Source: an uncultured cyanobacterium (GTDB lineage Bacteria; Cyanobacteriota; Cyanobacteriia; Cyanobacteriales; CAWCAG01). Taken from it: 64,000 bases of DNA. Numbering within the stretch: the first letter of the stretch is position 1; every line of letters begins with the position of its first letter. Below the pieces are notes generated by a model. It saw nothing but the letters and a program-made list of their open reading frames with translations. It was not told where the DNA came from and did not search any database. The DNA is taken from NCBI GenBank assembly GCA_963793425.1, contig CAWCAG010000005.1, positions 2,102,720 to 2,166,719 on the forward strand. Direction: 5' to 3'. Below, piece after piece: positions 1 to 64,000 of this stretch. The position numbers and the translations under genes were made by a program.

Positions 1-21
1 CCTAACAGTTTACTTAAATTA

Positions 22-94
22 TGGAGCTAAGCGGATTCGAACCGCTGACCCCCTCAATGCCATTGAGGTGCTCTACCAACTGAGCTATAACCCC
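22..94 (-). tRNA. tRNA-Ala (GGC)
   Basis: Reverse complement GGGGTTATAGCTCAGTTGGTAGAGCACCTCAATGGCATTGAGGGGGTCAGCGGTTCGAATCCGCTTAGCTCCA folds as a cloverleaf; anticodon GGC. Confidence 0.96.
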
Positions 95-175
95 GCGTAT
101 TTGTACTATATGATGCCCTGAAAACTTGCTTTTAGTCAAGTTCCTGATAGAAAGTTTTTGTTCTTCTTTATGTCT

Positions 176-379
176 TTAGTAGGAAATATAGGAGGCATGA
201 GTTAAGTAACCCATGCAATTATTCATCAGAAAATAAACAACCATCATCGCCGCCGCCGCTAGGGCGACTAAGGTTCCTGCCAACATAAGGGAAAATTCTT
301 GCTGATCAAAGGCCTCTTGCATAAGATGGAGTGACCAAGCTACTAAAGCAACATCTAAAATTAGAATAGGAACTAACAT
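176..379 (-). CDS. small hydrophobic membrane protein, unknown function
   Basis: 67-aa ORF with two hydrophobic stretches. Confidence 0.55.
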   Translation of the reverse strand: MLVPILILDVALVAWSLHLMQEAFDQQEFSLMLAGTLVALAAAAMMVVYFLMNNCMGYLTHASYISY

Positions 380-498
380 TTTTTAAGAATCGTAACTTTT
401 TGTCTATTCTAATACACATTCTTAAGCTAAATACTGATAGAAGTATTAATTTAAGCTTTTTATTAGATATAAGTGAAGTTAATCCATGCTAGGTGAAA

Positions 499-1269
499 TC
501 AAATAGGACGGATTGGTATTTTCTGCTGCTTTAAATAAGCTTTAATTTCCGCCACTGTTAACTGTCCGTAGTGCAATAGAGAAGCGAGGAGTGCAGCCTC
601 TGCTTTACCTTCACTGAAAGCTTCATAAATATGCTGGGTAGTTCCTGCCCCCCCGGAAGCAATCACAGGAATTTCTACTTGTTCAGCAATCGTGCGAGTT
701 AGTTCTAAATCATACCCTGCCTGGGTTCCATCCGCATCCATACTGGTTACTAAAAGTTCTCCTGCCCCCCTTTGAGCAACTTCCTTTGCCCATTGCACCG
801 CATCCTTACCAGTATTTTCTCTTCCTCCTCGTACATAAACATCCCAACCAGAATCAACAGAATCCGCTCGTCGCTTAGCATCTAGGGCAACTACGATACA
901 TTGATTGCCAAAGCGATCGCTAGCCCGATTAATGAAATCCGGTTCCCGTACCGCCGATGAATTAATACTGATTTTATCAGCACCAGCTCTTAACAAATCT
1001 TTAATTTGTTCTAAGGTGTTGATTCCTCCTCCTACAGTTAGAGGAATAAAAACTTGTTCAGCCGTTCGGTAGACGACATCAAGAATGATATTTCTATCTT
1101 CGTGGGTAGCTGTAATATCCAAAAACACCAATTCATCAGCCCCAGCCTCGTTATAAACCCTGGCTAATTCCACAGGATCACCAGCATCTTTTAGATCAAC
1201 AAAGTTAACCCCTTTGACAACTCGTCCAGCTTTAACATCCAGGCAAGGTAAGATTCTTTTCGCTAACAT
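499..1269 (-). CDS. hisF: imidazole glycerol phosphate synthase cyclase subunit
   Basis: [23 protein letters not shown] and [13 protein letters not shown] motifs. Confidence 0.97.
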
Positions 1270-1272
1270 GAC

Positions 1273-1361
1273 TTATCAGTTATCAGTTATCAGTTATCAA
1301 TGTACAGCTTGCTGTTGCCGTTAGGCATCATTGATATCTACGACAACGGCAAGGCGAATAG
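1273..1361. repeat. STRR (TTATCAG)n followed by a dispersed repeat unit and a partial inverted copy
   Basis: TTATCAG x3-4, then GCTTGCTGTTGCCGTTAGGCATCATTGATA and CAACGGCAAGGCGAA; related copies at 2636-2675 and 45994-46032. Confidence 0.75.
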
Positions 1362-1468
1362 TTGTCAGTCATAAATATTTAGCGTTTGTCTAAGCCTCAT
1401 CATCTCTTCATCTCCTCATCTATAGTAGATTTAGAGAGAAATGGTATTGAAATTCCTATTTGTGGCCG

Positions 1469-2557
1469 ATGGCAATTAAAAAATCGTTTAACCAAGGGAA
1501 TCTCCCCGAAACAAAGAATCAGGGTAAAGGCAAGAAGCGACGCAATTCTCGTCAAGAAGCATCTTCAGAAGAGGAAGATTTGCTTATTGCGACAGCACAT
1601 TTAGGAGAAACTGAGAGTACTGAAGAGAAGATTCGTCCTCAAAGTTTGACTGATTATGTTGGTCAAAAGGATTTAAAGGGAGTGTTGCAAATTGCCATTG
1701 AAGCAGCAAAAGGGAGGAAAGATCCTTTAGACCACTTATTATTATATGGGCCGCCGGGATTGGGAAAAACTACTATGTCCTTAATTTTGGCAGCAGAAAT
1801 GGGGGTTAATTGCAAAATAACTGCCGCACCAGCTTTAGAACGTCCTAGAGATATTACCGGGATTTTGGTTAGCCTGAAACCGGGAGACATTCTTTTTGTT
1901 GATGAAATCCATCGCCTCAACCGCATGACAGAAGAATTGCTTTACCCAGCAATGGAGGATAGACGCTTAGATATCACTATTGGTAAAGGACATACAGCTA
2001 AAACCCGTAGCATTCCCTTACCTCCTTTTACCTTAGTTGGAGCAACTACTCAAGTTGGTTCTTTAACCTCTCCTTTGCGCGATCGCTTTGGTTTAATTCA
2101 AAGATTAAAATATTACGAAATCGATGAGTTATGTTTTATTGTGCAACGCACCGCTAAGTTACTCAATGTTTCTGTCACCGTTGATGGTGCAGAAGAAATC
2201 GCCCGACGTTCTCGCGGAACTCCTCGTATCGCTAATCGTTTGTTAAGGAGGGTGAGGGATTATGCCCAAGTTAAATCTCACGATTCTATTGATGCAAAAG
2301 TCGCTGGGGATGCGATGGAGATGTTTGGAGTTGATCCTCGCGGCTTAGATTGGACTGATCGCAAAGTTTTACAAACCATGATTGAACAGTTCAACGGTGG
2401 GCCGGTTGGCTTAGAGGCAGTGGCAGCCGCGACAGGAGAGGATGCGAAGACAATCGGAGAAGTTTATGAACCTTATTTACTACAAATTGGCTTCCTAAAT
2501 CGTACTCCTCGCGGTCGCACAGTAACAGAAGCTGCTTACAAACATTTGGGGATTTGA
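1469..2557 (+). CDS. ruvB: Holliday junction branch migration helicase RuvB
   Basis: [12 protein letters not shown], Walker [38 protein letters not shown] at 1469 preferred as start. Confidence 0.97.
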
Positions 2558-2594
2558 GCGAAGAAGGAAGTAAGGAGCAGAAAACTACAAATAA

Positions 2595-3056
2595 TCATTG
2601 ATAACTGTAGGGCTTGCCCTTGTCGAAGACATCATTGTTCGGCTTGCCGTTGCCGTTAGGCATCATTGATAACTGATTATTGATTATTGATGCTGGAAAT
2701 CCGCGTTCTATTTCTCTGAGTTCAACTTCTTTAGCTTCTAAAGCTGTTTGTAAAAGTTTCATGGCTTTTTGGGGTTTACCTAAACCGCAGAAAAATAAAT
2801 CCGCAGCAAAATAACCATATTCAGGCCAAGTATGGATGGCGATATGGGATTCTGCTAAAGTTGCTGTTGCTGTAACTCCGTGGGGACTAAACTGGTGTAC
2901 GCATAGGTCAATTAAAGTAGCATCTCCGGCGGCGATCGCTTCAATCAAAGCTTGACGAATACGTTCTGGATCGTTGAGAATGGCTGCTGGAGCGCTCCAG
3001 GCATCTGCGATCAGGTGAGTTCCCACTTTTTTCATTCTTATCAATTTATACTCCAT
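2595..3056 (-). CDS. speD: S-adenosylmethionine decarboxylase proenzyme with a repeat-derived C-terminal tail
   Basis: HQFSPHGVT and LAESHIAIHTWPEYGY (pyruvoyl self-cleavage ESH motif). Confidence 0.88.
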   Translation of the reverse strand: MEYKLIRMKKVGTHLIADAWSAPAAILNDPERIRQALIEAIAAGDATLIDLCVHQFSPHGVTATATLAESHIAIHTWPEYGYFAADLFFCGLGKPQKAMKLLQTALEAKEVELREIERGFPASIINNQLSMMPNGNGKPNNDVFDKGKPYSYQ

Positions 3057-3242
3057 AATTGTGAATATTCAAGGCTTCTCTTTACTAGCATAGGTTTAAC
3101 AACTAAAGAATTGCTACCCATAAAGTGCGATTTTGGTTAGTTGTAGGGGAGAGTGGAGGGGGGGAGACACTATGTTGTGCGGCGAAGGGGAATTACTTTC
3201 GTTACAATTTTTAAAGTAATTGGTGAAGTGGGAAAATAATCA

Positions 3243-4097
3243 ATGACGAATAAAAATACAATTTGGGATCGCTTTTTGTCACCGATTGTACGCTCTTTAA
3301 TTGATGAAGAGAAGCTAAGACAGTTTTATGAATCGATAGACTGGGAAAATGAAGGTGATCGCTTCCGACAAGCAGATTTAGTTTATCCTCAATATTATGT
3401 TTCCCAAAACTTCCACGGTATTGACAAAGGCTACTTAAATCCAGGAGCAGCAGTTTCTTATGATCCAATCACTCGTTACGTCTTACCTCCCCAAGAAAAT
3501 TGGGTACGCACTGAGGTGATCGCAGCGATAAAAGGACAACCGCAACGGATTCTGGATTTAGGTTGCGGTACAGGATCTACTACTTTGATGCTGAAGCAGG
3601 CTTTTCCTCAAGCAGAGGTGAGGGGATTGGATTTATCACCTTATATGCTATTCATGGCTGATTATAAGGCTCAACAAGCTGGTTTAGAGATTAACTGGCA
3701 TCATGGTAAAGCAGAAACAACAGGTTTTGCTGCTGATTCTTTTGATGTAGTCACCGCTTCTCTGCTTTTTCATGAAACTCCTCCCCAGGTTTCTCAACTT
3801 ATTCTCAAAGAATGTTTCCATCTTTTGAAGGCAGGGGGGCAATTAGTTATTTTAGATGGCAACCAAGCTATGTTACGTAGTGCAACATGGCTAACAGAAA
3901 TTTTTGAAGAACCCTACATTAAAGCCTACGCCGAAGGGAGTGTAGATGCTTGGAGTGGTGCAGCGGGTTTTGGGGCTGTACAAACAGAAAATTTTTGGCT
4001 TATTCATCAAATAACTTCTGCGGTTAAGCCTTTAGCCATTCAGGAACAGGAGCAAGTGAGAGAAAACTTCAACGAACAGCAAGAAGCTGTTCGTTGA
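3243..4097 (+). CDS. class I SAM-dependent methyltransferase
   Basis: ILDLGCGTG motif I, GLDLSPYML, LLFHETP. Confidence 0.88.
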   Translation: MTNKNTIWDRFLSPIVRSLIDEEKLRQFYESIDWENEGDRFRQADLVYPQYYVSQNFHGIDKGYLNPGAAVSYDPITRYVLPPQENWVRTEVIAAIKGQPQRILDLGCGTGSTTLMLKQAFPQAEVRGLDLSPYMLFMADYKAQQAGLEINWHHGKAETTGFAADSFDVVTASLLFHETPPQVSQLILKECFHLLKAGGQLVILDGNQAMLRSATWLTEIFEEPYIKAYAEGSVDAWSGAAGFGAVQTENFWLIHQITSAVKPLAIQEQEQVRENFNEQQEAVR

Positions 4098-4140
4098 AGT
4101 TTTCATTACATCTAATTTTGTAGTTCAAACCGCTCTCCAG

Positions 4141-4188
4141 CTCCCCATCTCCCCATCTCCCCATCTCCCCATCTCCCCATCTCCCTAT
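4141..4188. repeat. 8-bp tandem repeat (CTCCCCAT)x5 plus one imperfect copy
   Basis: Directly visible in the intergenic sequence. Confidence 0.92.
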
Positions 4189-4192
4189 TTCT

Positions 4193-4915
4193 ATGACTTT
4201 AAAGGCAGTTTTATTTAATTTTAATGGCGTTATCATTAACGATGAGTCCATTCAGGAGGAAGTAATTGGAGAAATTCTCTTGCAAGAAAACTTACGTCCG
4301 GATATTAAAGACTATCGAGAAGTCTGTTTAGGCAGGAGTAATACTAATTGCTTAAGGGAGATTCTGCAACTGCGGGGCCGCACTGTTACAGAAGCTGAAC
4401 TTGATAAACTGATTGTTAATAAGTCTGCCCTCTATCAGCAAAAGCTAGAAACTCTTGAAACAATCCCTACTTATGATGGTTTGCAGGAATTTTTACAACA
4501 GTTGCAAGAAGCTGAACTGAAAATTGCTTTAGTAACAGAAGCTTTGCAAAAGGAAGTAGAGACGGTACTTAAGCTTGGCAACCTGGGAAGCTACTTTGCT
4601 GTCTTTGTCAGCGCTGATGAAGTTTACAACAGCAAACCAGCACCCCATGGTTATTTATTAGCGATGGATAAACTCAACCAGAAATTTCCTGACTTGCAAC
4701 TACAAAAAGAAAACTGCTTGGTTATTGAAGATACCCTAGTTGGTATTGAAGCAGGTAAAAATGCTGGTATGCAAGTAGTTGGTGTTGCGAATACTTACCC
4801 ATTTCATATGCTCCAACGCCAAGCTAATTGGACAGTAGATTACTTTAAAGAGCTAGAATTGGAGAGGATTCAAGAAGTATTTGCTAATCTCGGCCAAGCT
4901 ACGCTCACAAGCTAG
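4193..4915 (+). CDS. HAD family phosphatase-like protein
   Basis: LFNFNGVI (motif I variant), SKPAP, VIEDTLVGIEAG. Confidence 0.85.
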   Translation: MTLKAVLFNFNGVIINDESIQEEVIGEILLQENLRPDIKDYREVCLGRSNTNCLREILQLRGRTVTEAELDKLIVNKSALYQQKLETLETIPTYDGLQEFLQQLQEAELKIALVTEALQKEVETVLKLGNLGSYFAVFVSADEVYNSKPAPHGYLLAMDKLNQKFPDLQLQKENCLVIEDTLVGIEAGKNAGMQVVGVANTYPFHMLQRQANWTVDYFKELELERIQEVFANLGQATLTS

Positions 4916-4960
4916 CAGATCCGCAAGAAAGCAATTGACGACAAAACTTTAACTCAAAAG

Positions 4961-5437
4961 CTACTCTAACTTAGTGATCTCAACTGTAGAATCATCCTCT
5001 CTTTTGAAATTAAACACCTCAACTTCTGCATAGGTTTCTATCCATAACCTCGCTCCACCATACTTGGCTTTATCGTAGCTATAGGTTAAACGACAGGGGC
5101 CATAGATATCTACTTCATGTCCATAATGATTAGCTTGGTTGTGCTTAACACTAATCACTGCCTCTAACTCTTCGAGCTTGGTCTTCTTCTTATTACGAGA
5201 GATTGCTCCTCCGTTAACATGAATAATCTTCACCGGACCAACACGAGGTTGACACCAACGAGGAGCGGGTCCTCTTGTACCACGAGAAATCTTTGGTTTC
5301 CCTTTAAACAAAGGAATAGCCCAAACCTTACCAATCTTATAAGCCCCTTTAAAGCGGCGTTGTTGTAACAAATAGACAACTCGGCGAGGAGTTATCTTCA
5401 ACATTGCGGCAGCTTTCCTGGTATCGATATATTGCAT
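4961..5437 (-). CDS. putative DNA-binding protein with an N-terminal excisionase/MerR-like HTH
   Basis: IDTRKAAAMLKITPRRVVYLLQQRRFKGAYKIGKVWAIP fits an HTH_17-like pattern. Confidence 0.65.
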   Translation of the reverse strand: MQYIDTRKAAAMLKITPRRVVYLLQQRRFKGAYKIGKVWAIPLFKGKPKISRGTRGPAPRWCQPRVGPVKIIHVNGGAISRNKKKTKLEELEAVISVKHNQANHYGHEVDIYGPCRLTYSYDKAKYGGARLWIETYAEVEVFNFKREDDSTVEITKLE

Positions 5438-5567
5438 GAGAGGAAGAGTTGAAAAAACTATTCTGAGTTATGAATATATAAAGATGATAGCAAGCTTTGA
5501 TTTGGTTTAATACCAAATCCAGCCCCTATACCCTTGCCTCTTACTGTTAAAATAAAAGAGATTATGG

Positions 5568-5640
5568 GGGGAATTAGCTCAGTTGGTAGAGTGCTGCGAT
5601 CGCACCGCAGAGGTCAGGGGTTCGATTCCCCTATTCTCCA
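5568..5640 (+). tRNA. tRNA-Ala (CGC)
   Basis: GGGGAATTAGCTCAGTTGGTAGAGTGCTGCGATCGCACCGCAGAGGTCAGGGGTTCGATTCCCCTATTCTCCA; anticodon CGC. Confidence 0.96.
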
Positions 5641-5658
5641 TCTCGTTTATTGGTGGCT

Positions 5659-6054
5659 TCAAACAGGAAACCATTCTCGTACCAGGGGTTCTCCGTCTGA
5701 GCTAGAAGCATCATCAATCCAGCTTAAACCCAGTTCCTTTTTCCCAGGAAGATGATATATGTCTGGTAAAGTAGCTTGAAAATTTTTCTCATAGCGGCTT
5801 ACCATAGTTTGCCAATACATAATAACTGCGGCTAATTCCCTCGCTTCTGGCTCTCTGCCAATTTTGTCTCCCATAAACGACAAAGCTAACTTCTCAAACT
5901 TATTCTGATTGAAAGCTTCGTTTTCAATTTCTACTTGCTTAGGAATCTGAGGGGAAGAGGATTTTGCTGAGTCGTTGGGAAACTGAGATAAATAGGAATC
6001 TTTTTGCTGGCTTGCTCTATTTGAAGATGATGGTCTATGAATTCTTTTTGGCAT
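5659..6054 (-). CDS. hypothetical protein resembling the low-complexity N-terminal leader of cyanobacterial DUF4157 effector proteins; probably a fragment
   Basis: MPKRIHRP start and EIENEAFNQNKFE segment recalled from such leaders; no DUF4157 core present. Confidence 0.45.
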   Translation of the reverse strand: MPKRIHRPSSSNRASQQKDSYLSQFPNDSAKSSSPQIPKQVEIENEAFNQNKFEKLALSFMGDKIGREPEARELAAVIMYWQTMVSRYEKNFQATLPDIYHLPGKKELGLSWIDDASSSDGEPLVREWFPV

Positions 6055-6493
6055 CTTGCTACCTTACCACTTGTCTTAGTTATGAGCATATACTCTCATT
6101 TTTCTTCTTGCTCCTCTCTATAAGTAGTAAGTCTACTACAGTTCTCTATTAGTGGTGAAGGAGAGACTTTCTCTGTGATTTAGAAGTTTTAAGAGCAGAC
6201 AAAAAGATAATTGACTTGTCTTATTAAGCTCTTTCTCTAGTATTGGCCCGCTTATAAAGTGCGATCGCAGTTGATCCTGTTTTAATCCCATCAAAGAACT
6301 TCAAACAATAGCTGACTTTTTATCAGAACGTTTGTTCTAATTTTTTTCTGAAATTAAGCTTTTTCTTGATTTAGTCACCTTCTTTGCGGACATTTTCTAG
6401 CCAAATTTTAACTTCAGAAGGACTTTTGTCTAGCAAACTATTTGCAGAGCAATTCACGATTTATATTGCTTCACCTTCCGCTTTTCAAGAAAC

Positions 6494-6820
6494 TTATATT
6501 ACTTCTAACTCAAAAGAAACGCTTTCAATGTCCCAGCTTATCCATGCCCAAGGTTGCTTTAGTACTCCTTCAATGACAAATGCTTCTACATCTTCATTAG
6601 GTTCTATGAATGGCCCATCTATTACTTTGCGACCAGGTTTTCCCTTCTGTTTCCCTCCACTATCTATGTAATATTCATAAATAAAACGCTCTGATTTTCT
6701 GACTCCTTGGAAAATTAACTTTCCTTTTGGCATAATCAAGGGCTTATCTTGATTGTTTAAAGGATGCTCTTCATATGTAAAGCTTACTTTTCTACAAGTA
6801 GATAGTTCATATATCTCCAT
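6494..6820 (-). pseudogene. N-terminally truncated immunity-like protein, paralog of 9383-9778
   Basis: Shares YEEHPLNN..PLIMPKGKLIF..EGVLKQPWAWISWDIESVSFELE with 9383-9778 but lacks its first ~35 aa. Confidence 0.6.
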
Positions 6821-6982
6821 AATTTAGGTTGCTTATTTATACACATCTGACTTAGAGCGATACCAGGGAGTGGGCTTCTCCTTCCACCAGACGCTACGCG
6901 TTTGCGCCAGCATTGTCGTAAGACTACGCCTACGCACTTCATGTAGTTCTCGTAAAATGCGATCGCACTAAAGCTAAGGGAG

Positions 6983-7618
6983 TTAAGTTAATCCAAGATT
7001 TTTGCTCAGGTTAGGCTCACTCACACGATAAACTGATTCTACTGGTGTGAGTAAATGTGACCGATTCCGAACTAAGCGATTTGGATATTGCTGATGCACA
7101 AACTCGGAGATATTTTGGATATCAACAATCCAATCTCGTGCATAATGAGATAAAAAACGACCCTGTAATCCCAACTGAATAGCACGTCGTTCTACCTTCA
7201 TTTGACAGGGATCGTAATCAGGGTCCCATTGCAACCGAACCTGAGATCGCTTGACGGCTTGTTGCCATTCATCTTTACTAGAATAAAGTTTTGGTACATA
7301 TTGGGAAGGGACAGCAGCAGCTAAAATCTTCTCAAAAGCTTTTCGTTTAAGCCAGATAGCTAGCACTACTTCTTGTCCTGGTTTTGTTCCCCATCCTGAG
7401 CGATACATCATCCAGAGGAAATTAGTTTTAATCCAACTCATGCGGTTAAAACTGAAGTCTCCGCCGAAATAACCATGTTCAGCAGCAAAGCCTCCGATAG
7501 CTGCATTGAAAGCTTGGTAGACTACAACAGTATTTTCGTCAAACTGAGCCATAATATGACGACCTGATGTAGGCCAACAACTAATTTGCTTCAGATATAG
7601 TTCTGTCAATAGTTTCAT
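6983..7618 (-). CDS. DUF4291 domain protein
   Basis: VVVYQAFN, RMSWIKTNFLWMMYRSGWGTKPGQE, VRLQWDPD and RRAIQLGL motifs. Confidence 0.85.
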   Translation of the reverse strand: MKLLTELYLKQISCWPTSGRHIMAQFDENTVVVYQAFNAAIGGFAAEHGYFGGDFSFNRMSWIKTNFLWMMYRSGWGTKPGQEVVLAIWLKRKAFEKILAAAVPSQYVPKLYSSKDEWQQAVKRSQVRLQWDPDYDPCQMKVERRAIQLGLQGRFLSHYARDWIVDIQNISEFVHQQYPNRLVRNRSHLLTPVESVYRVSEPNLSKNLGLT

Positions 7619-7654
7619 CTCAAAGAAATACGACCTATTTTAAAATTATGCGGG

Positions 7655-8728
7655 CTATTCAACAAGACTAAATCCCACCAGAGCTTTAGATGTAGCTACT
7701 ACTCCATTTCCATTAGAGCTGAAAACTGGAACTCCTACTCCTGTAGGAGGATCTGGTGTCCACTTGGCATAAGGTACAGTAGGATTTTTATACAAGAGGA
7801 GTTCGCCACTTTCACTATCATCATCGTCATTGTAAGTATAAGTCCCTACCCAGAGAGTTCCATCTGAATCTAAGGTAGCTTCAATCGCTCTTTGACCTTC
7901 AACTTTTGTGACAATCTCTGGACTTTCATTCTCTGTGAGACAAGCTATAAAGGTCTGATCTGAATCTAAAGGTGGCTCCCAAGGTGAAACGGTCGAACCA
8001 ACAAGCCATATTCCACCTCTTGAAGCAGAAAGCAATTTTGCCCGCAACAGAGGTGGTAGCGGGTATTGTGCAACAACTGTACCATCAATTGCTACTCTCG
8101 TGACAAAACAAGAATGCTCTGGTGTAACAGTGACAACGAGAAGTTCATTAGAGCAAAGTAAAGCTCCTGAAATGCAGCGAAAGCCATCTTTTTCAGCGTT
8201 TTTCCAGAGTACAATCTTGCCGGATCGGGCATTGAGACATACTAGACCCTGATCAGTAGCAGCCCAAAGATTTCCTTTTCCTGCCATTGTCAAAGGATGC
8301 CGCAACCCTTGGTCTCTAGCTACATACTGTGTGTAAGCAATATCACCATTAGGGTCAATTCGAGTAACAGCACATTCTGCTGCCCCCATGCCAAACCACA
8401 AATCGCCTGAACTGCTAACGAGTATTTCGGTACTAACGGATGTAGGTAAATTAGTTGTACGGATAATCTTACCTGCTTGATCTATCAAATGGACTTTGTT
8501 ATCGCTACTGGCACAAACAAGCCAATTATCTTTTAGGTGTACGGGTGAACCCCAAAAGCCATAGTCATGAGGACAACACCAGAGCAAATTTCCCTCAAAA
8601 TCAAGCTTGACTAGATCAGTTCCGTTTAGCACGACAATTCCGTCGCAAAGCTTTAGAGGTAGAGATATGTGTTCGTGAATGAGATTATAGACTGGTGTTA
8701 ATGGTAACGACCATCGTATAACAATCAC
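7655..8728 (-). CDS. beta-propeller (PQQ/NHL-like repeat) protein, candidate immunity protein
   Basis: Repeated DFEGNLLW, SSGDLWFG, GKGNLWAAT, DSDGTLWVGT blades; lies directly after the orphan toxin tip. Confidence 0.6.
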   Translation of the reverse strand: MIVIRWSLPLTPVYNLIHEHISLPLKLCDGIVVLNGTDLVKLDFEGNLLWCCPHDYGFWGSPVHLKDNWLVCASSDNKVHLIDQAGKIIRTTNLPTSVSTEILVSSSGDLWFGMGAAECAVTRIDPNGDIAYTQYVARDQGLRHPLTMAGKGNLWAATDQGLVCLNARSGKIVLWKNAEKDGFRCISGALLCSNELLVVTVTPEHSCFVTRVAIDGTVVAQYPLPPLLRAKLLSASRGGIWLVGSTVSPWEPPLDSDQTFIACLTENESPEIVTKVEGQRAIEATLDSDGTLWVGTYTYNDDDDSESGELLLYKNPTVPYAKWTPDPPTGVGVPVFSSNGNGVVATSKALVGFSLVE

Positions 8729-9342
8729 TGAACTGATAGACTCTATCTATTGAAAACACTCTAGTTTGCTCAGTACCAGATATAAAAACATCTCTAATAG
8801 TACCTCTACCCTCTGCAAAAATTGCTTCATATTCAGACTCAGACATACGGCGCACTAGCTCTCTACCACTAGCGATCCTCTCTTGAGCTTCCAAGTATTT
8901 TAGACGAACTCTCTCTGGCCAATTCTGCCACTGCTCACGAACAGCTTGGTTATTGACGTAGTTAGGAGGTGTATCTATATCCAGTTCTGTACGGGGTCTT
9001 TGATTGCTAGGATCTCTTCCTTGTCTTCCCCCCTCAATTCGCCTGGGCCCTTGGTTAATATCATCTACCTCCCCCGGTCGTATACGACCTCCACCAGGGA
9101 TAGCTAATTCACCATCTGGTCTTAATCGCTGTCCCAAAGCCTCCAACACTTGGTCTATCTGCCGCCTAATTTCGTTAAACGCTTCCTCCAGCATGGAACT
9201 GTTGTTCCTAACCTGCTCCAGTGCTTCCTGCAACTGCCGTTTCTGTGCCGCTATGGGGCCGATGCCTGGAATACTTTCTACTAGATTTGGAAATACGATT
9301 TAATAAGTCATTCCACCCTTATGTGTCAATCTCTACCCAACT
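8685..9342 (-). pseudogene. orphan alternative C-terminal (toxin-tip) cassette of the 10847-12994 carrier
   Basis: 5' part repeats the carrier sequence (139 bp, one mismatch); upstream homology SWVEIDT*GWNDLLNRIS carries a stop and a frameshift; 3' part is unique. Confidence 0.8.
9136..9274. repeat. 139-bp direct repeat, copy 1 (copy 2 at 11013-11151)
   Basis: AAAGCCTCCAACAC...GATGCCTGGAATAC identical except one A/G. Confidence 0.95.
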
Positions 9343-9382
9343 TAGCAACTTCTCTCATCTTTATCTGTGATCGCACTCTGCT

Positions 9383-9778
9383 TTAGGTTATTTCTAGCTC
9401 AAAAGAAACGCATTCTATATCCCATCAAATCCAAGCGTAAGGATTTTCTAATACCCCTTCTAATACATACATTTCTACAGAGTTATTTTGCTCTAGAAAA
9501 GGACTGTCAACAATCTCATATCTTGGTTTACATTTTTCTTCTCCGTTTGAAGCTAAATAATACTTATATATTTTGCGTTTTGAGCTTACTACGCTTCTAA
9601 AAATTATCTTTCCAGAAGGAAGAATTAGAGGCGATTCAGAATTATTGAGGGGATGGTCTTCATAAACTTTAAAATTTTTGACATCTATGGTGATTGTTTG
9701 CTCTCTAATCTGAGGGTTAGAGAAAAAAGCTGTATCCCAAAACTCTAGCTCGTCAAAGTAATTTTCAACGATTGTCAT
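9383..9778 (-). pseudogene. immunity-like protein with a premature TGA at 9425-9427
   Basis: Frame continues past the stop as WDIECVSFELEIT*, matching the C-terminus of the paralog at 6494-6820. Confidence 0.7.
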
Positions 9779-9872
9779 ATTCTTTAATGATCTTGAACAT
9801 CTCCTACTGCGGAAAAGAAGTTAGGGTTCTACCGAAGTTAGCTTGTGCAAATATTTCGATGTAGATGCTTAA

Positions 9873-10286
9873 CTAAGTCCAATTGTAGTCAACTCCAAGC
9901 TCCTCGATTTTCTGTCTAAGATACTTGAACTTTTGGTTAGAGCGAACCATTTTAGATACAGGATAATAAATAGCTTGAGGAAGAATTGTCAATATAGATT
10001 TAGCTCCTTTAGGATTGAGTGAGTGAACAATCATACGGCTATTTCTGTTACGAGAATCTTTAAGAGCTAAGGCTACATCTGCACCATTGAGTTCACCACC
10101 AATATTGTAATCAATTGAAATAATATCAAAATCATAAGCATTAATAAGTTTGATAGCACGATGTCCAGTCTTAACTAGAATCCAGGCATGATTTCGATAT
10201 AAAGAGGTTAGTATTTTCTGACGCTCTTGAGTGTCTTCGATTAGTAAAACTCTCAACAAAGATGGTTTTTCATCTTGACTAAACAT
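9873..10286 (-). CDS. stand-alone receiver-like domain resembling the cyclic-phosphate-processing REC family
   Basis: VLLIED..ERQ, IISIDYNIG and IVHSLNPKG (compare ISLDHDLG / HSxNPxG of that family). Confidence 0.6.
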   Translation of the reverse strand: MFSQDEKPSLLRVLLIEDTQERQKILTSLYRNHAWILVKTGHRAIKLINAYDFDIISIDYNIGGELNGADVALALKDSRNRNSRMIVHSLNPKGAKSILTILPQAIYYPVSKMVRSNQKFKYLRQKIEELGVDYNWT

Positions 10287-10845
10287 AATCGCCGATTGCC
10301 ACAGAAAAACAACTATTTACCTTTTTTCTCGGAACGTCTTTTTCTAAAAGTAAGTAGTCGCTATCTAAATCCTCGTGTAAATAAATACAATAAAATAGTT
10401 CGTGATTATTAGATAGTAAATAAGAAATCGCTACTTCTTTAGCTTCTTCTGATTCAAATTCTTCTTTGAGAGTCCAAATGCGAATATCTCGACAAATAGT
10501 ATTAAGACAGCTTTTGATCTCTTTTGAGACAAATTGCTCTTCTGAAAGAGGATGACATTTAGTAAAACCATCACTTGACAATTCTTCGGGCAAAAGAATT
10601 ATGGAAAGTTGTTCACTATAAACAGCTAGAGAGTGATTTAAGCCATCTTCAAAACACACTTGGACTGCCCCTGAATTATAAGAGAAAAATTGTTCTGCTG
10701 TCAGAGGATGATAATTCTTTAAAAAGGAAGAAATATCCATACCGAAGAAACGTTTTATTTCTAACAAACGCTTACCAATAGACTTTTCCAAGTGTTTTTT
10801 ATTGTTAGAAAGTATAAAATTCAATAATTCGGCATCAGTATACAT
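10279..10845 (-). CDS. hypothetical protein, candidate immunity protein of the carrier
   Basis: ATG (MYTDAELL) lies 1 nt after the carrier stop; its own stop overlaps the next start. Confidence 0.6.
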   Translation of the reverse strand: MYTDAELLNFILSNNKKHLEKSIGKRLLEIKRFFGMDISSFLKNYHPLTAEQFFSYNSGAVQVCFEDGLNHSLAVYSEQLSIILLPEELSSDGFTKCHPLSEEQFVSKEIKSCLNTICRDIRIWTLKEEFESEEAKEVAISYLLSNNHELFYCIYLHEDLDSDYLLLEKDVPRKKVNSCFSVAIGDYV

Positions 10846-10846
10846 C

Positions 10847-12994
10847 TTAGTTGCTACCTTGATTTTTCTCCCTAAGTATTTTCTTGAAGCGGTCAATAAT
10901 ATTTCTAACATCTCCTCTAGGCCCTCTTCCACGAGTAAAGCTGACTGGATCATTTACAAAAACGGCTCCATCAGGTGTCACCAACTCCCCATCTGCCCCT
11001 AAGCGCCGCCCTAAAGCCTCCAACACTTGGTCTATCTGCCGCCTAATTTCGTTGAACGCTTCCTCCAGCATGGAACTGTTGTTCCTAACCTGCTCCAGTG
11101 CTTCCTGCAACTGCCGTTTCTGTGCCGCTATGGGGCCGATGCCTGGAATACGTTCGACTAGATCAGAAATACGCCCTAATAGTTTGTTCCACTCCTGTGT
11201 ACCAAATTCTACCCAACTTCCCCAGTTTTGCTGCACAAAGCGGCGAAATTCAGCAACACCTCCTTCGGGTAATACTCTGCGAATCAGTCCCAGCAAATCA
11301 TCAACTACTGCTAAGGCTTCATCTGTTCCCTTAAGCAAAACTTTGCTGATTCCTTTGACTGCACTACCAAAAGTAGGAATTAAACCAATAAGAGAAAAAG
11401 CTAGTCCAATCCATCGAAAAGTATTATTGTACTCTCCTTTAAACAGCATAAAGTAAAGGTGAGCAATTAAATCCCGACCATCTGCTACCTGATCAAATCC
11501 TGGAATCAGTCCTATGGTCGTGTCGATAGCAATTGCTCCCAAACTTGGGTCACTGTTAAATTCTCCAAGCAAGCCACCGCCAATTGTATTAAGGATACTC
11601 CACAGTCTTTGTTGCCAAGTTTGCTCTTCCTCTTCCTCAGCTTGAGAGCGAGGTGTATTAATACCCATCAAACGCAAAGTTTCTTGAGTTACTTTGCCAT
11701 CTACTGGTGTCCATCCCTTATGAGATTGCCAATAAGCTATACCTTGGACAGTCCTCGAATTAAAAATACCATCTTCATGTCTTAGCCGAACTACGCGCTG
11801 AATTTCTTGGATAATTGCTTTTTCGTATTTTTGGGATTCATTGTAGGCAATAGCTTCTGCCACTTGTATCTCTGTTAGTGGGCCTATATTATCTAGAGCA
11901 GTATTTATTCGTTCCTTTAACTCTTCAAAGCTCTTTAAAGTTAATTCATCCAACTGCTCCCAATGATTTCTTAGGGTTATTTCAATAGTTTCACGAGCCT
12001 CAATATACTTACCACGACGGAATAAATCCAAAGCTGTGCTATACAAAGCTATTGCATCGGAGCCATAGGTTTGTACAGACAGGTCGTAGTATCTCGAAGA
12101 TTCTGCAATATTCCCCAGATGAAAATAAATCGTTGATATTTGAGATAAAAGATAAGCATACGCAGGACTACTTTCAGCCATATTCAAGGCTGCCTTATAG
12201 TGATTCATTGCTTCAGGAAGCCTGTTGTTTTCAAAGGCTTCATTACCCATACGGATACATGATTTAAGGTTATTACACTGAAGCGGTTGTTCTCTCTGCC
12301 CTTGAGATTGAAGCTGTTTTTCTCCCTGATTGTCTTGAGTTAAGTTGTTTGATTTCTGCTCAGAGGTAGTTGCGAGTGTTTTTGGCTCAGCTTGCTGTTT
12401 TCCGACTTCTTCTACTACTGATTTAGCTTGTACTTCTTGAGGTGCTGTTTGAGGATCATAAAGGTTATTGTCTACAGCTTGAAACCTATTATATGCCTCC
12501 CAGCCCTGTGCAGAAAAAGCTTGCTGGTTTTCCTGGTCTACTGCTACTGCGTTGTAATGCTTTTGTACCCAGTTGGGAGTTGCTGAAGAGATTATACTGA
12601 GGTCATTTTCTCCTGTGTTTGAAGAGTTACTATTACCGTCAGGAGTTTCCGGTATTGAGGGGGCGTTACTTTTCTGGGTTGCTTCTGTTTCTACACTATC
12701 GCTTTGTTGTTCATTCTCAACTCCTTCCTCTGCTGTTGATTGGCTGTCAAAAAGGTTGTTACCTACAGCTTGAAACCTCTGATACGTTTCCCACTGTTGG
12801 GCTAACAAGGCTTGCTGGCGTTGCCGATGTGCTGCATTTCTTTTGCCTATATCCGTTTCCTCGAAGTTTTGCTCTTCTCCCTGTTGTTGCGGTGGAGGGA
12901 AGTCACCATTCGGTTTTAAGTCTGATTCGGGTGGGGGCTTAGAAGGTTGGAAAGTAGACTTTTTTTGGGGAGGTTCATAGCTAGCCATGAGCAA
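10847..12994 (-). CDS. polymorphic-toxin-type carrier: low-complexity leader, TPR repeats, peptidoglycan-binding-like domain, pre-toxin TG-like region, very short C-terminal tip
   Basis: TPR: MGNEAFENNRLPEAMNHYKAAL. PG-binding: IQEIQRVV..DGIFNSRTVQGIAYWQ..DGKVTQETL. Pre-toxin-like: IGLIPGFDQVADGRDL..LIGLIPTFGSAVKG. Confidence 0.72.
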   Translation of the reverse strand: MLMASYEPPQKKSTFQPSKPPPESDLKPNGDFPPPQQQGEEQNFEETDIGKRNAAHRQRQQALLAQQWETYQRFQAVGNNLFDSQSTAEEGVENEQQSDSVETEATQKSNAPSIPETPDGNSNSSNTGENDLSIISSATPNWVQKHYNAVAVDQENQQAFSAQGWEAYNRFQAVDNNLYDPQTAPQEVQAKSVVEEVGKQQAEPKTLATTSEQKSNNLTQDNQGEKQLQSQGQREQPLQCNNLKSCIRMGNEAFENNRLPEAMNHYKAALNMAESSPAYAYLLSQISTIYFHLGNIAESSRYYDLSVQTYGSDAIALYSTALDLFRRGKYIEARETIEITLRNHWEQLDELTLKSFEELKERINTALDNIGPLTEIQVAEAIAYNESQKYEKAIIQEIQRVVRLRHEDGIFNSRTVQGIAYWQSHKGWTPVDGKVTQETLRLMGINTPRSQAEEEEEQTWQQRLWSILNTIGGGLLGEFNSDPSLGAIAIDTTIGLIPGFDQVADGRDLIAHLYFMLFKGEYNNTFRWIGLAFSLIGLIPTFGSAVKGISKVLLKGTDEALAVVDDLLGLIRRVLPEGGVAEFRRFVQQNWGSWVEFGTQEWNKLLGRISDLVERIPGIGPIAAQKRQLQEALEQVRNNSSMLEEAFNEIRRQIDQVLEALGRRLGADGELVTPDGAVFVNDPVSFTRGRGPRGDVRNIIDRFKKILREKNQGSN
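11013..11151. repeat. 139-bp direct repeat, copy 2
   Basis: Matches 9136-9274. Confidence 0.95.
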
Positions 12995-13092
12995 TCCTGG
13001 GGAAATTTTGGGTAAGTTGAATCACTTAGTTTTTCGGACTTTGGGCTTAGGCAATTTCCCAATACTTTACAACTAAAATCTCAAGGCTATAA

Positions 13093-13125
13093 AAAAAGTA
13101 ATGCTACTTTTAGCTATTACTTTTT
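13093..13125. promoter_or_regulatory. imperfect inverted repeat between divergent genes; candidate operator
   Basis: AAAAAGTAATGCTA-CTTT-TAGCTATTACTTTTT. Confidence 0.35.
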
Positions 13126-13206
13126 CCTAATCAGAGTATTCTAAAATCTTAATGGTAGAGATAACCGTTAAAATCTTGCCCTGGTTCAGCAACGCCCTTA
13201 AAAGCT

Positions 13207-15240
13207 ATGGCTATTAACTCTTTTAATCATCAAAACACTTGGTACGAAGCTAACCATCAATATTTGATGCGTAGTATTGCTCAGATGCGGAAAATTGTAG
13301 AACAGCGTGTCAAGCAATTACAAAACCAAGTAGATTCAGCACCAGTAAAATTAGTTACTAAGCCGCCAGAATTCAACCTATCACCTCCACCAGCCCTGGA
13401 ACAACTCTGCCAATTATTTCACTTGTCCCCTTTTGAGCGGGATGTAATCTTGTTGTGTGTGGGGATGGAACTCGATGCTACTTGGAGTTGGTTATGTTCT
13501 GCTGCTCAAGGAGAACCCCAGTATAACTATCCTACTTTTAATCTTGCTTTAGCTGTCTCTGCCCATGTTTCCTGGCGAGGTTTAACTCCTTCTACTCCTT
13601 TGCGTAGTTGGCATTTAGTCGAGATAGCTTCGGGCAAAAGTCTGACTTCTAGTTTAATTAAGATTGACGAGCGCATTTTACACTACCTTACGGGAGTACA
13701 ATATCTTGACCAACGTTTAAAGGACATAAGCTTACCCCTCTCCCCCACAGATAGCCTCGTACCTTCCCATCAGAGGCTAGTAGAACAAATAACCAAAACT
13801 TGGTCACAAGGTTCAACTAGAAGTAATTGTCTCCCAGTTTTACAACTTTGCGGTGAAGACATATTTACTAAACAAGCGATCGCGGCTACTGCTTGCGCTC
13901 AAATGGGCATGACTTTACACAGCATTTCTGTAGAAGCCTTACCCACAGATCATCATCAACTAAGCTTAATTAAACGTCTCTGTGAGCGGGAATCAATTCT
14001 TACTGGTTGTGCTTGGGAATTAGAATTTGATGAATTGGTAAGTTTAGAGCCAGCTAAACAAGCTTCTTTAGAGCGTTTCATTGATAATCTCCATGCTCCT
14101 TTAATGATGACAGCCCGCGATCGCCGTCGTCAAAGGAAGCGTCCGCTAATTACTTTCGATGTTTTCTCCCCCACGACAGATGAACAACGTTTATTATGGG
14201 CAAATGCTTTGGGGACAAAAGTTTCCGAACTTAATGGACAAGTAGATATTCTCGTTTCTAACTTTAATCTTTCTGCCCCAGCCATTGAAGCTGCTTGCTT
14301 AAAAGCGAAAGGATTACAAACCCCCTTAACAAATGGCAATTCCCACTCCTTATACACTAGCCATTTATGGAATATCTGTCGCACCCAAGCCCGCCCTCGC
14401 CTTGATGAATTAGCCGAGAGAATTGAACTAGGTGCTAGTTGGGAAGATTTAATTTTGCCAGAAAAAGAGCGGGATGTGCTGCGGGATATTGAAGCCCATG
14501 TGAGGCAAAGGGCAAAAGTTTATGAACAGTGGGGTTTCGGTCGCAAAAGTAAGCGGGGACTTGGTATTAGTGCTATGTTCGCCGGGGAAAGCGGTACGGG
14601 TAAAACCCTTGCAGCAGAGGTGTTAGGCAATACCTTAAAGTTAGATGTTTATCGCATTGATTTAAGCTCGGTGGTGAGCAAATATATTGGTGAAACCGAG
14701 AAAAATCTCCGCCGCTTGTTTGATGCAGCCGAAGGGGGCGGTGTTATTCTCCTCTTTGATGAAGCAGATGCCCTTTTTGGTAAGCGTTCTGAAGTTAAAG
14801 ATAGCCATGATCGTCATGCCAACATTGAGGTTAGTTACCTTTTGCAACGTATGGAAGCCTACAGAGGTTTAGCAATTTTAACTACTAACTTAAAAAGTTC
14901 CCTTGACCAAGCTTTTATGCGTCGCTTACGTTTTGTGGTGGATTTTCCTTTCCCCAATGCTAGCCAAAGAGCAGCAATTTGGCAGCGTATTTTTCCTCAA
15001 GATACTCCTACCAAAAATCTCAACTATCAAAAGTTAGCCAAACTTAGCGTACCAGGAGGTAATATTCGCAGTATGGCTTTGAATGCTGCTTTTTTAGCGG
15101 CTGATGCTGGGGAAGCGGTACAGATGAAACATATTTTACAAGCAGCCAAAAATGAGTACGTGAAAATGGAAAGACCTTTTAGTGATAGTGAGGTGAAAGA
15201 TTGGTTAAATGAAGAAACCAACTACGATAATTTATTTTAA
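13207..15240 (+). CDS. AAA+ ATPase of the contractile injection system type (Afp15/Pvc15-like)
   Basis: N-terminal LCQLFHLSPFERDVILLC..PTFNLAL; Walker A GESGTGKT; DLSSVVSKYIGETEKNL; Walker B LFDEADALFGKRSEVKDSHDRHANIEVSYLLQRME. Confidence 0.85.
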   Translation: MAINSFNHQNTWYEANHQYLMRSIAQMRKIVEQRVKQLQNQVDSAPVKLVTKPPEFNLSPPPALEQLCQLFHLSPFERDVILLCVGMELDATWSWLCSAAQGEPQYNYPTFNLALAVSAHVSWRGLTPSTPLRSWHLVEIASGKSLTSSLIKIDERILHYLTGVQYLDQRLKDISLPLSPTDSLVPSHQRLVEQITKTWSQGSTRSNCLPVLQLCGEDIFTKQAIAATACAQMGMTLHSISVEALPTDHHQLSLIKRLCERESILTGCAWELEFDELVSLEPAKQASLERFIDNLHAPLMMTARDRRRQRKRPLITFDVFSPTTDEQRLLWANALGTKVSELNGQVDILVSNFNLSAPAIEAACLKAKGLQTPLTNGNSHSLYTSHLWNICRTQARPRLDELAERIELGASWEDLILPEKERDVLRDIEAHVRQRAKVYEQWGFGRKSKRGLGISAMFAGESGTGKTLAAEVLGNTLKLDVYRIDLSSVVSKYIGETEKNLRRLFDAAEGGGVILLFDEADALFGKRSEVKDSHDRHANIEVSYLLQRMEAYRGLAILTTNLKSSLDQAFMRRLRFVVDFPFPNASQRAAIWQRIFPQDTPTKNLNYQKLAKLSVPGGNIRSMALNAAFLAADAGEAVQMKHILQAAKNEYVKMERPFSDSEVKDWLNEETNYDNLF

Positions 15241-15276
15241 TTTTGTCTCTCAACTTTCTCCCCACCTCTCCCATTT

Positions 15277-15690
15277 ATGTTAAATCAAACTCTAGCTTTA
15301 GTTGCGATCGCCATAGTTATTCTCAGCAGCAGTTGTGCCAACTTAGATAGTACAGTTGCCACTTCACCTAGTTCCCCTGCCCCTCCTTCTCTAACTCAAG
15401 AAACCCCTTCTGTTAATGCTCCAACCGCAAACTTCCCAGAAGAGTTAGCCAATCGGGTTATCAAAGATTTATCTCAACGTACTAACATTCCAGCAGATCA
15501 ATTAAGTGTATATCGCAAAAGCCAAGAAACATGGACTGATGGTTGTTTGGGTTTAGGGAAGCCTGAAGAACTTTGTTCGGCGGCATTGGTTGAAGGATGG
15601 CAAGTAGTTGTGAAGAGTAAGTCTCAAAGCTGGGTTTATCATACCGATGGTGAGAGAGTGAAACTAAATGAAGCAGCTAGTAAAATCTAA
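15277..15690 (+). CDS. putative lipoprotein
   Basis: Signal peptide with lipobox-like LSSSC; WTDGCLG..C motif. Confidence 0.7.
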   Translation: MLNQTLALVAIAIVILSSSCANLDSTVATSPSSPAPPSLTQETPSVNAPTANFPEELANRVIKDLSQRTNIPADQLSVYRKSQETWTDGCLGLGKPEELCSAALVEGWQVVVKSKSQSWVYHTDGERVKLNEAASKI

Positions 15691-17372
15691 GTTCTTATCT
15701 TTGTAACCAATGGATCTCCTTTCACTAATTTAATAGCTTTTCGTAAGGCTTGAAGACGATCGGTTTCTCGGTTGTTTTCTGGTAAACGTTCCCAAATTTT
15801 TAAGCGATTTAATCTTGCCCGAACACTACCAACAGCCCCTACCAAAAAAACCTCACGGCGCTTTTCACAAGCTTCTTTAACTATGTTTTCAATAGCCAGA
15901 GAAGCCGTTACACCAACGTAGGGTGCATCACTCAAATCAAGAATGAGTACATGGTAATCTTCAACAATCGACATTTGTTGAGAAATTGCTTTAGCAGCCC
16001 CAAAACTCATCGGCCCTCCGAAACGAAAGAGCAGAATATTACCGTCAGCTTGCCTTAAAATGTTATCTTCTTCTTCACTTAGGCGTAATTCTGCATGGGG
16101 AATTGTCGCTGCTTTGAGGTTGTCAATTTGTAAATCGCTGAGGCGTTTAATTGCCAGAGTGTTAGAAACAAAGATACCGATGGCAACAGCAGTGATTAAA
16201 TCCACAAATACTGTGATTAAAAGGACTGCATACATTAATGCAGTTGCCTTGAATGATACTTTGTGAGCGCGTTTGATGAAACTCCAATCAATAATATCAA
16301 TACCAACCTTAATTAAAATTCCTGCTAAAACCGCATGGGGAATATTAGCCGTTAACTCCCCTGCTTGCAAAACAATAACCAGCAGAATCAAAGCATGAAT
16401 AATTCCTGAAAGTGCCGTTTTACCGCCAGCCTGAACATTGATAACAGTACGCATCGTCGCCCCAGCACCGGGCAACCCTCCAAACAAACCGGCAATTAAG
16501 TTGCCGATACCTTGGCCAATTAATTCTCTGTCAGAGTCGTGTTGAGTTTGGGTAATATTATCCGCTACCAAAGAGGTAAGTAACGAATCAATAGCGCCAA
16601 GGGCAGCTAACATCAAACCATAGCCCACAATGGTTCTCAGTTGAGCTATTTCCAATACAGGTTTTTGGATTTTAGGTAAACCTTTGGGAATGTCGCCAAT
16701 CCGGGCAACATCAAGATCCGGCAACAGATTAGGGAACAAATAAACTGAGATTAAAGTACAGACTATCAAAGCTAATAAGGGGGCAGGAAACACTCTATTT
16801 AGCTTTGGTGGTGCAATAAAAACAATACCCAAAGTCAGGAGTCCTAATGCTGTTGCTGCCGGATTAGCATTGATGATGAAGTTTGGTAAATTACTTAAAG
16901 ATTCGATGACATTAGCAGAAACTTCATGCCCTAAAAAAGGGGCTATTTCCACAAGAATAATAATTACACCAATACCAGACATGAAGCCAGAGATGACGGT
17001 ATAGGGGATTAACGTAATATATTTACCTAACCTTAGCAAACCAAAAATGATTTGAAAGACCCCTCCTAGCATGATGGTAGTAAAGGCCATCGCTAAACCA
17101 ACTTTGGGATCATCGGGGGTTTTTAAAGCCAGAAAAACCGTAGCTATAACCACTGTCATGGGACCAGTGGGACCAGAAATTTGTGATGGAGTTCCTCCAA
17201 ATAGGGCCGCGAAAAAGCCCACAAAAACAGCGCCGTAAAGCCCAGCTATGGCCCCCGCACCAGAGGAAACACCAAAAGCGAGGGCTAAGGGCAAGGCAAC
17301 AATGGCAGCAGTTAGACCACCAAATAGATCGCCGCGCAGATTCCGAAAATGTAAAGAGTTAACAAGGCGCAT
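15687..17372 (-). CDS. bicA: SulP/SLC26 anion transporter, BicA-type bicarbonate transporter
   Basis: GDLFGGLTAAIVALPLALAFG, GGTPSQISGPTGPM, C-terminal STAS domain; paralog identity within the family uncertain. Confidence 0.75.
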   Translation of the reverse strand: MRLVNSLHFRNLRGDLFGGLTAAIVALPLALAFGVSSGAGAIAGLYGAVFVGFFAALFGGTPSQISGPTGPMTVVIATVFLALKTPDDPKVGLAMAFTTIMLGGVFQIIFGLLRLGKYITLIPYTVISGFMSGIGVIIILVEIAPFLGHEVSANVIESLSNLPNFIINANPAATALGLLTLGIVFIAPPKLNRVFPAPLLALIVCTLISVYLFPNLLPDLDVARIGDIPKGLPKIQKPVLEIAQLRTIVGYGLMLAALGAIDSLLTSLVADNITQTQHDSDRELIGQGIGNLIAGLFGGLPGAGATMRTVINVQAGGKTALSGIIHALILLVIVLQAGELTANIPHAVLAGILIKVGIDIIDWSFIKRAHKVSFKATALMYAVLLITVFVDLITAVAIGIFVSNTLAIKRLSDLQIDNLKAATIPHAELRLSEEEDNILRQADGNILLFRFGGPMSFGAAKAISQQMSIVEDYHVLILDLSDAPYVGVTASLAIENIVKEACEKRREVFLVGAVGSVRARLNRLKIWERLPENNRETDRLQALRKAIKLVKGDPLVTKIRT

Positions 17373-17512
17373 AAGCGTTTATTTGGGAAAGTAACTATCT
17401 TTTTTGATTAAGAGTTCCCAGGAGATCATTTACCTAGTACCTCTCAATTTATAGACACAAACAAGGCAACTTATTATGGCACGACTATTAAGGTTTCTTT
17501 CGTGAGGAAAGA

Positions 17513-17665
17513 TGTAGGGTGGGCAAAAAGTAATAGAATTGTTGATTAAATTTGTTTGGTGATCTTTGCCCACCATTACCCAGGAATTCCTCAATGAATT
17601 ATGGTGGGCAAACAAGATAGATAAGCTTTTGATGCTAATTTTAAACTCAACTTGCCCACCCTACA
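17513..17665. repeat. pair of inverted GTAG-type REP elements (REPIN-like)
   Basis: TGTAGGGTGGGCAA (17513) and TTGCCCACCCTACA (17652) are perfect inverted ends; internal TTGCCCACCA and TGGTGGGCAA arms. Confidence 0.78.
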
Positions 17666-17706
17666 AATTTGGCTTTTCAAAACATCGCCAGACACATCTA
17701 GAGAAG

Positions 17707-18561
17707 CTAAAGTTGATTTGGGTCTACACCTAGCTCTCGCAATTTTGCTGCTAATAGTTCGGCCCAATCTTTTTCTTTCTCAGCCAAAGCTTCTTGTTGT
17801 TCAGCCCTGGCTTTTTCTTGTTCGGCTCTAGCTTTTTCCTGCTCAGCCCTAGCGTTTTCTTGTTCAGCTCTAGCTTTTTCTTGTTGAGCTTGTTCGCTAC
17901 TCCATAACAACATATTTCCTTGCCTATCCCACCATCTAAGCCAGTTGATGTTTTGCCCTAGTCTTTCTCCTCGCCATATCCCCAGGAATAGCTCTAACTC
18001 GGGTATCCACTGCCTTCGGTTTTCGTCTACTTCCTGGAGAGTGTATCGACCTTCAGACCAAGTTCGTACTTCTAAACTCCCGTCATGGGGGTCATAGGTT
18101 ACATAGGTTGGAACCTGGAGAATATGCTCATAGAAGTACAGTTTCCCATAGGGGGGAGTCGAACGTATTGATAATTCTGCACAATCAGTTTCTGAGAGAA
18201 ACTCCATGACCACTGCTACTGACAAACCTTCTAAGTTAGGAGTATAACTACGACGAATGACTTCTGGTGCTACTGGGTTGACTTGAGGAATATAAAACCA
18301 GTCTGGTGCTTTGACTACGGTTTTACCTCTAACTGTGGCTACTAAGCCGAAGTTTGAGCCAATGAGCATTTGAGGTTGAATGCGCCCTGCTGCTCCTAAA
18401 GCGTCGGTTAGTGCCGCAGCTAAAGGGGGTTGTTGAATGTTTTCCACTGGTTCATCTGGTAATACGAAGTCTTCCGGGAGAGCTTCCCAGGTGACACTCA
18501 GTTGTTTTTTGCTTGGTTGAGCTGGTTGAGTTTTTTGGACTGGTTGAAGTTGTTGAACCAC
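17707..18561 (-). CDS. Uma2 family endonuclease with a coiled-coil repeat tail
   Basis: LPDEPVENIQQP, KAPDWFYI, VVMEFLSE, WLRWWD; EQEKARA repeats. Confidence 0.88.
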   Translation of the reverse strand: MVQQLQPVQKTQPAQPSKKQLSVTWEALPEDFVLPDEPVENIQQPPLAAALTDALGAAGRIQPQMLIGSNFGLVATVRGKTVVKAPDWFYIPQVNPVAPEVIRRSYTPNLEGLSVAVVMEFLSETDCAELSIRSTPPYGKLYFYEHILQVPTYVTYDPHDGSLEVRTWSEGRYTLQEVDENRRQWIPELELFLGIWRGERLGQNINWLRWWDRQGNMLLWSSEQAQQEKARAEQENARAEQEKARAEQEKARAEQQEALAEKEKDWAELLAAKLRELGVDPNQL

Positions 18562-18808
18562 GGAACTACACCAAGATTGATACAGTTAGAATCTAATTTA
18601 TTTATGATACTTTCCTAAAGTTATCAGAAAAATTATCAACTGGTGCGAACGCGCACCGCAATTATCAATTAGGAGAGATACCATTGCACTTCATTATTGG
18701 CAGTTGCTGGTAGAATCAAGGCAATATCATGGTCAAACCCTGACAAAATAATCATAAATTATTCCCCTCAAGGCAATACTAGGGAAATAACTGGCTAAAC
18801 TATCGGCA

Positions 18809-20448
18809 ATGACTAAATTAACACCAGATCAGCGCAACTACTATTATCTCATTGAAGCAGAACGAACTGGCATTTATAAGGCTATTTTAGCAGGACTTTA
18901 TGAGGCCCATTCTGACCCGATTCTCTCCGATGGAGAAACGGGTTTAGGTATGAAACCGGCCCAGAATATTGACCAAAGACAACTGGATACTTTGCCAGAA
19001 CAAATCCAGTATGGGGCTAATGCAATTCGGGCTTTAACTGATAATTTAATTGCTCAAGATTGGCAAGCCGGGGATTTGTGGGATTCTGAAGAAGGTCACT
19101 ATAGCAAGAGATTTATTGAGGTGGTGGCTGATGGTTATATTCCCAAAGAAAATGAACCTTTATCTGCTCGTTTGACTACCTGTGATGCCCAAAAACTCTG
19201 GCAAGCTCATCTTGAAGATAGTCAAAGGGAGTATCAACTACAAAATTTACCCCAAAATTTGGCTTATTTAGATCGAGCTTTGCTTTCTTTACTTGACCGC
19301 ATTCCTAATTACTATACAGGTTTGGCTCATCAAAGAGAAGCTTTGATCGAAGTGATTAGGATGTGGCGCAAACTTGATAGTCGCCAGGAAGTAATTGCTT
19401 CGTTAATTCCCTCAGATCGCGATGCTAGTAGCTTAAGCGATTTCGAGTTAGATATTTTTCTGCGGCAATTTCTCCAGCGTATTTCTAGTTACTATGGCGG
19501 CTATCCCCATCAAAGGGAGGCTTTGCTACGTTTAACTCAACTCTGGCGACAGCAAAGATCAAGGGAAGAGGCGATCGCCTCTTTAAAGGAAGACACTTCT
19601 CCTGATCCTGGGTTGAAGATTATTGATCCGGCTTTAATTGATTTTGTGGAACGCATTCCCAAATACTACGAAGGTAAAGGAGTGCAACGTAATGCTGTGA
19701 CGGAAGGTTTTCGCCTCTGGCAGAAACTTGATTCCCGGACAACAGCAGTAGCTGCTTTAGGTATTGATCCCGCCCTTTTGAGTAGTAGTAGTGCCGATAA
19801 AACGCAAATGATGCTTTTTGCGGCCCAGTTAGACCGGGAATTGCTGAATTTTATCCGGCGCTTACCTAAATATTACCAAGAGAAAGAATATCAAAGGGAA
19901 TCCCTGATTCGGATGGTACAACTGTGGCGAGGCATTAGAACCCGGCAACAAACTATTGCTAGCCTCACAGAGGATCTGAAACGTTTAGAAAGGGAACAGG
20001 AGGCTACAAAACCGACAATTATTATCCCCCGTCGCCCTGAGCGTTGGACAACTAAAAATATTCAGTTAGCTGCTTCTATTGTTCCTGATGGTAATTTTAG
20101 TTGGGCAGAAGCGACGAAAGGAGGGACGAGAATGCCTCCTAACCAGTCTACGGTGGATGGGATGGTACGTATCGCTAAGTTGCCCAAAAAGCGAGGGAAC
20201 GCATTGGTAGACCTTTTATTGTTACTAGTTGGTATCGTCCGCCCCATATTAATCGTGCTGTAGGTGGGGTTAGTAACAGCCGCCATATTGTTGGTGATGC
20301 TATTGATTTTGTTTGTGAAGACTTGAGCGGAAATCAACTATATTGGCTATTAGACCCTTGGTGGACTGGAGGCTTAGGACGCTACCGCCAGTTCTCCGAA
20401 TTATGTCATATTGATGGTCGTTATTACCGCGCTAGATGGCATTATTAA
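18809..20448 (+). pseudogene. peptidase M15A (D-Ala-D-Ala carboxypeptidase-like) domain protein, frameshifted near 20182
   Basis: After IAKL the alternative frame reads QKARERIGRPFIVTSWYRPPHINRAVGGVSNSRHIVGDAIDF..LCHIDGR..RARWHY*. Confidence 0.85.
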
Positions 20449-20600
20449 AACAATGACCGGAACTTAAGTAAAGTGGCTTGTATATAAATATAAATTCTCT
20501 GCTGCCACTTAAATAGCAATTAGTTCGTCTTTTCACTCGAATAGTTCCCGATTGGGAATTATAAAGAAACGTAACTCCAAATTTATAGCCTTCGGTAACG

Positions 20601-21389
20601 ATGTCTTCCCAACTATTACTAGTCCAGTCAGTATTAGCCCAAACTCCTAGTGATCCTCAAGCCAGTCCTGCTACAGAAGGGGTTGCTTCGGGGGGCAAGC
20701 TTTGGATGTACTTAGCTTTGATTTTAGCGATCGCTATTGCAGGTTTAGCTGTTTATGGTTGGCAAGAAAAGAAGAAACTAGAGAAGGCACTTAAAGTTGA
20801 AAGATATAAAACGAAGGAATTACAAAGAAGGTTGAAGCTTTCTTTGAATACTATTCGCAAAATGGAAACTAACCCCGATTTGGTACACTCGCGGGAGTTT
20901 AATTTAGATTATTTAAGAATGCGGATGGATGAAGAGGTTTTCCACTACGCTATTGTTAATCAAATTAAAATTCGTGTTAAGCAAATAATTAGTGTTGCTT
21001 TGCGCCCCAATACTGCGGCTAATACTACTGTGGGGATTGCTAATAGTAGTGGGCGACAAATTGATGAAACTTTTGATATTGTTTACAACACTCAAACCAG
21101 GGCCGGTAAGCGAATTAAGGCAGTTCTTTTTCGTATTGAAGTTAAGTTGATTAAGCTTCCTACTCAATCTACTTCTAGTACGATTAATCAAATTATTGAG
21201 TGTATTGAAACTTTTTTGAATCCTGATGAAGATGAGGATAATTGGCAAGCAAAAATTCAAGGTCGTATTGTGACAATGAGCTGGGATCAAAAAGCTAAGC
21301 CAACTCCTTTGTTAGTTTTAGAACAATCTCCTGAAGGAGAAAATGTGACTTTCCGCAGTAAGCGGATGGTGAATAAGAAAAAAAGATAA
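20601..21389 (+). CDS. membrane-anchored hypothetical protein
   Basis: One TM helix followed by a coiled coil; 262-aa ORF. Confidence 0.7.
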   Translation: MSSQLLLVQSVLAQTPSDPQASPATEGVASGGKLWMYLALILAIAIAGLAVYGWQEKKKLEKALKVERYKTKELQRRLKLSLNTIRKMETNPDLVHSREFNLDYLRMRMDEEVFHYAIVNQIKIRVKQIISVALRPNTAANTTVGIANSSGRQIDETFDIVYNTQTRAGKRIKAVLFRIEVKLIKLPTQSTSSTINQIIECIETFLNPDEDEDNWQAKIQGRIVTMSWDQKAKPTPLLVLEQSPEGENVTFRSKRMVNKKKR

Positions 21390-21407
21390 CAGAGGTTGTC
21401 AATTCCT

Positions 21408-22041
21408 TCAATCTTTTTTGCCTCGCAGCCATTGGCGAAATTCCCTGATTAAAGCATTTTCTCCTATTTCTCCTCGTTTTTTCAGAAACCTTAAGATATC
21501 TAAATTCTGACAAAAGTGGTAAGACCTGAGAACGTTTCTGTTGCTGATAACTTCCCTGCTGTAAAACATAAATTAACAACTGAGAGCCATTAAATCGCCA
21601 CACTTCCCTTACTCCAAGGATGGCATAAATGCTGAGACGGTCTAAGGAACTGCTGGTGACATCAATTTCAATGGCTAAATCCGGCGCTGGATCAATATTC
21701 AGGTCAAAATCTAACTTTCCCCGTATCGCCGCTTCATTGGTAATATAATAGCATTCATGCGGTTCAATACCACGTTGCAAATCTTCCCGACTCCAGGTGG
21801 TTGAACCCAAACTATAAATCTCTAATCCTAATATTTCCGTTGTTGTTTCCACGATGCGCCCCAGAAATCGCTTGTTTACCTCGTGTTCAGGTAAAGGGGT
21901 CATAATTTCTAACAATCCTTGATTGTAGGTTAGTTTTTTACTAGGATTTTCTCCTAAATCTAAAGCTAAAGCTTGATAGGTTTCCCAACGTACTCCGGTT
22001 AATAAAGTGTAAGTTTCCTTTTGGGGTAAAGTTTGAATCAT
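21408..22041 (-). pseudogene. Uma2 family endonuclease, frameshift near 21505
   Basis: GLLEIMTPLPEHE and PDLAIEIDVTS motifs; the normal tail LDILRFLKKRGEIGENALIREFRQWL is in another frame; EPD motif changed to EPH. Confidence 0.8.
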
Positions 22042-22043
22042 GA

Positions 22044-22673
22044 TCAGGCAATATTGGTTTTGATGAAGTTAACTATTTGTTGGTTAATTTGCTTTTGCTC
22101 TTTGGTTCCATCTATTTGTAAAATAGCTTTTGAATATTGGTTAAAGATGCGTTGATAGTTGGCTTTTACTTTAGTTAGTTTTTCTTTGTTTTCATAAATA
22201 TCTTTTAGAGAACGTTCTTTTAATCTTTCTAAAGAAACTTCAATAGGTATATCTAGATAAATAACTAAATCAGGGTCGGGAAACTTGTTATTTAATTGTT
22301 TAATAAAGGCAAAATCTTCCGTTGTATCGCCATTATAAGCTAAGGAAGAGAAATAATATCTTGTGGTTATAACCTGGAAACCTTGGTTAATTAGTTTAAA
22401 TACGCCGTCGAATTGATTATATAAATGGTCGTGGCGATCAGCAGCACATAAATAAGCTATTTGCTCATTAAATTTTTGGCTATCGTCTGTGAATAAAATT
22501 CTTTTCTTTAAGGTTTCTCTGATTATTTTACCAATAATCCCTTCAGAAGGTTCAGGACTGAGAACAGCTTTTTGTTCTTGACTGAGAAAATAATTTTTTA
22601 GTAATTCCGCTTGGGTAGAAGAACCAGAACCATCTATACCTTCAAAAACTATGAATAAGCCTTTTTGTCTCAT
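22044..22673 (-). CDS. tmk: thymidylate kinase
   Basis: FIVFEGIDGSGSST P-loop, AADR, RYYFSSLAY, PDPDLVIYLD. Confidence 0.9.
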   Translation of the reverse strand: MRQKGLFIVFEGIDGSGSSTQAELLKNYFLSQEQKAVLSPEPSEGIIGKIIRETLKKRILFTDDSQKFNEQIAYLCAADRHDHLYNQFDGVFKLINQGFQVITTRYYFSSLAYNGDTTEDFAFIKQLNNKFPDPDLVIYLDIPIEVSLERLKERSLKDIYENKEKLTKVKANYQRIFNQYSKAILQIDGTKEQKQINQQIVNFIKTNIA

Positions 22674-22712
22674 TGATTAAGTTATTTTTATTGCTAATTA
22701 GATCAGTACTTT

Positions 22713-23573
22713 TCATTTAAGAGAGCGTCTGATAAACTCTGTTGCAATACCTTGGCTGGGGCTAAAGAAGAAGGCTAGTAGAAAGCCTGTAAAGATGACC
22801 ATGACAATAGCTGGGCCAGAGGGTAAATCTTGTACATAATAACTCAGATACATTCCTGTAGTGCTTGCTATTATGCCAATCACAGAACCTAGAATCATCA
22901 TTTGATGTAGTTCTTTAACTAATAAGTAAGCAGTAATAGCAGGGCCAACTAATAAAGACATTACCAACAAAGCACCAACGATTTGCATACTAGCGACAAT
23001 AGTTAAGGTAATAGCGCAAATTAAGCCAAAATAAAGTATGTTTACCGGTAAACCACCAGCTTGCGCTCCCAAAGGATCAAAGGTGTAAAATTGCAATTCT
23101 TTATAAAAAAGTTTGGTAACAATTAAGATTGCTAAAGTGATACTAACGGTTCGCCAAACATCTAAACTAGTTACTCCTAAGATATCACCAAAAAGCAAAT
23201 CATCTAAGTCAACTTGATTGGTTTTTAAGACACTAATTAAAATAATCCCTAACCCTAAAAAGCTGGTTAAGGTTAAAGCTAAAGCCGCATCAACTTTAAC
23301 CCGCGATCGCGTCTTTATTCCGGCTACGAGCAAAGCACTAAGTACTCCAGCAATAAATGCGCCGATACCAAGATTAATTCGCAGAAAAAAAGCAATAGAA
23401 ATACCAGGAACTACTGCGTGGGAAATTGCGCCTCCTATCATACACATTTGTTGGACTATTAAGTAGCTCCCCACCACAGCACACATAACACTAAGGAAGA
23501 TGCCAATAATAATGGCATGACGCATAAATTCAAACTCCAGAAGAGGAGCAATTAACCAATTTTCATTTAACAT
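22713..23573 (-). CDS. Zn/Mn ABC transporter permease
   Basis: AISHAVVPG, LLFGDILGV, VGALLV, PSGPAIV motifs. Confidence 0.92.
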   Translation of the reverse strand: MLNENWLIAPLLEFEFMRHAIIIGIFLSVMCAVVGSYLIVQQMCMIGGAISHAVVPGISIAFFLRINLGIGAFIAGVLSALLVAGIKTRSRVKVDAALALTLTSFLGLGIILISVLKTNQVDLDDLLFGDILGVTSLDVWRTVSITLAILIVTKLFYKELQFYTFDPLGAQAGGLPVNILYFGLICAITLTIVASMQIVGALLVMSLLVGPAITAYLLVKELHQMMILGSVIGIIASTTGMYLSYYVQDLPSGPAIVMVIFTGFLLAFFFSPSQGIATEFIRRSLK

Positions 23574-23594
23574 TTATCAAATATTATCTAACCA

Positions 23595-24314
23595 TTAGCT
23601 ATTAGCGAGTAACAAAGTTTTACCGTAAGCTTTTCTAAGATTCTCTGGGGCAATAACCTCTGTTTTTGAACCTGTGGCGATAAGATGTTTATTTAATAAA
23701 ATCAAGTTGTCATAATGGTCTAAACTATTACCTAAATCGTGATTAATCACTAACAAAGTTTTGTTTTGCGCTTTGAGTTCAGCAAAAACAGCAAAAATAA
23801 CTTCTTCCGTCTTTTTATCAATACCCGCAAACGGCTCATCAAAAAACAGCAAATCTGCTTGTTGTGCGATCGCCCTAGCTAAAAATACCCGTTGTTGTTG
23901 CCCACCAGATAATTCACGAATTTGATGTTGGTGATACTGCCACATTCCTACTCGTTTTAAGGCATCTTTAACAATTTCCCTGGATTCATAGTTCGGGGAT
24001 CTTAACCAACCAGCAGCGCGAATGCGGCCCATCATCGCAACATTTTCTACTTTAATCGGATAATCCCAATCAATTTGATTGCGTTGGGGTACATAAGCCA
24101 CCCGGCGCAACTGCTGCTTTAAAGGGCGAGAACAAAATCTGACTTGCCCACGGGTTATAGGAATTAATCCTAATATAGCTTTGACGATGGTACTTTTCCC
24201 TGCACCATTAGGCCCTAGCAGCCCGGTTACTTGTCCCTGTTTCAAACAAAAACTAATTCCTTCAACGGCTAAAGTATCCCGATAATTAACTACTAAGTTA
24301 AGGACTTCCAGCAT
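23595..24314 (-). CDS. Zn/Mn ABC transporter ATP-binding protein
   Basis: GPNGAGKST, AYVPQRNQIDWDYP, LSGGQQQRVFLARA. Confidence 0.92.
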   Translation of the reverse strand: MLEVLNLVVNYRDTLAVEGISFCLKQGQVTGLLGPNGAGKSTIVKAILGLIPITRGQVRFCSRPLKQQLRRVAYVPQRNQIDWDYPIKVENVAMMGRIRAAGWLRSPNYESREIVKDALKRVGMWQYHQHQIRELSGGQQQRVFLARAIAQQADLLFFDEPFAGIDKKTEEVIFAVFAELKAQNKTLLVINHDLGNSLDHYDNLILLNKHLIATGSKTEVIAPENLRKAYGKTLLLANS

Positions 24315-24327
24315 AAATTAAGGGTAT

Positions 24328-24350
24328 ATGAGAATGAGTATGATTCTCAT
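24328..24350. promoter_or_regulatory. Zur/Fur-family operator-like palindrome
   Basis: ATGAGAATGAGTATGATTCTCAT contains TGAGTAT-G-ATTCTCA, close to the 7-1-7 TGATAATnATTATCA box; sits just upstream of the metal ABC genes. Confidence 0.6.
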
Positions 24351-24474
24351 GATAGTATTTTATTTAGGGAGATAGGAAGTAAGGAAGTTGAATGAAGATA
24401 CTATTATCTACTTTGTAGCTAAACCTTTAAAATAAGAAGAAATACCTTACTGATATCCAGGTACAAAAATTCCT

Positions 24475-25494
24475 ATGACTCCTGCTGTTCTAATTGAAAA
24501 TTTACAAAAGAGTTACGGCTCCGTCAAAGCAGTTGAGGATGTATCCTTTAAAATAGAACCAGGTGAAATTTTTGGCTTGCTTGGACCGAATGGAGCAGGT
24601 AAAACCACCACTATTCGCTGCTTATGTACTCTGTCAAAGCCCGATGGAGGAAAGCTAGAAGTCTGTGGCATTTCTGCTGTAGATCAGCCTAAAATTGCGA
24701 GAAGAAGGTTGGGTTATGTTGCTCAAGAAGTGGCTTTAGATAAAGTTCTCACAGGTAGAGAGTTGCTGCAACTACAAGCAGCTTTATACCATTTGCCAAA
24801 AGCCGCAGCAAAAGAAAGAGTCAACCAGTTAATCGAAATTTTAGGCTTGCAAGATTATGCAAATCAAAAGACGGGAACTTATTCTGGAGGGTTACGTAAG
24901 CGTTTAGATTTAGCGGCGGGGTTACTACATCAACCGGATGTCTTAGTATTGGATGAACCAACGGTTGGTTTAGATATTGAAAGTCGTTTTGTAGTTTGGG
25001 AATTTTTGCGCCAGTTAAAGGCAGCGGGGACAACGGTACTAATTACCAGTCATTATTTAGAAGAAGTAGATGCCCTTGCTGATCGTTTAGCTATTATTGA
25101 TCAAGGTTCAGTTATTGCTGAAGGAACACCTTCTCAACTTAAAGATAGAGTAGGGGGCGATCGCGTTACTTTACGCATCCGAGAATTCGCTTCTAGTCAA
25201 GAAGCAGACAAAGCGAAAGATGTTTTAGGGGTTTTACCTTTTGTCGAAGAAGTAATTATTAATCAGGCACAAGGTAACTCATTAAATTTAGTTGTCAAAC
25301 CTCAAAGCAATCCTTTAAGTAAAATTGAACAAACCCTCAAAGATATAAGTTTACCTACTTTCAGCCTCGCCCAATCTCGCCCTAGTTTAGATGATGTTTA
25401 TTTAGCAGCAACAGGAAAAACTCTCATGGATGCCGAATTAGCTGCTGCGGGCAGTCGTGATCTCAAAAAAGAGAAAAAACAACAAATGAAGTAA
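24475..25494 (+). CDS. ABC-2 type exporter ATP-binding protein (DrrA-like)
   Basis: GPNGAGKTT, YSGGLRKRLDLA, LDEPTVGLD. Confidence 0.92.
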   Translation: MTPAVLIENLQKSYGSVKAVEDVSFKIEPGEIFGLLGPNGAGKTTTIRCLCTLSKPDGGKLEVCGISAVDQPKIARRRLGYVAQEVALDKVLTGRELLQLQAALYHLPKAAAKERVNQLIEILGLQDYANQKTGTYSGGLRKRLDLAAGLLHQPDVLVLDEPTVGLDIESRFVVWEFLRQLKAAGTTVLITSHYLEEVDALADRLAIIDQGSVIAEGTPSQLKDRVGGDRVTLRIREFASSQEADKAKDVLGVLPFVEEVIINQAQGNSLNLVVKPQSNPLSKIEQTLKDISLPTFSLAQSRPSLDDVYLAATGKTLMDAELAAAGSRDLKKEKKQQMK

Positions 25495-25513
25495 TCATTA
25501 GATAATTAAAAAA

Positions 25514-26407
25514 ATGAGTCAAACTATCACCCCTTCAAAAATCAACAACTCAAACCCAATTTCTGTACTACAACCAAAAACCGATGATAGTGGTAGTGCC
25601 TTGGGAGAATTTGTTCAAGAAACCTTAGCTTTAACCAAACGCCTATTCATTCAACTGCAACGCCGCCCTTCAACTTTAATGGCGGGAGTGATTCAACCTT
25701 TAATGTGGTTACTTTTATTCGGGGCATTATTCCAAGGAGCGCCTCAAGGACTGTTTGGTGATAATCTCAATTATGGTACTTTCCTCGCCCCTGGAGTAAT
25801 TGTTTTTACTGCCTTTTCCGGGGCATTAAATGCAGGGTTGCCCGTAATGTTTGATCGGGAATTTGGCTTTCTTAATCGCTTACTTGTCGCCCCGTTATCT
25901 TCCCGCTACTCCATTGTGGCAGCTTCAACAATTTATATAATTGTCCTCAGTTTAATTCAAACCACGGCTATTTTAGTTGCTAGCGCCTTAATCGGAGCAG
26001 GTTTACCTAACTTTGCTGGTTTAGTTGCGATCGCCTTTATTGTTTTCCTTCTCACCTTGGGGGTAACCGCTTTAAGTTTAGGTCTAGCTTTTGCGTTACC
26101 GGGGCATATTGAACTCATTGCCGTTATTTTTGTCACTAACTTGCCCTTACTTTTCGCGAGTACGGCTTTAGCACCTTTATCCTTTATGGCAGGTTGGTTA
26201 AAGATTATTGCTTCTCTCAACCCTCTTACCTACGCCATTGAACCAATCCGCTATCTTTATTTACATAGCAATTGGAACTTAGGTAGCGTAGTGATGGAAA
26301 CTCCTTGGTTAGCCGTTACTTTTGGGGGGGCAATTCTGGTTTTGCTAGCTTTTGATACTTTGATTTTGGCAGCAATTCAACCTTTACTAAAGCGTCGGTT
26401 TGCTTGA
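25514..26407 (+). CDS. ABC-2 type exporter permease
   Basis: FDREFGFLNRLLVAP, NPLTYAIEPIR, multiple TM helices. Confidence 0.9.
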   Translation: MSQTITPSKINNSNPISVLQPKTDDSGSALGEFVQETLALTKRLFIQLQRRPSTLMAGVIQPLMWLLLFGALFQGAPQGLFGDNLNYGTFLAPGVIVFTAFSGALNAGLPVMFDREFGFLNRLLVAPLSSRYSIVAASTIYIIVLSLIQTTAILVASALIGAGLPNFAGLVAIAFIVFLLTLGVTALSLGLAFALPGHIELIAVIFVTNLPLLFASTALAPLSFMAGWLKIIASLNPLTYAIEPIRYLYLHSNWNLGSVVMETPWLAVTFGGAILVLLAFDTLILAAIQPLLKRRFA

Positions 26408-26444
26408 TTGATTTTTCACTAATCTGTGGAAGCAAGAACTTTAC

Positions 26445-26759
26445 GTGGAGGAAAATTTGATGCCTAATCAAGCAACTAAAGTAGTGAAACTTGAACTACA
26501 GCGTGGAGGAGAAGCTGGGTTTAAGATGAAAACTGAAGTAATGGATTATTTTGGCATTCCCGAAGATACATCTTGTGCAAAGGTGATGCAATATGGACGG
26601 GGAAAAGCATATCAGATTCCCACTAAACTCAAAGACAAAAATGATAATATTAGGTGGAGAACTGTTCGATTTCCCCATGATATAGTCATTTTAAATAAGG
26701 ATGAAACACTTTTTCGTTCAAACGCTCCTTCAAGGAGAGGAAATCTTGTCTCAATCTAA
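26445..26759 (+). CDS. hypothetical protein
   Basis: ORF only; no motif recognised. Confidence 0.4.
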   Translation: MEENLMPNQATKVVKLELQRGGEAGFKMKTEVMDYFGIPEDTSCAKVMQYGRGKAYQIPTKLKDKNDNIRWRTVRFPHDIVILNKDETLFRSNAPSRRGNLVSI

Positions 26760-27142
26760 ATTGAAATGACTATACTACTGTCTACGATGCAATAATGTTC
26801 TTCAAGGAAAAGGCAACTCAAAATAAACCAGATTGTCTGAAAACTCCAGATGGAGTAACTCACCCTGTATAGAGCAAAAGTCTAACCCACGCATTTGCTT
26901 AATTAGTTGCTGATTAGTTGGAACGGGTTTTTGTTAAGATTTTGGCTAACTCTTGATTCAAAAGAACTCGTTTTTACTAGTTGAAAATTGCCGATCAATT
27001 AAGTCAGTTTTAAGATCAAGCCCATTTTATTACGGCAACCCTAAAGCCTAATCTTCCGTCTTAAACATTAACTGTCTATAGAAAGTCGTATTTAGTACAA
27101 GCATTTTTTTTGCTGTAGGCTAAACTGATAACTAAAATTACT

Positions 27143-27493
27143 ATGGAAACAAGGATGAAAAAAACTACTAATAACTTAGGGAAACTATTATTTAGCCTTA
27201 GTGCAGCATTCATTTTAGGAGCGATCGCCCAACAAGCCTCTTTTGCCCAAACCACAAATCCTGGTGAAGAAGATCCCTTCCCTTCCAATGAACAAGATTC
27301 CATTTTTGGGGGAGAAAATTTTAATCCTTTTGATTTAATCCATAACTCCAATCTACGCAGTGGCACTACCGGAGAAGAGTTTCGCAAAAATGCCAATGAA
27401 GAAATTGATGATGCGGCTGAAGAATTCAGACGCTTACAAAAAGAGAGACTTCAACAAAGCCTAGAACAATCTTCTCCGGCAGTAAGTGAGTAA
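27143..27493 (+). CDS. secreted hypothetical protein
   Basis: Signal peptide ending ASFAQ; FNPFDLIH motif. Confidence 0.7.
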   Translation: METRMKKTTNNLGKLLFSLSAAFILGAIAQQASFAQTTNPGEEDPFPSNEQDSIFGGENFNPFDLIHNSNLRSGTTGEEFRKNANEEIDDAAEEFRRLQKERLQQSLEQSSPAVSE

Positions 27494-27522
27494 AAGAAAA
27501 GGCAACGGGATAACAATGCAAA

Positions 27523-27600
27523 GTAATAAGTAATAAGTAATAAGTAATAAGTAATAAGTTGGACATAAACACTATTACCCATTACCCATTACCCATTACC
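27523..27600. repeat. STRR heptamer arrays (GTAATAA)x5 and (TTACCCA)x3-4
   Basis: Directly visible between convergent genes. Confidence 0.85.
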
Positions 27601-27611
27601 TTCGGTGATAG

Positions 27612-28046
27612 TTAACTATTCAGAGCTAAAATATCCTCAGCGTGGCTACTGGTATTCACCTTAGTATCAACATGGCTAATTTTGCCTTGAGGATCAATAA
27701 CATAGGTAACTCGCTTAGCATAACCACCGCCTTCAACATCATAGGCTTTAGTAATTGCCCCATCGGTATCTACTAAAAGTTGAAAAGGCAAGCCATACTT
27801 TTCCTTAAACTTTTTATGGGAAGCTTCATCATCCATACTTACCCCTAAGACGACCATATCCTTCCCTTCATAGTCGCTATACTTATCTCGGAAACCTTGA
27901 GCTTCTTTAGTGCAACCAGGAGTATCATCTTTAGGATAAAAATACATGACGACAACTTTTCCCTGGAAATCAGTTAAAGAAACAGTTTTACCTTGATCAT
28001 CTGTAGTCGTGAAATTTGGTGCATCATTGCCGACTGCTAAAGCCAT
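27612..28046 (-). CDS. peroxiredoxin Q / BCP-type peroxiredoxin
   Basis: YFYPKDDTPGCTKEA motif. Confidence 0.92.
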   Translation of the reverse strand: MALAVGNDAPNFTTTDDQGKTVSLTDFQGKVVVMYFYPKDDTPGCTKEAQGFRDKYSDYEGKDMVVLGVSMDDEASHKKFKEKYGLPFQLLVDTDGAITKAYDVEGGGYAKRVTYVIDPQGKISHVDTKVNTSSHAEDILALNS

Positions 28047-28161
28047 GAACTTTTCCCCAATGTAATACTAGTATTTTTGTTAATAAATTTTACAGTAGTT
28101 CGTCGCTATTCCTAAACTAGATAGTTGAGTCTTCCATCAAACCAAAGACAAAAAAAACTTA

Positions 28162-28572
28162 ATGACTTCAACTCCCACCCAGGTCAAAACAGCAATTCAA
28201 TATTCCCCTAGTACTATCAAAAGGGCAGAAAAGGCTCTCTGCTGTTCTCCATTCCATCTCGCTTTATTCGCTACTATGGCTAAAACCAGTGTACCCATAA
28301 GCGCGATCGCCTCTCACCAGGGCTACCAAGCAAGCTATACAAAAAAAATCCTCTCAGAAAGCACTGCCCAAAGCAATTTAGCTTGGTTAATCCAAGTGGG
28401 TTTGCTACGGCGAGAAGTTGATGGGCAGGGAATTACTGATAGCTTTCGCTTAACACCTCTAGGCAGACAACTAGTAGCAAAATGGGAAAATCTCGGCGGT
28501 TCTTGGCCGGAGCCTTCTTGGTTAGATCGTATCATTAATGCTATTAGTCGTTGGGTGCGTCTACCAATTTAA
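28162..28572 (+). CDS. conserved cyanobacterial protein (Npun_F0494-like)
   Basis: WLIQVGLLRREVDGQGITDSFRLTPLG. Confidence 0.75.
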   Translation: MTSTPTQVKTAIQYSPSTIKRAEKALCCSPFHLALFATMAKTSVPISAIASHQGYQASYTKKILSESTAQSNLAWLIQVGLLRREVDGQGITDSFRLTPLGRQLVAKWENLGGSWPEPSWLDRIINAISRWVRLPI

Positions 28573-28713
28573 GAGCTTAATTACTTGTTAAGGGTAACCT
28601 TAAAAAACAAATATCCCTAAATTTGAAATTAACAAAACGGGTTGTTCCTGACACAGTATCTAAACTTAAGCATGATTCTTTGTGGAAATCTCTAACTACT
28701 GAATACCTGATTT

Positions 28714-30195
28714 ATGAAAGCAATTATGGTGGTGGGAACAACCTCCCATGCAGGAAAATCTTTGCTTACTGCTGCTTTGTGCCGCATTCTCTCTCGACGC
28801 GGTTGGCGTGTTACCCCTTTTAAGGGGCAAAACATGGCCCTCAACGCCTACGTAACCGCCAATGGAGGTGAAATTGGTTTTGCCCAAGCGGTACAAGCGT
28901 GGGCGGCTGGAGTGATGCCCTGGGTGGAAATGAACCCGATTCTACTTAAGCCCCAAGGAGATAGCACTTCTCAAGTAATTATGCAAGGTAAAGCCATCGG
29001 TACAACCAACGCCTCTGAATATTATGAAAAGTACTTTGATTTGGGCTGGAAAGCCATTGAAGAGTCTTTAGGCAGGTTGAGTCGGGAATTTGATCTGGTA
29101 GTGTGTGAAGGGGCAGGCAGCCCAGTAGAGGTGAATCTTAAGCACCGCGATCTTACCAATATGCGAGTTGCTCAATATTTGGATGCTCCGACTCTATTGG
29201 TGGTAGATATAGATAGAGGGGGGGCTTTTGCCCAAGTTGTCGGAACCTTAGAGTTGCTGGAACCAGAAGAAAGAAAATTAATCAAAGGAGTTGTGATTAA
29301 TAAATTTCGTGGTCAACGCTCTATCCTAGAACCAGGGCTTAAATGGTTAGAAGAACGTACTGGAATACCTGTGGTAGGAGTTATTCCTTGGATCGAAGGG
29401 ATTTTTCCTGCGGAAGATTCCCTAGATTTGTTAGAAAGAAATATTAAGAAACAAGACGGGGATATTAAAATCTCAATTTTGCGCTTACCCCGCATTTCTA
29501 ACTTCACAGACTTTGATCCCCTAGAAGCAGAATCAAGCGTAGCAGTTAAGTACGTTTATCCTCAAGAATCCCTCGGCCATCCCGATGCAGTAATTATCCC
29601 CGGAACCAAAACCACTATCTCCGATCTTAGATATCTCCAAGCTAGTGGTATGGCTTTACAATTGAAGCAGTATGCAGCGGCAGGGGGGACAATTTTGGGC
29701 ATTTGCGGCGGCTTCCAAATGTTAGGTAAAACTTTGAGTGATACTGAAGGAGTTGAAGGAGAAGCAGGAAGTTGCCCCGGTTTAGGGCTATTGCCCCTCC
29801 AAACCATGATGCAAGCTAACAAGATTGCCCGTCAGCGTTTAGTAACTTCCAACTATCCTGAAGCTGGCTTACCTGTAGAAGGGTACGAGATTCATCAAGG
29901 GCGTAGTAAGTCTTTGAATTCCCCTAGACAAGAAGCTGATTTTTATCCTCTCTTTGATGATCCTAGTTTGGGCATTGTGGATAAAACCCAATCAATTTGG
30001 GGTTGTTATCTCCATGGCTTATTTGATAATGGCCCCTGGCGGCGAACTTGGTTAAATCAACTGCGGCATCAACGAGGGTTAGTTTCTTTAGCAACGGGTA
30101 TTCCTAATTACCGCGAAGAAAGAGAAGCTGTTTTAGATTCTTTAGCTGATTTAGTAGAACAGCATTTAGATTTAACTCCCTTGTTACCAAGTTAG
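28714..30195 (+). CDS. cobQ: cobyric acid synthase
   Basis: GTTSHAGKS, PFKGQNMALN, EGAGSPVE, GICGGFQMLG, YLHGLF. Confidence 0.96.
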   Translation: MKAIMVVGTTSHAGKSLLTAALCRILSRRGWRVTPFKGQNMALNAYVTANGGEIGFAQAVQAWAAGVMPWVEMNPILLKPQGDSTSQVIMQGKAIGTTNASEYYEKYFDLGWKAIEESLGRLSREFDLVVCEGAGSPVEVNLKHRDLTNMRVAQYLDAPTLLVVDIDRGGAFAQVVGTLELLEPEERKLIKGVVINKFRGQRSILEPGLKWLEERTGIPVVGVIPWIEGIFPAEDSLDLLERNIKKQDGDIKISILRLPRISNFTDFDPLEAESSVAVKYVYPQESLGHPDAVIIPGTKTTISDLRYLQASGMALQLKQYAAAGGTILGICGGFQMLGKTLSDTEGVEGEAGSCPGLGLLPLQTMMQANKIARQRLVTSNYPEAGLPVEGYEIHQGRSKSLNSPRQEADFYPLFDDPSLGIVDKTQSIWGCYLHGLFDNGPWRRTWLNQLRHQRGLVSLATGIPNYREEREAVLDSLADLVEQHLDLTPLLPS

Positions 30196-30282
30196 TGTTA
30201 TTGCTAACTGCTAATTGCTAATTGCTAGTTGTTTTCTCCTCAGTCTTTCTATCCCACTACTCATCCTTTTCCTTATAAAAAA

Positions 30283-30522
30283 ATGAGTGTTCAAGTTAAG
30301 TTTTTACCAGATAATATTGTAGTTGTAGCAGAACCCGGAGAACCTATGCTGGAGGTTGCAGAAAGGGCTGGGGTATTTATTGCCACAGGTTGCTTGATGG
30401 GTTCTTGTCATGCTTGCGAAGTTGAATTAGAAGATGGTACACCTATTTGTACTTGTATTACCGCTGTTCCGGAGGGGAAAGAAGAGTTGATTATTAATCT
30501 TGAATTTGACCCTAATTGGTAG
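30283..30522 (+). CDS. small 2Fe-2S ferredoxin-like protein
   Basis: GCLMGSCHAC...C motif; ATG at 30283. Confidence 0.88.
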   Translation: MSVQVKFLPDNIVVVAEPGEPMLEVAERAGVFIATGCLMGSCHACEVELEDGTPICTCITAVPEGKEELIINLEFDPNW

Positions 30523-30541
30523 AATCATTTAATTAAGCTGT

Positions 30542-31156
30542 ATGCCTACCGCAATTACAGAAGCAATTATAACTTTGGCAGAAGCAGAGAGGCTGTTTAA
30601 TCTTCAACGTACCGAAGACGAACAATTTTTCTCAGAGTGGCATGAAGATTTGCCCAAGCTTACAGATACAGAAAAGATAACATTAAATGAGTTGAGGCGA
30701 CGTTATCTTTATCAACGTACTGAAAACCATTTGCTGGAAGGAACAGTCCTACTTTTGTTGGTTTCCCCTTTATTGGCAATTGCCGGTTTCTATGATCCGC
30801 CATATAAAGTGAAAGCAGAAGAATCAGTGCAAATAACCCTTAATGATAGTGAAGAAGTGCTAAAAGGGCGGATTGATGTGTTAGTACTAGAGAATCAGCT
30901 TTGGGTAGTGATTCTCGAATCGAAAAAGACTGCACTTTCAGTTTTGTCTGCATTGCCACAAACCCTCGCCTATTTAATGGCGAATCCACAGCCAGAACAA
31001 CCCAGCTTTGCCATGATGACCAATGGCGATAATATTTTGTTTCTCAAACTGGTACAAGCAGATCATCGGCAATATAGCCTTTCCAGGGTATTTGCACCAT
31101 TTGTCTCAAATCAAGAACTTTACAGTGTTTGGCAAATTCTCAAATCAATAACTTGA
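30542..31156 (+). CDS. PD-(D/E)xK nuclease-like protein (type I restriction R N-terminal-like)
   Basis: GRIDVLVL..VILESKK..PQTLAYL..MMTNG. Confidence 0.8.
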   Translation: MPTAITEAIITLAEAERLFNLQRTEDEQFFSEWHEDLPKLTDTEKITLNELRRRYLYQRTENHLLEGTVLLLLVSPLLAIAGFYDPPYKVKAEESVQITLNDSEEVLKGRIDVLVLENQLWVVILESKKTALSVLSALPQTLAYLMANPQPEQPSFAMMTNGDNILFLKLVQADHRQYSLSRVFAPFVSNQELYSVWQILKSIT

Positions 31157-31217
31157 AAGCAAATGATAAATGATGAATGATAAATGTAATACGCCTCTTG
31201 AGTTTTGACTTGAAATT

Positions 31218-34200
31218 ATGGCCAAACTAGTAATCCTCGATTTTGAAGGTGACTTGCCTCAAGGTGTAGCAGTCACCATGGAAATTCGTGAGGATAATAT
31301 TGGTGCTTTTAGTCAAATCCGGGCTAAGGGAAAGTTGCCCCCTGCCCCTTATTTAGCAGAGGAATATCAACATTGGCAGAGCCTGTATCGTAATTTGGCT
31401 TTCCTGTTTCGTTTAGAAGATCGTTCTTTGGGGGCAAACAATGGTTCCGATGGGGGAAGTGTTGAGGAATGTCGCCAAGCTGGAGAAATTTTAGCTAAAA
31501 GTCTCAATAATTGGTTGAAAAGCGACTCCTTTCGTCCGATTTGGGAAAAGTTATTAGAAAAGCTTCAAAGTCGGGAAATTATTAGATTAATTTTACAGGT
31601 AGAATCTTTACCTTTGCGCCGCTTGCCTTGGCATCTGTGGGAGTTTTTCAACCGTTATCCTAAAGCAGAATTAGCCCTTAGCGCCCCAGCTTATGAACGG
31701 GCAGTAACCAGAAAACATCAGCGAGAACATAAACGTATTTTAGCAGTTTTCGGTAATTCTCAAGGCATTGATGTTGCAGCAGACCGCAAATTGTTAGCTA
31801 GTTTACCTGCGATCGCCGAGACAGTTTTTTTGCTGGAACCTCAACCCCAAGAGTTACATCATTGGTTATGGGATGAACAGGGTTGGGATCTACTTTTTTT
31901 TGCCGGACATAGTGGTAGTGATGGGGCAGGAAAAAAGGGGACAATTAAGCTTAATAGCCGGGATTATTTGAGTTTAGATCGCTTAAGTAATGGCTTGAAA
32001 ACAGCTATTTCCAGGGGTTTACAGCTAGCCATTTTCAATTCCTGTGATGGCTTGGGTTTAGCAAAAGAGTTAGAGACTTTGCATATTCCTCAAATCATTG
32101 TCATGCGGGAACCTGTACCTGATGTGGTGGCACAGGAATTTTTGAAATACTTCCTGGCTGCTTTTGCGAAGGGCAATTCTTTATATTTAGCAGTCAGGGA
32201 AGGGAGAGAGAAGTTACAAAGTCTGGAAGAACAATGTCCTTGTGCCACTTGGTTACCAGTTATTTGCCAAAATCCGACGGTGGAACCTTTAGCTTGGCAG
32301 CCTCTTTCTGATGAGACAAGCATTCCCTGTCCCTATCTTGGTTTAGCCGCTTTTCGTGAACATGATGCAGACTATTTTTTTGGGCGAGATACTTTTACCA
32401 ATAGATTATGGCAAGGTGTACACCAGAAACCTTTGGTAGCAGTAATTGGCCCTTCTGGTAGCGGTAAATCCTCGGTGGTTTTTGCCGGGTTGATTCCTCG
32501 CTTACGAAGTGAGGGAAATTGGTTAATTGTCGCTTTTCGCCCCGGCGATCGCCCTTTTATTAAATTAGCAGAACAACTCATCCCTTTCCTAGAAACACAA
32601 TTAAGAGAAACAGAACAGTTGATTGAAGTTGGTAAGCTGGCTACTGCTTTACAACAGGGAAACATAGAACTTACTACGGTAGTAGAACGTATTCTCTCTA
32701 AATATCCTCAAGCAGAAAAACTACTTTTAGTTGCAGATCAGTTTGAAGAAATTTACACCCTCGCCTCTCAAGGTGAACATCTGCAACCGGAGGTTGCTTC
32801 CTTAGATACTTTAGTTACTAGCTGCAAACCCCAAGGAAAGTTGACTTTGATCTTCACTCTCTGGGCTAATTTTTTTGAATATGTCCTTTCTTATCGCCCC
32901 TTAGCAGAAGCTTTGTATAAATATAACCCTGAACTTCTCGGTCTCATGAACTGAGAGGAGTTGCAGGAAGCAGTGGAAAAGCCGGCTACGGAATTGGGGG
33001 TAACTATTGCCCCCGGTTTAACTAAGAGGATTTTAGATGGAGTGGGAGAAGAGCCAGGCAATCTACCCTTATTAGAATTTGCTCTCACTCTGCTTTGGGA
33101 GCGTCAAGAAGACCGTTGTTTAACCCATCAGGCTTATGGGGCTATTGGTGGGGTGGAACAGGCTTTAGCAAGCTATGCAGAGCAAATTTATAGCAACCTG
33201 AAACCTGAACACCAGCAACAAGCAGGAGAACTTTTTACTCAATTAGTGCGACCAGGGGAAGGAACTGCTGACACCCGCAGGGTGGCAACAGAAGCAGAAG
33301 TTGGTGAGGATTTATGGGTTTTGGTTAACCATTTGGCCCAGACTCGTTTGGTGGTGACAGGGCAAGATGAAGCCACAAAGAGCAAAACAGTGGAAATCGT
33401 CCACGAAGCTTTAATTCAAGAATGGCAAAGATTGCGGCAGTGGTTAGAAGAAAATCGTCACTTCCGTATTTGGCAAGAAAGATTAAGAATGGCTTTGCAG
33501 CGTTGGGAAAGTAGCGATCACGAAGTTGGTTTTTTGTTGCAGGGTACACCATTATTAGAGGCGAAAAGTTGGTTGCAACAAAGGTCATCTAGCCTGAGTT
33601 ACCAGGAACAAGAGTTGATTGTAGCTAGTTTAAATCAGCAGGAACAAGCCCAAAATCACTTAGAAAGCCGCCGTCGCCGTACCACAGCCTTCCTCACTAG
33701 TGGTTTGGTGGGCGGTTTTTTATTAGCGGGGTTTGCTACTTTGCAGTGGCAACGGGCAGAAATGAATGAGGTAGTGGCGCAACTTAATGCTGCTACGGCT
33801 TCAGTGGAAGCCCAATTTGCTTCTAACAAAGAGATTGAAGCCTTACTTGCTAGCTTGAAAGCAGCTAAGCAGTTGCAGCAATCTAGGGGTACTCAACCTG
33901 ATACAAAGATGCGTATTGTAGCCACCTTACAACAAGTTATTTATGGTATTCGGGAGTATAACATTTTAGAAGGTCATGAACGCAGTGCTATTAGTGTTAG
34001 TTTTAGTCCTGACGGTAAGCTAATTGCTTCTGGTGGTGATGATGCAACCGTGAGAATTTGGCAGCGAGATGGTCGAGGAATTGCTACTTTAAGAGGCCAC
34101 GAAGATAGTATTAGGAGTGTAGCTTGGAGTCCTGATGGTAAGTGGCTGGCTTCTGGTAGCTATGACAAAATCATTCAACTTTGGCGCTTAGATGGTACAT

Positions 34201-35305
34201 TGCTAGCAACTTTGCCAGGGCATACAGGTTCAGTAAATAGCCTAAGTTTTAGTGACGATAGCAAATTACTTGCTTCCGGGGGAACTGATGCCCAAGTTAA
34301 GTTGTGGCAGGTGAATACAACTACAGGAAAAGCTACCCTTTGGCAAACCCTATCTGCCCATGAAGGGAAAGTTTGGGATCTTAATTTTAGTCCTGATAGT
34401 AATCTCCTGGCTTCTGCTGGGGCTGACAAAACCATCCAACTTTGGGAAATAGATACAGCAAAGCTAGAAATCAAACCCCTAGAAGCCTTGAAGGATCATA
34501 ACTCTTCTATTTACAGTGTAGCTTGGAGTCCTGATGGCAACAGCATCGCCTCTGCTAGTGCAGACACAACTATTAAACTCTGGCATCCTCGTCTGCAACC
34601 CTTAAATAAGTTCACTGAACACGAAGCAAAAATCAGGGATGTTGCTTTAAATCCAGAAGGAACAATGATTGCCTCCGCTGATGAAGCCGGAATTATTAAA
34701 CTGCGATCGCTAAACAATCCAGTTTCCGTACAAACTATTCAAGGACATAATGATGTAATTACTCAAATTACTTGGCTACCCAATGGGAAAAATTTCGCTT
34801 CTGCAAGCTTAGATGGAACCATCAAACTTTGGCAAAGTAATGGCCAGTTAAAGGTGAACTGTTACGAACTTTGAAAGGTCATACCAATCAAGTTAGAAGT
34901 ATCGTCTTTAGCTCTGACAATCGCCTTATTGCTTCTAGTAGTGATGATCATACTATTAAGTTATGGAGTCTTCAAGGAAGCTTATTAAAAACTTTGAGAG
35001 GACATGAAGGGGGAGTTAATAGCCTTAGTTTTAGCGCTGATGGTAAAAGTCTTATCTCCGCTAGTGACGACGGTATAGCGATTCTTAGGCTAGTGAGGTA
35101 CAGCCTGGTTTTTGCGCTTTGGCTAGTGGCTAGTGGAAATGTACCTCATCAGTCCGAGAAAGGCTATATAATAATTACTTGGAACCTAGATTTAACTGAC
35201 TTATTTAACCAAGGTTGTACCTGGTTAAAAGATTATCTCCACAACAATCCTAATCTTAGTCAGAGCGATCGCCGGGTGTGTGATTCTGTTGTTAAGTATC
35301 CCTAA
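31218..35305 (+). pseudogene. CHAT protease - STAND NTPase - WD40 repeat protein, disrupted
   Basis: CHAT dyad FAGHS / FNSCDG; CPYLGLAAF..FFGR; GPSGSGKSS; DQFEE; LPLLEFAL; WD40 repeats. In-frame TGA at 32952, frameshift near 34855, MITE at 35074. Confidence 0.88.
35074..35168. mobile_element. miniature inverted-repeat element with TATAGC/GCTATA ends, inserted in frame
   Basis: TATAGC..TGAGGTACA and TGTACCTCA..GCTATA inverted arms; removing 93 nt restores DDGIIITWNL. Confidence 0.8.
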
Positions 35306-35317
35306 ACTGTAACTACC

Positions 35318-35581
35318 CTAGCGATTTCTACTATTAATTACCGCAGCAAAAAGCAGATAACCTAAACCAGCAGCAAGGGCAACCTCTTCTAACCATTTAC
35401 TACCAGAATATCTATACCAACGAGAAAAACCTTCCAAAGCACGTAGAATTGATTCAATACCCCAACCTAAAGCTTGGAGACTCAAATAAACCAACGCGGC
35501 TATACCTAGAGCTTGGATAAAAGTGTTTTTGAATAGATTCATTATCTTGATTTCTCTAACTACACTAATAGTAATTCCCAA
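35318..35581 (-). CDS. small membrane protein
   Basis: Two hydrophobic helices; start probably at MNLFK. Confidence 0.55.
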   Translation of the reverse strand: MGITISVVREIKIMNLFKNTFIQALGIAALVYLSLQALGWGIESILRALEGFSRWYRYSGSKWLEEVALAAGLGYLLFAAVINSRNR

Positions 35582-35876
35582 AAGCTAGAGTGAAAATTAA
35601 ATATAAAGAATTTTTTTCAACTTGTCTGCTATATAAGAGCATAGTTGAAAGTCTTTTTTTAACATCTGTTCTAGAGCTTTTATACACTATGCGATCGCAT
35701 AGTTTGTGAATCTGTTATCAACAATCCCTTGATCATAACCATAGATTTCTGATCAAGGTCAGCGATTCTTGATATCCTTGTAGAAGTTATCTACGGAGTT
35801 TTCTCTAGCCAACTCCTCACTTCCCCAATCCCAATCCCAATCCCAATCCTTGTCGCAAAGCGACACTCGATAAAGC

Positions 35877-36245
35877 ATGAGAGTTTTTCACACCATCCGC
35901 ATCTACAATCGCCAAACTGGAGCCGTACATACATTAGAAGTACCAGAGGATCAATATATCCTTACTAGCGCTGAAGAACAAGGCGTATCCTTACCTTTCT
36001 CCTGTCGTAATGGCGCTTGTACAACCTGTGCTGTGAGGGTGATTGGCGGGGAAATATATCAACCAGAAGCCATGGGATTATCTCCCCAACTCCAAGAAAA
36101 AGGTTACGCTCTTTTGTGTGTAGGTTATCCTCGTTCTGATCTTGAAGTAGAAACTCAGAATGAAGATGAGGTTTACGAACTTCAATTTGGACAATATTTT
36201 GCGAAGGGAAAGGTGTGGTTTGGTTTGCCTTTGGATGAGGATTAA
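35877..36245 (+). CDS. plant-type 2Fe-2S ferredoxin with C-terminal extension (Fed2/FdC2-like)
   Basis: FSCRNGACTTC, LLCVGYP, EDEVYELQFG tail. Confidence 0.88.
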   Translation: MRVFHTIRIYNRQTGAVHTLEVPEDQYILTSAEEQGVSLPFSCRNGACTTCAVRVIGGEIYQPEAMGLSPQLQEKGYALLCVGYPRSDLEVETQNEDEVYELQFGQYFAKGKVWFGLPLDED

Positions 36246-36771
36246 AGCTATTATTTTGCTGAGTTGCACCTTAATGCTTTGGGGTTGTGGTTCCCCTCAA
36301 CCTCCTGTGGGAGTAACAGCAAAGGTACAGAGGGTAGTTACCGGACAAAGTATTGAGGTTGTAGAACAATCTCAACAGCAAGCCTTAATTGAAAAAGTTA
36401 GACTTATTGGTATTGAATCTCCAGACTTGCAACAAACACCTTGGGGGCTTGAAGCGAGGGATAATTTAGCAGAGTTATTGGGAGAACTTCAAGGAGAACA
36501 ATGGGTATTAGGGGAAGTGCTTTTAGAATTTGATTCTCAACAGAAAGACGATTTTGGCCGTCGTTTGGCATATGTTTGGCATCGTAACCTTTTGGTTAAT
36601 GAACAATTACTCAAAGCTGGATCTGTTCTAGTTAAAGCGCGATCGCCTAACAATAAATATCAAGAACGTCTCCAACGGGGGCAAGAATATGCTCGAATTA
36701 TGGGGTATGGTATCTGGAATCCTCAACAGCCTCTACGTGAGACTCCAGAAGAGTTTCGTCAAAGGGAGTAA
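36235..36771 (+). CDS. thermonuclease (SNase) family lipoprotein
   Basis: LWGC lipobox, KVRLIGIESP, DDFGRRLAYVW, GYGIW; ATG at 36235 overlaps the ferredoxin end. Confidence 0.88.
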   Translation: MRIKAIILLSCTLMLWGCGSPQPPVGVTAKVQRVVTGQSIEVVEQSQQQALIEKVRLIGIESPDLQQTPWGLEARDNLAELLGELQGEQWVLGEVLLEFDSQQKDDFGRRLAYVWHRNLLVNEQLLKAGSVLVKARSPNNKYQERLQRGQEYARIMGYGIWNPQQPLRETPEEFRQRE

Positions 36772-36784
36772 TGAGAATTAGAGA

Positions 36785-37892
36785 TCAGTAATTAGCTTCA
36801 AAAACACAAACAGATTTATCAACTGGGCAAATTGGCTGTGCAATAGGATTTTCGGAAAGGGAAAGCCAACTTAGATTAGTTAATCCTGATAGAGAACTGA
36901 CAGTTATGATTTGATTGCGATCAAGGATAAGTTGCTTTAGGTTTATGAGTTTTGCTAGAGGGGTAACATCTGTAATTTGATTGCGATTAAGGTCAAGCTT
37001 CTCTAGATTAGTGAGTTCAGTCAGAGGTTGAATATCTGTGATTTGGTTGCCTGGGAGGTAAAGTTCTTTCAGATTTGAGAATTCTGCTAGAACACTGATG
37101 TCCCTAATTTGATTAAAGCTGAGGTTAAGGTACTCTACATCTGCAAGTCCCGTTAGAGGAGTGACATCAGTAATTTGATTGCCCCAAATGGCAACCGTCT
37201 TGAGATTAATAAGTCCTGTTAGAGGGGTGACATCTGTGATCTGATTGTGATTGAGATTGAGGAATTCTAAATTTATTAGTTTGGCTATAAGGTGTTAGAT
37301 TAGTAATTTCGTTGAGTCCCAGACCAAGTTCTTCTAAATTTGTAAGTCCTGCTAGAAAAGTAATATTCGTAATTTGGTTATTAGTAAGGCCAAGTTTTTC
37401 TAAATTTGTGAGTTTTGCCAGAGGACTAAAATCTATAATTTGATTACCGAAGAGATAAAGTTCCTCTAGATTTGTAAGTTTTGTCAGAGAATTAATATCT
37501 GTAATTTGGTTATCACCGATATTAAGGAACTCTAGATTTATAAGTTGTACCAGAGAACTTGCATCTTTGATTGTGTTAGTGCTGAGATCAAGCAACCTTA
37601 GATTTGTGAGTGTTGCTAAAGGTGTAACATCTCTAATTTCCTTATTACTGAGATCAAGTTCTGTAAGGCTTACTAACTCGTTATTAGCTAATTCACAATC
37701 AGTTGTTCCTGCTTTCTCTAACAATACATCTACAGTTTTTCTTGCTGCGGGTGACAAATTCGCTTTTTGCAGACACCATTGTTGAAAAGAACTTCCTAAA
37801 CGGGGATCAGCCGCTTGAGTTGCTTGTGTTCCCCAGGCAGTAAGCATTAATGTACTCAGTATCAAAACAGCCTTGCTAGTTAATTTCGCCAT
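36785..37892 (-). pseudogene. secreted internalin-like LRR protein (13 repeats), 1-nt frameshift near 37289
   Basis: Signal peptide and WC..C cap; the shifted frame continues IAKLINLEFLNLNHNQ..ICPVDKSVCVFEANY*. Confidence 0.85.
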
Positions 37893-37951
37893 TGGTATAT
37901 TTGTATGATTTCTACTTTGTGGTGCAAGTGTTTCTACAACTTTAACTAAGC

Positions 37952-38077
37952 TTATTCGGTTGAGAATGGGTCAAAAACACAAACCGATTCATCTAATGGG
38001 CAAACAGTGTTTGTAAGAGGATTTTTTCTCAGGAAAAGCCAAGTTAGATTGGTTAATTCTGACAGAGAACTAACATT
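37952..38077 (-). pseudogene. 3' remnant of an LRR gene (last repeat and C-terminal cap)
   Basis: Translates as NVSSLSELTNLTWLFLRKNPLTNTVCPLDESVCVFDPFSTE*. Confidence 0.8.
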
Positions 38078-38391
38078 TTATGATTCTTTACTCAAAGACT
38101 ATTGACTTTTATGTTCCCTAACTTTTAAACATTTTACTTTACCTTTTTATTGCTGTTTTTCTACTTATTTATAATTGCTTTAACTCCTCATTGCACATTT
38201 CCATTTCCTTCCATTTTCTCCCTGATTCTCCGCCATCATGTCAACTTTTTTCGACTACAGTTAGAGGTTTTACTTCTTTGTCTGTCTAAATCTCAGTATT
38301 AACTTATCATTAAAAAGTAGAGCTATATAGGTTATTAAATGGGGTTGTTCAAATTCTCACCAAGTTTCTTGTAGTATCTCTAGGAATTTTC

Positions 38392-38727
38392 TTGCTCACC
38401 GCCCAGATAGTACCACGTTTGCTTATTAGAAGTGACATTGAACGCCTTACTGCTGAAAATGAAGAAGCTGCCGATTATGCCAAAGAAGTACAGGAGCTTA
38501 TTGGAAGTATAAGATGTTCTCAACTATCAGCTTTAACTTGTACTGGAGTAAAAATTGTCGAATTAGAGCCAATGGAAACTATTTCTAACAATAACGAACC
38601 GCCTCAATCTTGCCCTTATCCTTACAAAGGTAACGCAGTAATATACGGCTTATTTGGAATTCCGTCGTATACAATCGAATTTGGTTGCGATCTTATAGAA
38701 GTGCAGTTCATACCTATACATGATTAG
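38392..38727 (+). CDS. hypothetical protein
   Basis: 111-aa ORF with four Cys; start uncertain. Confidence 0.45.
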   Translation: MLTAQIVPRLLIRSDIERLTAENEEAADYAKEVQELIGSIRCSQLSALTCTGVKIVELEPMETISNNNEPPQSCPYPYKGNAVIYGLFGIPSYTIEFGCDLIEVQFIPIHD

Positions 38728-39100
38728 GGAAATTTAATTAAATAAGTATTCAAGCCTACATTTCGCAGGTTAACTTGGATATGTAATGATTTTTGCGACA
38801 CTATTGAAACTAAGTGATCGCAAGTTCAGCCATTCTCAAAAATACCAACCAATTGAGAATCAAGCTGAGCTTAATGCTCTTGAGGCTAAAATCAATAAAA
38901 ACTTTATTAAGATAAAGCTTCGCCTCGTAAGTAAGGCGAAAATCGTTCAAATTGAGGACTAACCTACGAAATGTCCATTCAAACTTACCTAATTGGACAG
39001 TGTTACTATACATTTCACTAGATACAAAAAAGAATAATTTTAAAAACTCCTAAGTATTAGTTTTACTTAGGAGATAATATGCCAAAACTGGTTATTTCAA

Positions 39101-40001
39101 TTAGGGTCTTAGACTTATGTAATCATCCTCAGCTGATGCAGTTCGGTAAGGATAGGTACAATTCGTGCCTGTAGGCAAGCACCACTGATAGTAATCCAAT
39201 TTTCCTCTTGTCAAAGTAAGTGGAGAACCGCTTGAGTTTTTAGACATCAAAACACCACCATCAACTCCAGCCATGCACCATATATTCATAAAGGGGCAAA
39301 TGCTTTCTTCTACCTCTTGCCACGATATAGCTACAGAAGTGGAACTAGCTGGGTAGAACGTTGGGTTATTGTAGGGAGTAAAAAACCATATTCCTTTGTA
39401 GGTCAGGCTATTTACAATAGCTTGAGCATTCCACGTACCAAAGCCAAAGCTGCTTTTGGAACCAGGATCGGATACTCCAGCAGTTGGGCAATCATCATAG
39501 TGAGGTTGTGGAAGATTATTGTAGGTGGTGCAACTACCGAAGTAGTTCCACTCAACTGTCATATCCATCTCAAAAGCAGGATTACTTTTCTCCCAATCGC
39601 CTACATTAAACCATTTGAAGTATGAGTCTGCATACACATCTCCATCGTAATAAATATCTCCATTATTAGGATAACGTTTGATAGGAGGATATGCTGAGGA
39701 AGGAAAAGTTGAAATAATCAGTTACTGACATGAAGATAGCTTTAGGCTGAACATCGTAGCGTCGCATGATCTGAAGGAGGCGTGCATCAGGAATACGCTG
39801 GGCAAAAAAGATGCCAGCAGGAATAGGCTCTGTTGGACTAATCCTAAGCCATTCCTCAAGCCGTTCTGTTGGTGTTCGAAGTACTTGTGTTTGGGAGTCC
39901 AATGGGGTTTGCGCTTTAACTAGATTTGAACTAAGGATAATGAAGCCGGCAAAAAGCGCTGTAACGACTGCTGTGAAGAGACGTTTTTTATTTCGAGTCA
40001 C
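39101..40001 (-). pseudogene. secreted Cys/Trp-rich hypothetical protein split across two frames
   Basis: Signal-peptide ORF 39666-40001 overlaps a second frame that runs into 39101-39637. Confidence 0.5.
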
Positions 40002-40429
40002 TGATTAAGTTGTCTTGAAAGATTATTCTGAGCATACCATACCTTTTCTTGTTGGTAGTCGGGTCGGGTTTAAACTCAGCCGAAGGAAGGTTCTATAATC
40101 TCATCGAGGATGTGATTTTCCAACTGGATATTGCCTAATCTCTCTTGTATCAGACTTCGAGATAAATAAGTAAGAGAAAAAGTGATTATCCTGAGTTGTA
40201 GTAGGGTGAAAATTGATTCATCAATGCGATTAAATCATGGAATCCCGACAACAAACGACATGCAGGAATGAAAAATTTGTTAGAAATCAGCTTCACTGGT
40301 GATTTGAGGAGCAGAGTTTAAGGTCGAAAGTACTACCAAGTCATAGGTAAACTTTGTACCTTCTGGGTTGAAGAAGGTTAGGGTTTTAGTTTCAGTTATT
40401 TCGTTAAGGTCTAAAGGAACCGTTGTTGA

Positions 40430-40624
40430 CTAGATGAGTAAGGTCAAAGTAGGGTAGACCTTAGTTTTTCTTACCTCGGTTGACAAGTTCGCTTTTTGGA
40501 AACACCACTCTGTAAAAGAACTCCCTAAGCTTAGTTCAGCCGCTTGAGTAGCTTCTGTTCCCCAACTGCTGAGTGTTAATAAGCCCAGGATTAAAGCAGC
40601 CTTGCTAGTCACTTTCACCATCAA
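40430..40624 (-). pseudogene. 5' remnant of an LRR gene (signal peptide and half of the N-cap)
   Basis: SWGTEATQAAELSLGSSFTEWCFQKANLSTEVRKT, then unrelated sequence. Confidence 0.82.
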
Positions 40625-40668
40625 TAAATGCCCATCGCCTTAAACTTTACAGGATAGTTGCCATAATT

Positions 40669-41907
40669 TTAGTTGAGTGGTGATTCAAAAATGCAAACAG
40701 ATCCATCTAATGGGCAAACTGTGTTTGTAAGAGGATTTTTTCTCAGGGAAAGCAACTGAAGATTGGTTAATCCTGACAGAGAACTAACAGTTGTGATTTG
40801 ATTGTTATCAAGAGAAAGCAACTGAAGATTGGTCAATCTCGCCAAAGGAGTAACATCGGTAACTTGGTTTTCTCTGATAATAAGTGCTTCTAGATTAGTA
40901 AGTCCTGCTAGCGGAGTAAGATCCGTAATTTGATTTTCTTCAAGGTAGAGTGTCTCTAGGTTAGTAAGTTTCCCTAGAGGAGTAAGATCCGTAACTTGAT
41001 TTTCTTCAAGGGAAAGTATCTTTAGATTAGTGAGTTTCTCCAGCATACTCATATCCCCAATTGGGTTGTTATCAAGGTTAAGATGCTCTATATTTAAATC
41101 CACTAAAGGAGTAACATCTGTGACTTTGTTGCTCTCAAGGAAAACTTTTTTCAGGTTAGTGAGTCCAGCTAAGGGAGTAACATTAGTAACTTGATTATCG
41201 CTGAGATCAAGTTTCTCTAAATTTGTAAGTCCGGCTAAAGGGGCAATATTAGTAATTTGGTTATAAAACAGATAAAGAGACTCTAAACTTGTAAGTTCAG
41301 CTAGAAAACTGATATCCGTGAGTTCGCTACCATGGAGATCAAGTTCTTCTAAATTGGTAAGTTCTGCCAAATCACTGAAATTTTCGATGCGGTTACTGTG
41401 GAGGTGAAGAGACTTCAGCTTTGTAAGTTTGGTTAGAGAATTAACATCAACGATTGGGTTAAAGCCCAGACTGAGTTTCTCTAGATTCGTAAGTTTCCTC
41501 AAAGGCTTAATATCAATGATTTGATTGTAGCTGAGGTTAAGTTCCTCTAGATTCGTAAGTTTGCTTAGAGAATCGATATTTGTAATTCTGTTAAAGGTCA
41601 GGTCAAGTTTTTCTAGATTGGTGAACCCAGTTAAAGGGGCAACATCTCTGATTTTGTTGAAACTAAGGTCAAGTTCGCTGCGGCTTAACAACTCATTGTT
41701 AGCAGATTCACAATCAGTTGTCCCGGCTTCCTCTAATAATATATCTACAGTTGTTTTTGCTTCGGTTGACAAGTTTGCTTTTTGCAGACACCACTCTTGA
41801 AAAGAACTTTCTAAACTGGGGTCAGCAGCTTGAGTTGCTTGAGTTTTCCAAGCAGAAAGTACTAATGTACTCAGTATTAAAACAGTCTTACTAGTCAATT
41901 TCGCCAT
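40669..41907 (-). CDS. secreted internalin-like LRR protein (15 repeats)
   Basis: 22-aa LxxLxLxxNxITDxxPLxxLTN units; WC/DC N-cap; CP..VC C-cap. Confidence 0.93.
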   Translation of the reverse strand: MAKLTSKTVLILSTLVLSAWKTQATQAADPSLESSFQEWCLQKANLSTEAKTTVDILLEEAGTTDCESANNELLSRSELDLSFNKIRDVAPLTGFTNLEKLDLTFNRITNIDSLSKLTNLEELNLSYNQIIDIKPLRKLTNLEKLSLGFNPIVDVNSLTKLTKLKSLHLHSNRIENFSDLAELTNLEELDLHGSELTDISFLAELTSLESLYLFYNQITNIAPLAGLTNLEKLDLSDNQVTNVTPLAGLTNLKKVFLESNKVTDVTPLVDLNIEHLNLDNNPIGDMSMLEKLTNLKILSLEENQVTDLTPLGKLTNLETLYLEENQITDLTPLAGLTNLEALIIRENQVTDVTPLARLTNLQLLSLDNNQITTVSSLSGLTNLQLLSLRKNPLTNTVCPLDGSVCIFESPLN

Positions 41908-42038
41908 TGGTATGTTTATTGTAATTTCTACTTGGTTGTCTAGTTGTTGGGTTCAAGCTTCATTTGAGTGCTGCTGAATAGACGTATGAACAAAACAGAT
42001 TATATTGATAATTTAAGGTGTAAAAGTTAGTTCAAGAG

Positions 42039-42743
42039 CTATAACTCAAAATCGCAAACTGATTCATCTACCGGGCAAGTTGACGATGTCAGGGGATTGC
42101 CTCGCAAGTTAAGCATACCTAGATTAGTGAGTCCACTTAAAGCAGTAATATCTGTAATTTGGTTGAAGCCGAGGTCTAGCCACTCTAGATTAGTAAGTCC
42201 ACTTAAAGCAGTAATATCTGTAACTTGATTGCTATAGAGTTCAAGACTATTGAGGTTGGTAAGTGGCCTCAAAAAACTGATATCAGTAATTTCGTTAAAG
42301 TTAAGATTAAGCCACTCCAGATTCGTGAGTATCGCTAGAGGAGTAGCATCTGTAATTTCGTTAAAGCTAAGGTAAAGCGCTGTAAGGTTTGTCAGTGTCG
42401 CTAGAGGGGTAACATCTGTAATTTTGTTATAGCTAAGGTGAAGTTGCTCTAAATTGGTGAATCCAGCTATTGGGACAACATCGGTAATTTCTTCGCCAAC
42501 AAGGACAAGTTCGCTACGGCTTGATAAATCTTGGTTAGCCGCTTCACAATCATCTGTTCCCGCAACTTTCAGTAGTAAATCGACAGTCTTGCTTGCTGCA
42601 TTCGATAAGCTATCTTTTTGCCGACACCACTCTTTAAAAGAAGTTCCTAAACTGGGGTCAGCAGCTTGAGTTGCTCGTGTTCCCCAAGCAGAAAGTATTA
42701 ATGTACTCAGTATTAAAACACTCTTACTAGTCAATTTCGCCAT
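42039..42743 (-). CDS. secreted internalin-like LRR protein (7 repeats)
   Basis: Same caps and repeat unit as its neighbours. Confidence 0.93.
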   Translation of the reverse strand: MAKLTSKSVLILSTLILSAWGTRATQAADPSLGTSFKEWCRQKDSLSNAASKTVDLLLKVAGTDDCEAANQDLSSRSELVLVGEEITDVVPIAGFTNLEQLHLSYNKITDVTPLATLTNLTALYLSFNEITDATPLAILTNLEWLNLNFNEITDISFLRPLTNLNSLELYSNQVTDITALSGLTNLEWLDLGFNQITDITALSGLTNLGMLNLRGNPLTSSTCPVDESVCDFEL

Positions 42744-42945
42744 TGGTGTGTTTATTGTAATTTCTAGTTGGTTGTCTAGCTGTTAAGCGCAATTTTCAAC
42801 TGAGCGCTGCTGAATAGATGTATGAGCCAAATAGATTACATTGATAGTCTCAGCGTAAAAGTTAGTTCCCTAAGCTAAGAGCTAATAACAGTATTACTTT
42901 CAGCTTCATACCTTGAATCAGCAACGCCTTCAATTGAGCTTGCGG

Positions 42946-44592
42946 TTACTCAAAAGTGCAAACAGATTCATCCACAGGGCAAGTTTGCTGTGTAAGAGGG
43001 TTTTCCCGTAGAGAAAGGTATTCTAGATTAGTTAGTCCAGCTAAAGGAGTAACATCAGTGATTTGGTTGTCGCCGAGGTCGAGGTACTCTAAATCTGTAA
43101 GTGCCGCTAAAGGGGAAACATCTTTGATTTGGTTGTCTTGAAGGGCAAGACCTCTGAGATTAGTCAGCCCAGCTATGGGAGTAACATCGCTGATTTGGTT
43201 ATTGTAAAGGACAAGGCTTTTGAGATTAGTCAAGTTAGTTAAAGGAGTAAGATCACTGATTTGGTTGTTGTCGAGAGAAAGGTATTCTAGATTAGGAAGT
43301 CCCGCTAGAGAACTCAGATCCGGAACAATAACCGTGATTTGATTCTCGCTTAGGTAAAGAAACTCTAGATTGATGAGTCTAGCTAAAGGAGTAACATCGG
43401 CAATTTGATTTTTGATTAAGTAAAGAGACTCTAACTTAGTTAGCCCAGCTAGGGGAGTAACATCAGTGATTTGGTTGTTGTTGAGGTTCAGTTCTTCTAA
43501 ATTAGTAAATCCTACTAGAAGGGTAAGGTCTTTAATTTCGCTGTCGGTTAGGGAAAGCGATCGCAGATTAGGAAGTCTAGTTAAAGAACTCAGATCCGGA
43601 ACAATACCTGTAATTTGATTCTCACTGAGGTGAAGAGACTCTAAATTGATGAGTCCGACTAGAGGTGTAACATCCGCGATTTGATTCTCGCTTAGGGATA
43701 GAGACTCCAAACTAGTTAGTCCAGCTATTGGGCTGACATCCTTCACTTGGTTTCTATATAAGGAAAGGGATACAAGATTGCTAAGGAGTCTTAAAGGAGC
43801 GATATCTACGATTTGGTTTGTTGCAATACTAAGTGTCTCTAACTTGACAAGTCCACTTAAGGAACTGATATTTGTGACTTGGTTTGCTTGAATATCGAGT
43901 CTCTCTAAATTGACAAGTCCACTCAGGGAACTGATGTTACTAATTTGGTTTTGGAAGAGATTAAGAGTATCTAGATTAACAAGTTCTTTTAGAGAGGTAA
44001 TATCTGTGATTTGGTTGGAGCCGAGTTCTAGCCACTCTAAATTAGTAAGTCCACTTAAAGCAGTAATATCTGTAACTTGGTTGCTAGTGAGTTCAAGACC
44101 CTTGAGGTTAGTAAGTGGCCTCAAAAAACTGATATCAGTAATTTCGTTAAAGCTAAGAGTAAGCTGCTCCAGATTCGTGAGTATCGCTAGAGGAGTAGCA
44201 TCTGTAATTTCGTTAAAGCCAAGCTCAAGTTTTGTGAGATTTGTGAGTATTGCTAGAGGGGTAACATCAGTAATTTTGTTCCCACTCAGATAAAGCTGCT
44301 CTAAATTAGTGAATCCAGCTATTGGGGCAACATCGGTAATTTCTTCGCTAACAAGGACAAGTTCGCTACGACTTGACAACTCGTTGTTAGCAGCTTCACA
44401 ATCATTTGTCCCAGCTTCTTCTAGCAGTGCCTGTACAGTCTTGCTTGCTTCGTCTGATAAGCTATCTTTCTGCAAACACCAATCCTTAAAAGAACTTCCC
44501 AAACTAGGGTCAGCCGCTTGAGCAGCTTCTGTTCCCCAAGCCGAAAGTATTAATGTACTCAGGATTAAAACAGTCTTGTTAATTAATTTCAC
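42946..44592 (-). CDS. secreted internalin-like LRR protein (21 repeats)
   Basis: Same caps and repeat unit; exact start uncertain. Confidence 0.93.
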   Translation of the reverse strand: MKLINKTVLILSTLILSAWGTEAAQAADPSLGSSFKDWCLQKDSLSDEASKTVQALLEEAGTNDCEAANNELSSRSELVLVSEEITDVAPIAGFTNLEQLYLSGNKITDVTPLAILTNLTKLELGFNEITDATPLAILTNLEQLTLSFNEITDISFLRPLTNLKGLELTSNQVTDITALSGLTNLEWLELGSNQITDITSLKELVNLDTLNLFQNQISNISSLSGLVNLERLDIQANQVTNISSLSGLVKLETLSIATNQIVDIAPLRLLSNLVSLSLYRNQVKDVSPIAGLTSLESLSLSENQIADVTPLVGLINLESLHLSENQITGIVPDLSSLTRLPNLRSLSLTDSEIKDLTLLVGFTNLEELNLNNNQITDVTPLAGLTKLESLYLIKNQIADVTPLARLINLEFLYLSENQITVIVPDLSSLAGLPNLEYLSLDNNQISDLTPLTNLTNLKSLVLYNNQISDVTPIAGLTNLRGLALQDNQIKDVSPLAALTDLEYLDLGDNQITDVTPLAGLTNLEYLSLRENPLTQQTCPVDESVCTFE

Positions 44593-44661
44593 TATTGATA
44601 GATTCTCATCGTTTAAACTTTACAGGAGTAGATACAGCCGTGACTTTGGTTGAGTTCAGGC

Positions 44662-45777
44662 TCATTCAAAAACACAAACAGTTGTAATATCATCTGGGCA
44701 AACTGTTTGTGTAAGAGGATTGTCTCTAAGGAAAAGCTGAACTAAATTGGTCAATCCTGATAGAGGGGTAGCATCGGTTATTTGGTTATCGTTGAGGTAA
44801 AGGAACTTAAGATTGGTAAGTCCCGATAGAGAAGCAACATCTGTAACTTGGTTTTCTTCTAGGTAAAGCTCCTCCAAATTAGTAACTTCAGCTAGAGGAG
44901 TAATATCGTTTATTTGATTGTCTTTGAGGTAAAGCACCTTAAGATTGGTAAGTCCTGATAGAAAAGCAACATCTGTGATTTGGTTTTCGCTCAGGTAAAG
45001 CTCTTCTAAGTTGGTTAGTATGCCTAGAGGAGCAACATCGGTGATGGGATTATTACCAAGGTCAAGCTCTTTTAGACTGGCAACTTCGGTTAGAGGAGTA
45101 ACATCGGTAACTTTGTTTTGATACAGGTTAAGGGTTTCTAGATTGGTTAATTTCTCTAAGGGAGTAACATCTGTAATTTGATTTAAACCAAGGTAGAGAT
45201 ACTTTAATTTTGTCAGTCCTGCTATAAAACTTACATTCTCAATTTCGTTAAGAATGAGGTCAAGTTGTTCTAAGTTTGTGAGTTTCGCTAAAGAACTAAA
45301 ATCGTTAATTTGATTGTTGCCAAAGTAAAGCCCCGTGAGATTTGTCAGTTTTGCTAAAGGGGTAATATCCTCAATTTGGTTTGAGGTGAGGCTGAGCTTT
45401 TCTAGATTAGTAAGTTTGCTCAGAGAATCAATATCTGTGATTTCGTTAGAGGCTAAGGAAAGTTTCTTGAGATTAGTGAACTCAGATAAAGGTGTAACGT
45501 CTACAATACCCTTATTACTGAGGACAAGTTTGCTACGGCTTGATAACTCTTCGTTAGCCGCTTCACAATCATCTGTTTCTGCAACTTTCAGTAGTGCATC
45601 TACAGTCTCGCTTGCTTCGTTTGATAAGGTATCTTTTTGCAGACACCATTCTTTAAAAGAACTTCCTAAACTGGGTTGAGCCGCTTGAGTAGCTTCTATT
45701 CCCAAATTGCTGAGTGCTAATAAACCCAAGATCAAAGCAGTCTTGCTAGTTAATTTCATCATAAGTGAATTACCCAT
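44662..45777 (-). CDS. secreted internalin-like LRR protein (13 repeats)
   Basis: Same caps and repeat unit; start probably at MMKLTSK. Confidence 0.93.
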   Translation of the reverse strand: MGNSLMMKLTSKTALILGLLALSNLGIEATQAAQPSLGSSFKEWCLQKDTLSNEASETVDALLKVAETDDCEAANEELSSRSKLVLSNKGIVDVTPLSEFTNLKKLSLASNEITDIDSLSKLTNLEKLSLTSNQIEDITPLAKLTNLTGLYFGNNQINDFSSLAKLTNLEQLDLILNEIENVSFIAGLTKLKYLYLGLNQITDVTPLEKLTNLETLNLYQNKVTDVTPLTEVASLKELDLGNNPITDVAPLGILTNLEELYLSENQITDVAFLSGLTNLKVLYLKDNQINDITPLAEVTNLEELYLEENQVTDVASLSGLTNLKFLYLNDNQITDATPLSGLTNLVQLFLRDNPLTQTVCPDDITTVCVFE

Positions 45778-45993
45778 TGTCCTATAAATTTACTAACGAG
45801 ACGCTCCAGTTGAATATTCGACACTTTAATATTCAGCTTGGTTTGGTTGAATTACTGATAATTGCTCATTAAGATTACCGAAAATAGTGAAAATGCTTAC
45901 CAGAAAAAATTGCAGCAAGAAAAGAAAAATACCCCAAAACCCTAAAAACAAATAGCTGTAATGTCCAATGTTCAGCTATTTGTGTTGGATTGC

Positions 45994-46053
45994 TGTTCGG
46001 CTTGCCGTTACCGCAGGCATCATCGATAACTGATCATTGATCATTGATAACTG
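45994..46053. repeat. dispersed repeat unit with STRR flank
   Basis: TGTTCGGCTTGCCGTTACCGCAGGCATCATCGATAACTG, near-identical to 2636-2675. Confidence 0.75.
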
Positions 46054-46060
46054 TTCACTG

Positions 46061-47575
46061 CTATGGCATCCACTGAGGTTTAAAACCTGGCAAAGGTAAC
46101 TCTTCTAAGGCAGGAGGTTCAGGAGAATCTGTACCTGGGGGAGGAAGTAAAAGTAACCAAAGACGACTGGTAGCTACAGGTTGTCCAGAATCGCTTCTCA
46201 AAGCTTCAGCAGCATCTGTTTCTGCGGGAATGACCTGATCTACTAAAATTCCCAAACCATCGGGGGCTAAACTCATTTGCACATCTAATTGTTCTGGTAA
46301 CAAAGCTAGTGGGGTAACAGTAGGATTTTTAGTATCTTCTAAATCAAACTTGGCTAAGTAAGGTTGTTCTTGATATCCTTCCTCTTCTTTTAATTCGCTG
46401 AGGAGACAGTAAAGGTTTTTACGGTTCGCATCAAAAGCACAGTCAATTAGAGAACCTTTGACATCAAGGAGTTTTTTTTGTACTCCTTGGTTCGTGACCA
46501 AAAACAGCGATCGCGCATAACGCAACTCCGGATCATCGCTGTTAAAATCTACCATAGCTGCGGCTGTGCCATCTGGGGCAAAACTCAATACTTGACCAAA
46601 TTTGGGTAAAAATTCAATGGTTTCAGTTTTGGGTTCTAAAGGTACAACGCCAACCCCTTTGCCATCTTTCCCTGTGGGAATAACCACCGCTTGACTATCA
46701 GGAGTAATTACAAAATCCCCAGTCAATTCTTGCTTTAAAGGTTTGGCTTCTTCTTCTCCTTTAATTACCCATAAATCTTGATCACTTTTATTGCGCCAAC
46801 TCAGTCTTTTAACAATAATTGTTTCTCCATCTTGGGCAATGGCAAATTGTAGATTTTGATAATCTTTACTATCTAAAATTACTTGCAAATTTTCGCCTGG
46901 GGCTAATTCTTCTCCCTCTTGAGAAGTTATTCCTGTGGCAACTGAGTAGAGTTGTTGCTTATTTAACCCTTCAGACCAATCTTTTTCCTCTTCAGCCGCA
47001 AATAAAATTCGATCTCCTTGGGGATAAGGTTGAAAATCTGTAACGATTAAATCAGCCGGAGTGAGAATACTTTGTTGGCGGCCGGTAAGATTGTAGAGAA
47101 TCAACTTACCTTTCTCTTCCCCTTCCACACCAATATAGGCAAAAGCGCGATTCCTACTCTCGAATTGTCCCGTAAATGGTTGCAGAAGTTTTCCTTGACT
47201 ATCCCCACTACCAATTTTCTCCCTAGCACCTTTGATGCTAATTTCATAATCTAGCCCGTAGGTAGCAGGATTTTCTAAGGTATAGGCCAGACGACGACCA
47301 GACCAGCTAATTTTGCCAGGTAAGGTTGGAGCTATTTTGAGATTATTCTCCACACTCTCGCGCTCCATAGGACTATTAAAAGTCAAAATAAAAGCCCTAT
47401 CTTCTGCACCAATTGTCTGTTCTTGCCAACTAAAATCCCTAACTTTTGGCCCGACTGGACTAACAACTAAGAGTAAGATGGCAATGGTCAAACTCAGGAT
47501 CGAGATGAGGATTATTGATAGTCGATCTACTGGTTGCCAAGATTGATTTGTTGCTTTACTTTTACTCTTAGTCAT
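46061..47575 (-). CDS. membrane-anchored Ig-like (Big_5-type) domain plus beta-propeller protein
   Basis: N-terminal TM helix, LTFNSPMERESVE..PGKISWSG, TolB-like blades; the longer ORF start lies in a tandem repeat. Confidence 0.7.
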   Translation of the reverse strand: MTKSKSKATNQSWQPVDRLSIILISILSLTIAILLLVVSPVGPKVRDFSWQEQTIGAEDRAFILTFNSPMERESVENNLKIAPTLPGKISWSGRRLAYTLENPATYGLDYEISIKGAREKIGSGDSQGKLLQPFTGQFESRNRAFAYIGVEGEEKGKLILYNLTGRQQSILTPADLIVTDFQPYPQGDRILFAAEEEKDWSEGLNKQQLYSVATGITSQEGEELAPGENLQVILDSKDYQNLQFAIAQDGETIIVKRLSWRNKSDQDLWVIKGEEEAKPLKQELTGDFVITPDSQAVVIPTGKDGKGVGVVPLEPKTETIEFLPKFGQVLSFAPDGTAAAMVDFNSDDPELRYARSLFLVTNQGVQKKLLDVKGSLIDCAFDANRKNLYCLLSELKEEEGYQEQPYLAKFDLEDTKNPTVTPLALLPEQLDVQMSLAPDGLGILVDQVIPAETDAAEALRSDSGQPVATSRLWLLLLPPPGTDSPEPPALEELPLPGFKPQWMP

Positions 47576-47812
47576 CCTTATATCATTAAACATTAAACAT
47601 TTATCATTAAACATTAAACATTTATTACTTGCCATCACCCTATTACCCTATCTCCACGCCTCAATAAGTAAATTAAATCCTTGAGAGACTACTAGCCTAA
47701 GTAATCTTTGATGCAAAATACGGATATTAGTTATGCAAAATAGTCAGTAACTGGGTATCCTATCAGTAGAACTTCGTATAAACTAAGAGCAAAGTTAGGA
47801 AACCTTCATCTA

Positions 47813-48457
47813 ATGGCGTTTAGAATTCAGTCTGCTTTAATCTTTTTGTTTCTGAGTGGTAGCATTTTCGCTTGTGGTGAAGCGGAGATAACCAAACAAC
47901 CCCAGGTTAACTCTCCTAGCCAAACCACGGAAACAAGTTGGCAAAAAGTTCAAGGTGAAGGTATTACTTTAAACTTGCCTCCTAGCTTTGCCGGGGGGAA
48001 TCCTAGCACTGATATTAATGTTTTAGAAGAAAAACTCAAAACCATTGCCCCTGATTACGAAAATAAAATTGAACTCCTCAAGCAAAATCCTGGGGCAGTG
48101 GCACTTTTGGCTTTTGATACTCAATCAGCCCCTCAACAAGGAGTTACAAGTATCAACGTTCGCCTAGAAAAGTTAGATGCAGAACTTACTGTAGAAGATT
48201 ACTTAGAAATTGCCAAAGAACAAATCTCCCCAACATACGAGATTGAAGAAGAAAGAGTGACTGCTATTGATGGACGTCAAGCAGGGCGAATTTTAGCTGA
48301 GGCACAGAAAAATGGTACGCAAATTAAACAACTATTTTATGTCCTCCAAGATGGTGAAACTTTTTGGTTAGTTACTTACTCGACTACCGCTGAAGAATTC
48401 GAGAAGCGGTTGCCAGATTTTGAAAAAAGTATTCAGAGTATCAAGCTTGAGACGTAA
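47813..48457 (+). CDS. putative lipoprotein (PsbP/DcrB-like fold)
   Basis: IFAC lipobox; C-terminal WLVTYST..FEKSIQSI pattern. Confidence 0.6.
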   Translation: MAFRIQSALIFLFLSGSIFACGEAEITKQPQVNSPSQTTETSWQKVQGEGITLNLPPSFAGGNPSTDINVLEEKLKTIAPDYENKIELLKQNPGAVALLAFDTQSAPQQGVTSINVRLEKLDAELTVEDYLEIAKEQISPTYEIEEERVTAIDGRQAGRILAEAQKNGTQIKQLFYVLQDGETFWLVTYSTTAEEFEKRLPDFEKSIQSIKLET

Positions 48458-48525
48458 AAACTGTCTTAATGGTAAAGACGTTTGTTATCTTAAAGTTTTG
48501 CTAACTTTTTTTAACAGGAGCTACT

Positions 48526-49446
48526 GTGCAGCTCAAACAAGTTATTATTGCCCACAAAGCCGGGGACTCTGAGAGTCGCTCTTGGGCTGAGAAATGCGCT
48601 CGTCAGTTAGAACAGCGTCAATGCCACGTTTTGTTAGGGCCAAGCGGCGTTCAGGATAATCCTTACCCAGTATTTCTTGCTTCTTCCAGTAGCAAAATAG
48701 ACCTGGCTGTGGTTTTAGGGGGAGATGGTACAATCCTTTCTGCGGCGAGACATTTAGCCCCAGAAGGCATTCCCATTTTAGGAGTTAATGTGGGAGGGCA
48801 TCTAGGCTTTCTCTCAGAATCCTTTGAATTATTTAAAGATACAGAAGAAGTTTGGACTCGCTTAGAAAAAGACCTTTATGCGGTGCAACGCCGCATGATG
48901 CTACAAGCACAGGTGTTTGAAGGAAATCGCAGCAACCTTGATCCGGTTAGCGATCGCTTTCTCGCCCTTAATGAAATGTGTGTTAAACCCGCCAGCATTG
49001 ATAGAATGCACACTTCAATTTTGGAGATGGAAGTAGATGGAGAAATTGTTGATCAATATCACGGTGATGGGTTGATTGTTTGTACCCCCACAGGCTCTAC
49101 AGGGTATACTGTTTCTGCCAATGGTCCAATTCTCCATTCTGGTATGGAAGCGATCGCTGTCACCCCCATTTGCCCTCTCAGCCTTTCTAGCCGTACTTTG
49201 GTGCTTCCTCCTGGTTGTGTGGTAGATATTTGGCCATTGGGAAGTTATGAACTTAATAACACCCTCTGGACAGATGGGGCGTTAGCAAGCAGAATTTTGC
49301 CGGGACAAAGGGTTGCAGTACGTATGGCAGATTGTCGCAGCTACTTTATTGTTTTACGAGAAAACTATTCTTTTTACCAAATTATTAGGGAAAAGTTAAT
49401 GTGGGCTAATACCAGAGTTCATATTGAGGACAATCACAAAAACTGA
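48526..49446 (+). CDS. nadK: NAD kinase
   Basis: LGGDGT, GHLGFL, ALNE, TPTGSTGY, TPICP. Confidence 0.93.
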   Translation: MQLKQVIIAHKAGDSESRSWAEKCARQLEQRQCHVLLGPSGVQDNPYPVFLASSSSKIDLAVVLGGDGTILSAARHLAPEGIPILGVNVGGHLGFLSESFELFKDTEEVWTRLEKDLYAVQRRMMLQAQVFEGNRSNLDPVSDRFLALNEMCVKPASIDRMHTSILEMEVDGEIVDQYHGDGLIVCTPTGSTGYTVSANGPILHSGMEAIAVTPICPLSLSSRTLVLPPGCVVDIWPLGSYELNNTLWTDGALASRILPGQRVAVRMADCRSYFIVLRENYSFYQIIREKLMWANTRVHIEDNHKN

Positions 49447-49480
49447 AATCAATGATCAATACTATTAGAGCAATTAATTG

Positions 49481-49805
49481 TTAAATTTTCCTCAATTCAA
49501 AAACCCCCGAAAGGTCACAAAGTTGATTCCTGAAAATACCTCTAATTACTAACTTGCCCTTTTCTAGAAAAGAACGGTTGCTTTGGAAAGATAATTCTGT
49601 TCCAGATTGAGAAGATTTTAGTAATAAATCAACTTCTCCGGTACTACTAATTATACCTTGGACATCATCAGTGTTACTACATTGATAATCTGGGAAATGA
49701 TTAGTTGAAAACCGACCATTTTGTTCAAGAGTAACTATCTTTGATTGAGCAATTTGTTGAGTAAATACTATAGCAATTCTAAATGATTTGTGAAAAGGCA
49801 GTGAA
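49481..49805 (-). pseudogene. 3' part of an unknown gene truncated by the IS4 element
   Basis: Its apparent GTG start falls inside the IS terminal repeat. Confidence 0.45.
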
Positions 49806-50862
49806 CTCACGGGGTGACAAAGGGGCTAAAAGAGAGACAGAATAAGTTGTTTAGCTCTGATACCTCTTTGGTAAAAAGGTAGCTTATTAGGAGTGAATAT
49901 CATTAGCTGCTCTACTAATTCATGGCAAATATGAAACGTTTCAATCCACAACTGACCATATAAGCCAACCCAGAAATTGCTATGCCTTCTATTATTTCTT
50001 GTTGGTAATTTCAGACGACAAACATACTTTTGAATACCTTTTCTCTTAAGCTTTTTGCCTCAGTTTAGTTTTTTTAGACCAGTATCCGGCAATATTCACT
50101 GTCCCAAAACCTTTCTGTTTTGTGAGTTGCACTTCTGGGACATAAAAGGATTTTCCTGGCTTTAAACCTAAAGTCTTTAAGAGTTGATAATCTTCTCCAT
50201 CTTTCTTGATATATTTGTTGTCTTTAGTTCTGAGAACATACCCACAGCCAGCTTGGGTCAACCAATTAGCCAATGCTACATTGCCAAATTCACGGTCTGC
50301 GATAACGACCACTTCATATCCTTCTAAAAGACGTAACACTGATTTTAGTGATTTTTTTTGTTCTGATAAATTACTGCTTCCTTTTTTATCTAATAAACAC
50401 CATTTCAAAGGAGTTGCCCTTTTGTGTTTAATTAAGCTTGCCATAAACAAATTCCGCTCTTTCCATTGAGTTCTATCTATGGCTACATAAGCTACTTTAG
50501 AACGAGATTGATTGATTTTTAGCCACTTTTTCATCACTGGAAACCAAAGACATTCTACTCTTAACTTTTCTAAGACTAGAAATCTTTGAAGATGACGGCG
50601 ACGACTTTGATAGAGTATTGGTATTGGCAGCAAGGCTGATAGTTTTTCTATTTGAACTGTTCTGTAGCTCTGTAATAAGAAAATGACTATTTGTAAGGTT
50701 GTGTATTGTCTTGCCGTTAGTAATTTACTGAAGCATTTGTGATAGAATTCTGGCAACATTTTTTATTGGGGGGTTTCTCAATTAGCTTACCCTCCTTTTT
50801 TTAGCATTTTCTGCTGCTTCTTCCTCTTTACAGGCTGTTCCAGTTCCTTGTCACCCCGTGAG
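49806..50862 (-). mobile_element. IS4-family insertion sequence with an internal deletion
   Basis: 15-bp terminal inverted repeats CTCACGGGGTGACAA / TTGTCACCCCGTGAG; transposase AIDRTQW and ADREF motifs. Confidence 0.9.
49825..50759 (-). pseudogene. IS4 transposase lacking its third catalytic segment
   Basis: ORF stops at KLRQKA; the C-terminal piece RKGIQKYVCRL..RRHSNFWVGLYG..FYQRG is in another frame; no YxxRxxIE segment. Confidence 0.85.
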
Positions 50863-50967
50863 GCTTTAACCCCATTATTATTAAATAATCACAACGAAAA
50901 TCCCGCTCTTGAGAGATGATTATAAGTTGCTCTCAGTTGTAACTTAGATGGTAAAACCTTGAATAAT

Positions 50968-51648
50968 ATGGCTTTCGACCCTACGAGCATTGATATTGCT
51001 AATTACATCGATCATTCTCTTCTTAATCCCACAGCCACTTCAGAACAAATTAAACAATATTGTACAGAAGCAGAGCAATTCAATTTTCCTTCTGTCTGCG
51101 TCTATCCAGGGGCTGTTTGGCAAGCAGCAGATTTGCTTCATGGAAAACCAATCAAAGTGGGAACAGTGATTGGTTTTCCTACAGGGGCTACAACTTCTGC
51201 TACCAAGTTGTATGAAGCCCAAGAAGCAGTGGAAAATGGTGCGACAGAATTAGATATGGTCATTAATCTTGGTTGGTTAAAAGAAGGGAAAACAGAAGAT
51301 ATTTATCGAGAAATTGCTGATATTTGTGGCGCAACAGGGCAAATCGTCAAAGTTATTTTAGAAATGAATTTGCTTACGGAGACTGAAAAACAGCTTGCCG
51401 CAGAAATTGCGATGGATGCGGGGGCTGCTTACTTGAAGACAAGTACAGGTTGGTTTGGGGGTGCGACGACTGAAGATGTTAGTTTACTAAAAACAATTAC
51501 TAAAGGACGAGTCGGCATTAAAGCTTCGGGAGGCATCCGTACTGTGCAACAAGCTTTGCAATTAATTGATGCTGGGGCAACTCGCTTAGGAACTTCTCGT
51601 GGTGTCAGTATTTTGCAACAACGTGATAATACTAGTAGTTCTGATTGA
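50968..51648 (+). CDS. deoC: deoxyribose-phosphate aldolase
   Basis: [41 protein letters not shown]. Confidence 0.95.
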
Positions 51649-51727
51649 ATTTATGTACATTTTGATACTCTGAATTTTCGCTAATAGCTAGTTGAGGAGT
51701 AAAAATTGCTATGGAAGAGCCAAAGTT

Positions 51728-52525
51728 ATGAGTCGCACTTATAAAGCTACGGGAATTAATCTCAAAGGAATGTCTTTTGGAGAAAGTGACCGTCTTATAA
51801 CTATTTTAACACCAGAATACGGCTTAGTTCGGGCCGTTGTACCTGGAGCAAGAAAACATGAATCTCGCTTGCGGGGGAGAAGCGAACTGTTTGTGGTTAA
51901 TGAATTGTTGATTGTTAAAGGGCGATCCCTTGACAAAATAACTCAAGCAGAAACCTTAGAATCTTATCCTGGCTTGAGTAAAGACTTAGGTAAATTAGCT
52001 GCTAGCCAATATATGGCAGAGTTGGCTCTTTATTTAGGTTTGAGTGAACAACCCCAACGGGAACTCTACGAATTACTAAATGAACATCTACGCCGCTTAG
52101 AAAAACTTGTCACTTCCCCTAATTCCCCAGACTATCAGTTTTTGATTCTTTCCCATTTAGCCCATAGCCTATTCCATTTCCTGGCTTTGGCAGGTATAGG
52201 TCCTCAAGTACAAAGCTGTTGTATCACCGCAGAAGCCATAACCCCAGAATTTAGTAATTTAGATTGGCAAGCCGGATTTAGTATTGAAGGCGGTGGAGTA
52301 GTTGATTTAAGTTGCCCAAATAAACCCAAAATTGATAGTCGTCTCCGGAGTGAAGAAATATTTTTTCTGCAACAACTTCCTGAACCAGAGTTAAAATCCT
52401 ACCCTTTTAACGAGTCTTTCAATGGTATTTGGTCAAAAATAGAAGCGCTTTTACGGAATTACACCCAATATCATTGCGGTAAACCCATCCGTTCTGCGGA
52501 TTTAATAGATACTTTATTTTCCTAG
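51728..52525 (+). CDS. recO: DNA repair protein RecO
   Basis: [24 protein letters not shown]. Confidence 0.92.
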
Positions 52526-52611
52526 AGTCTGTCACAATGAATACAAGTATTTATTAACTTAGCTATATTTCTATCTAATAGTAAGCTCACAGAAGGGGGA
52601 GAACGAGTATT

Positions 52612-54009
52612 GTGAAAGCGAAATTTGAACAAGAACAGCTCCAAGAAGTTGAAGAAACAGAATCTTCTGGCGATCGCGAACTTGTTCCTGAAGAAGAATC
52701 TCTTCCGGAAGGATTTGGTCCGGTCTTAAAAAATGTTCGTTTCTTAGTTTTGTGGAGCGGACAAATATTTTCTCAACTAGCAGATAAGGTTTATTTAGTT
52801 TTGATGATTGCCATCATTGCTAGCAATTTTCAAAGGTCTGATCAAACCATTAGTGGTTGGGTTTCTGCTATTATGATCGCCTTTACCATCCCTGCTATTC
52901 TCTTCGGCTCCTTAGCAGGGGTTTATGTAGATCGCTGGTCTAAAAAAGGAGTTTTAGTCATCACCAACCTACTACGGGGAGGATTGGTTTTAACCTTACC
53001 TCTCTTGTTATGGCTATCTAAGGACTTAAACCCTATTTTCAACTTACCAGCGGGCTTTTGGCTGCTTTTGGGAGTAACTTTTTTAGTGTCTACCTTAACC
53101 CAATTTTTTGCTCCTGCTGAACAAACCGCCATTCCTTTAATTGTCAAACGCCAAGATTTGCTTCCCGCTAACTCCCTTTATACCACCACGATGATGGTTC
53201 TCTTAATTATTGGTTTTGCGGTGGGAGAGCCTTTATTAGAACTTGCAGACACCCTGGTTAAAAATGTGGGGCCAGCTTGGGATTTTGGCCCAGAATTATT
53301 GGTTGGTGGTGCTTATGTAATTGCCGGAGTAATTTTACTACTATTAAAAACTGGAGAGCAAAAACCAGAGCAGGAAACCGAACAACCCCATGTATTTCAG
53401 GATATTTGGGATGGTATTCTTTACCTGAAAAAAAATCGTCGCGTTCGCAATGCCTTGATACAACTAGTCATTCTTTTCTCTGTCTTTGCTGCTTTAGCTG
53501 TCTTAGCTGTTCGCTTAGCAGAAATGCTTCCTGAATTGGATGCGGATCAATTTGGCTTTCTCTTAGCAGCTGGTGGCTTAGGCATGGCTTTTGGTGCAGG
53601 AATTCTTGGTAATTGGGGACAGCGTTTTTCTCGCTCTGGGTTAGGTTTATTGGGTTCTTTTGGTGTTTCTGCTTCTTTGGTGGGGTTAGCTATCTTCACA
53701 AACTCACTTTGGCTTACTTTAGTCATGATTGCCTCATTGGGAGTATTTGCTGCTTTAGTAGGTATACCTATGCAAACTACAATTCAAGCGGAAACCCCAG
53801 AAGAGATGCGGGGCAAAGTCTTTGGCTTACAAAACAATGCTATTAATATTGCTTTGAGTTTGCCTTTAGCTTTAGCCGGAGTAGCCGAAACTATCTTCGG
53901 TTTACAACCAGTATTTCTATCTTTAGCGATTTTAGCTCTTACAGGAGGACTCTTAACCTGGTATATTTCCGGTAAAGGCTCTGTTCAGTCAACGGAAGCT
54001 CACCAATAA
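52612..54009 (+). CDS. MFS transporter
   Basis: LWSGQIFSQLAD, AGVYVDRW, MRGKVFG; about 12 TM helices. Confidence 0.9.
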   Translation: MKAKFEQEQLQEVEETESSGDRELVPEEESLPEGFGPVLKNVRFLVLWSGQIFSQLADKVYLVLMIAIIASNFQRSDQTISGWVSAIMIAFTIPAILFGSLAGVYVDRWSKKGVLVITNLLRGGLVLTLPLLLWLSKDLNPIFNLPAGFWLLLGVTFLVSTLTQFFAPAEQTAIPLIVKRQDLLPANSLYTTTMMVLLIIGFAVGEPLLELADTLVKNVGPAWDFGPELLVGGAYVIAGVILLLLKTGEQKPEQETEQPHVFQDIWDGILYLKKNRRVRNALIQLVILFSVFAALAVLAVRLAEMLPELDADQFGFLLAAGGLGMAFGAGILGNWGQRFSRSGLGLLGSFGVSASLVGLAIFTNSLWLTLVMIASLGVFAALVGIPMQTTIQAETPEEMRGKVFGLQNNAINIALSLPLALAGVAETIFGLQPVFLSLAILALTGGLLTWYISGKGSVQSTEAHQ

Positions 54010-54038
54010 AGTTAAACTTCTCAGACTCCATTACCTGA

Positions 54039-55193
54039 ATGCATATCGCTTGGCTAGGAAAAAAATCCCCCTTTTGTGGCAACGTCACCTACAGTCGAGA
54101 AATCACTAATGCCCTACTAGAAACAGGAGAGCAAGTTAGCTTCTTGCATTTTGCTCAACAACCATCTCACTACCAAGATTGGCCTCTTTGTCAAGAAGTT
54201 GTTTTACCTTGTCTCTACAAATCCCAGGTTTATACTATCCCAACTCCTAAATCTAGTAAGATTCTCGCTCAAGCTCTAGAAAAACTCAAACCCGATTTAG
54301 TCCATGCTTCCTTAACTCTTTCCCCTTTAGATTTTCGCTTACCAGAAATTTGTGCCGAACTTAATGTACCTTTAATTGCTACTTTTCACCCGGCTTTTGA
54401 TAGTAAGCTGCGTAACCTCAAATCCAGTACTCAGTTTCTCACCTATCAACTCTATGCTCCTTTTCTGTCTCATTATGAGCGGGTGATTATCTTCTCGCAA
54501 ATTCAAAAGGATTTATTAATGAAGTTAGGAGTACCCGCAGAGAAATTAGCGGTCATTCCTAATGGGGTAGATGTGAAAAAGTACTGTCCTGGCAACTCTA
54601 ACTTTAAAGCAAAACTAAAGGCTAAACAGCTATTTATTTATCAAGGCAGAGTCTCCACAGAAAAAAATGTCGAAGCGATGCTCAAAGCCTGGAAACACTG
54701 TAACTTAGGACAAGAGTGTAAATTAGTTATTATTGGAGATGGGCCTTTAGCCCCCTATTTAAAGCAGTTTTACCACGAAGAGCAGGGCATTATTTGGTTA
54801 GGTTACATTGAGGATGAACAAAGACGCATTGAGATTTTACGGGCAGCAGATGTGTTTATTTTGCCTTCTTTGGTAGAAGGTTTATCTTTATCTCTATTAG
54901 AAGCAATGGCTTGTGGTGTAGCTTGTCTAGCTACAGATGCCGGGGCTGATGGAGAAGTAATTGCAGATGGGGCTGGGGTGATTCTGAATACCCAAGGGGT
55001 GACAACTCAACTAAAAACCTTGCTACCTTTGTTCAAAGAGCAACCAGAATTGAGTCAGGTTTTAGGACAAAAGGGGCGACAGAGAGTTCTGCAACGCTAC
55101 ACTCTGAGCCAAAATATTATCCAGATTAAGGAACTTTATCATCAAGTGCTTTCTCTTCAATCTACTTCTTTTGTGGGCAATCAGATTTCTTAG
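54039..55193 (+). CDS. dgdA: GT4 glycosyltransferase, probably digalactosyldiacylglycerol synthase
   Basis: MHIAWLGKKSPFCGNVTY N-terminus recalled for cyanobacterial DgdA; EGLSLSLLEAMACG GT4 motif. Confidence 0.65.
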   Translation: MHIAWLGKKSPFCGNVTYSREITNALLETGEQVSFLHFAQQPSHYQDWPLCQEVVLPCLYKSQVYTIPTPKSSKILAQALEKLKPDLVHASLTLSPLDFRLPEICAELNVPLIATFHPAFDSKLRNLKSSTQFLTYQLYAPFLSHYERVIIFSQIQKDLLMKLGVPAEKLAVIPNGVDVKKYCPGNSNFKAKLKAKQLFIYQGRVSTEKNVEAMLKAWKHCNLGQECKLVIIGDGPLAPYLKQFYHEEQGIIWLGYIEDEQRRIEILRAADVFILPSLVEGLSLSLLEAMACGVACLATDAGADGEVIADGAGVILNTQGVTTQLKTLLPLFKEQPELSQVLGQKGRQRVLQRYTLSQNIIQIKELYHQVLSLQSTSFVGNQIS

Positions 55194-55264
55194 CCTTATT
55201 GAGATATAGCAAGTTCTTACTCAAAACTGAATAAGTCAGCACAATACTATTAAGAAAGTTTTTA

Positions 55265-55337
55265 TACCCCCAAGGGAATTCGAATCCCTGTCGCCTCCGT
55301 GAAAGGGAGGTGTCCTAGGCCTCTAGACGATGGGGGC
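55265..55337 (-). tRNA. tRNA-Glu (TTC)
   Basis: Reverse complement GCCCCCATCGTCTAGAGGCCTAGGACACCTCCCTTTCACGGAGGCGACAGGGATTCGAATTCCCTTGGGGGTA. Confidence 0.96.
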
Positions 55338-55417
55338 TTAGTTTGTTCGCACAGTTTATAACTATAGCCGCTTTTTTTTCTTTTGTCAAGTTTAAGGCAA
55401 AAATCCAACTTCTATAA

Positions 55418-55966
55418 TCACCGTCTTCCCAACCTTAGCTGAGCCAGTTTTTGTTGTGCTTGAGGATCTAAAGAATTAACTAAAAAGCGACCCCTAGATT
55501 GTTTCTGAGGTCGTTTCTTGCCCTTTACTCTACTTGCTATCAAATTGACATCTTGATTCAAACGCTGAGCAGACATCCATTCAGCCCCATAACCCAATAC
55601 GGTCAATTGTTGCGCTCGGTCAGAAGTGGCTACAATTAAGCGAGAATGCAAACAGTCTGGTTGGCGTTGAAAAGAAGCACAAATTTTCTCGATATAAGTA
55701 TCTGCTGTTTGGGCGAAATCCGTATAATAAGCCGATAAATGAGAAGTATATGCTTGGCAATGAGCGCTCTGGTTTTGGTAGTGAGCATCAAAAACTACTT
55801 GAGTTTCAAAACCTTGGAAAGCACTATAATTAACCAAAGTTTCAATAAGTTCGTGACGAGCTGCGTCCATATCGTGTCTTTTACAGGTCTGTTGTAAAGA
55901 AGACCAAGCACCGATGATATTGTAACCATCAACTAGTAAGCGGGCTGGGGATGAAGAACGAGGCAT
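55418..55966 (-). CDS. NYN-domain ribonuclease (YacP/Rae1-like)
   Basis: LLVDGYNIIG, VVFDA, TADTYIE, VATSD. Confidence 0.9.
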   Translation of the reverse strand: MPRSSSPARLLVDGYNIIGAWSSLQQTCKRHDMDAARHELIETLVNYSAFQGFETQVVFDAHYQNQSAHCQAYTSHLSAYYTDFAQTADTYIEKICASFQRQPDCLHSRLIVATSDRAQQLTVLGYGAEWMSAQRLNQDVNLIASRVKGKKRPQKQSRGRFLVNSLDPQAQQKLAQLRLGRR

Positions 55967-56084
55967 TGTTTTAGCACGAAGTTATTTTTAGATATTTCTC
56001 TTGCTATTGTATCGGCAAATGTTCATACAAATTGACACTCCTCGCCGTAGAATTGAAATGAGATTTATAGAATGAACTGAGTAT

Positions 56085-56750
56085 TTAATACTTTTTGCCC
56101 ATCAGTTTTTGTTTCAAGCGTTCGGGACTTCCTCGATCAACCACTTTTCCTCCTTCCAAAAGGAAAGCCCCATCACAATAGTCAAGTTCGTCCAAACGGT
56201 GAGTAACCCACAGAGCAGTTAAAAAGCGACTTTTCACCAATTTGCGTACCTGTGCTACTAACTCCAACTGAGTATCTGCATCTAACAAAGCTGTAGGCTC
56301 ATCAAGGAGAAGAATTTCACACTGACGGGCGATCGCACCAGCAATGGCAATACGCTGTTTTTGCCCCCCACTGAGGGCATAAATAGGTCGCCTTTGTAAA
56401 TGTTGTAAATTGACCGCCGTAAGCGCTTCTTGAACTCTAGCTCGGACTTGCGAAGGAGTAAGATTTTCTTCCACCAAGCCAAAAGCGATATCTGCTCCCA
56501 CCGTAGGCATTACCAACTGATGGTCGGGGTTTTGAAAGACAAAACCTACAGGAGAAGTGACTTCTATTTCTCCTCCTTGAGAAGCTAACAATCTAGCTAT
56601 CAATCTCAAAAGAGTAGATTTTCCACTCCCATTTGTACCTAAAAGCATCCAAAATTCTCCTTTTGGTACTTCTAGAGAGCAATTGTCCAAAACGGAACTG
56701 CCGTTTTGCCAACTAAACTGTAGGTTTTGGATTTTAATTGCTGGGTTCAT
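56085..56750 (-). CDS. ABC/ECF transporter ATP-binding protein
   Basis: GTNGSGKST, FVFQNPDHQ, LSGGQKQR, LDEPT. Confidence 0.9.
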   Translation of the reverse strand: MNPAIKIQNLQFSWQNGSSVLDNCSLEVPKGEFWMLLGTNGSGKSTLLRLIARLLASQGGEIEVTSPVGFVFQNPDHQLVMPTVGADIAFGLVEENLTPSQVRARVQEALTAVNLQHLQRRPIYALSGGQKQRIAIAGAIARQCEILLLDEPTALLDADTQLELVAQVRKLVKSRFLTALWVTHRLDELDYCDGAFLLEGGKVVDRGSPERLKQKLMGKKY

Positions 56751-56792
56751 CAGTCATGCAATAAGGGAAGCAGGGAGCAAAATTTTTACATT

Positions 56793-57062
56793 TTAGGAAT
56801 CAGCTACAGCAAAAAAGCCAGGGGCCCGCCCTGACATAGTTGCACCAGATTTTTGAGAAATGATCACAGCACTAATTTGGTCGCTAAAAATAGCAATCTT
56901 CTTATCTGGCTGTTTTTCGCAGGTAAGTTCTAATAGCTGTGGCTGAGAGGCTTTCATTGCTGTTGTAACCTCTTGGTAAAGTGTTTCTGCTCCTTCTAGC
57001 TCTTTTCTTTGTACTGACAGGGGTACGGGAGTATACTTTACGGTCAAATCAATAGTAAACAT
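56793..57062 (-). CDS. conserved small cyanobacterial protein (UPF0367-like)
   Basis: [20 protein letters not shown] pattern. Confidence 0.75.
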
Positions 57063-57347
57063 TCAATTCTTAACTTTGTTGAGGACTTCTATATTTGATT
57101 ATGGGATATTAAGGAGGTATTTTGGGAGATACTCCGAAGTCCTCAACAGTTTCCTCGAAACAATTTTAACTTTTGTTAAGATTTCTCCTGGAAAAATGAG
57201 AGATTTTCCTTATAATGTATTTATTAGATAAAGAAAAGTAAATTTTATATCCGGTATCTCTCATAATCTGCTCACAAAGCAACGAATTAAAAAGAGTGGG
57301 TATAAAAACTAAACTTTCGCCCTTATAACTTAATAGAGATTTACGTT

Positions 57348-58406
57348 ATGACAATAGCAGTGGGACGCGCAACAGAACAGAGAGGATGGTTTGACATCCT
57401 TGATGACTGGTTAAAGCGCGACCGATTCGTATTCGTAGGCTGGTCAGGAATATTATTATTCCCCTGTGCCTACCTAGCATTAGGAGGATGGTTAACAGGA
57501 ACCACCTTCGTCACCTCCTGGTACACTCACGGTTTAGCAAGTTCTTACCTAGAAGGTTGTAACTTCCTAACCGTAGCAGTATCAACCCCAGCAGACACCA
57601 TGGGACACTCCTTACTATTCTTGTGGGGACCTGAAGCAGGGTGGAACTTCACTCGTTGGTGTCAACTAGGTGGATTATGGTCATTTGTCGCTTTTCACGG
57701 CGCATTTGGCTTAATCGGCTTCATGTTACGGCAGTTTGAGATTTCCCGTCTAGTGGGAATTCGTCCTTACAACGCCTTAGCATTTAGCGGACCAATCGCC
57801 GTATTTGTAAGCGTCTTTTTAATGTATCCCTTGGGACAATCAAGCTGGTTTTTCGCCCCCAGCTTTGGAGTAGCGGGAATATTCCGTTTCATCTTGTTCT
57901 TCCAAGGATTCCACAACTGGACACTAAACCCATTTCATATGATGGGAGTAGCCGGAATATTAGGTGGAGCCTTGCTTTGTGCCATTCACGGAGCCACAGT
58001 AGAAAACACCCTGTTTGAAGATGGAGAAGCATCTAACACCTTTAGAGCATTTAATCCTACCCAAGCAGAAGAAACCTACAGCATGGTAACAGCAAACCGT
58101 TTCTGGTCACAGATATTCGGAATTGCCTTTTCCAACAAGCGTTGGTTACACTTCTTCATGCTGTTTGTCCCAGTAACCGGACTATGGATGAGTGCAGTCG
58201 GAGTAGTGGGTTTAGCAGTCAACCTGCGTGCCTATGACTTCGTATCTCAAGAAATCCGAGCAGCAGAAGACCCAGAATTTGAAACGTTCTACACTAAGAA
58301 CATCTTATTAAATGAAGGTCTTAGAGCGTGGTTAGCACCTCAAGACCAACCCCACAAACAATTCGAGTTCCCAGAAGAAGTCTTACCTCGTGGTAATGCT
58401 CTGTAA
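57348..58406 (+). CDS. psbD: photosystem II D2 protein, stand-alone copy
   Basis: [39 protein letters not shown]; no psbC follows. Confidence 0.98.
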
Positions 58407-58462
58407 AGGAATTTCTTAATAGCTACAGGATGGGTTAGTTTGATATCCATCCTTTATTGAAT

Positions 58463-58500
58463 AACTCCTAAGAGAATGTCTAAATTCTCTTAGGAGTTTT
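58463..58500. terminator. probable intrinsic terminator
   Basis: AACTCCTAAGAGAAT-loop-ATTCTCTTAGGAGTT followed by T residues, between convergent genes. Confidence 0.7.
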
Positions 58501-58624
58501 ATTTCGTACTAACTTTTTGATTACTGAAGCTAAGATATAGGTTTGATGTTATTCTGTGTCTTTGCTGTCTCTGTATAAGATTCAAAAATAAAGTAACGGC
58601 TTATCTATTAAGTCAATACAAGAA

Positions 58625-59311
58625 CTACTTCAAATATTTCTGTTGTGATATGTAGCTATCTATATTTTGTAGTATTTCTCTTAAATAGCAAATAACTCTT
58701 TTCTTAATTTGTAATAGCTCTTCTGCTGTAGCATCTGTCCCTACTTCTTCAAAAGATTTAAGACCATGTGTTAAATCATTTCTGTTAGTTTTTATTTTCA
58801 GTAAATCATTACCGTTCTGAGTTTTTCGAGCATTAGTTTGGTGTGAAAAGCCATAAGCTTCCGCTGTTTCTCTTATTTTCTTAGCATCAATATTCCCGGA
58901 AAAGAGTTTTCCTTTGTCAAAACTGGAAGATACTATATCTAAAGCAAGATTATTTATACTTTTTAAAAGAATCTTAGCTAAAGTACGAATACGCTGTGTC
59001 CCATCTATAATTTCCAACCGTGCTAAATCTTCTGATTCTAATATGTCAGCAACAAAAATATAGGGAATGGGTAAGCCTAATAATACAGACTCAATAAATT
59101 TTGATTGTCTATCTTCATCCCATTTCATTGCCCTTTGATAGTCTGGGATAAATAATTCGTTCTCATCTTTTTCTCTCCCATCTAAATATTTTTGAACGAG
59201 AATCTCAATAGGATACTCTAAGGTATTGTAGTCAACAGGTTTTCTGCGATCGCGAATTTGCGCTTCTGCAATGTCTTTTTCTTCCGGCGTAATTTCTTTA
59301 TTATTGACCAT
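58625..59311 (-). CDS. fusion of an N-terminal DUF262 segment and a C-terminal MAE_28990-like HEPN segment
   Basis: IPDYQR..W..FIESVLLGLPIP..IIDGTQR, followed by LFSGNIDAKKIR..RNDLTHG..SF. Confidence 0.75.
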   Translation of the reverse strand: MVNNKEITPEEKDIAEAQIRDRRKPVDYNTLEYPIEILVQKYLDGREKDENELFIPDYQRAMKWDEDRQSKFIESVLLGLPIPYIFVADILESEDLARLEIIDGTQRIRTLAKILLKSINNLALDIVSSSFDKGKLFSGNIDAKKIRETAEAYGFSHQTNARKTQNGNDLLKIKTNRNDLTHGLKSFEEVGTDATAEELLQIKKRVICYLREILQNIDSYISQQKYLK

Positions 59312-59634
59312 ATCCCTTAATTCATTTCGTTTTTGGGCATTGTAAGGTTGGTAATCACAGAAGTATCACTAACAACTTTTGATCTTACAGGTTTAGATCC
59401 TGGTATAACATCTATCTTCCATAGTCAAATTTAGTCAAAGAACACTTTTATAACTATTCCGCAAAAAGAATAACTCATCAAGAGGTTTTTCGGGGGAGGA
59501 TTTAAACAAAAAGTATTTTAGTCCCGTAGGCGATCGCCCTCTACCATGGCTTGCCTAATCGCTAATCTTCTAAATTGTGTATTTCCTGTTAATCTGGATT
59601 TTGTATTGGTACTATCAATTTGAAGGAGATAACC

Positions 59635-60084
59635 TTGGAAAGGACATTCGTGATGATTAAACCCGACGGCGTGCAACGGGGTTTAGTTGGAGAAGTGGTT
59701 AAGCGATTGGAAACGAAAGGTTTTACCCTTGTAGGACTCAAAATGATGGCGGTGGATCGCGAACTAGCGGAGAAACACTATGATGTCCATAAGGAAAAAG
59801 CCTTTTTTAAAGGTTTGGTAGATTTTATTACTTCTAGCCCTGTAGTAGCGACAGTGTGGGAAGGAGAAGGGGTTGTTGCTTCTGCCAGGAAAATTATTGG
59901 GGTAACAAATCCTCTATCGGCTGAACCTGGAACTATTCGCGGCGATTATGGTATTAGTATTGGTCGCAACCTTATTCATGGTTCAGATGCGGTAGAAACG
60001 GCTAGGGATGAGATTGCTTTGTGGTTTAAGGATGAGGAGTTAGTTAGCTGGGAACCGGCAACAAAGACTTGGTTATATGAGTAG
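59635..60084 (+). CDS. ndk: nucleoside diphosphate kinase
   Basis: [35 protein letters not shown] start after AAGGAG. Confidence 0.96.
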
Positions 60085-60110
60085 TTTTTAACTTTAGAGC
60101 AACAGGATTA

Positions 60111-60172
60111 TGGTGGGCAAATGTTTGCTAACAAGTTTAATAATAAATTATCTTGTTTTTTGCCCACCCTAC
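60111..60172. repeat. single GTAG-type REP element
   Basis: TGGTGGGCAA...TTGCCCACCCTAC; same family as 17513-17665. Confidence 0.75.
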
Positions 60173-60183
60173 GGGATTTTAAG

Positions 60184-61614
60184 CTATTTAGCTGTTTCTA
60201 CTAACTCCTTATCAGACTCTGCAACAGTTTCTTCTTCTGGTGGTAAACCAAGAATTTCTCTGTACATCCTGTCATATTCGCGAGCAGATTTTTCCCAACT
60301 GAAGTTTTCTTCCATACCTCGTTTTTGCAATTGCCCCCAAGCATCTTTGAAATGGAATGCTTCGGACGCTTTGACCATGCAGGTATATAAATCCAAAGGT
60401 TCATAGCGATCAAAGCAATAACCTGTACCAGTTTGGGCTACAGGATCATGGTAAGAAACGGTATCTACTAAACCCCCTGTACGCCGGACAATAGGTACAC
60501 TACCATAACGCATGGCTAGCATCTGGCTAATACCGCAGGGTTCAAAGCGAGAAGGCATCAAGAAAGCATCGCTACCAGCATAGATGCGCCGAGAAAGGGC
60601 ATCATTGTAAAGCAACTGTACAGACATACGGCCAGGATAGCGAGAGGACATCTCCCATAGTTGAGTTTCGTAGTAGCGATCGCCTGTTCCCAATAAAAGG
60701 AATTGTGAGTCTGTGTAGGCAAGGAAGCGGTCTAAAATTTGCATAATGAGATCGATGCCTTTTTGGTCTACCAAACGACTAACCAATCCCACCAAGAAGC
60801 TACTACTATTAACTTCTAAACCAACTTCTTCTTGGATAGCCACCTTATTGGCACGGCGTTTTTCCAAGCTATCAACACTAAATTGTTGTTTAATATATTT
60901 ATCCGTAGCGGGGTTGTAACTATCTACATCAATACCGTTAACAATACCGACTGTTTTGCCACTGATAAAAGAAAGAAGTCCTTCTAACTTCTCGCCATAT
61001 TCGGCAGTTTGAATTTGTTGGGCATAGGTAGGCGAAACTGTATTAACTCGGTCAGCAAACTGTACGGCTGCCGCCATAGTATTATGACCTTGCATATACC
61101 AAGGACACCAAGTCATCTGTTTTAAACGCCACATCCAAGGCCCTTGATAAGCCAAGTTGTGAATAGTAAAAACCGTACTAATATCCGGAGATTGGTGCAT
61201 CCAAACGGGAATCATCCCTGTATGCCAGTCGTGGCAATGGATAACTTGCGGCTTCCAATAATTCCAACAAAATTCTGCTGCCCCATTAGCAAAAAGGGTA
61301 AAGCGCCAATCTTCATCTTCCCCACCATAAACACGACGGGGCAAAAAGGAAGGATGACCAAATAAATATAGGGGAACTTCTGTTCCAGGCAAGACTGTCT
61401 CGTAAACAGAAAAACTCTGGAACATGGCATTTCCTGACCAAACAGGTTCGTTGGGGATCTCTGTTTTGTCCGGCAAGAAACCATAGTAGGGCATAAATAT
61501 CCGCACATCATGCCCCATATCTCGTAACACTTTCGGCAGGGAACCAACCACATCTCCCATACCACCAACTTTAGCTAAAGGCCCTGCTTCTGCCGCAACA
61601 AATAAGATTTGCAT
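60184..61614 (-). CDS. glgA: glycogen synthase
   Basis: [32 protein letters not shown]. Confidence 0.96.
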
Positions 61615-61719
61615 AGTTTACTCTAGAGTTCTCCCAGCTTTCTTTTTATGAAGATTTTCTGCTTCGTCAGTTATTAATTATCAATTATCAACTACCAATT
61701 CTCAAGGATTTGAGGCAGA

Positions 61720-62694
61720 TTACTTAGCATCCCTTTGAATTTCAGCAAAAATTTCTTCCAGAATTTCTTGGGCCCCTTGTCCCCGTAAAGCTTGGGCTAA
61801 TTGTTTGCCTAAGTTTTCGGCTTCTTGAATATTACCGCTAACGGAATCTTTAACTAAGCGTTTGCCATCTAAACTAGCTACTAAACCGATTAAAGTTAAA
61901 TTATCTCCGGCAATAGAACTATTAACACCGATGGGTACTTGACAACCCCCTTCTAATTCCCTTAAAAAAGACCTTTCGGCTAAAGTTCTCTCTTTGGTTG
62001 GTTGATGTTCAATTGCTTGCAAAAGTTGAAGAATTTCTGTATCTCCTTCCCGACATTCAATACCCAAAGCACCTTGCCCTACGGCATGGAGAGAGATTTC
62101 TGGGGGAATAGATTGGTGAATGCGATCGCTCATATCTAAGCGTTGTAAGCCGGCAACAGCGAGGATAATAGCATCGTATTCCCCTGCATCTAATTTAGCT
62201 AATCTGGTATTTAAGTTGCCGCGAATATCTTTGAAGACTAAATGGGGAAAATGGTATTTTAACTGAGCCAATCTCCGTAAAGAAGATGTGCCAATTACAG
62301 TACCTTCTGGTAAAGTTTCTAGCTGCTTATCTTTATGCTGCTCCGCCACCACTAAAGCATCAGCAGGATCAACTCTTTCGGTAATACAACCCAACATTAA
62401 ACCTTCAGGCAAGTTGGTAGGCAAATCTTTAAGGGAATGAACCGCTAAATCTGCACTGCCATTAAGGATACCCACTTCCAATTCTTTGGTAAATAAGCCC
62501 TTATCGCCAATTTTAGAAAGAGCCACATCAAGGATTTTATCTCCTTGAGTACTCATGGTCTGAACCTCAAACTGAATATCAGGAAAACTCTCTTGCAATT
62601 GTGCTTGTACCCAGTGGGTTTGAATCAAAGCCAACTGGCTTTTCCGTGAAGCGATACGAACTGTACGAGGTGGGCTAGAAACTGAGGAGGTCAT
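61720..62694 (-). CDS. hemC: porphobilinogen deaminase
   Basis: [39 protein letters not shown]. Confidence 0.97.
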
Positions 62695-62924
62695 ATTATT
62701 TTTAAGTTATCTCAATATAGAGTTTTATTTTAAGTGGATCTATAACAGAGTACCGTAGCACCTTACCTATGTTTCTCCAGAATTATTCCTTCGTTACATC
62801 CATTAATAATTTGCATGAGGAAAACAAGGTTATCTTGCAACCACAACTTTTGATTCTCAGTACTTTAAATCATCATGCGATCGCCAGAAGTGTACTATTC
62901 AACACAACCAAAGAAAAAACTTGC

Positions 62925-64000: not shown

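Follow-up and report, generated by a model that had tools for sequence, protein, structure and literature searches.

Amino acid differences between two neighboring cyanobacterial LRR genes are concentrated on the predicted concave strands

The window, a stretch of 64,000 nucleotides from an uncultured cyanobacterium, carries a tandem cluster of LRR genes on its minus strand, comprising four intact genes, one gene with a frameshift, and two remnants (Table 1). Gene B encodes a signal-peptide-like N-terminus, a helical N-cap with two Cys residues, and six LRRs of 22 residues each, closed by a C-cap that reads NPLxxxxCPxxxxxCxF. Gene C has the same architecture with about 20 LRRs, as counted from the repeat register, and features an internal duplication whose copies are 92 codons apart. 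The leader upstream of gene A is similar to that of gene B, and the leader of the N-terminal remnant is similar to that of gene C. The cluster is both duplicating and decaying, and its products are predicted to be exported, internalin-type LRR proteins of a cyanobacterium. A scan for promoters and terminators found sites that were not in excess of those in shuffled sequence.

Table 1. LRR genes, remnants, and aligned segments in the window.
Feature	Coordinates	Strand	Basis or remark
Gene A, paralog, 412 aa	40669..41907	minus	ORF, Pfam
Gene B, 234 aa	42039..42743	minus	ORF; Pfam LRR_4 E = 6.5e-31
Gene C, 548 aa, GTG start	42946..44592	minus	ORF; Pfam LRR_4 E = 3.8e-109
Gene D, paralog, 371 aa	44662..45777	minus	ORF, Pfam
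Gene E, paralog, one frameshift	36788..37892	minus	N-terminal part 37206-37892; C-terminal part 36788-37294, different frame
C-terminal remnant of another LRR gene	37955..38077	minus	Last repeat and Cys cap alone
N-terminal remnant of another LRR gene	40430..40624	minus	Signal peptide and cap start, then stop
Gene B repeats 0-4, collinear (= gene C codons 94-199)	42144..42461	minus	Codon alignment
Gene C repeats 0-4, collinear, codons 94-199	43996..44313	minus	Codon alignment
Low-divergence tract, gene C codons 126-199	43996..44217	minus	Gene B counterpart 42144-42365

Unit spacing is 22 residues in 100 of the 105 measurable cases among the LRR genes of this genome, and genes B and C score 106 and 355 bits, respectively, against Pfam LRR_4, which has a cut-off of 27. 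The AlphaFold2 model of the gene B product (pLDDT 90.3) features strands at residues 100-102, 122-124, 144-146, 166-168, and 188-190, which span x3-L4-x5 of each LxxLxLxxN motif; the variable residues were placed on these model strands, and their surface exposure is predicted. Foldseek relates the model to both InlA and InlB with a probability of 1.00, and the cap and LRR domain of InlB superposes with a TM of 0.78-0.80 over its length. InlA is the best sequence match of solved structure (E = 1.4e-76), and repebody chains are also matched (E about 1e-15 to 1e-16). By repeat period, profile score, and solenoid fold, B and C belong to the 22-residue (internalin-type) LRR class.

The N-terminus of the gene B product is hydrophobic and ends in TQA/AD, with low pLDDT for residues 1-26 and helices over residues 36-74. 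The earlier note called these proteins secreted, a description drawn solely from this signal-peptide-like N-terminus, by which the LRR proteins would be expected to exit the cytoplasm. There is no Ig-like inter-repeat domain in gene B, which stops 20 residues past the last repeat. Pfam searches of A-D returned LRR families only, besides sub-threshold chance matches; they include no domain for an LPXTG sorting signal or GW modules, and LPXTG was not seen by eye in the translations.

Without its first codon, gene B aligns gap-free to codons 1 to ~200 of gene C at an offset of 1852 bp. This bears out the collinearity of the repeats at about that offset claimed in the earlier note, and the five pairs of beta-strand motifs quoted there are exact in the alignment. 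Within the five collinear 22-residue repeats, 13 of the 25 x positions of LxxLxLxxN differ, as against 1 of the 81 framework positions, a T/I replacement (Fisher P = 4.0e-9); a hand count that had assigned 13 of 14 amino acid differences to x thus agrees with the recount. The framework segments previously described as identical in protein and near-identical in DNA are indeed so, since EITDATPLAILTN and QVTDITALSGLTN have identical DNA in both genes and EITDISFLRPLTN carries a single synonymous base difference. The other variable positions of the repeat (10, 12, 14-16, 18, and 19) are unchanged between the two genes.

This concentration exceeds what the family itself would predict. From the variability between repeats across the family, the expected share of differences at x is 39% (binomial P = 3.8e-5). 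In the collinear gene of a sister species, 20 of 25 x positions and 17 of 81 framework positions differ, a share of 54% that the B/C pair also exceeds (P = 0.002); a saturation correction of this baseline, by hand arithmetic, raises the expected share to ~0.68 and gives P ~0.03. The sister-species comparison is saturated at x and uninformative on omega. The 460 x residues include no Pro and no Cys; polar, charged, and Gly residues make up 78-79% of them and aromatics 15-16%. The sites are therefore limited to a surface-type alphabet, yet their rate of evolution matches or exceeds the synonymous rate.

Nei-Gojobori counting on the B/C pair gives a dN(x) of 0.369, with a dS of 0.222 in the framework and 0.553 within x codons. 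Counting is not significant alone, because dN(x)/dS is 1.7 with the framework baseline and 0.67 with the x-codon baseline; expressed as proportions, pN(x) is 1.5 times pS(framework) (one-sided P = 0.15-0.23). Pairwise codon-model maximum likelihood (ML) with fitted kappa gives an omega_x of 2.9 with one rate (P = 0.012) and 3.5 with two rates that accommodate a mosaic (P = 0.011). The ML result is kappa-dependent and the kappa estimate rests on ~13 framework differences: at fixed kappa of 1-5, omega_x is 1.9-3.2 (P from 0.13 to 0.009), with the lowest values of kappa (1-2) giving 1.9-2.3 (P = 0.13-0.05). Framework omega is 0.03 by counting and 0.025 by ML. Strong purifying selection acts on the framework, and change in the x codons keeps pace with or outpaces synonymous change.

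In the tract of codons 126-199, the framework has no replacements and five synonymous differences, and x has 10.0 nonsynonymous differences over 41.2 sites; here ML gives an omega_x of 6.0 (P = 0.003), for a boundary picked post hoc with the data already seen. The earlier note had named an elevation of synonymous divergence in the same strands as evidence against selection, and such an elevation is nominally present, as the halves of the repeats that encode the strands have ~3x the density of synonymous differences seen in the remaining halves (P = 0.05-0.12). The diversifying selection that was proposed is moderately supported for the pair B/C: the ML estimates (omega_x of 1.9-3.5, P from 0.13 to 0.009) favor it, whereas counting is non-significant.

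The sister arrays of this genome, at C7:1-2944 and C9:634433-635977, differ from the window genes in the age of their repeats. Repeats within the window genes have diverged to a pS of 0.58-0.62 in the framework and 0.70-0.91 in x codons, whereas the units of the C7/C9 arrays are near-identical: one identical 51-nt framework recurs in 11 units, yet these carry 10 different x haplotypes, and 72 unit pairs show 0/51 framework differences. Diversity at x-codon positions 1+2 is 0.422 as compared with 0.133 at framework third positions (ratio 3.2, bootstrap 2.5-4.3). ML on the arrays gives an omega_x of 5.29, thus exceeding 1 at the few surface codons of each unit, and a framework omega of 0.44 (LRT against omega = 1 of 18.6, P = 1.6e-5), although omega may be inflated, as the repeats were treated as taxa and their tree was kept fixed even though they recombine. 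Support for diversifying selection is thus much stronger in the sister arrays than in the pair B/C. Arrays with a conserved framework in other genomes have ratios of 3.4 (L004) and 1.8 (L012). Variation in repeat number was seen as a difference at the species level only.

Under relaxed constraint only, x would consist of surface residues that drift neutrally while the framework is conserved, with no selection for diversity. The counting estimates of 0.67 to 1.7, which are not significantly off 1, fit this account, as do the P of 0.05-0.13 for ML at low kappa and the finding that x is most variable in every family comparison, as is the case for LRR proteins generally. However, it sits poorly with the omega_x of 2.9-3.5 at fitted kappa and with the significant excess in the sister arrays, where nonsynonymous diversity at x is ~3x that at third positions of the same codons (0.422 vs 0.141). 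The x residues also shun Pro, Cys, and aliphatics, so they are not unconstrained, and the remaining variable positions of the repeat are the same in B and C. Relaxed constraint is a possible explanation that we consider somewhat unlikely.

Recombination between B and C is seen as a mosaic of synonymous divergence, with a framework pS of 0.326 over codons 1-93, 0.372 over codons 94-125, and 0.115 over codons 126-199. It homogenizes the framework and is not the source of the x differences. The earlier note had offered patchwise gene conversion as such a source. Under this account, strand patches copied from other repeats or paralogs would leave clustered multi-base differences. Changes of two to three bases do occur in 5 of the 13 differing x codons; however, some codons should be hit more than once anyway when x sites have a pN of ~0.29. 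The nominal excess of synonymous differences in strand halves, the clear mosaic structure of the genes, and the match of 5 of the 14 differing residues to the sister-species gene in one or other copy are also what conversion might produce. Yet a search of the 5.28-Mb assembly with exact k-mers of 14-27 nt found no donor for a single one of the 10 strand patches (five repeats x two genes); outside B and C, exact matches to the patches reach no more than 14-16 nt, all at non-LRR loci. Tracts of ~20 nt, exchanged five times in register, would also be unusual. Although donors may have been lost from other LRR arrays, which reach contig ends and are incompletely assembled, conversion is an improbable source of the x differences.

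The locus itself has turned over relative to the sister species, in which the syntenic region carries two LRR genes, as against four intact genes plus decayed copies here, while a flanking gene is 92% identical. No close allele was found among 180 matches in a set of 5.8 billion proteins, the best homolog being at most 57% identical; the nearest named genomes are those of an uncultured Coleofasciculus (52%) and Anabaena species (44-46%). The family, predicted to be exported, is expanded in many cyanobacteria, with matches in 32 of the 41 genomes searched and ~20 or more in several of them.

The stretch is present in five sequencing runs. Overlapping metagenome contigs of run X1 cover 41950-44070 and 44190-44700 with 0 differences and include a 1733-nt piece that links B to C; since these runs may be the source of the assembly itself, the agreement is not fully independent. 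In the contigs of four runs, in which rare variants are invisible, there is no x-codon variation beyond paralog cross-mapping. A 179-nt contig of run X3 has B-type x codons in repeat 2 and C-type x codons in repeat 3, and is read as bubble-popping in the short-read graph and not as a recombinant. Run X4 contains further, diverged LRR contigs without placement.

These contigs bear on an assembly artefact, whereby gene B would be a collapsed or chimeric copy from repeat mis-assembly. Such an origin is hinted at by the hybrid contig and by other LRR arrays of the genome, which lie at contig ends with frameshifts. It is very unlikely given the difference-free X1 contigs that span B to C (with the above proviso on their source), the own leader, caps, and intact frame of gene B, and the fit of the hybrid contig to bubble-popping.

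The sister arrays have NAC at codon 5 and NNG at codon 3, with fixed third bases, a pattern that prompted consideration of a diversity-generating retroelement (DGR). The genome has seven reverse-transcriptase matches, none of them inside the window, by the C7/C9 arrays, or near any other LRR locus; no template or donor copy of the patches was found in the assembly, and the x-codon substitutions between B and C are of many kinds (13 transitions and 10 transversions) rather than adenine-specific, with framework adenines invariant; a DGR was therefore rejected. Cassette assembly as in lamprey variable lymphocyte receptors (VLRs) is likewise not indicated, as the ORFs are complete, no donors were found in the assembly, and the flanking remnants are decayed gene ends and not cassette banks. 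Targeted hypermutation by either kind of dedicated machine, despite the sharp limitation of variation to defined codons, is hence extremely improbable. The earlier suggestion of an antibody-like set of binders is too strong for the same reasons, as these are complete germline ORFs without cassette donors or a linked reverse transcriptase.

Selection for divergent concave surfaces among tandem paralogs thus probably accounts for the B/C pattern. B and C are members of a birth-and-death cluster of predicted Sec-exported, 22-residue internalin-type LRR proteins, in which recombination between copies has produced the mosaic, with a younger tract over repeats 2-4. Strong purifying selection keeps the framework, comprising the Leu/Asn core and the NxITDxxPLxxLTN half, while the five presumably solvent-exposed positions of each LxxLxLxxN strand gain point substitutions at a rate that equals or exceeds the neutral one. 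The most likely driver would be selection favoring paralogs with different concave surfaces, which may bind ligand, and this selection is presumed to aim at new binding specificities.

A fast-evolving concave face of an LRR protein usually signals molecular conflict or recognition, as in plant immunity, lamprey antibodies, and Listeria invasion. The pattern is long known from plant resistance genes, and it occurs here in a little-studied bacterial family of predicted exported proteins. Since the principle is not new, the finding is of value for the family and the ecological question that it opens up, and not for a new mechanism. The variable residues are testable candidate paratopes, the pair B/C is a natural specificity-swap experiment, and the internally conserved arrays are possible natural repebody-like scaffolds. 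More speculatively, the exported LRR proteins of filamentous and mat-forming cyanobacteria might form a repertoire for recognition that is encoded in the germline. It would include arrays in which concerted evolution keeps the repeat frameworks identical while selection drives apart five surface codons per repeat, although we regard this broader proposal as doubtful. Were it true, bacteria would have an extracellular equivalent of the het/NLR repeat domains of fungi and the R-gene clusters of plants, of use in telling apart phages, grazers, hosts, or non-kin filaments, and recombination within identical frameworks would shuffle binding modules among strains.

Plant clusters of LRR resistance genes and PGIPs undergo birth-and-death evolution and have hypervariable xxLxLxx residues. 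As here, they contain tandem paralogs and pseudogenes, with copy-number turnover and exchange between copies, and their replacements fall at exposed strand residues with an omega of at least 1 while the framework is under purifying selection. Unlike plant R genes, the cyanobacterial genes encode small LRR proteins that stand alone and are predicted to be exported, built from repeats of the 22-residue internalin type between Cys caps; they lack an NB-ARC or kinase signaling domain and have no known pathogen ligand. The Listeria internalins (InlA, InlB, and InlH) share the 22-residue LRR, an N-terminal export signal and a helical cap (both predicted here), and organization in multigene families. 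They differ in that gene B has no Ig-like inter-repeat domain and no LPXTG/GW anchor, ending ~20 residues past the last repeat in a two-Cys cap, and in that the host here is a cyanobacterium and not a Gram-positive pathogen. Cyanobacterial 'internalins' receive only passing mention in the portions of the literature that were searched; Supplementary Fig. 2 of a Nostoc preprint reportedly places 'internalin' genes in lanthipeptide clusters, which may bear on function.

Fungal HNWD/NLR repeat domains with high internal conservation (het-d and het-e) consist of units near-identical in DNA and common to several loci, with a few codons per unit under positive diversifying selection at the interaction surface, as described for WD, ANK, and TPR repeats (PMC1805685 and PMC4986451); LRR repeats are reported as not found in fungal NLRs (PMC4986451). 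The C7/C9 arrays, and not B and C, resemble these in having near-identical repeat DNA, few selected surface codons, and units common to several loci, but their repeats are LRRs, and their proteins are predicted to be exported and have no NOD domain. Neighboring repeats within B and C are instead old and diverged (pS 0.6-0.8). Lamprey VLRs, along with repebodies, share the capped LRR scaffold and the variability on concave strand residues. Unlike in VLRs, there is no incomplete germline gene, flanking cassettes, or somatic assembly, and diversity lies between germline paralogs. The multigene family thus diversifies in the germline, in the manner of plant R genes, and not through an antibody-like somatic system.

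A tandem cluster of leucine-rich repeat (LRR) genes occupies the minus strand of the window between 36.8 and 45.8 kb. All intact copies begin with a hydrophobic stretch that ends in TQA/AD and, judged by sequence, resembles a Sec signal peptide. They also share a helical cap with two conserved cysteines, 22-residue repeats of the form LxxLxLxxNxIxDIxPLxxLTN, and a short C-cap (NPLxxxxCPxxxxxCxF). LRR families are the only Pfam matches of the cluster proteins above the cut-off, and internalin A is the best solved sequence match (E = 1.4e-76). The AlphaFold2 model of B (pLDDT 90.3) superposes on the cap-plus-LRR domain of InlB (TM 0.78-0.80), with short strands spanning x3-L4-x5 of every motif, where x denotes the five variable positions of LxxLxLxxN. 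As modelled, the cluster proteins would work like internalin LRR domains; they are not internalins sensu stricto, because they have neither the Ig-like inter-repeat domain nor the anchor. Their named relatives are cyanobacterial (Coleofasciculus, Anabaena, Microcoleus, Rivularia, Dolichospermum).

Genes, remnants and small ORFs of the LRR cluster (window coordinates)
Feature	Position	Strand	Description
D	44662-45777	minus	371 aa, intact LRR gene
C	42946-44592	minus	548 aa, intact LRR gene
B	42039-42743	minus	234 aa, intact LRR gene
A	40669-41907	minus	412 aa, intact LRR gene
N-terminal LRR gene remnant	40430-40624	minus	
Small ORF between remnants	39666-40001		signal-peptide-like, no Pfam match
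Small ORF between remnants	39101-39637		Cys-rich, no Pfam match
C-terminal LRR gene remnant	37955-38077	minus	
E	36788-37892	minus	LRR paralog broken by a single frameshift

Minus its first codon, B aligns without gaps to codons 1 to ~200 of C (offset 1852 bp), and every strand motif pair quoted in the earlier note is correct in this alignment. Across the five collinear repeats (0-4), differences fall at 13 of 25 x positions and at 1 of the 81 other, framework positions (Fisher P = 4e-9). If differences followed the between-repeat variability of the cluster, 39% of them would be expected at x; in the sister species (G001) the collinear gene has 54% of them there (x 20/25, framework 17/81). The observed share exceeds both (P = 3.8e-5 and P = 0.002, the latter becoming ~0.03 by rough hand arithmetic once x saturation is corrected for). 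Positions 10, 12, 14-16, 18 and 19, variable elsewhere in the family, are unchanged between B and C. The concentration at x is real and non-random. Within gene C, a block of about three repeats, two unusual 26-residue ones among them, is duplicated at an offset of 92 codons (window 43222-43710, codons ~295-457); between its copies x positions are again enriched in differences (9/15, counted by eye) and loop positions differ too.

By Nei-Gojobori counting, the B/C framework has dN 0.006 and dS 0.222 (ratio 0.03), and the x codons have dN 0.369 and a dS of their own of 0.553, drawn from just 11.5 synonymous sites; the x-codon ratio is 0.67 or 1.7 by choice of synonymous baseline, neither significantly different from 1. 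Framework pS varies along the alignment: codons 1-93 stand at 0.326, codons 94-125 at 0.372 and codons 126-199 at 0.115. This last, younger tract holds 5 synonymous differences and no framework replacements, with 10 nonsynonymous changes in its x codons, a ratio of 2.1 (one-sided P = 0.06-0.10), and the narrower span 126-181 gives 4.7 (P ~0.01-0.02), both sets of boundaries having been picked after the data were seen. A purpose-written pairwise codon-model likelihood, with synonymous time common to both classes and a separate omega (nonsynonymous/synonymous rate ratio) for x and framework, yields omega_x of 2.9 with one rate (P = 0.012), 3.5 with two rates for the mosaic (P = 0.011) and 6.0 for the young tract only (P = 0.003), with omega_framework 0.025. 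These omega_x values lean on the transition/transversion parameter kappa, fitted at 4.6-6.1 from few sites; with kappa fixed at 1-5 under two codon-frequency models, omega_x is 1.9-3.2 (P from 0.13 to 0.009). A point against selection is that the strand-coding halves carry nominally ~3 times the density of synonymous differences (P = 0.05-0.12). The x sites appear to evolve at least at the neutral rate and probably faster; the evidence from the pair alone is moderate.

The family arrays show this signature more clearly than the pair itself. Elsewhere in the genome (contigs C7:1-2944 and C9:634433-635977), LRR genes have repeats with near-identical framework DNA (NEIKDITPVATLTN) whose variation is nearly confined to the five x codons, and contigs break inside such arrays in both this assembly and that of G001. 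One identical 51-nt framework is carried by 11 of 41 units, yet with 10 different x haplotypes, and the 72 unit pairs with no framework difference mostly show 2-5 differences in 15 x-codon bases. Diversity at x-codon positions 1+2 reaches 0.422, compared with 0.141 at the third positions of these codons and 0.133 at those of the framework (ratio 3.2, bootstrap 2.5-4.3). Pooled NG86 puts pN(x)/pS(framework) at 2.06. In a GY94 fit to a fixed tree, x codons have omega 5.29 and the framework 0.44 (LRT against omega = 1: 18.6, P = 1.6e-5). These figures are subject to recombination among the repeats, an approximate tree and non-independence of the units. Other genomes of the order also carry such arrays (ratio 3.4 at L004 in G033, 1.8 at L012 in G017). 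The ratio exceeds 1 at 14 of 16 loci, which are not independent (L002 lies inside L015; L016 and L017 are near-duplicates), and the two with saturated synonymous diversity are the ones below 1 (0.92) or just over it (1.01). Among 460 x residues, Pro and Cys are absent; polar, charged or Gly residues make up 78-79% and aromatic ones 15-16%. This paratope-like alphabet shuts out many mutations, so that drift less readily accounts for evolution at or above the neutral rate. The second array gene (C7:1749-2146) is broken by a TAG and by four indels (three of +1, one of -1), each within a G run of x codon 3. Collapse of a repeat may have left consensus errors here, or the gene may be a true pseudogene; slippage-type switching is also possible.

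Recombination among the cluster copies is evident from their sequences, because synonymous divergence is mosaic, leaders are shared (B with A, C with the N-terminal remnant), the regions downstream of B and C are 82.5% identical, and N-terminal domains of all paralogs have similar dS (0.39-0.85), comparable to species divergence at flanking genes (0.44-0.68). The A/B leader is conserved over the ~125 nt preceding the start codon and the C/remnant leader differs (window 41908-42038, 42744-42945, 44593-44661), so two promoter or leader types may serve the cluster. In a 179-nt contig from metagenome run X3 (window 44041-44219), the x codons are of B type in repeat 2 and of C type in repeat 3. Bubble-popping in the short-read graph is the likeliest cause, although a true B/C recombinant in the population is possible. 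Patchwise conversion from extant donors is not supported, since exact matches to the 10 strand patches elsewhere in the 5.28-Mb assembly reach at most 16 nt and all lie outside LRR loci. A retroelement generating the x variation is unlikely, as the seven reverse-transcriptase matches in the genome are all distant from LRR loci and the x-codon changes (13 transitions, 10 transversions) have no adenine specificity.

The cluster undergoes birth-and-death evolution, given the frameshifted E, the two remnants and the syntenic sister-species locus, where an IS element accompanies just two LRR genes (flanking gene 92% identical). That locus, positions 3789-7397 of L015 (G001:C7:178000-196000), contains a 303-aa ORF for an IS-type transposase and LRR genes of 345 aa and 462 aa, of which the longer is collinear with C. 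The remnants flank ~2.3 kb with unrelated small ORFs that have no Pfam match, so a single LRR gene may have been split by insertion. A few kb from the cluster, window 32961-35305 has an NLR-like architecture: an ORF in which WD40 repeats come after a match to the C-terminal part of the nSTAND1 NTPase profile, and then a further WD40 ORF.

In the literature text available to our search, no paper was found on the evolution of these cyanobacterial LRR proteins, and cyanobacterial 'internalins' appeared only in passing mentions. The earlier note's diversifying binding face was right in spirit, while its patchwise conversion and antibody analogy are wrong or unproven. The B/C pair, as a candidate natural specificity swap, is together with the internally conserved arrays the most useful lead. 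Plant R-gene and PGIP clusters combine tandem paralogs, inter-copy exchange, pseudogenes, a conserved LRR framework and fast-evolving xxLxLxx residues, and the B/C cluster shows this same textbook combination. The C7/C9 arrays match the mode described for fungal het-d/het-e WD repeats, namely concerted evolution plus positive selection at a few surface codons (PMC1805685, PMC4986451).
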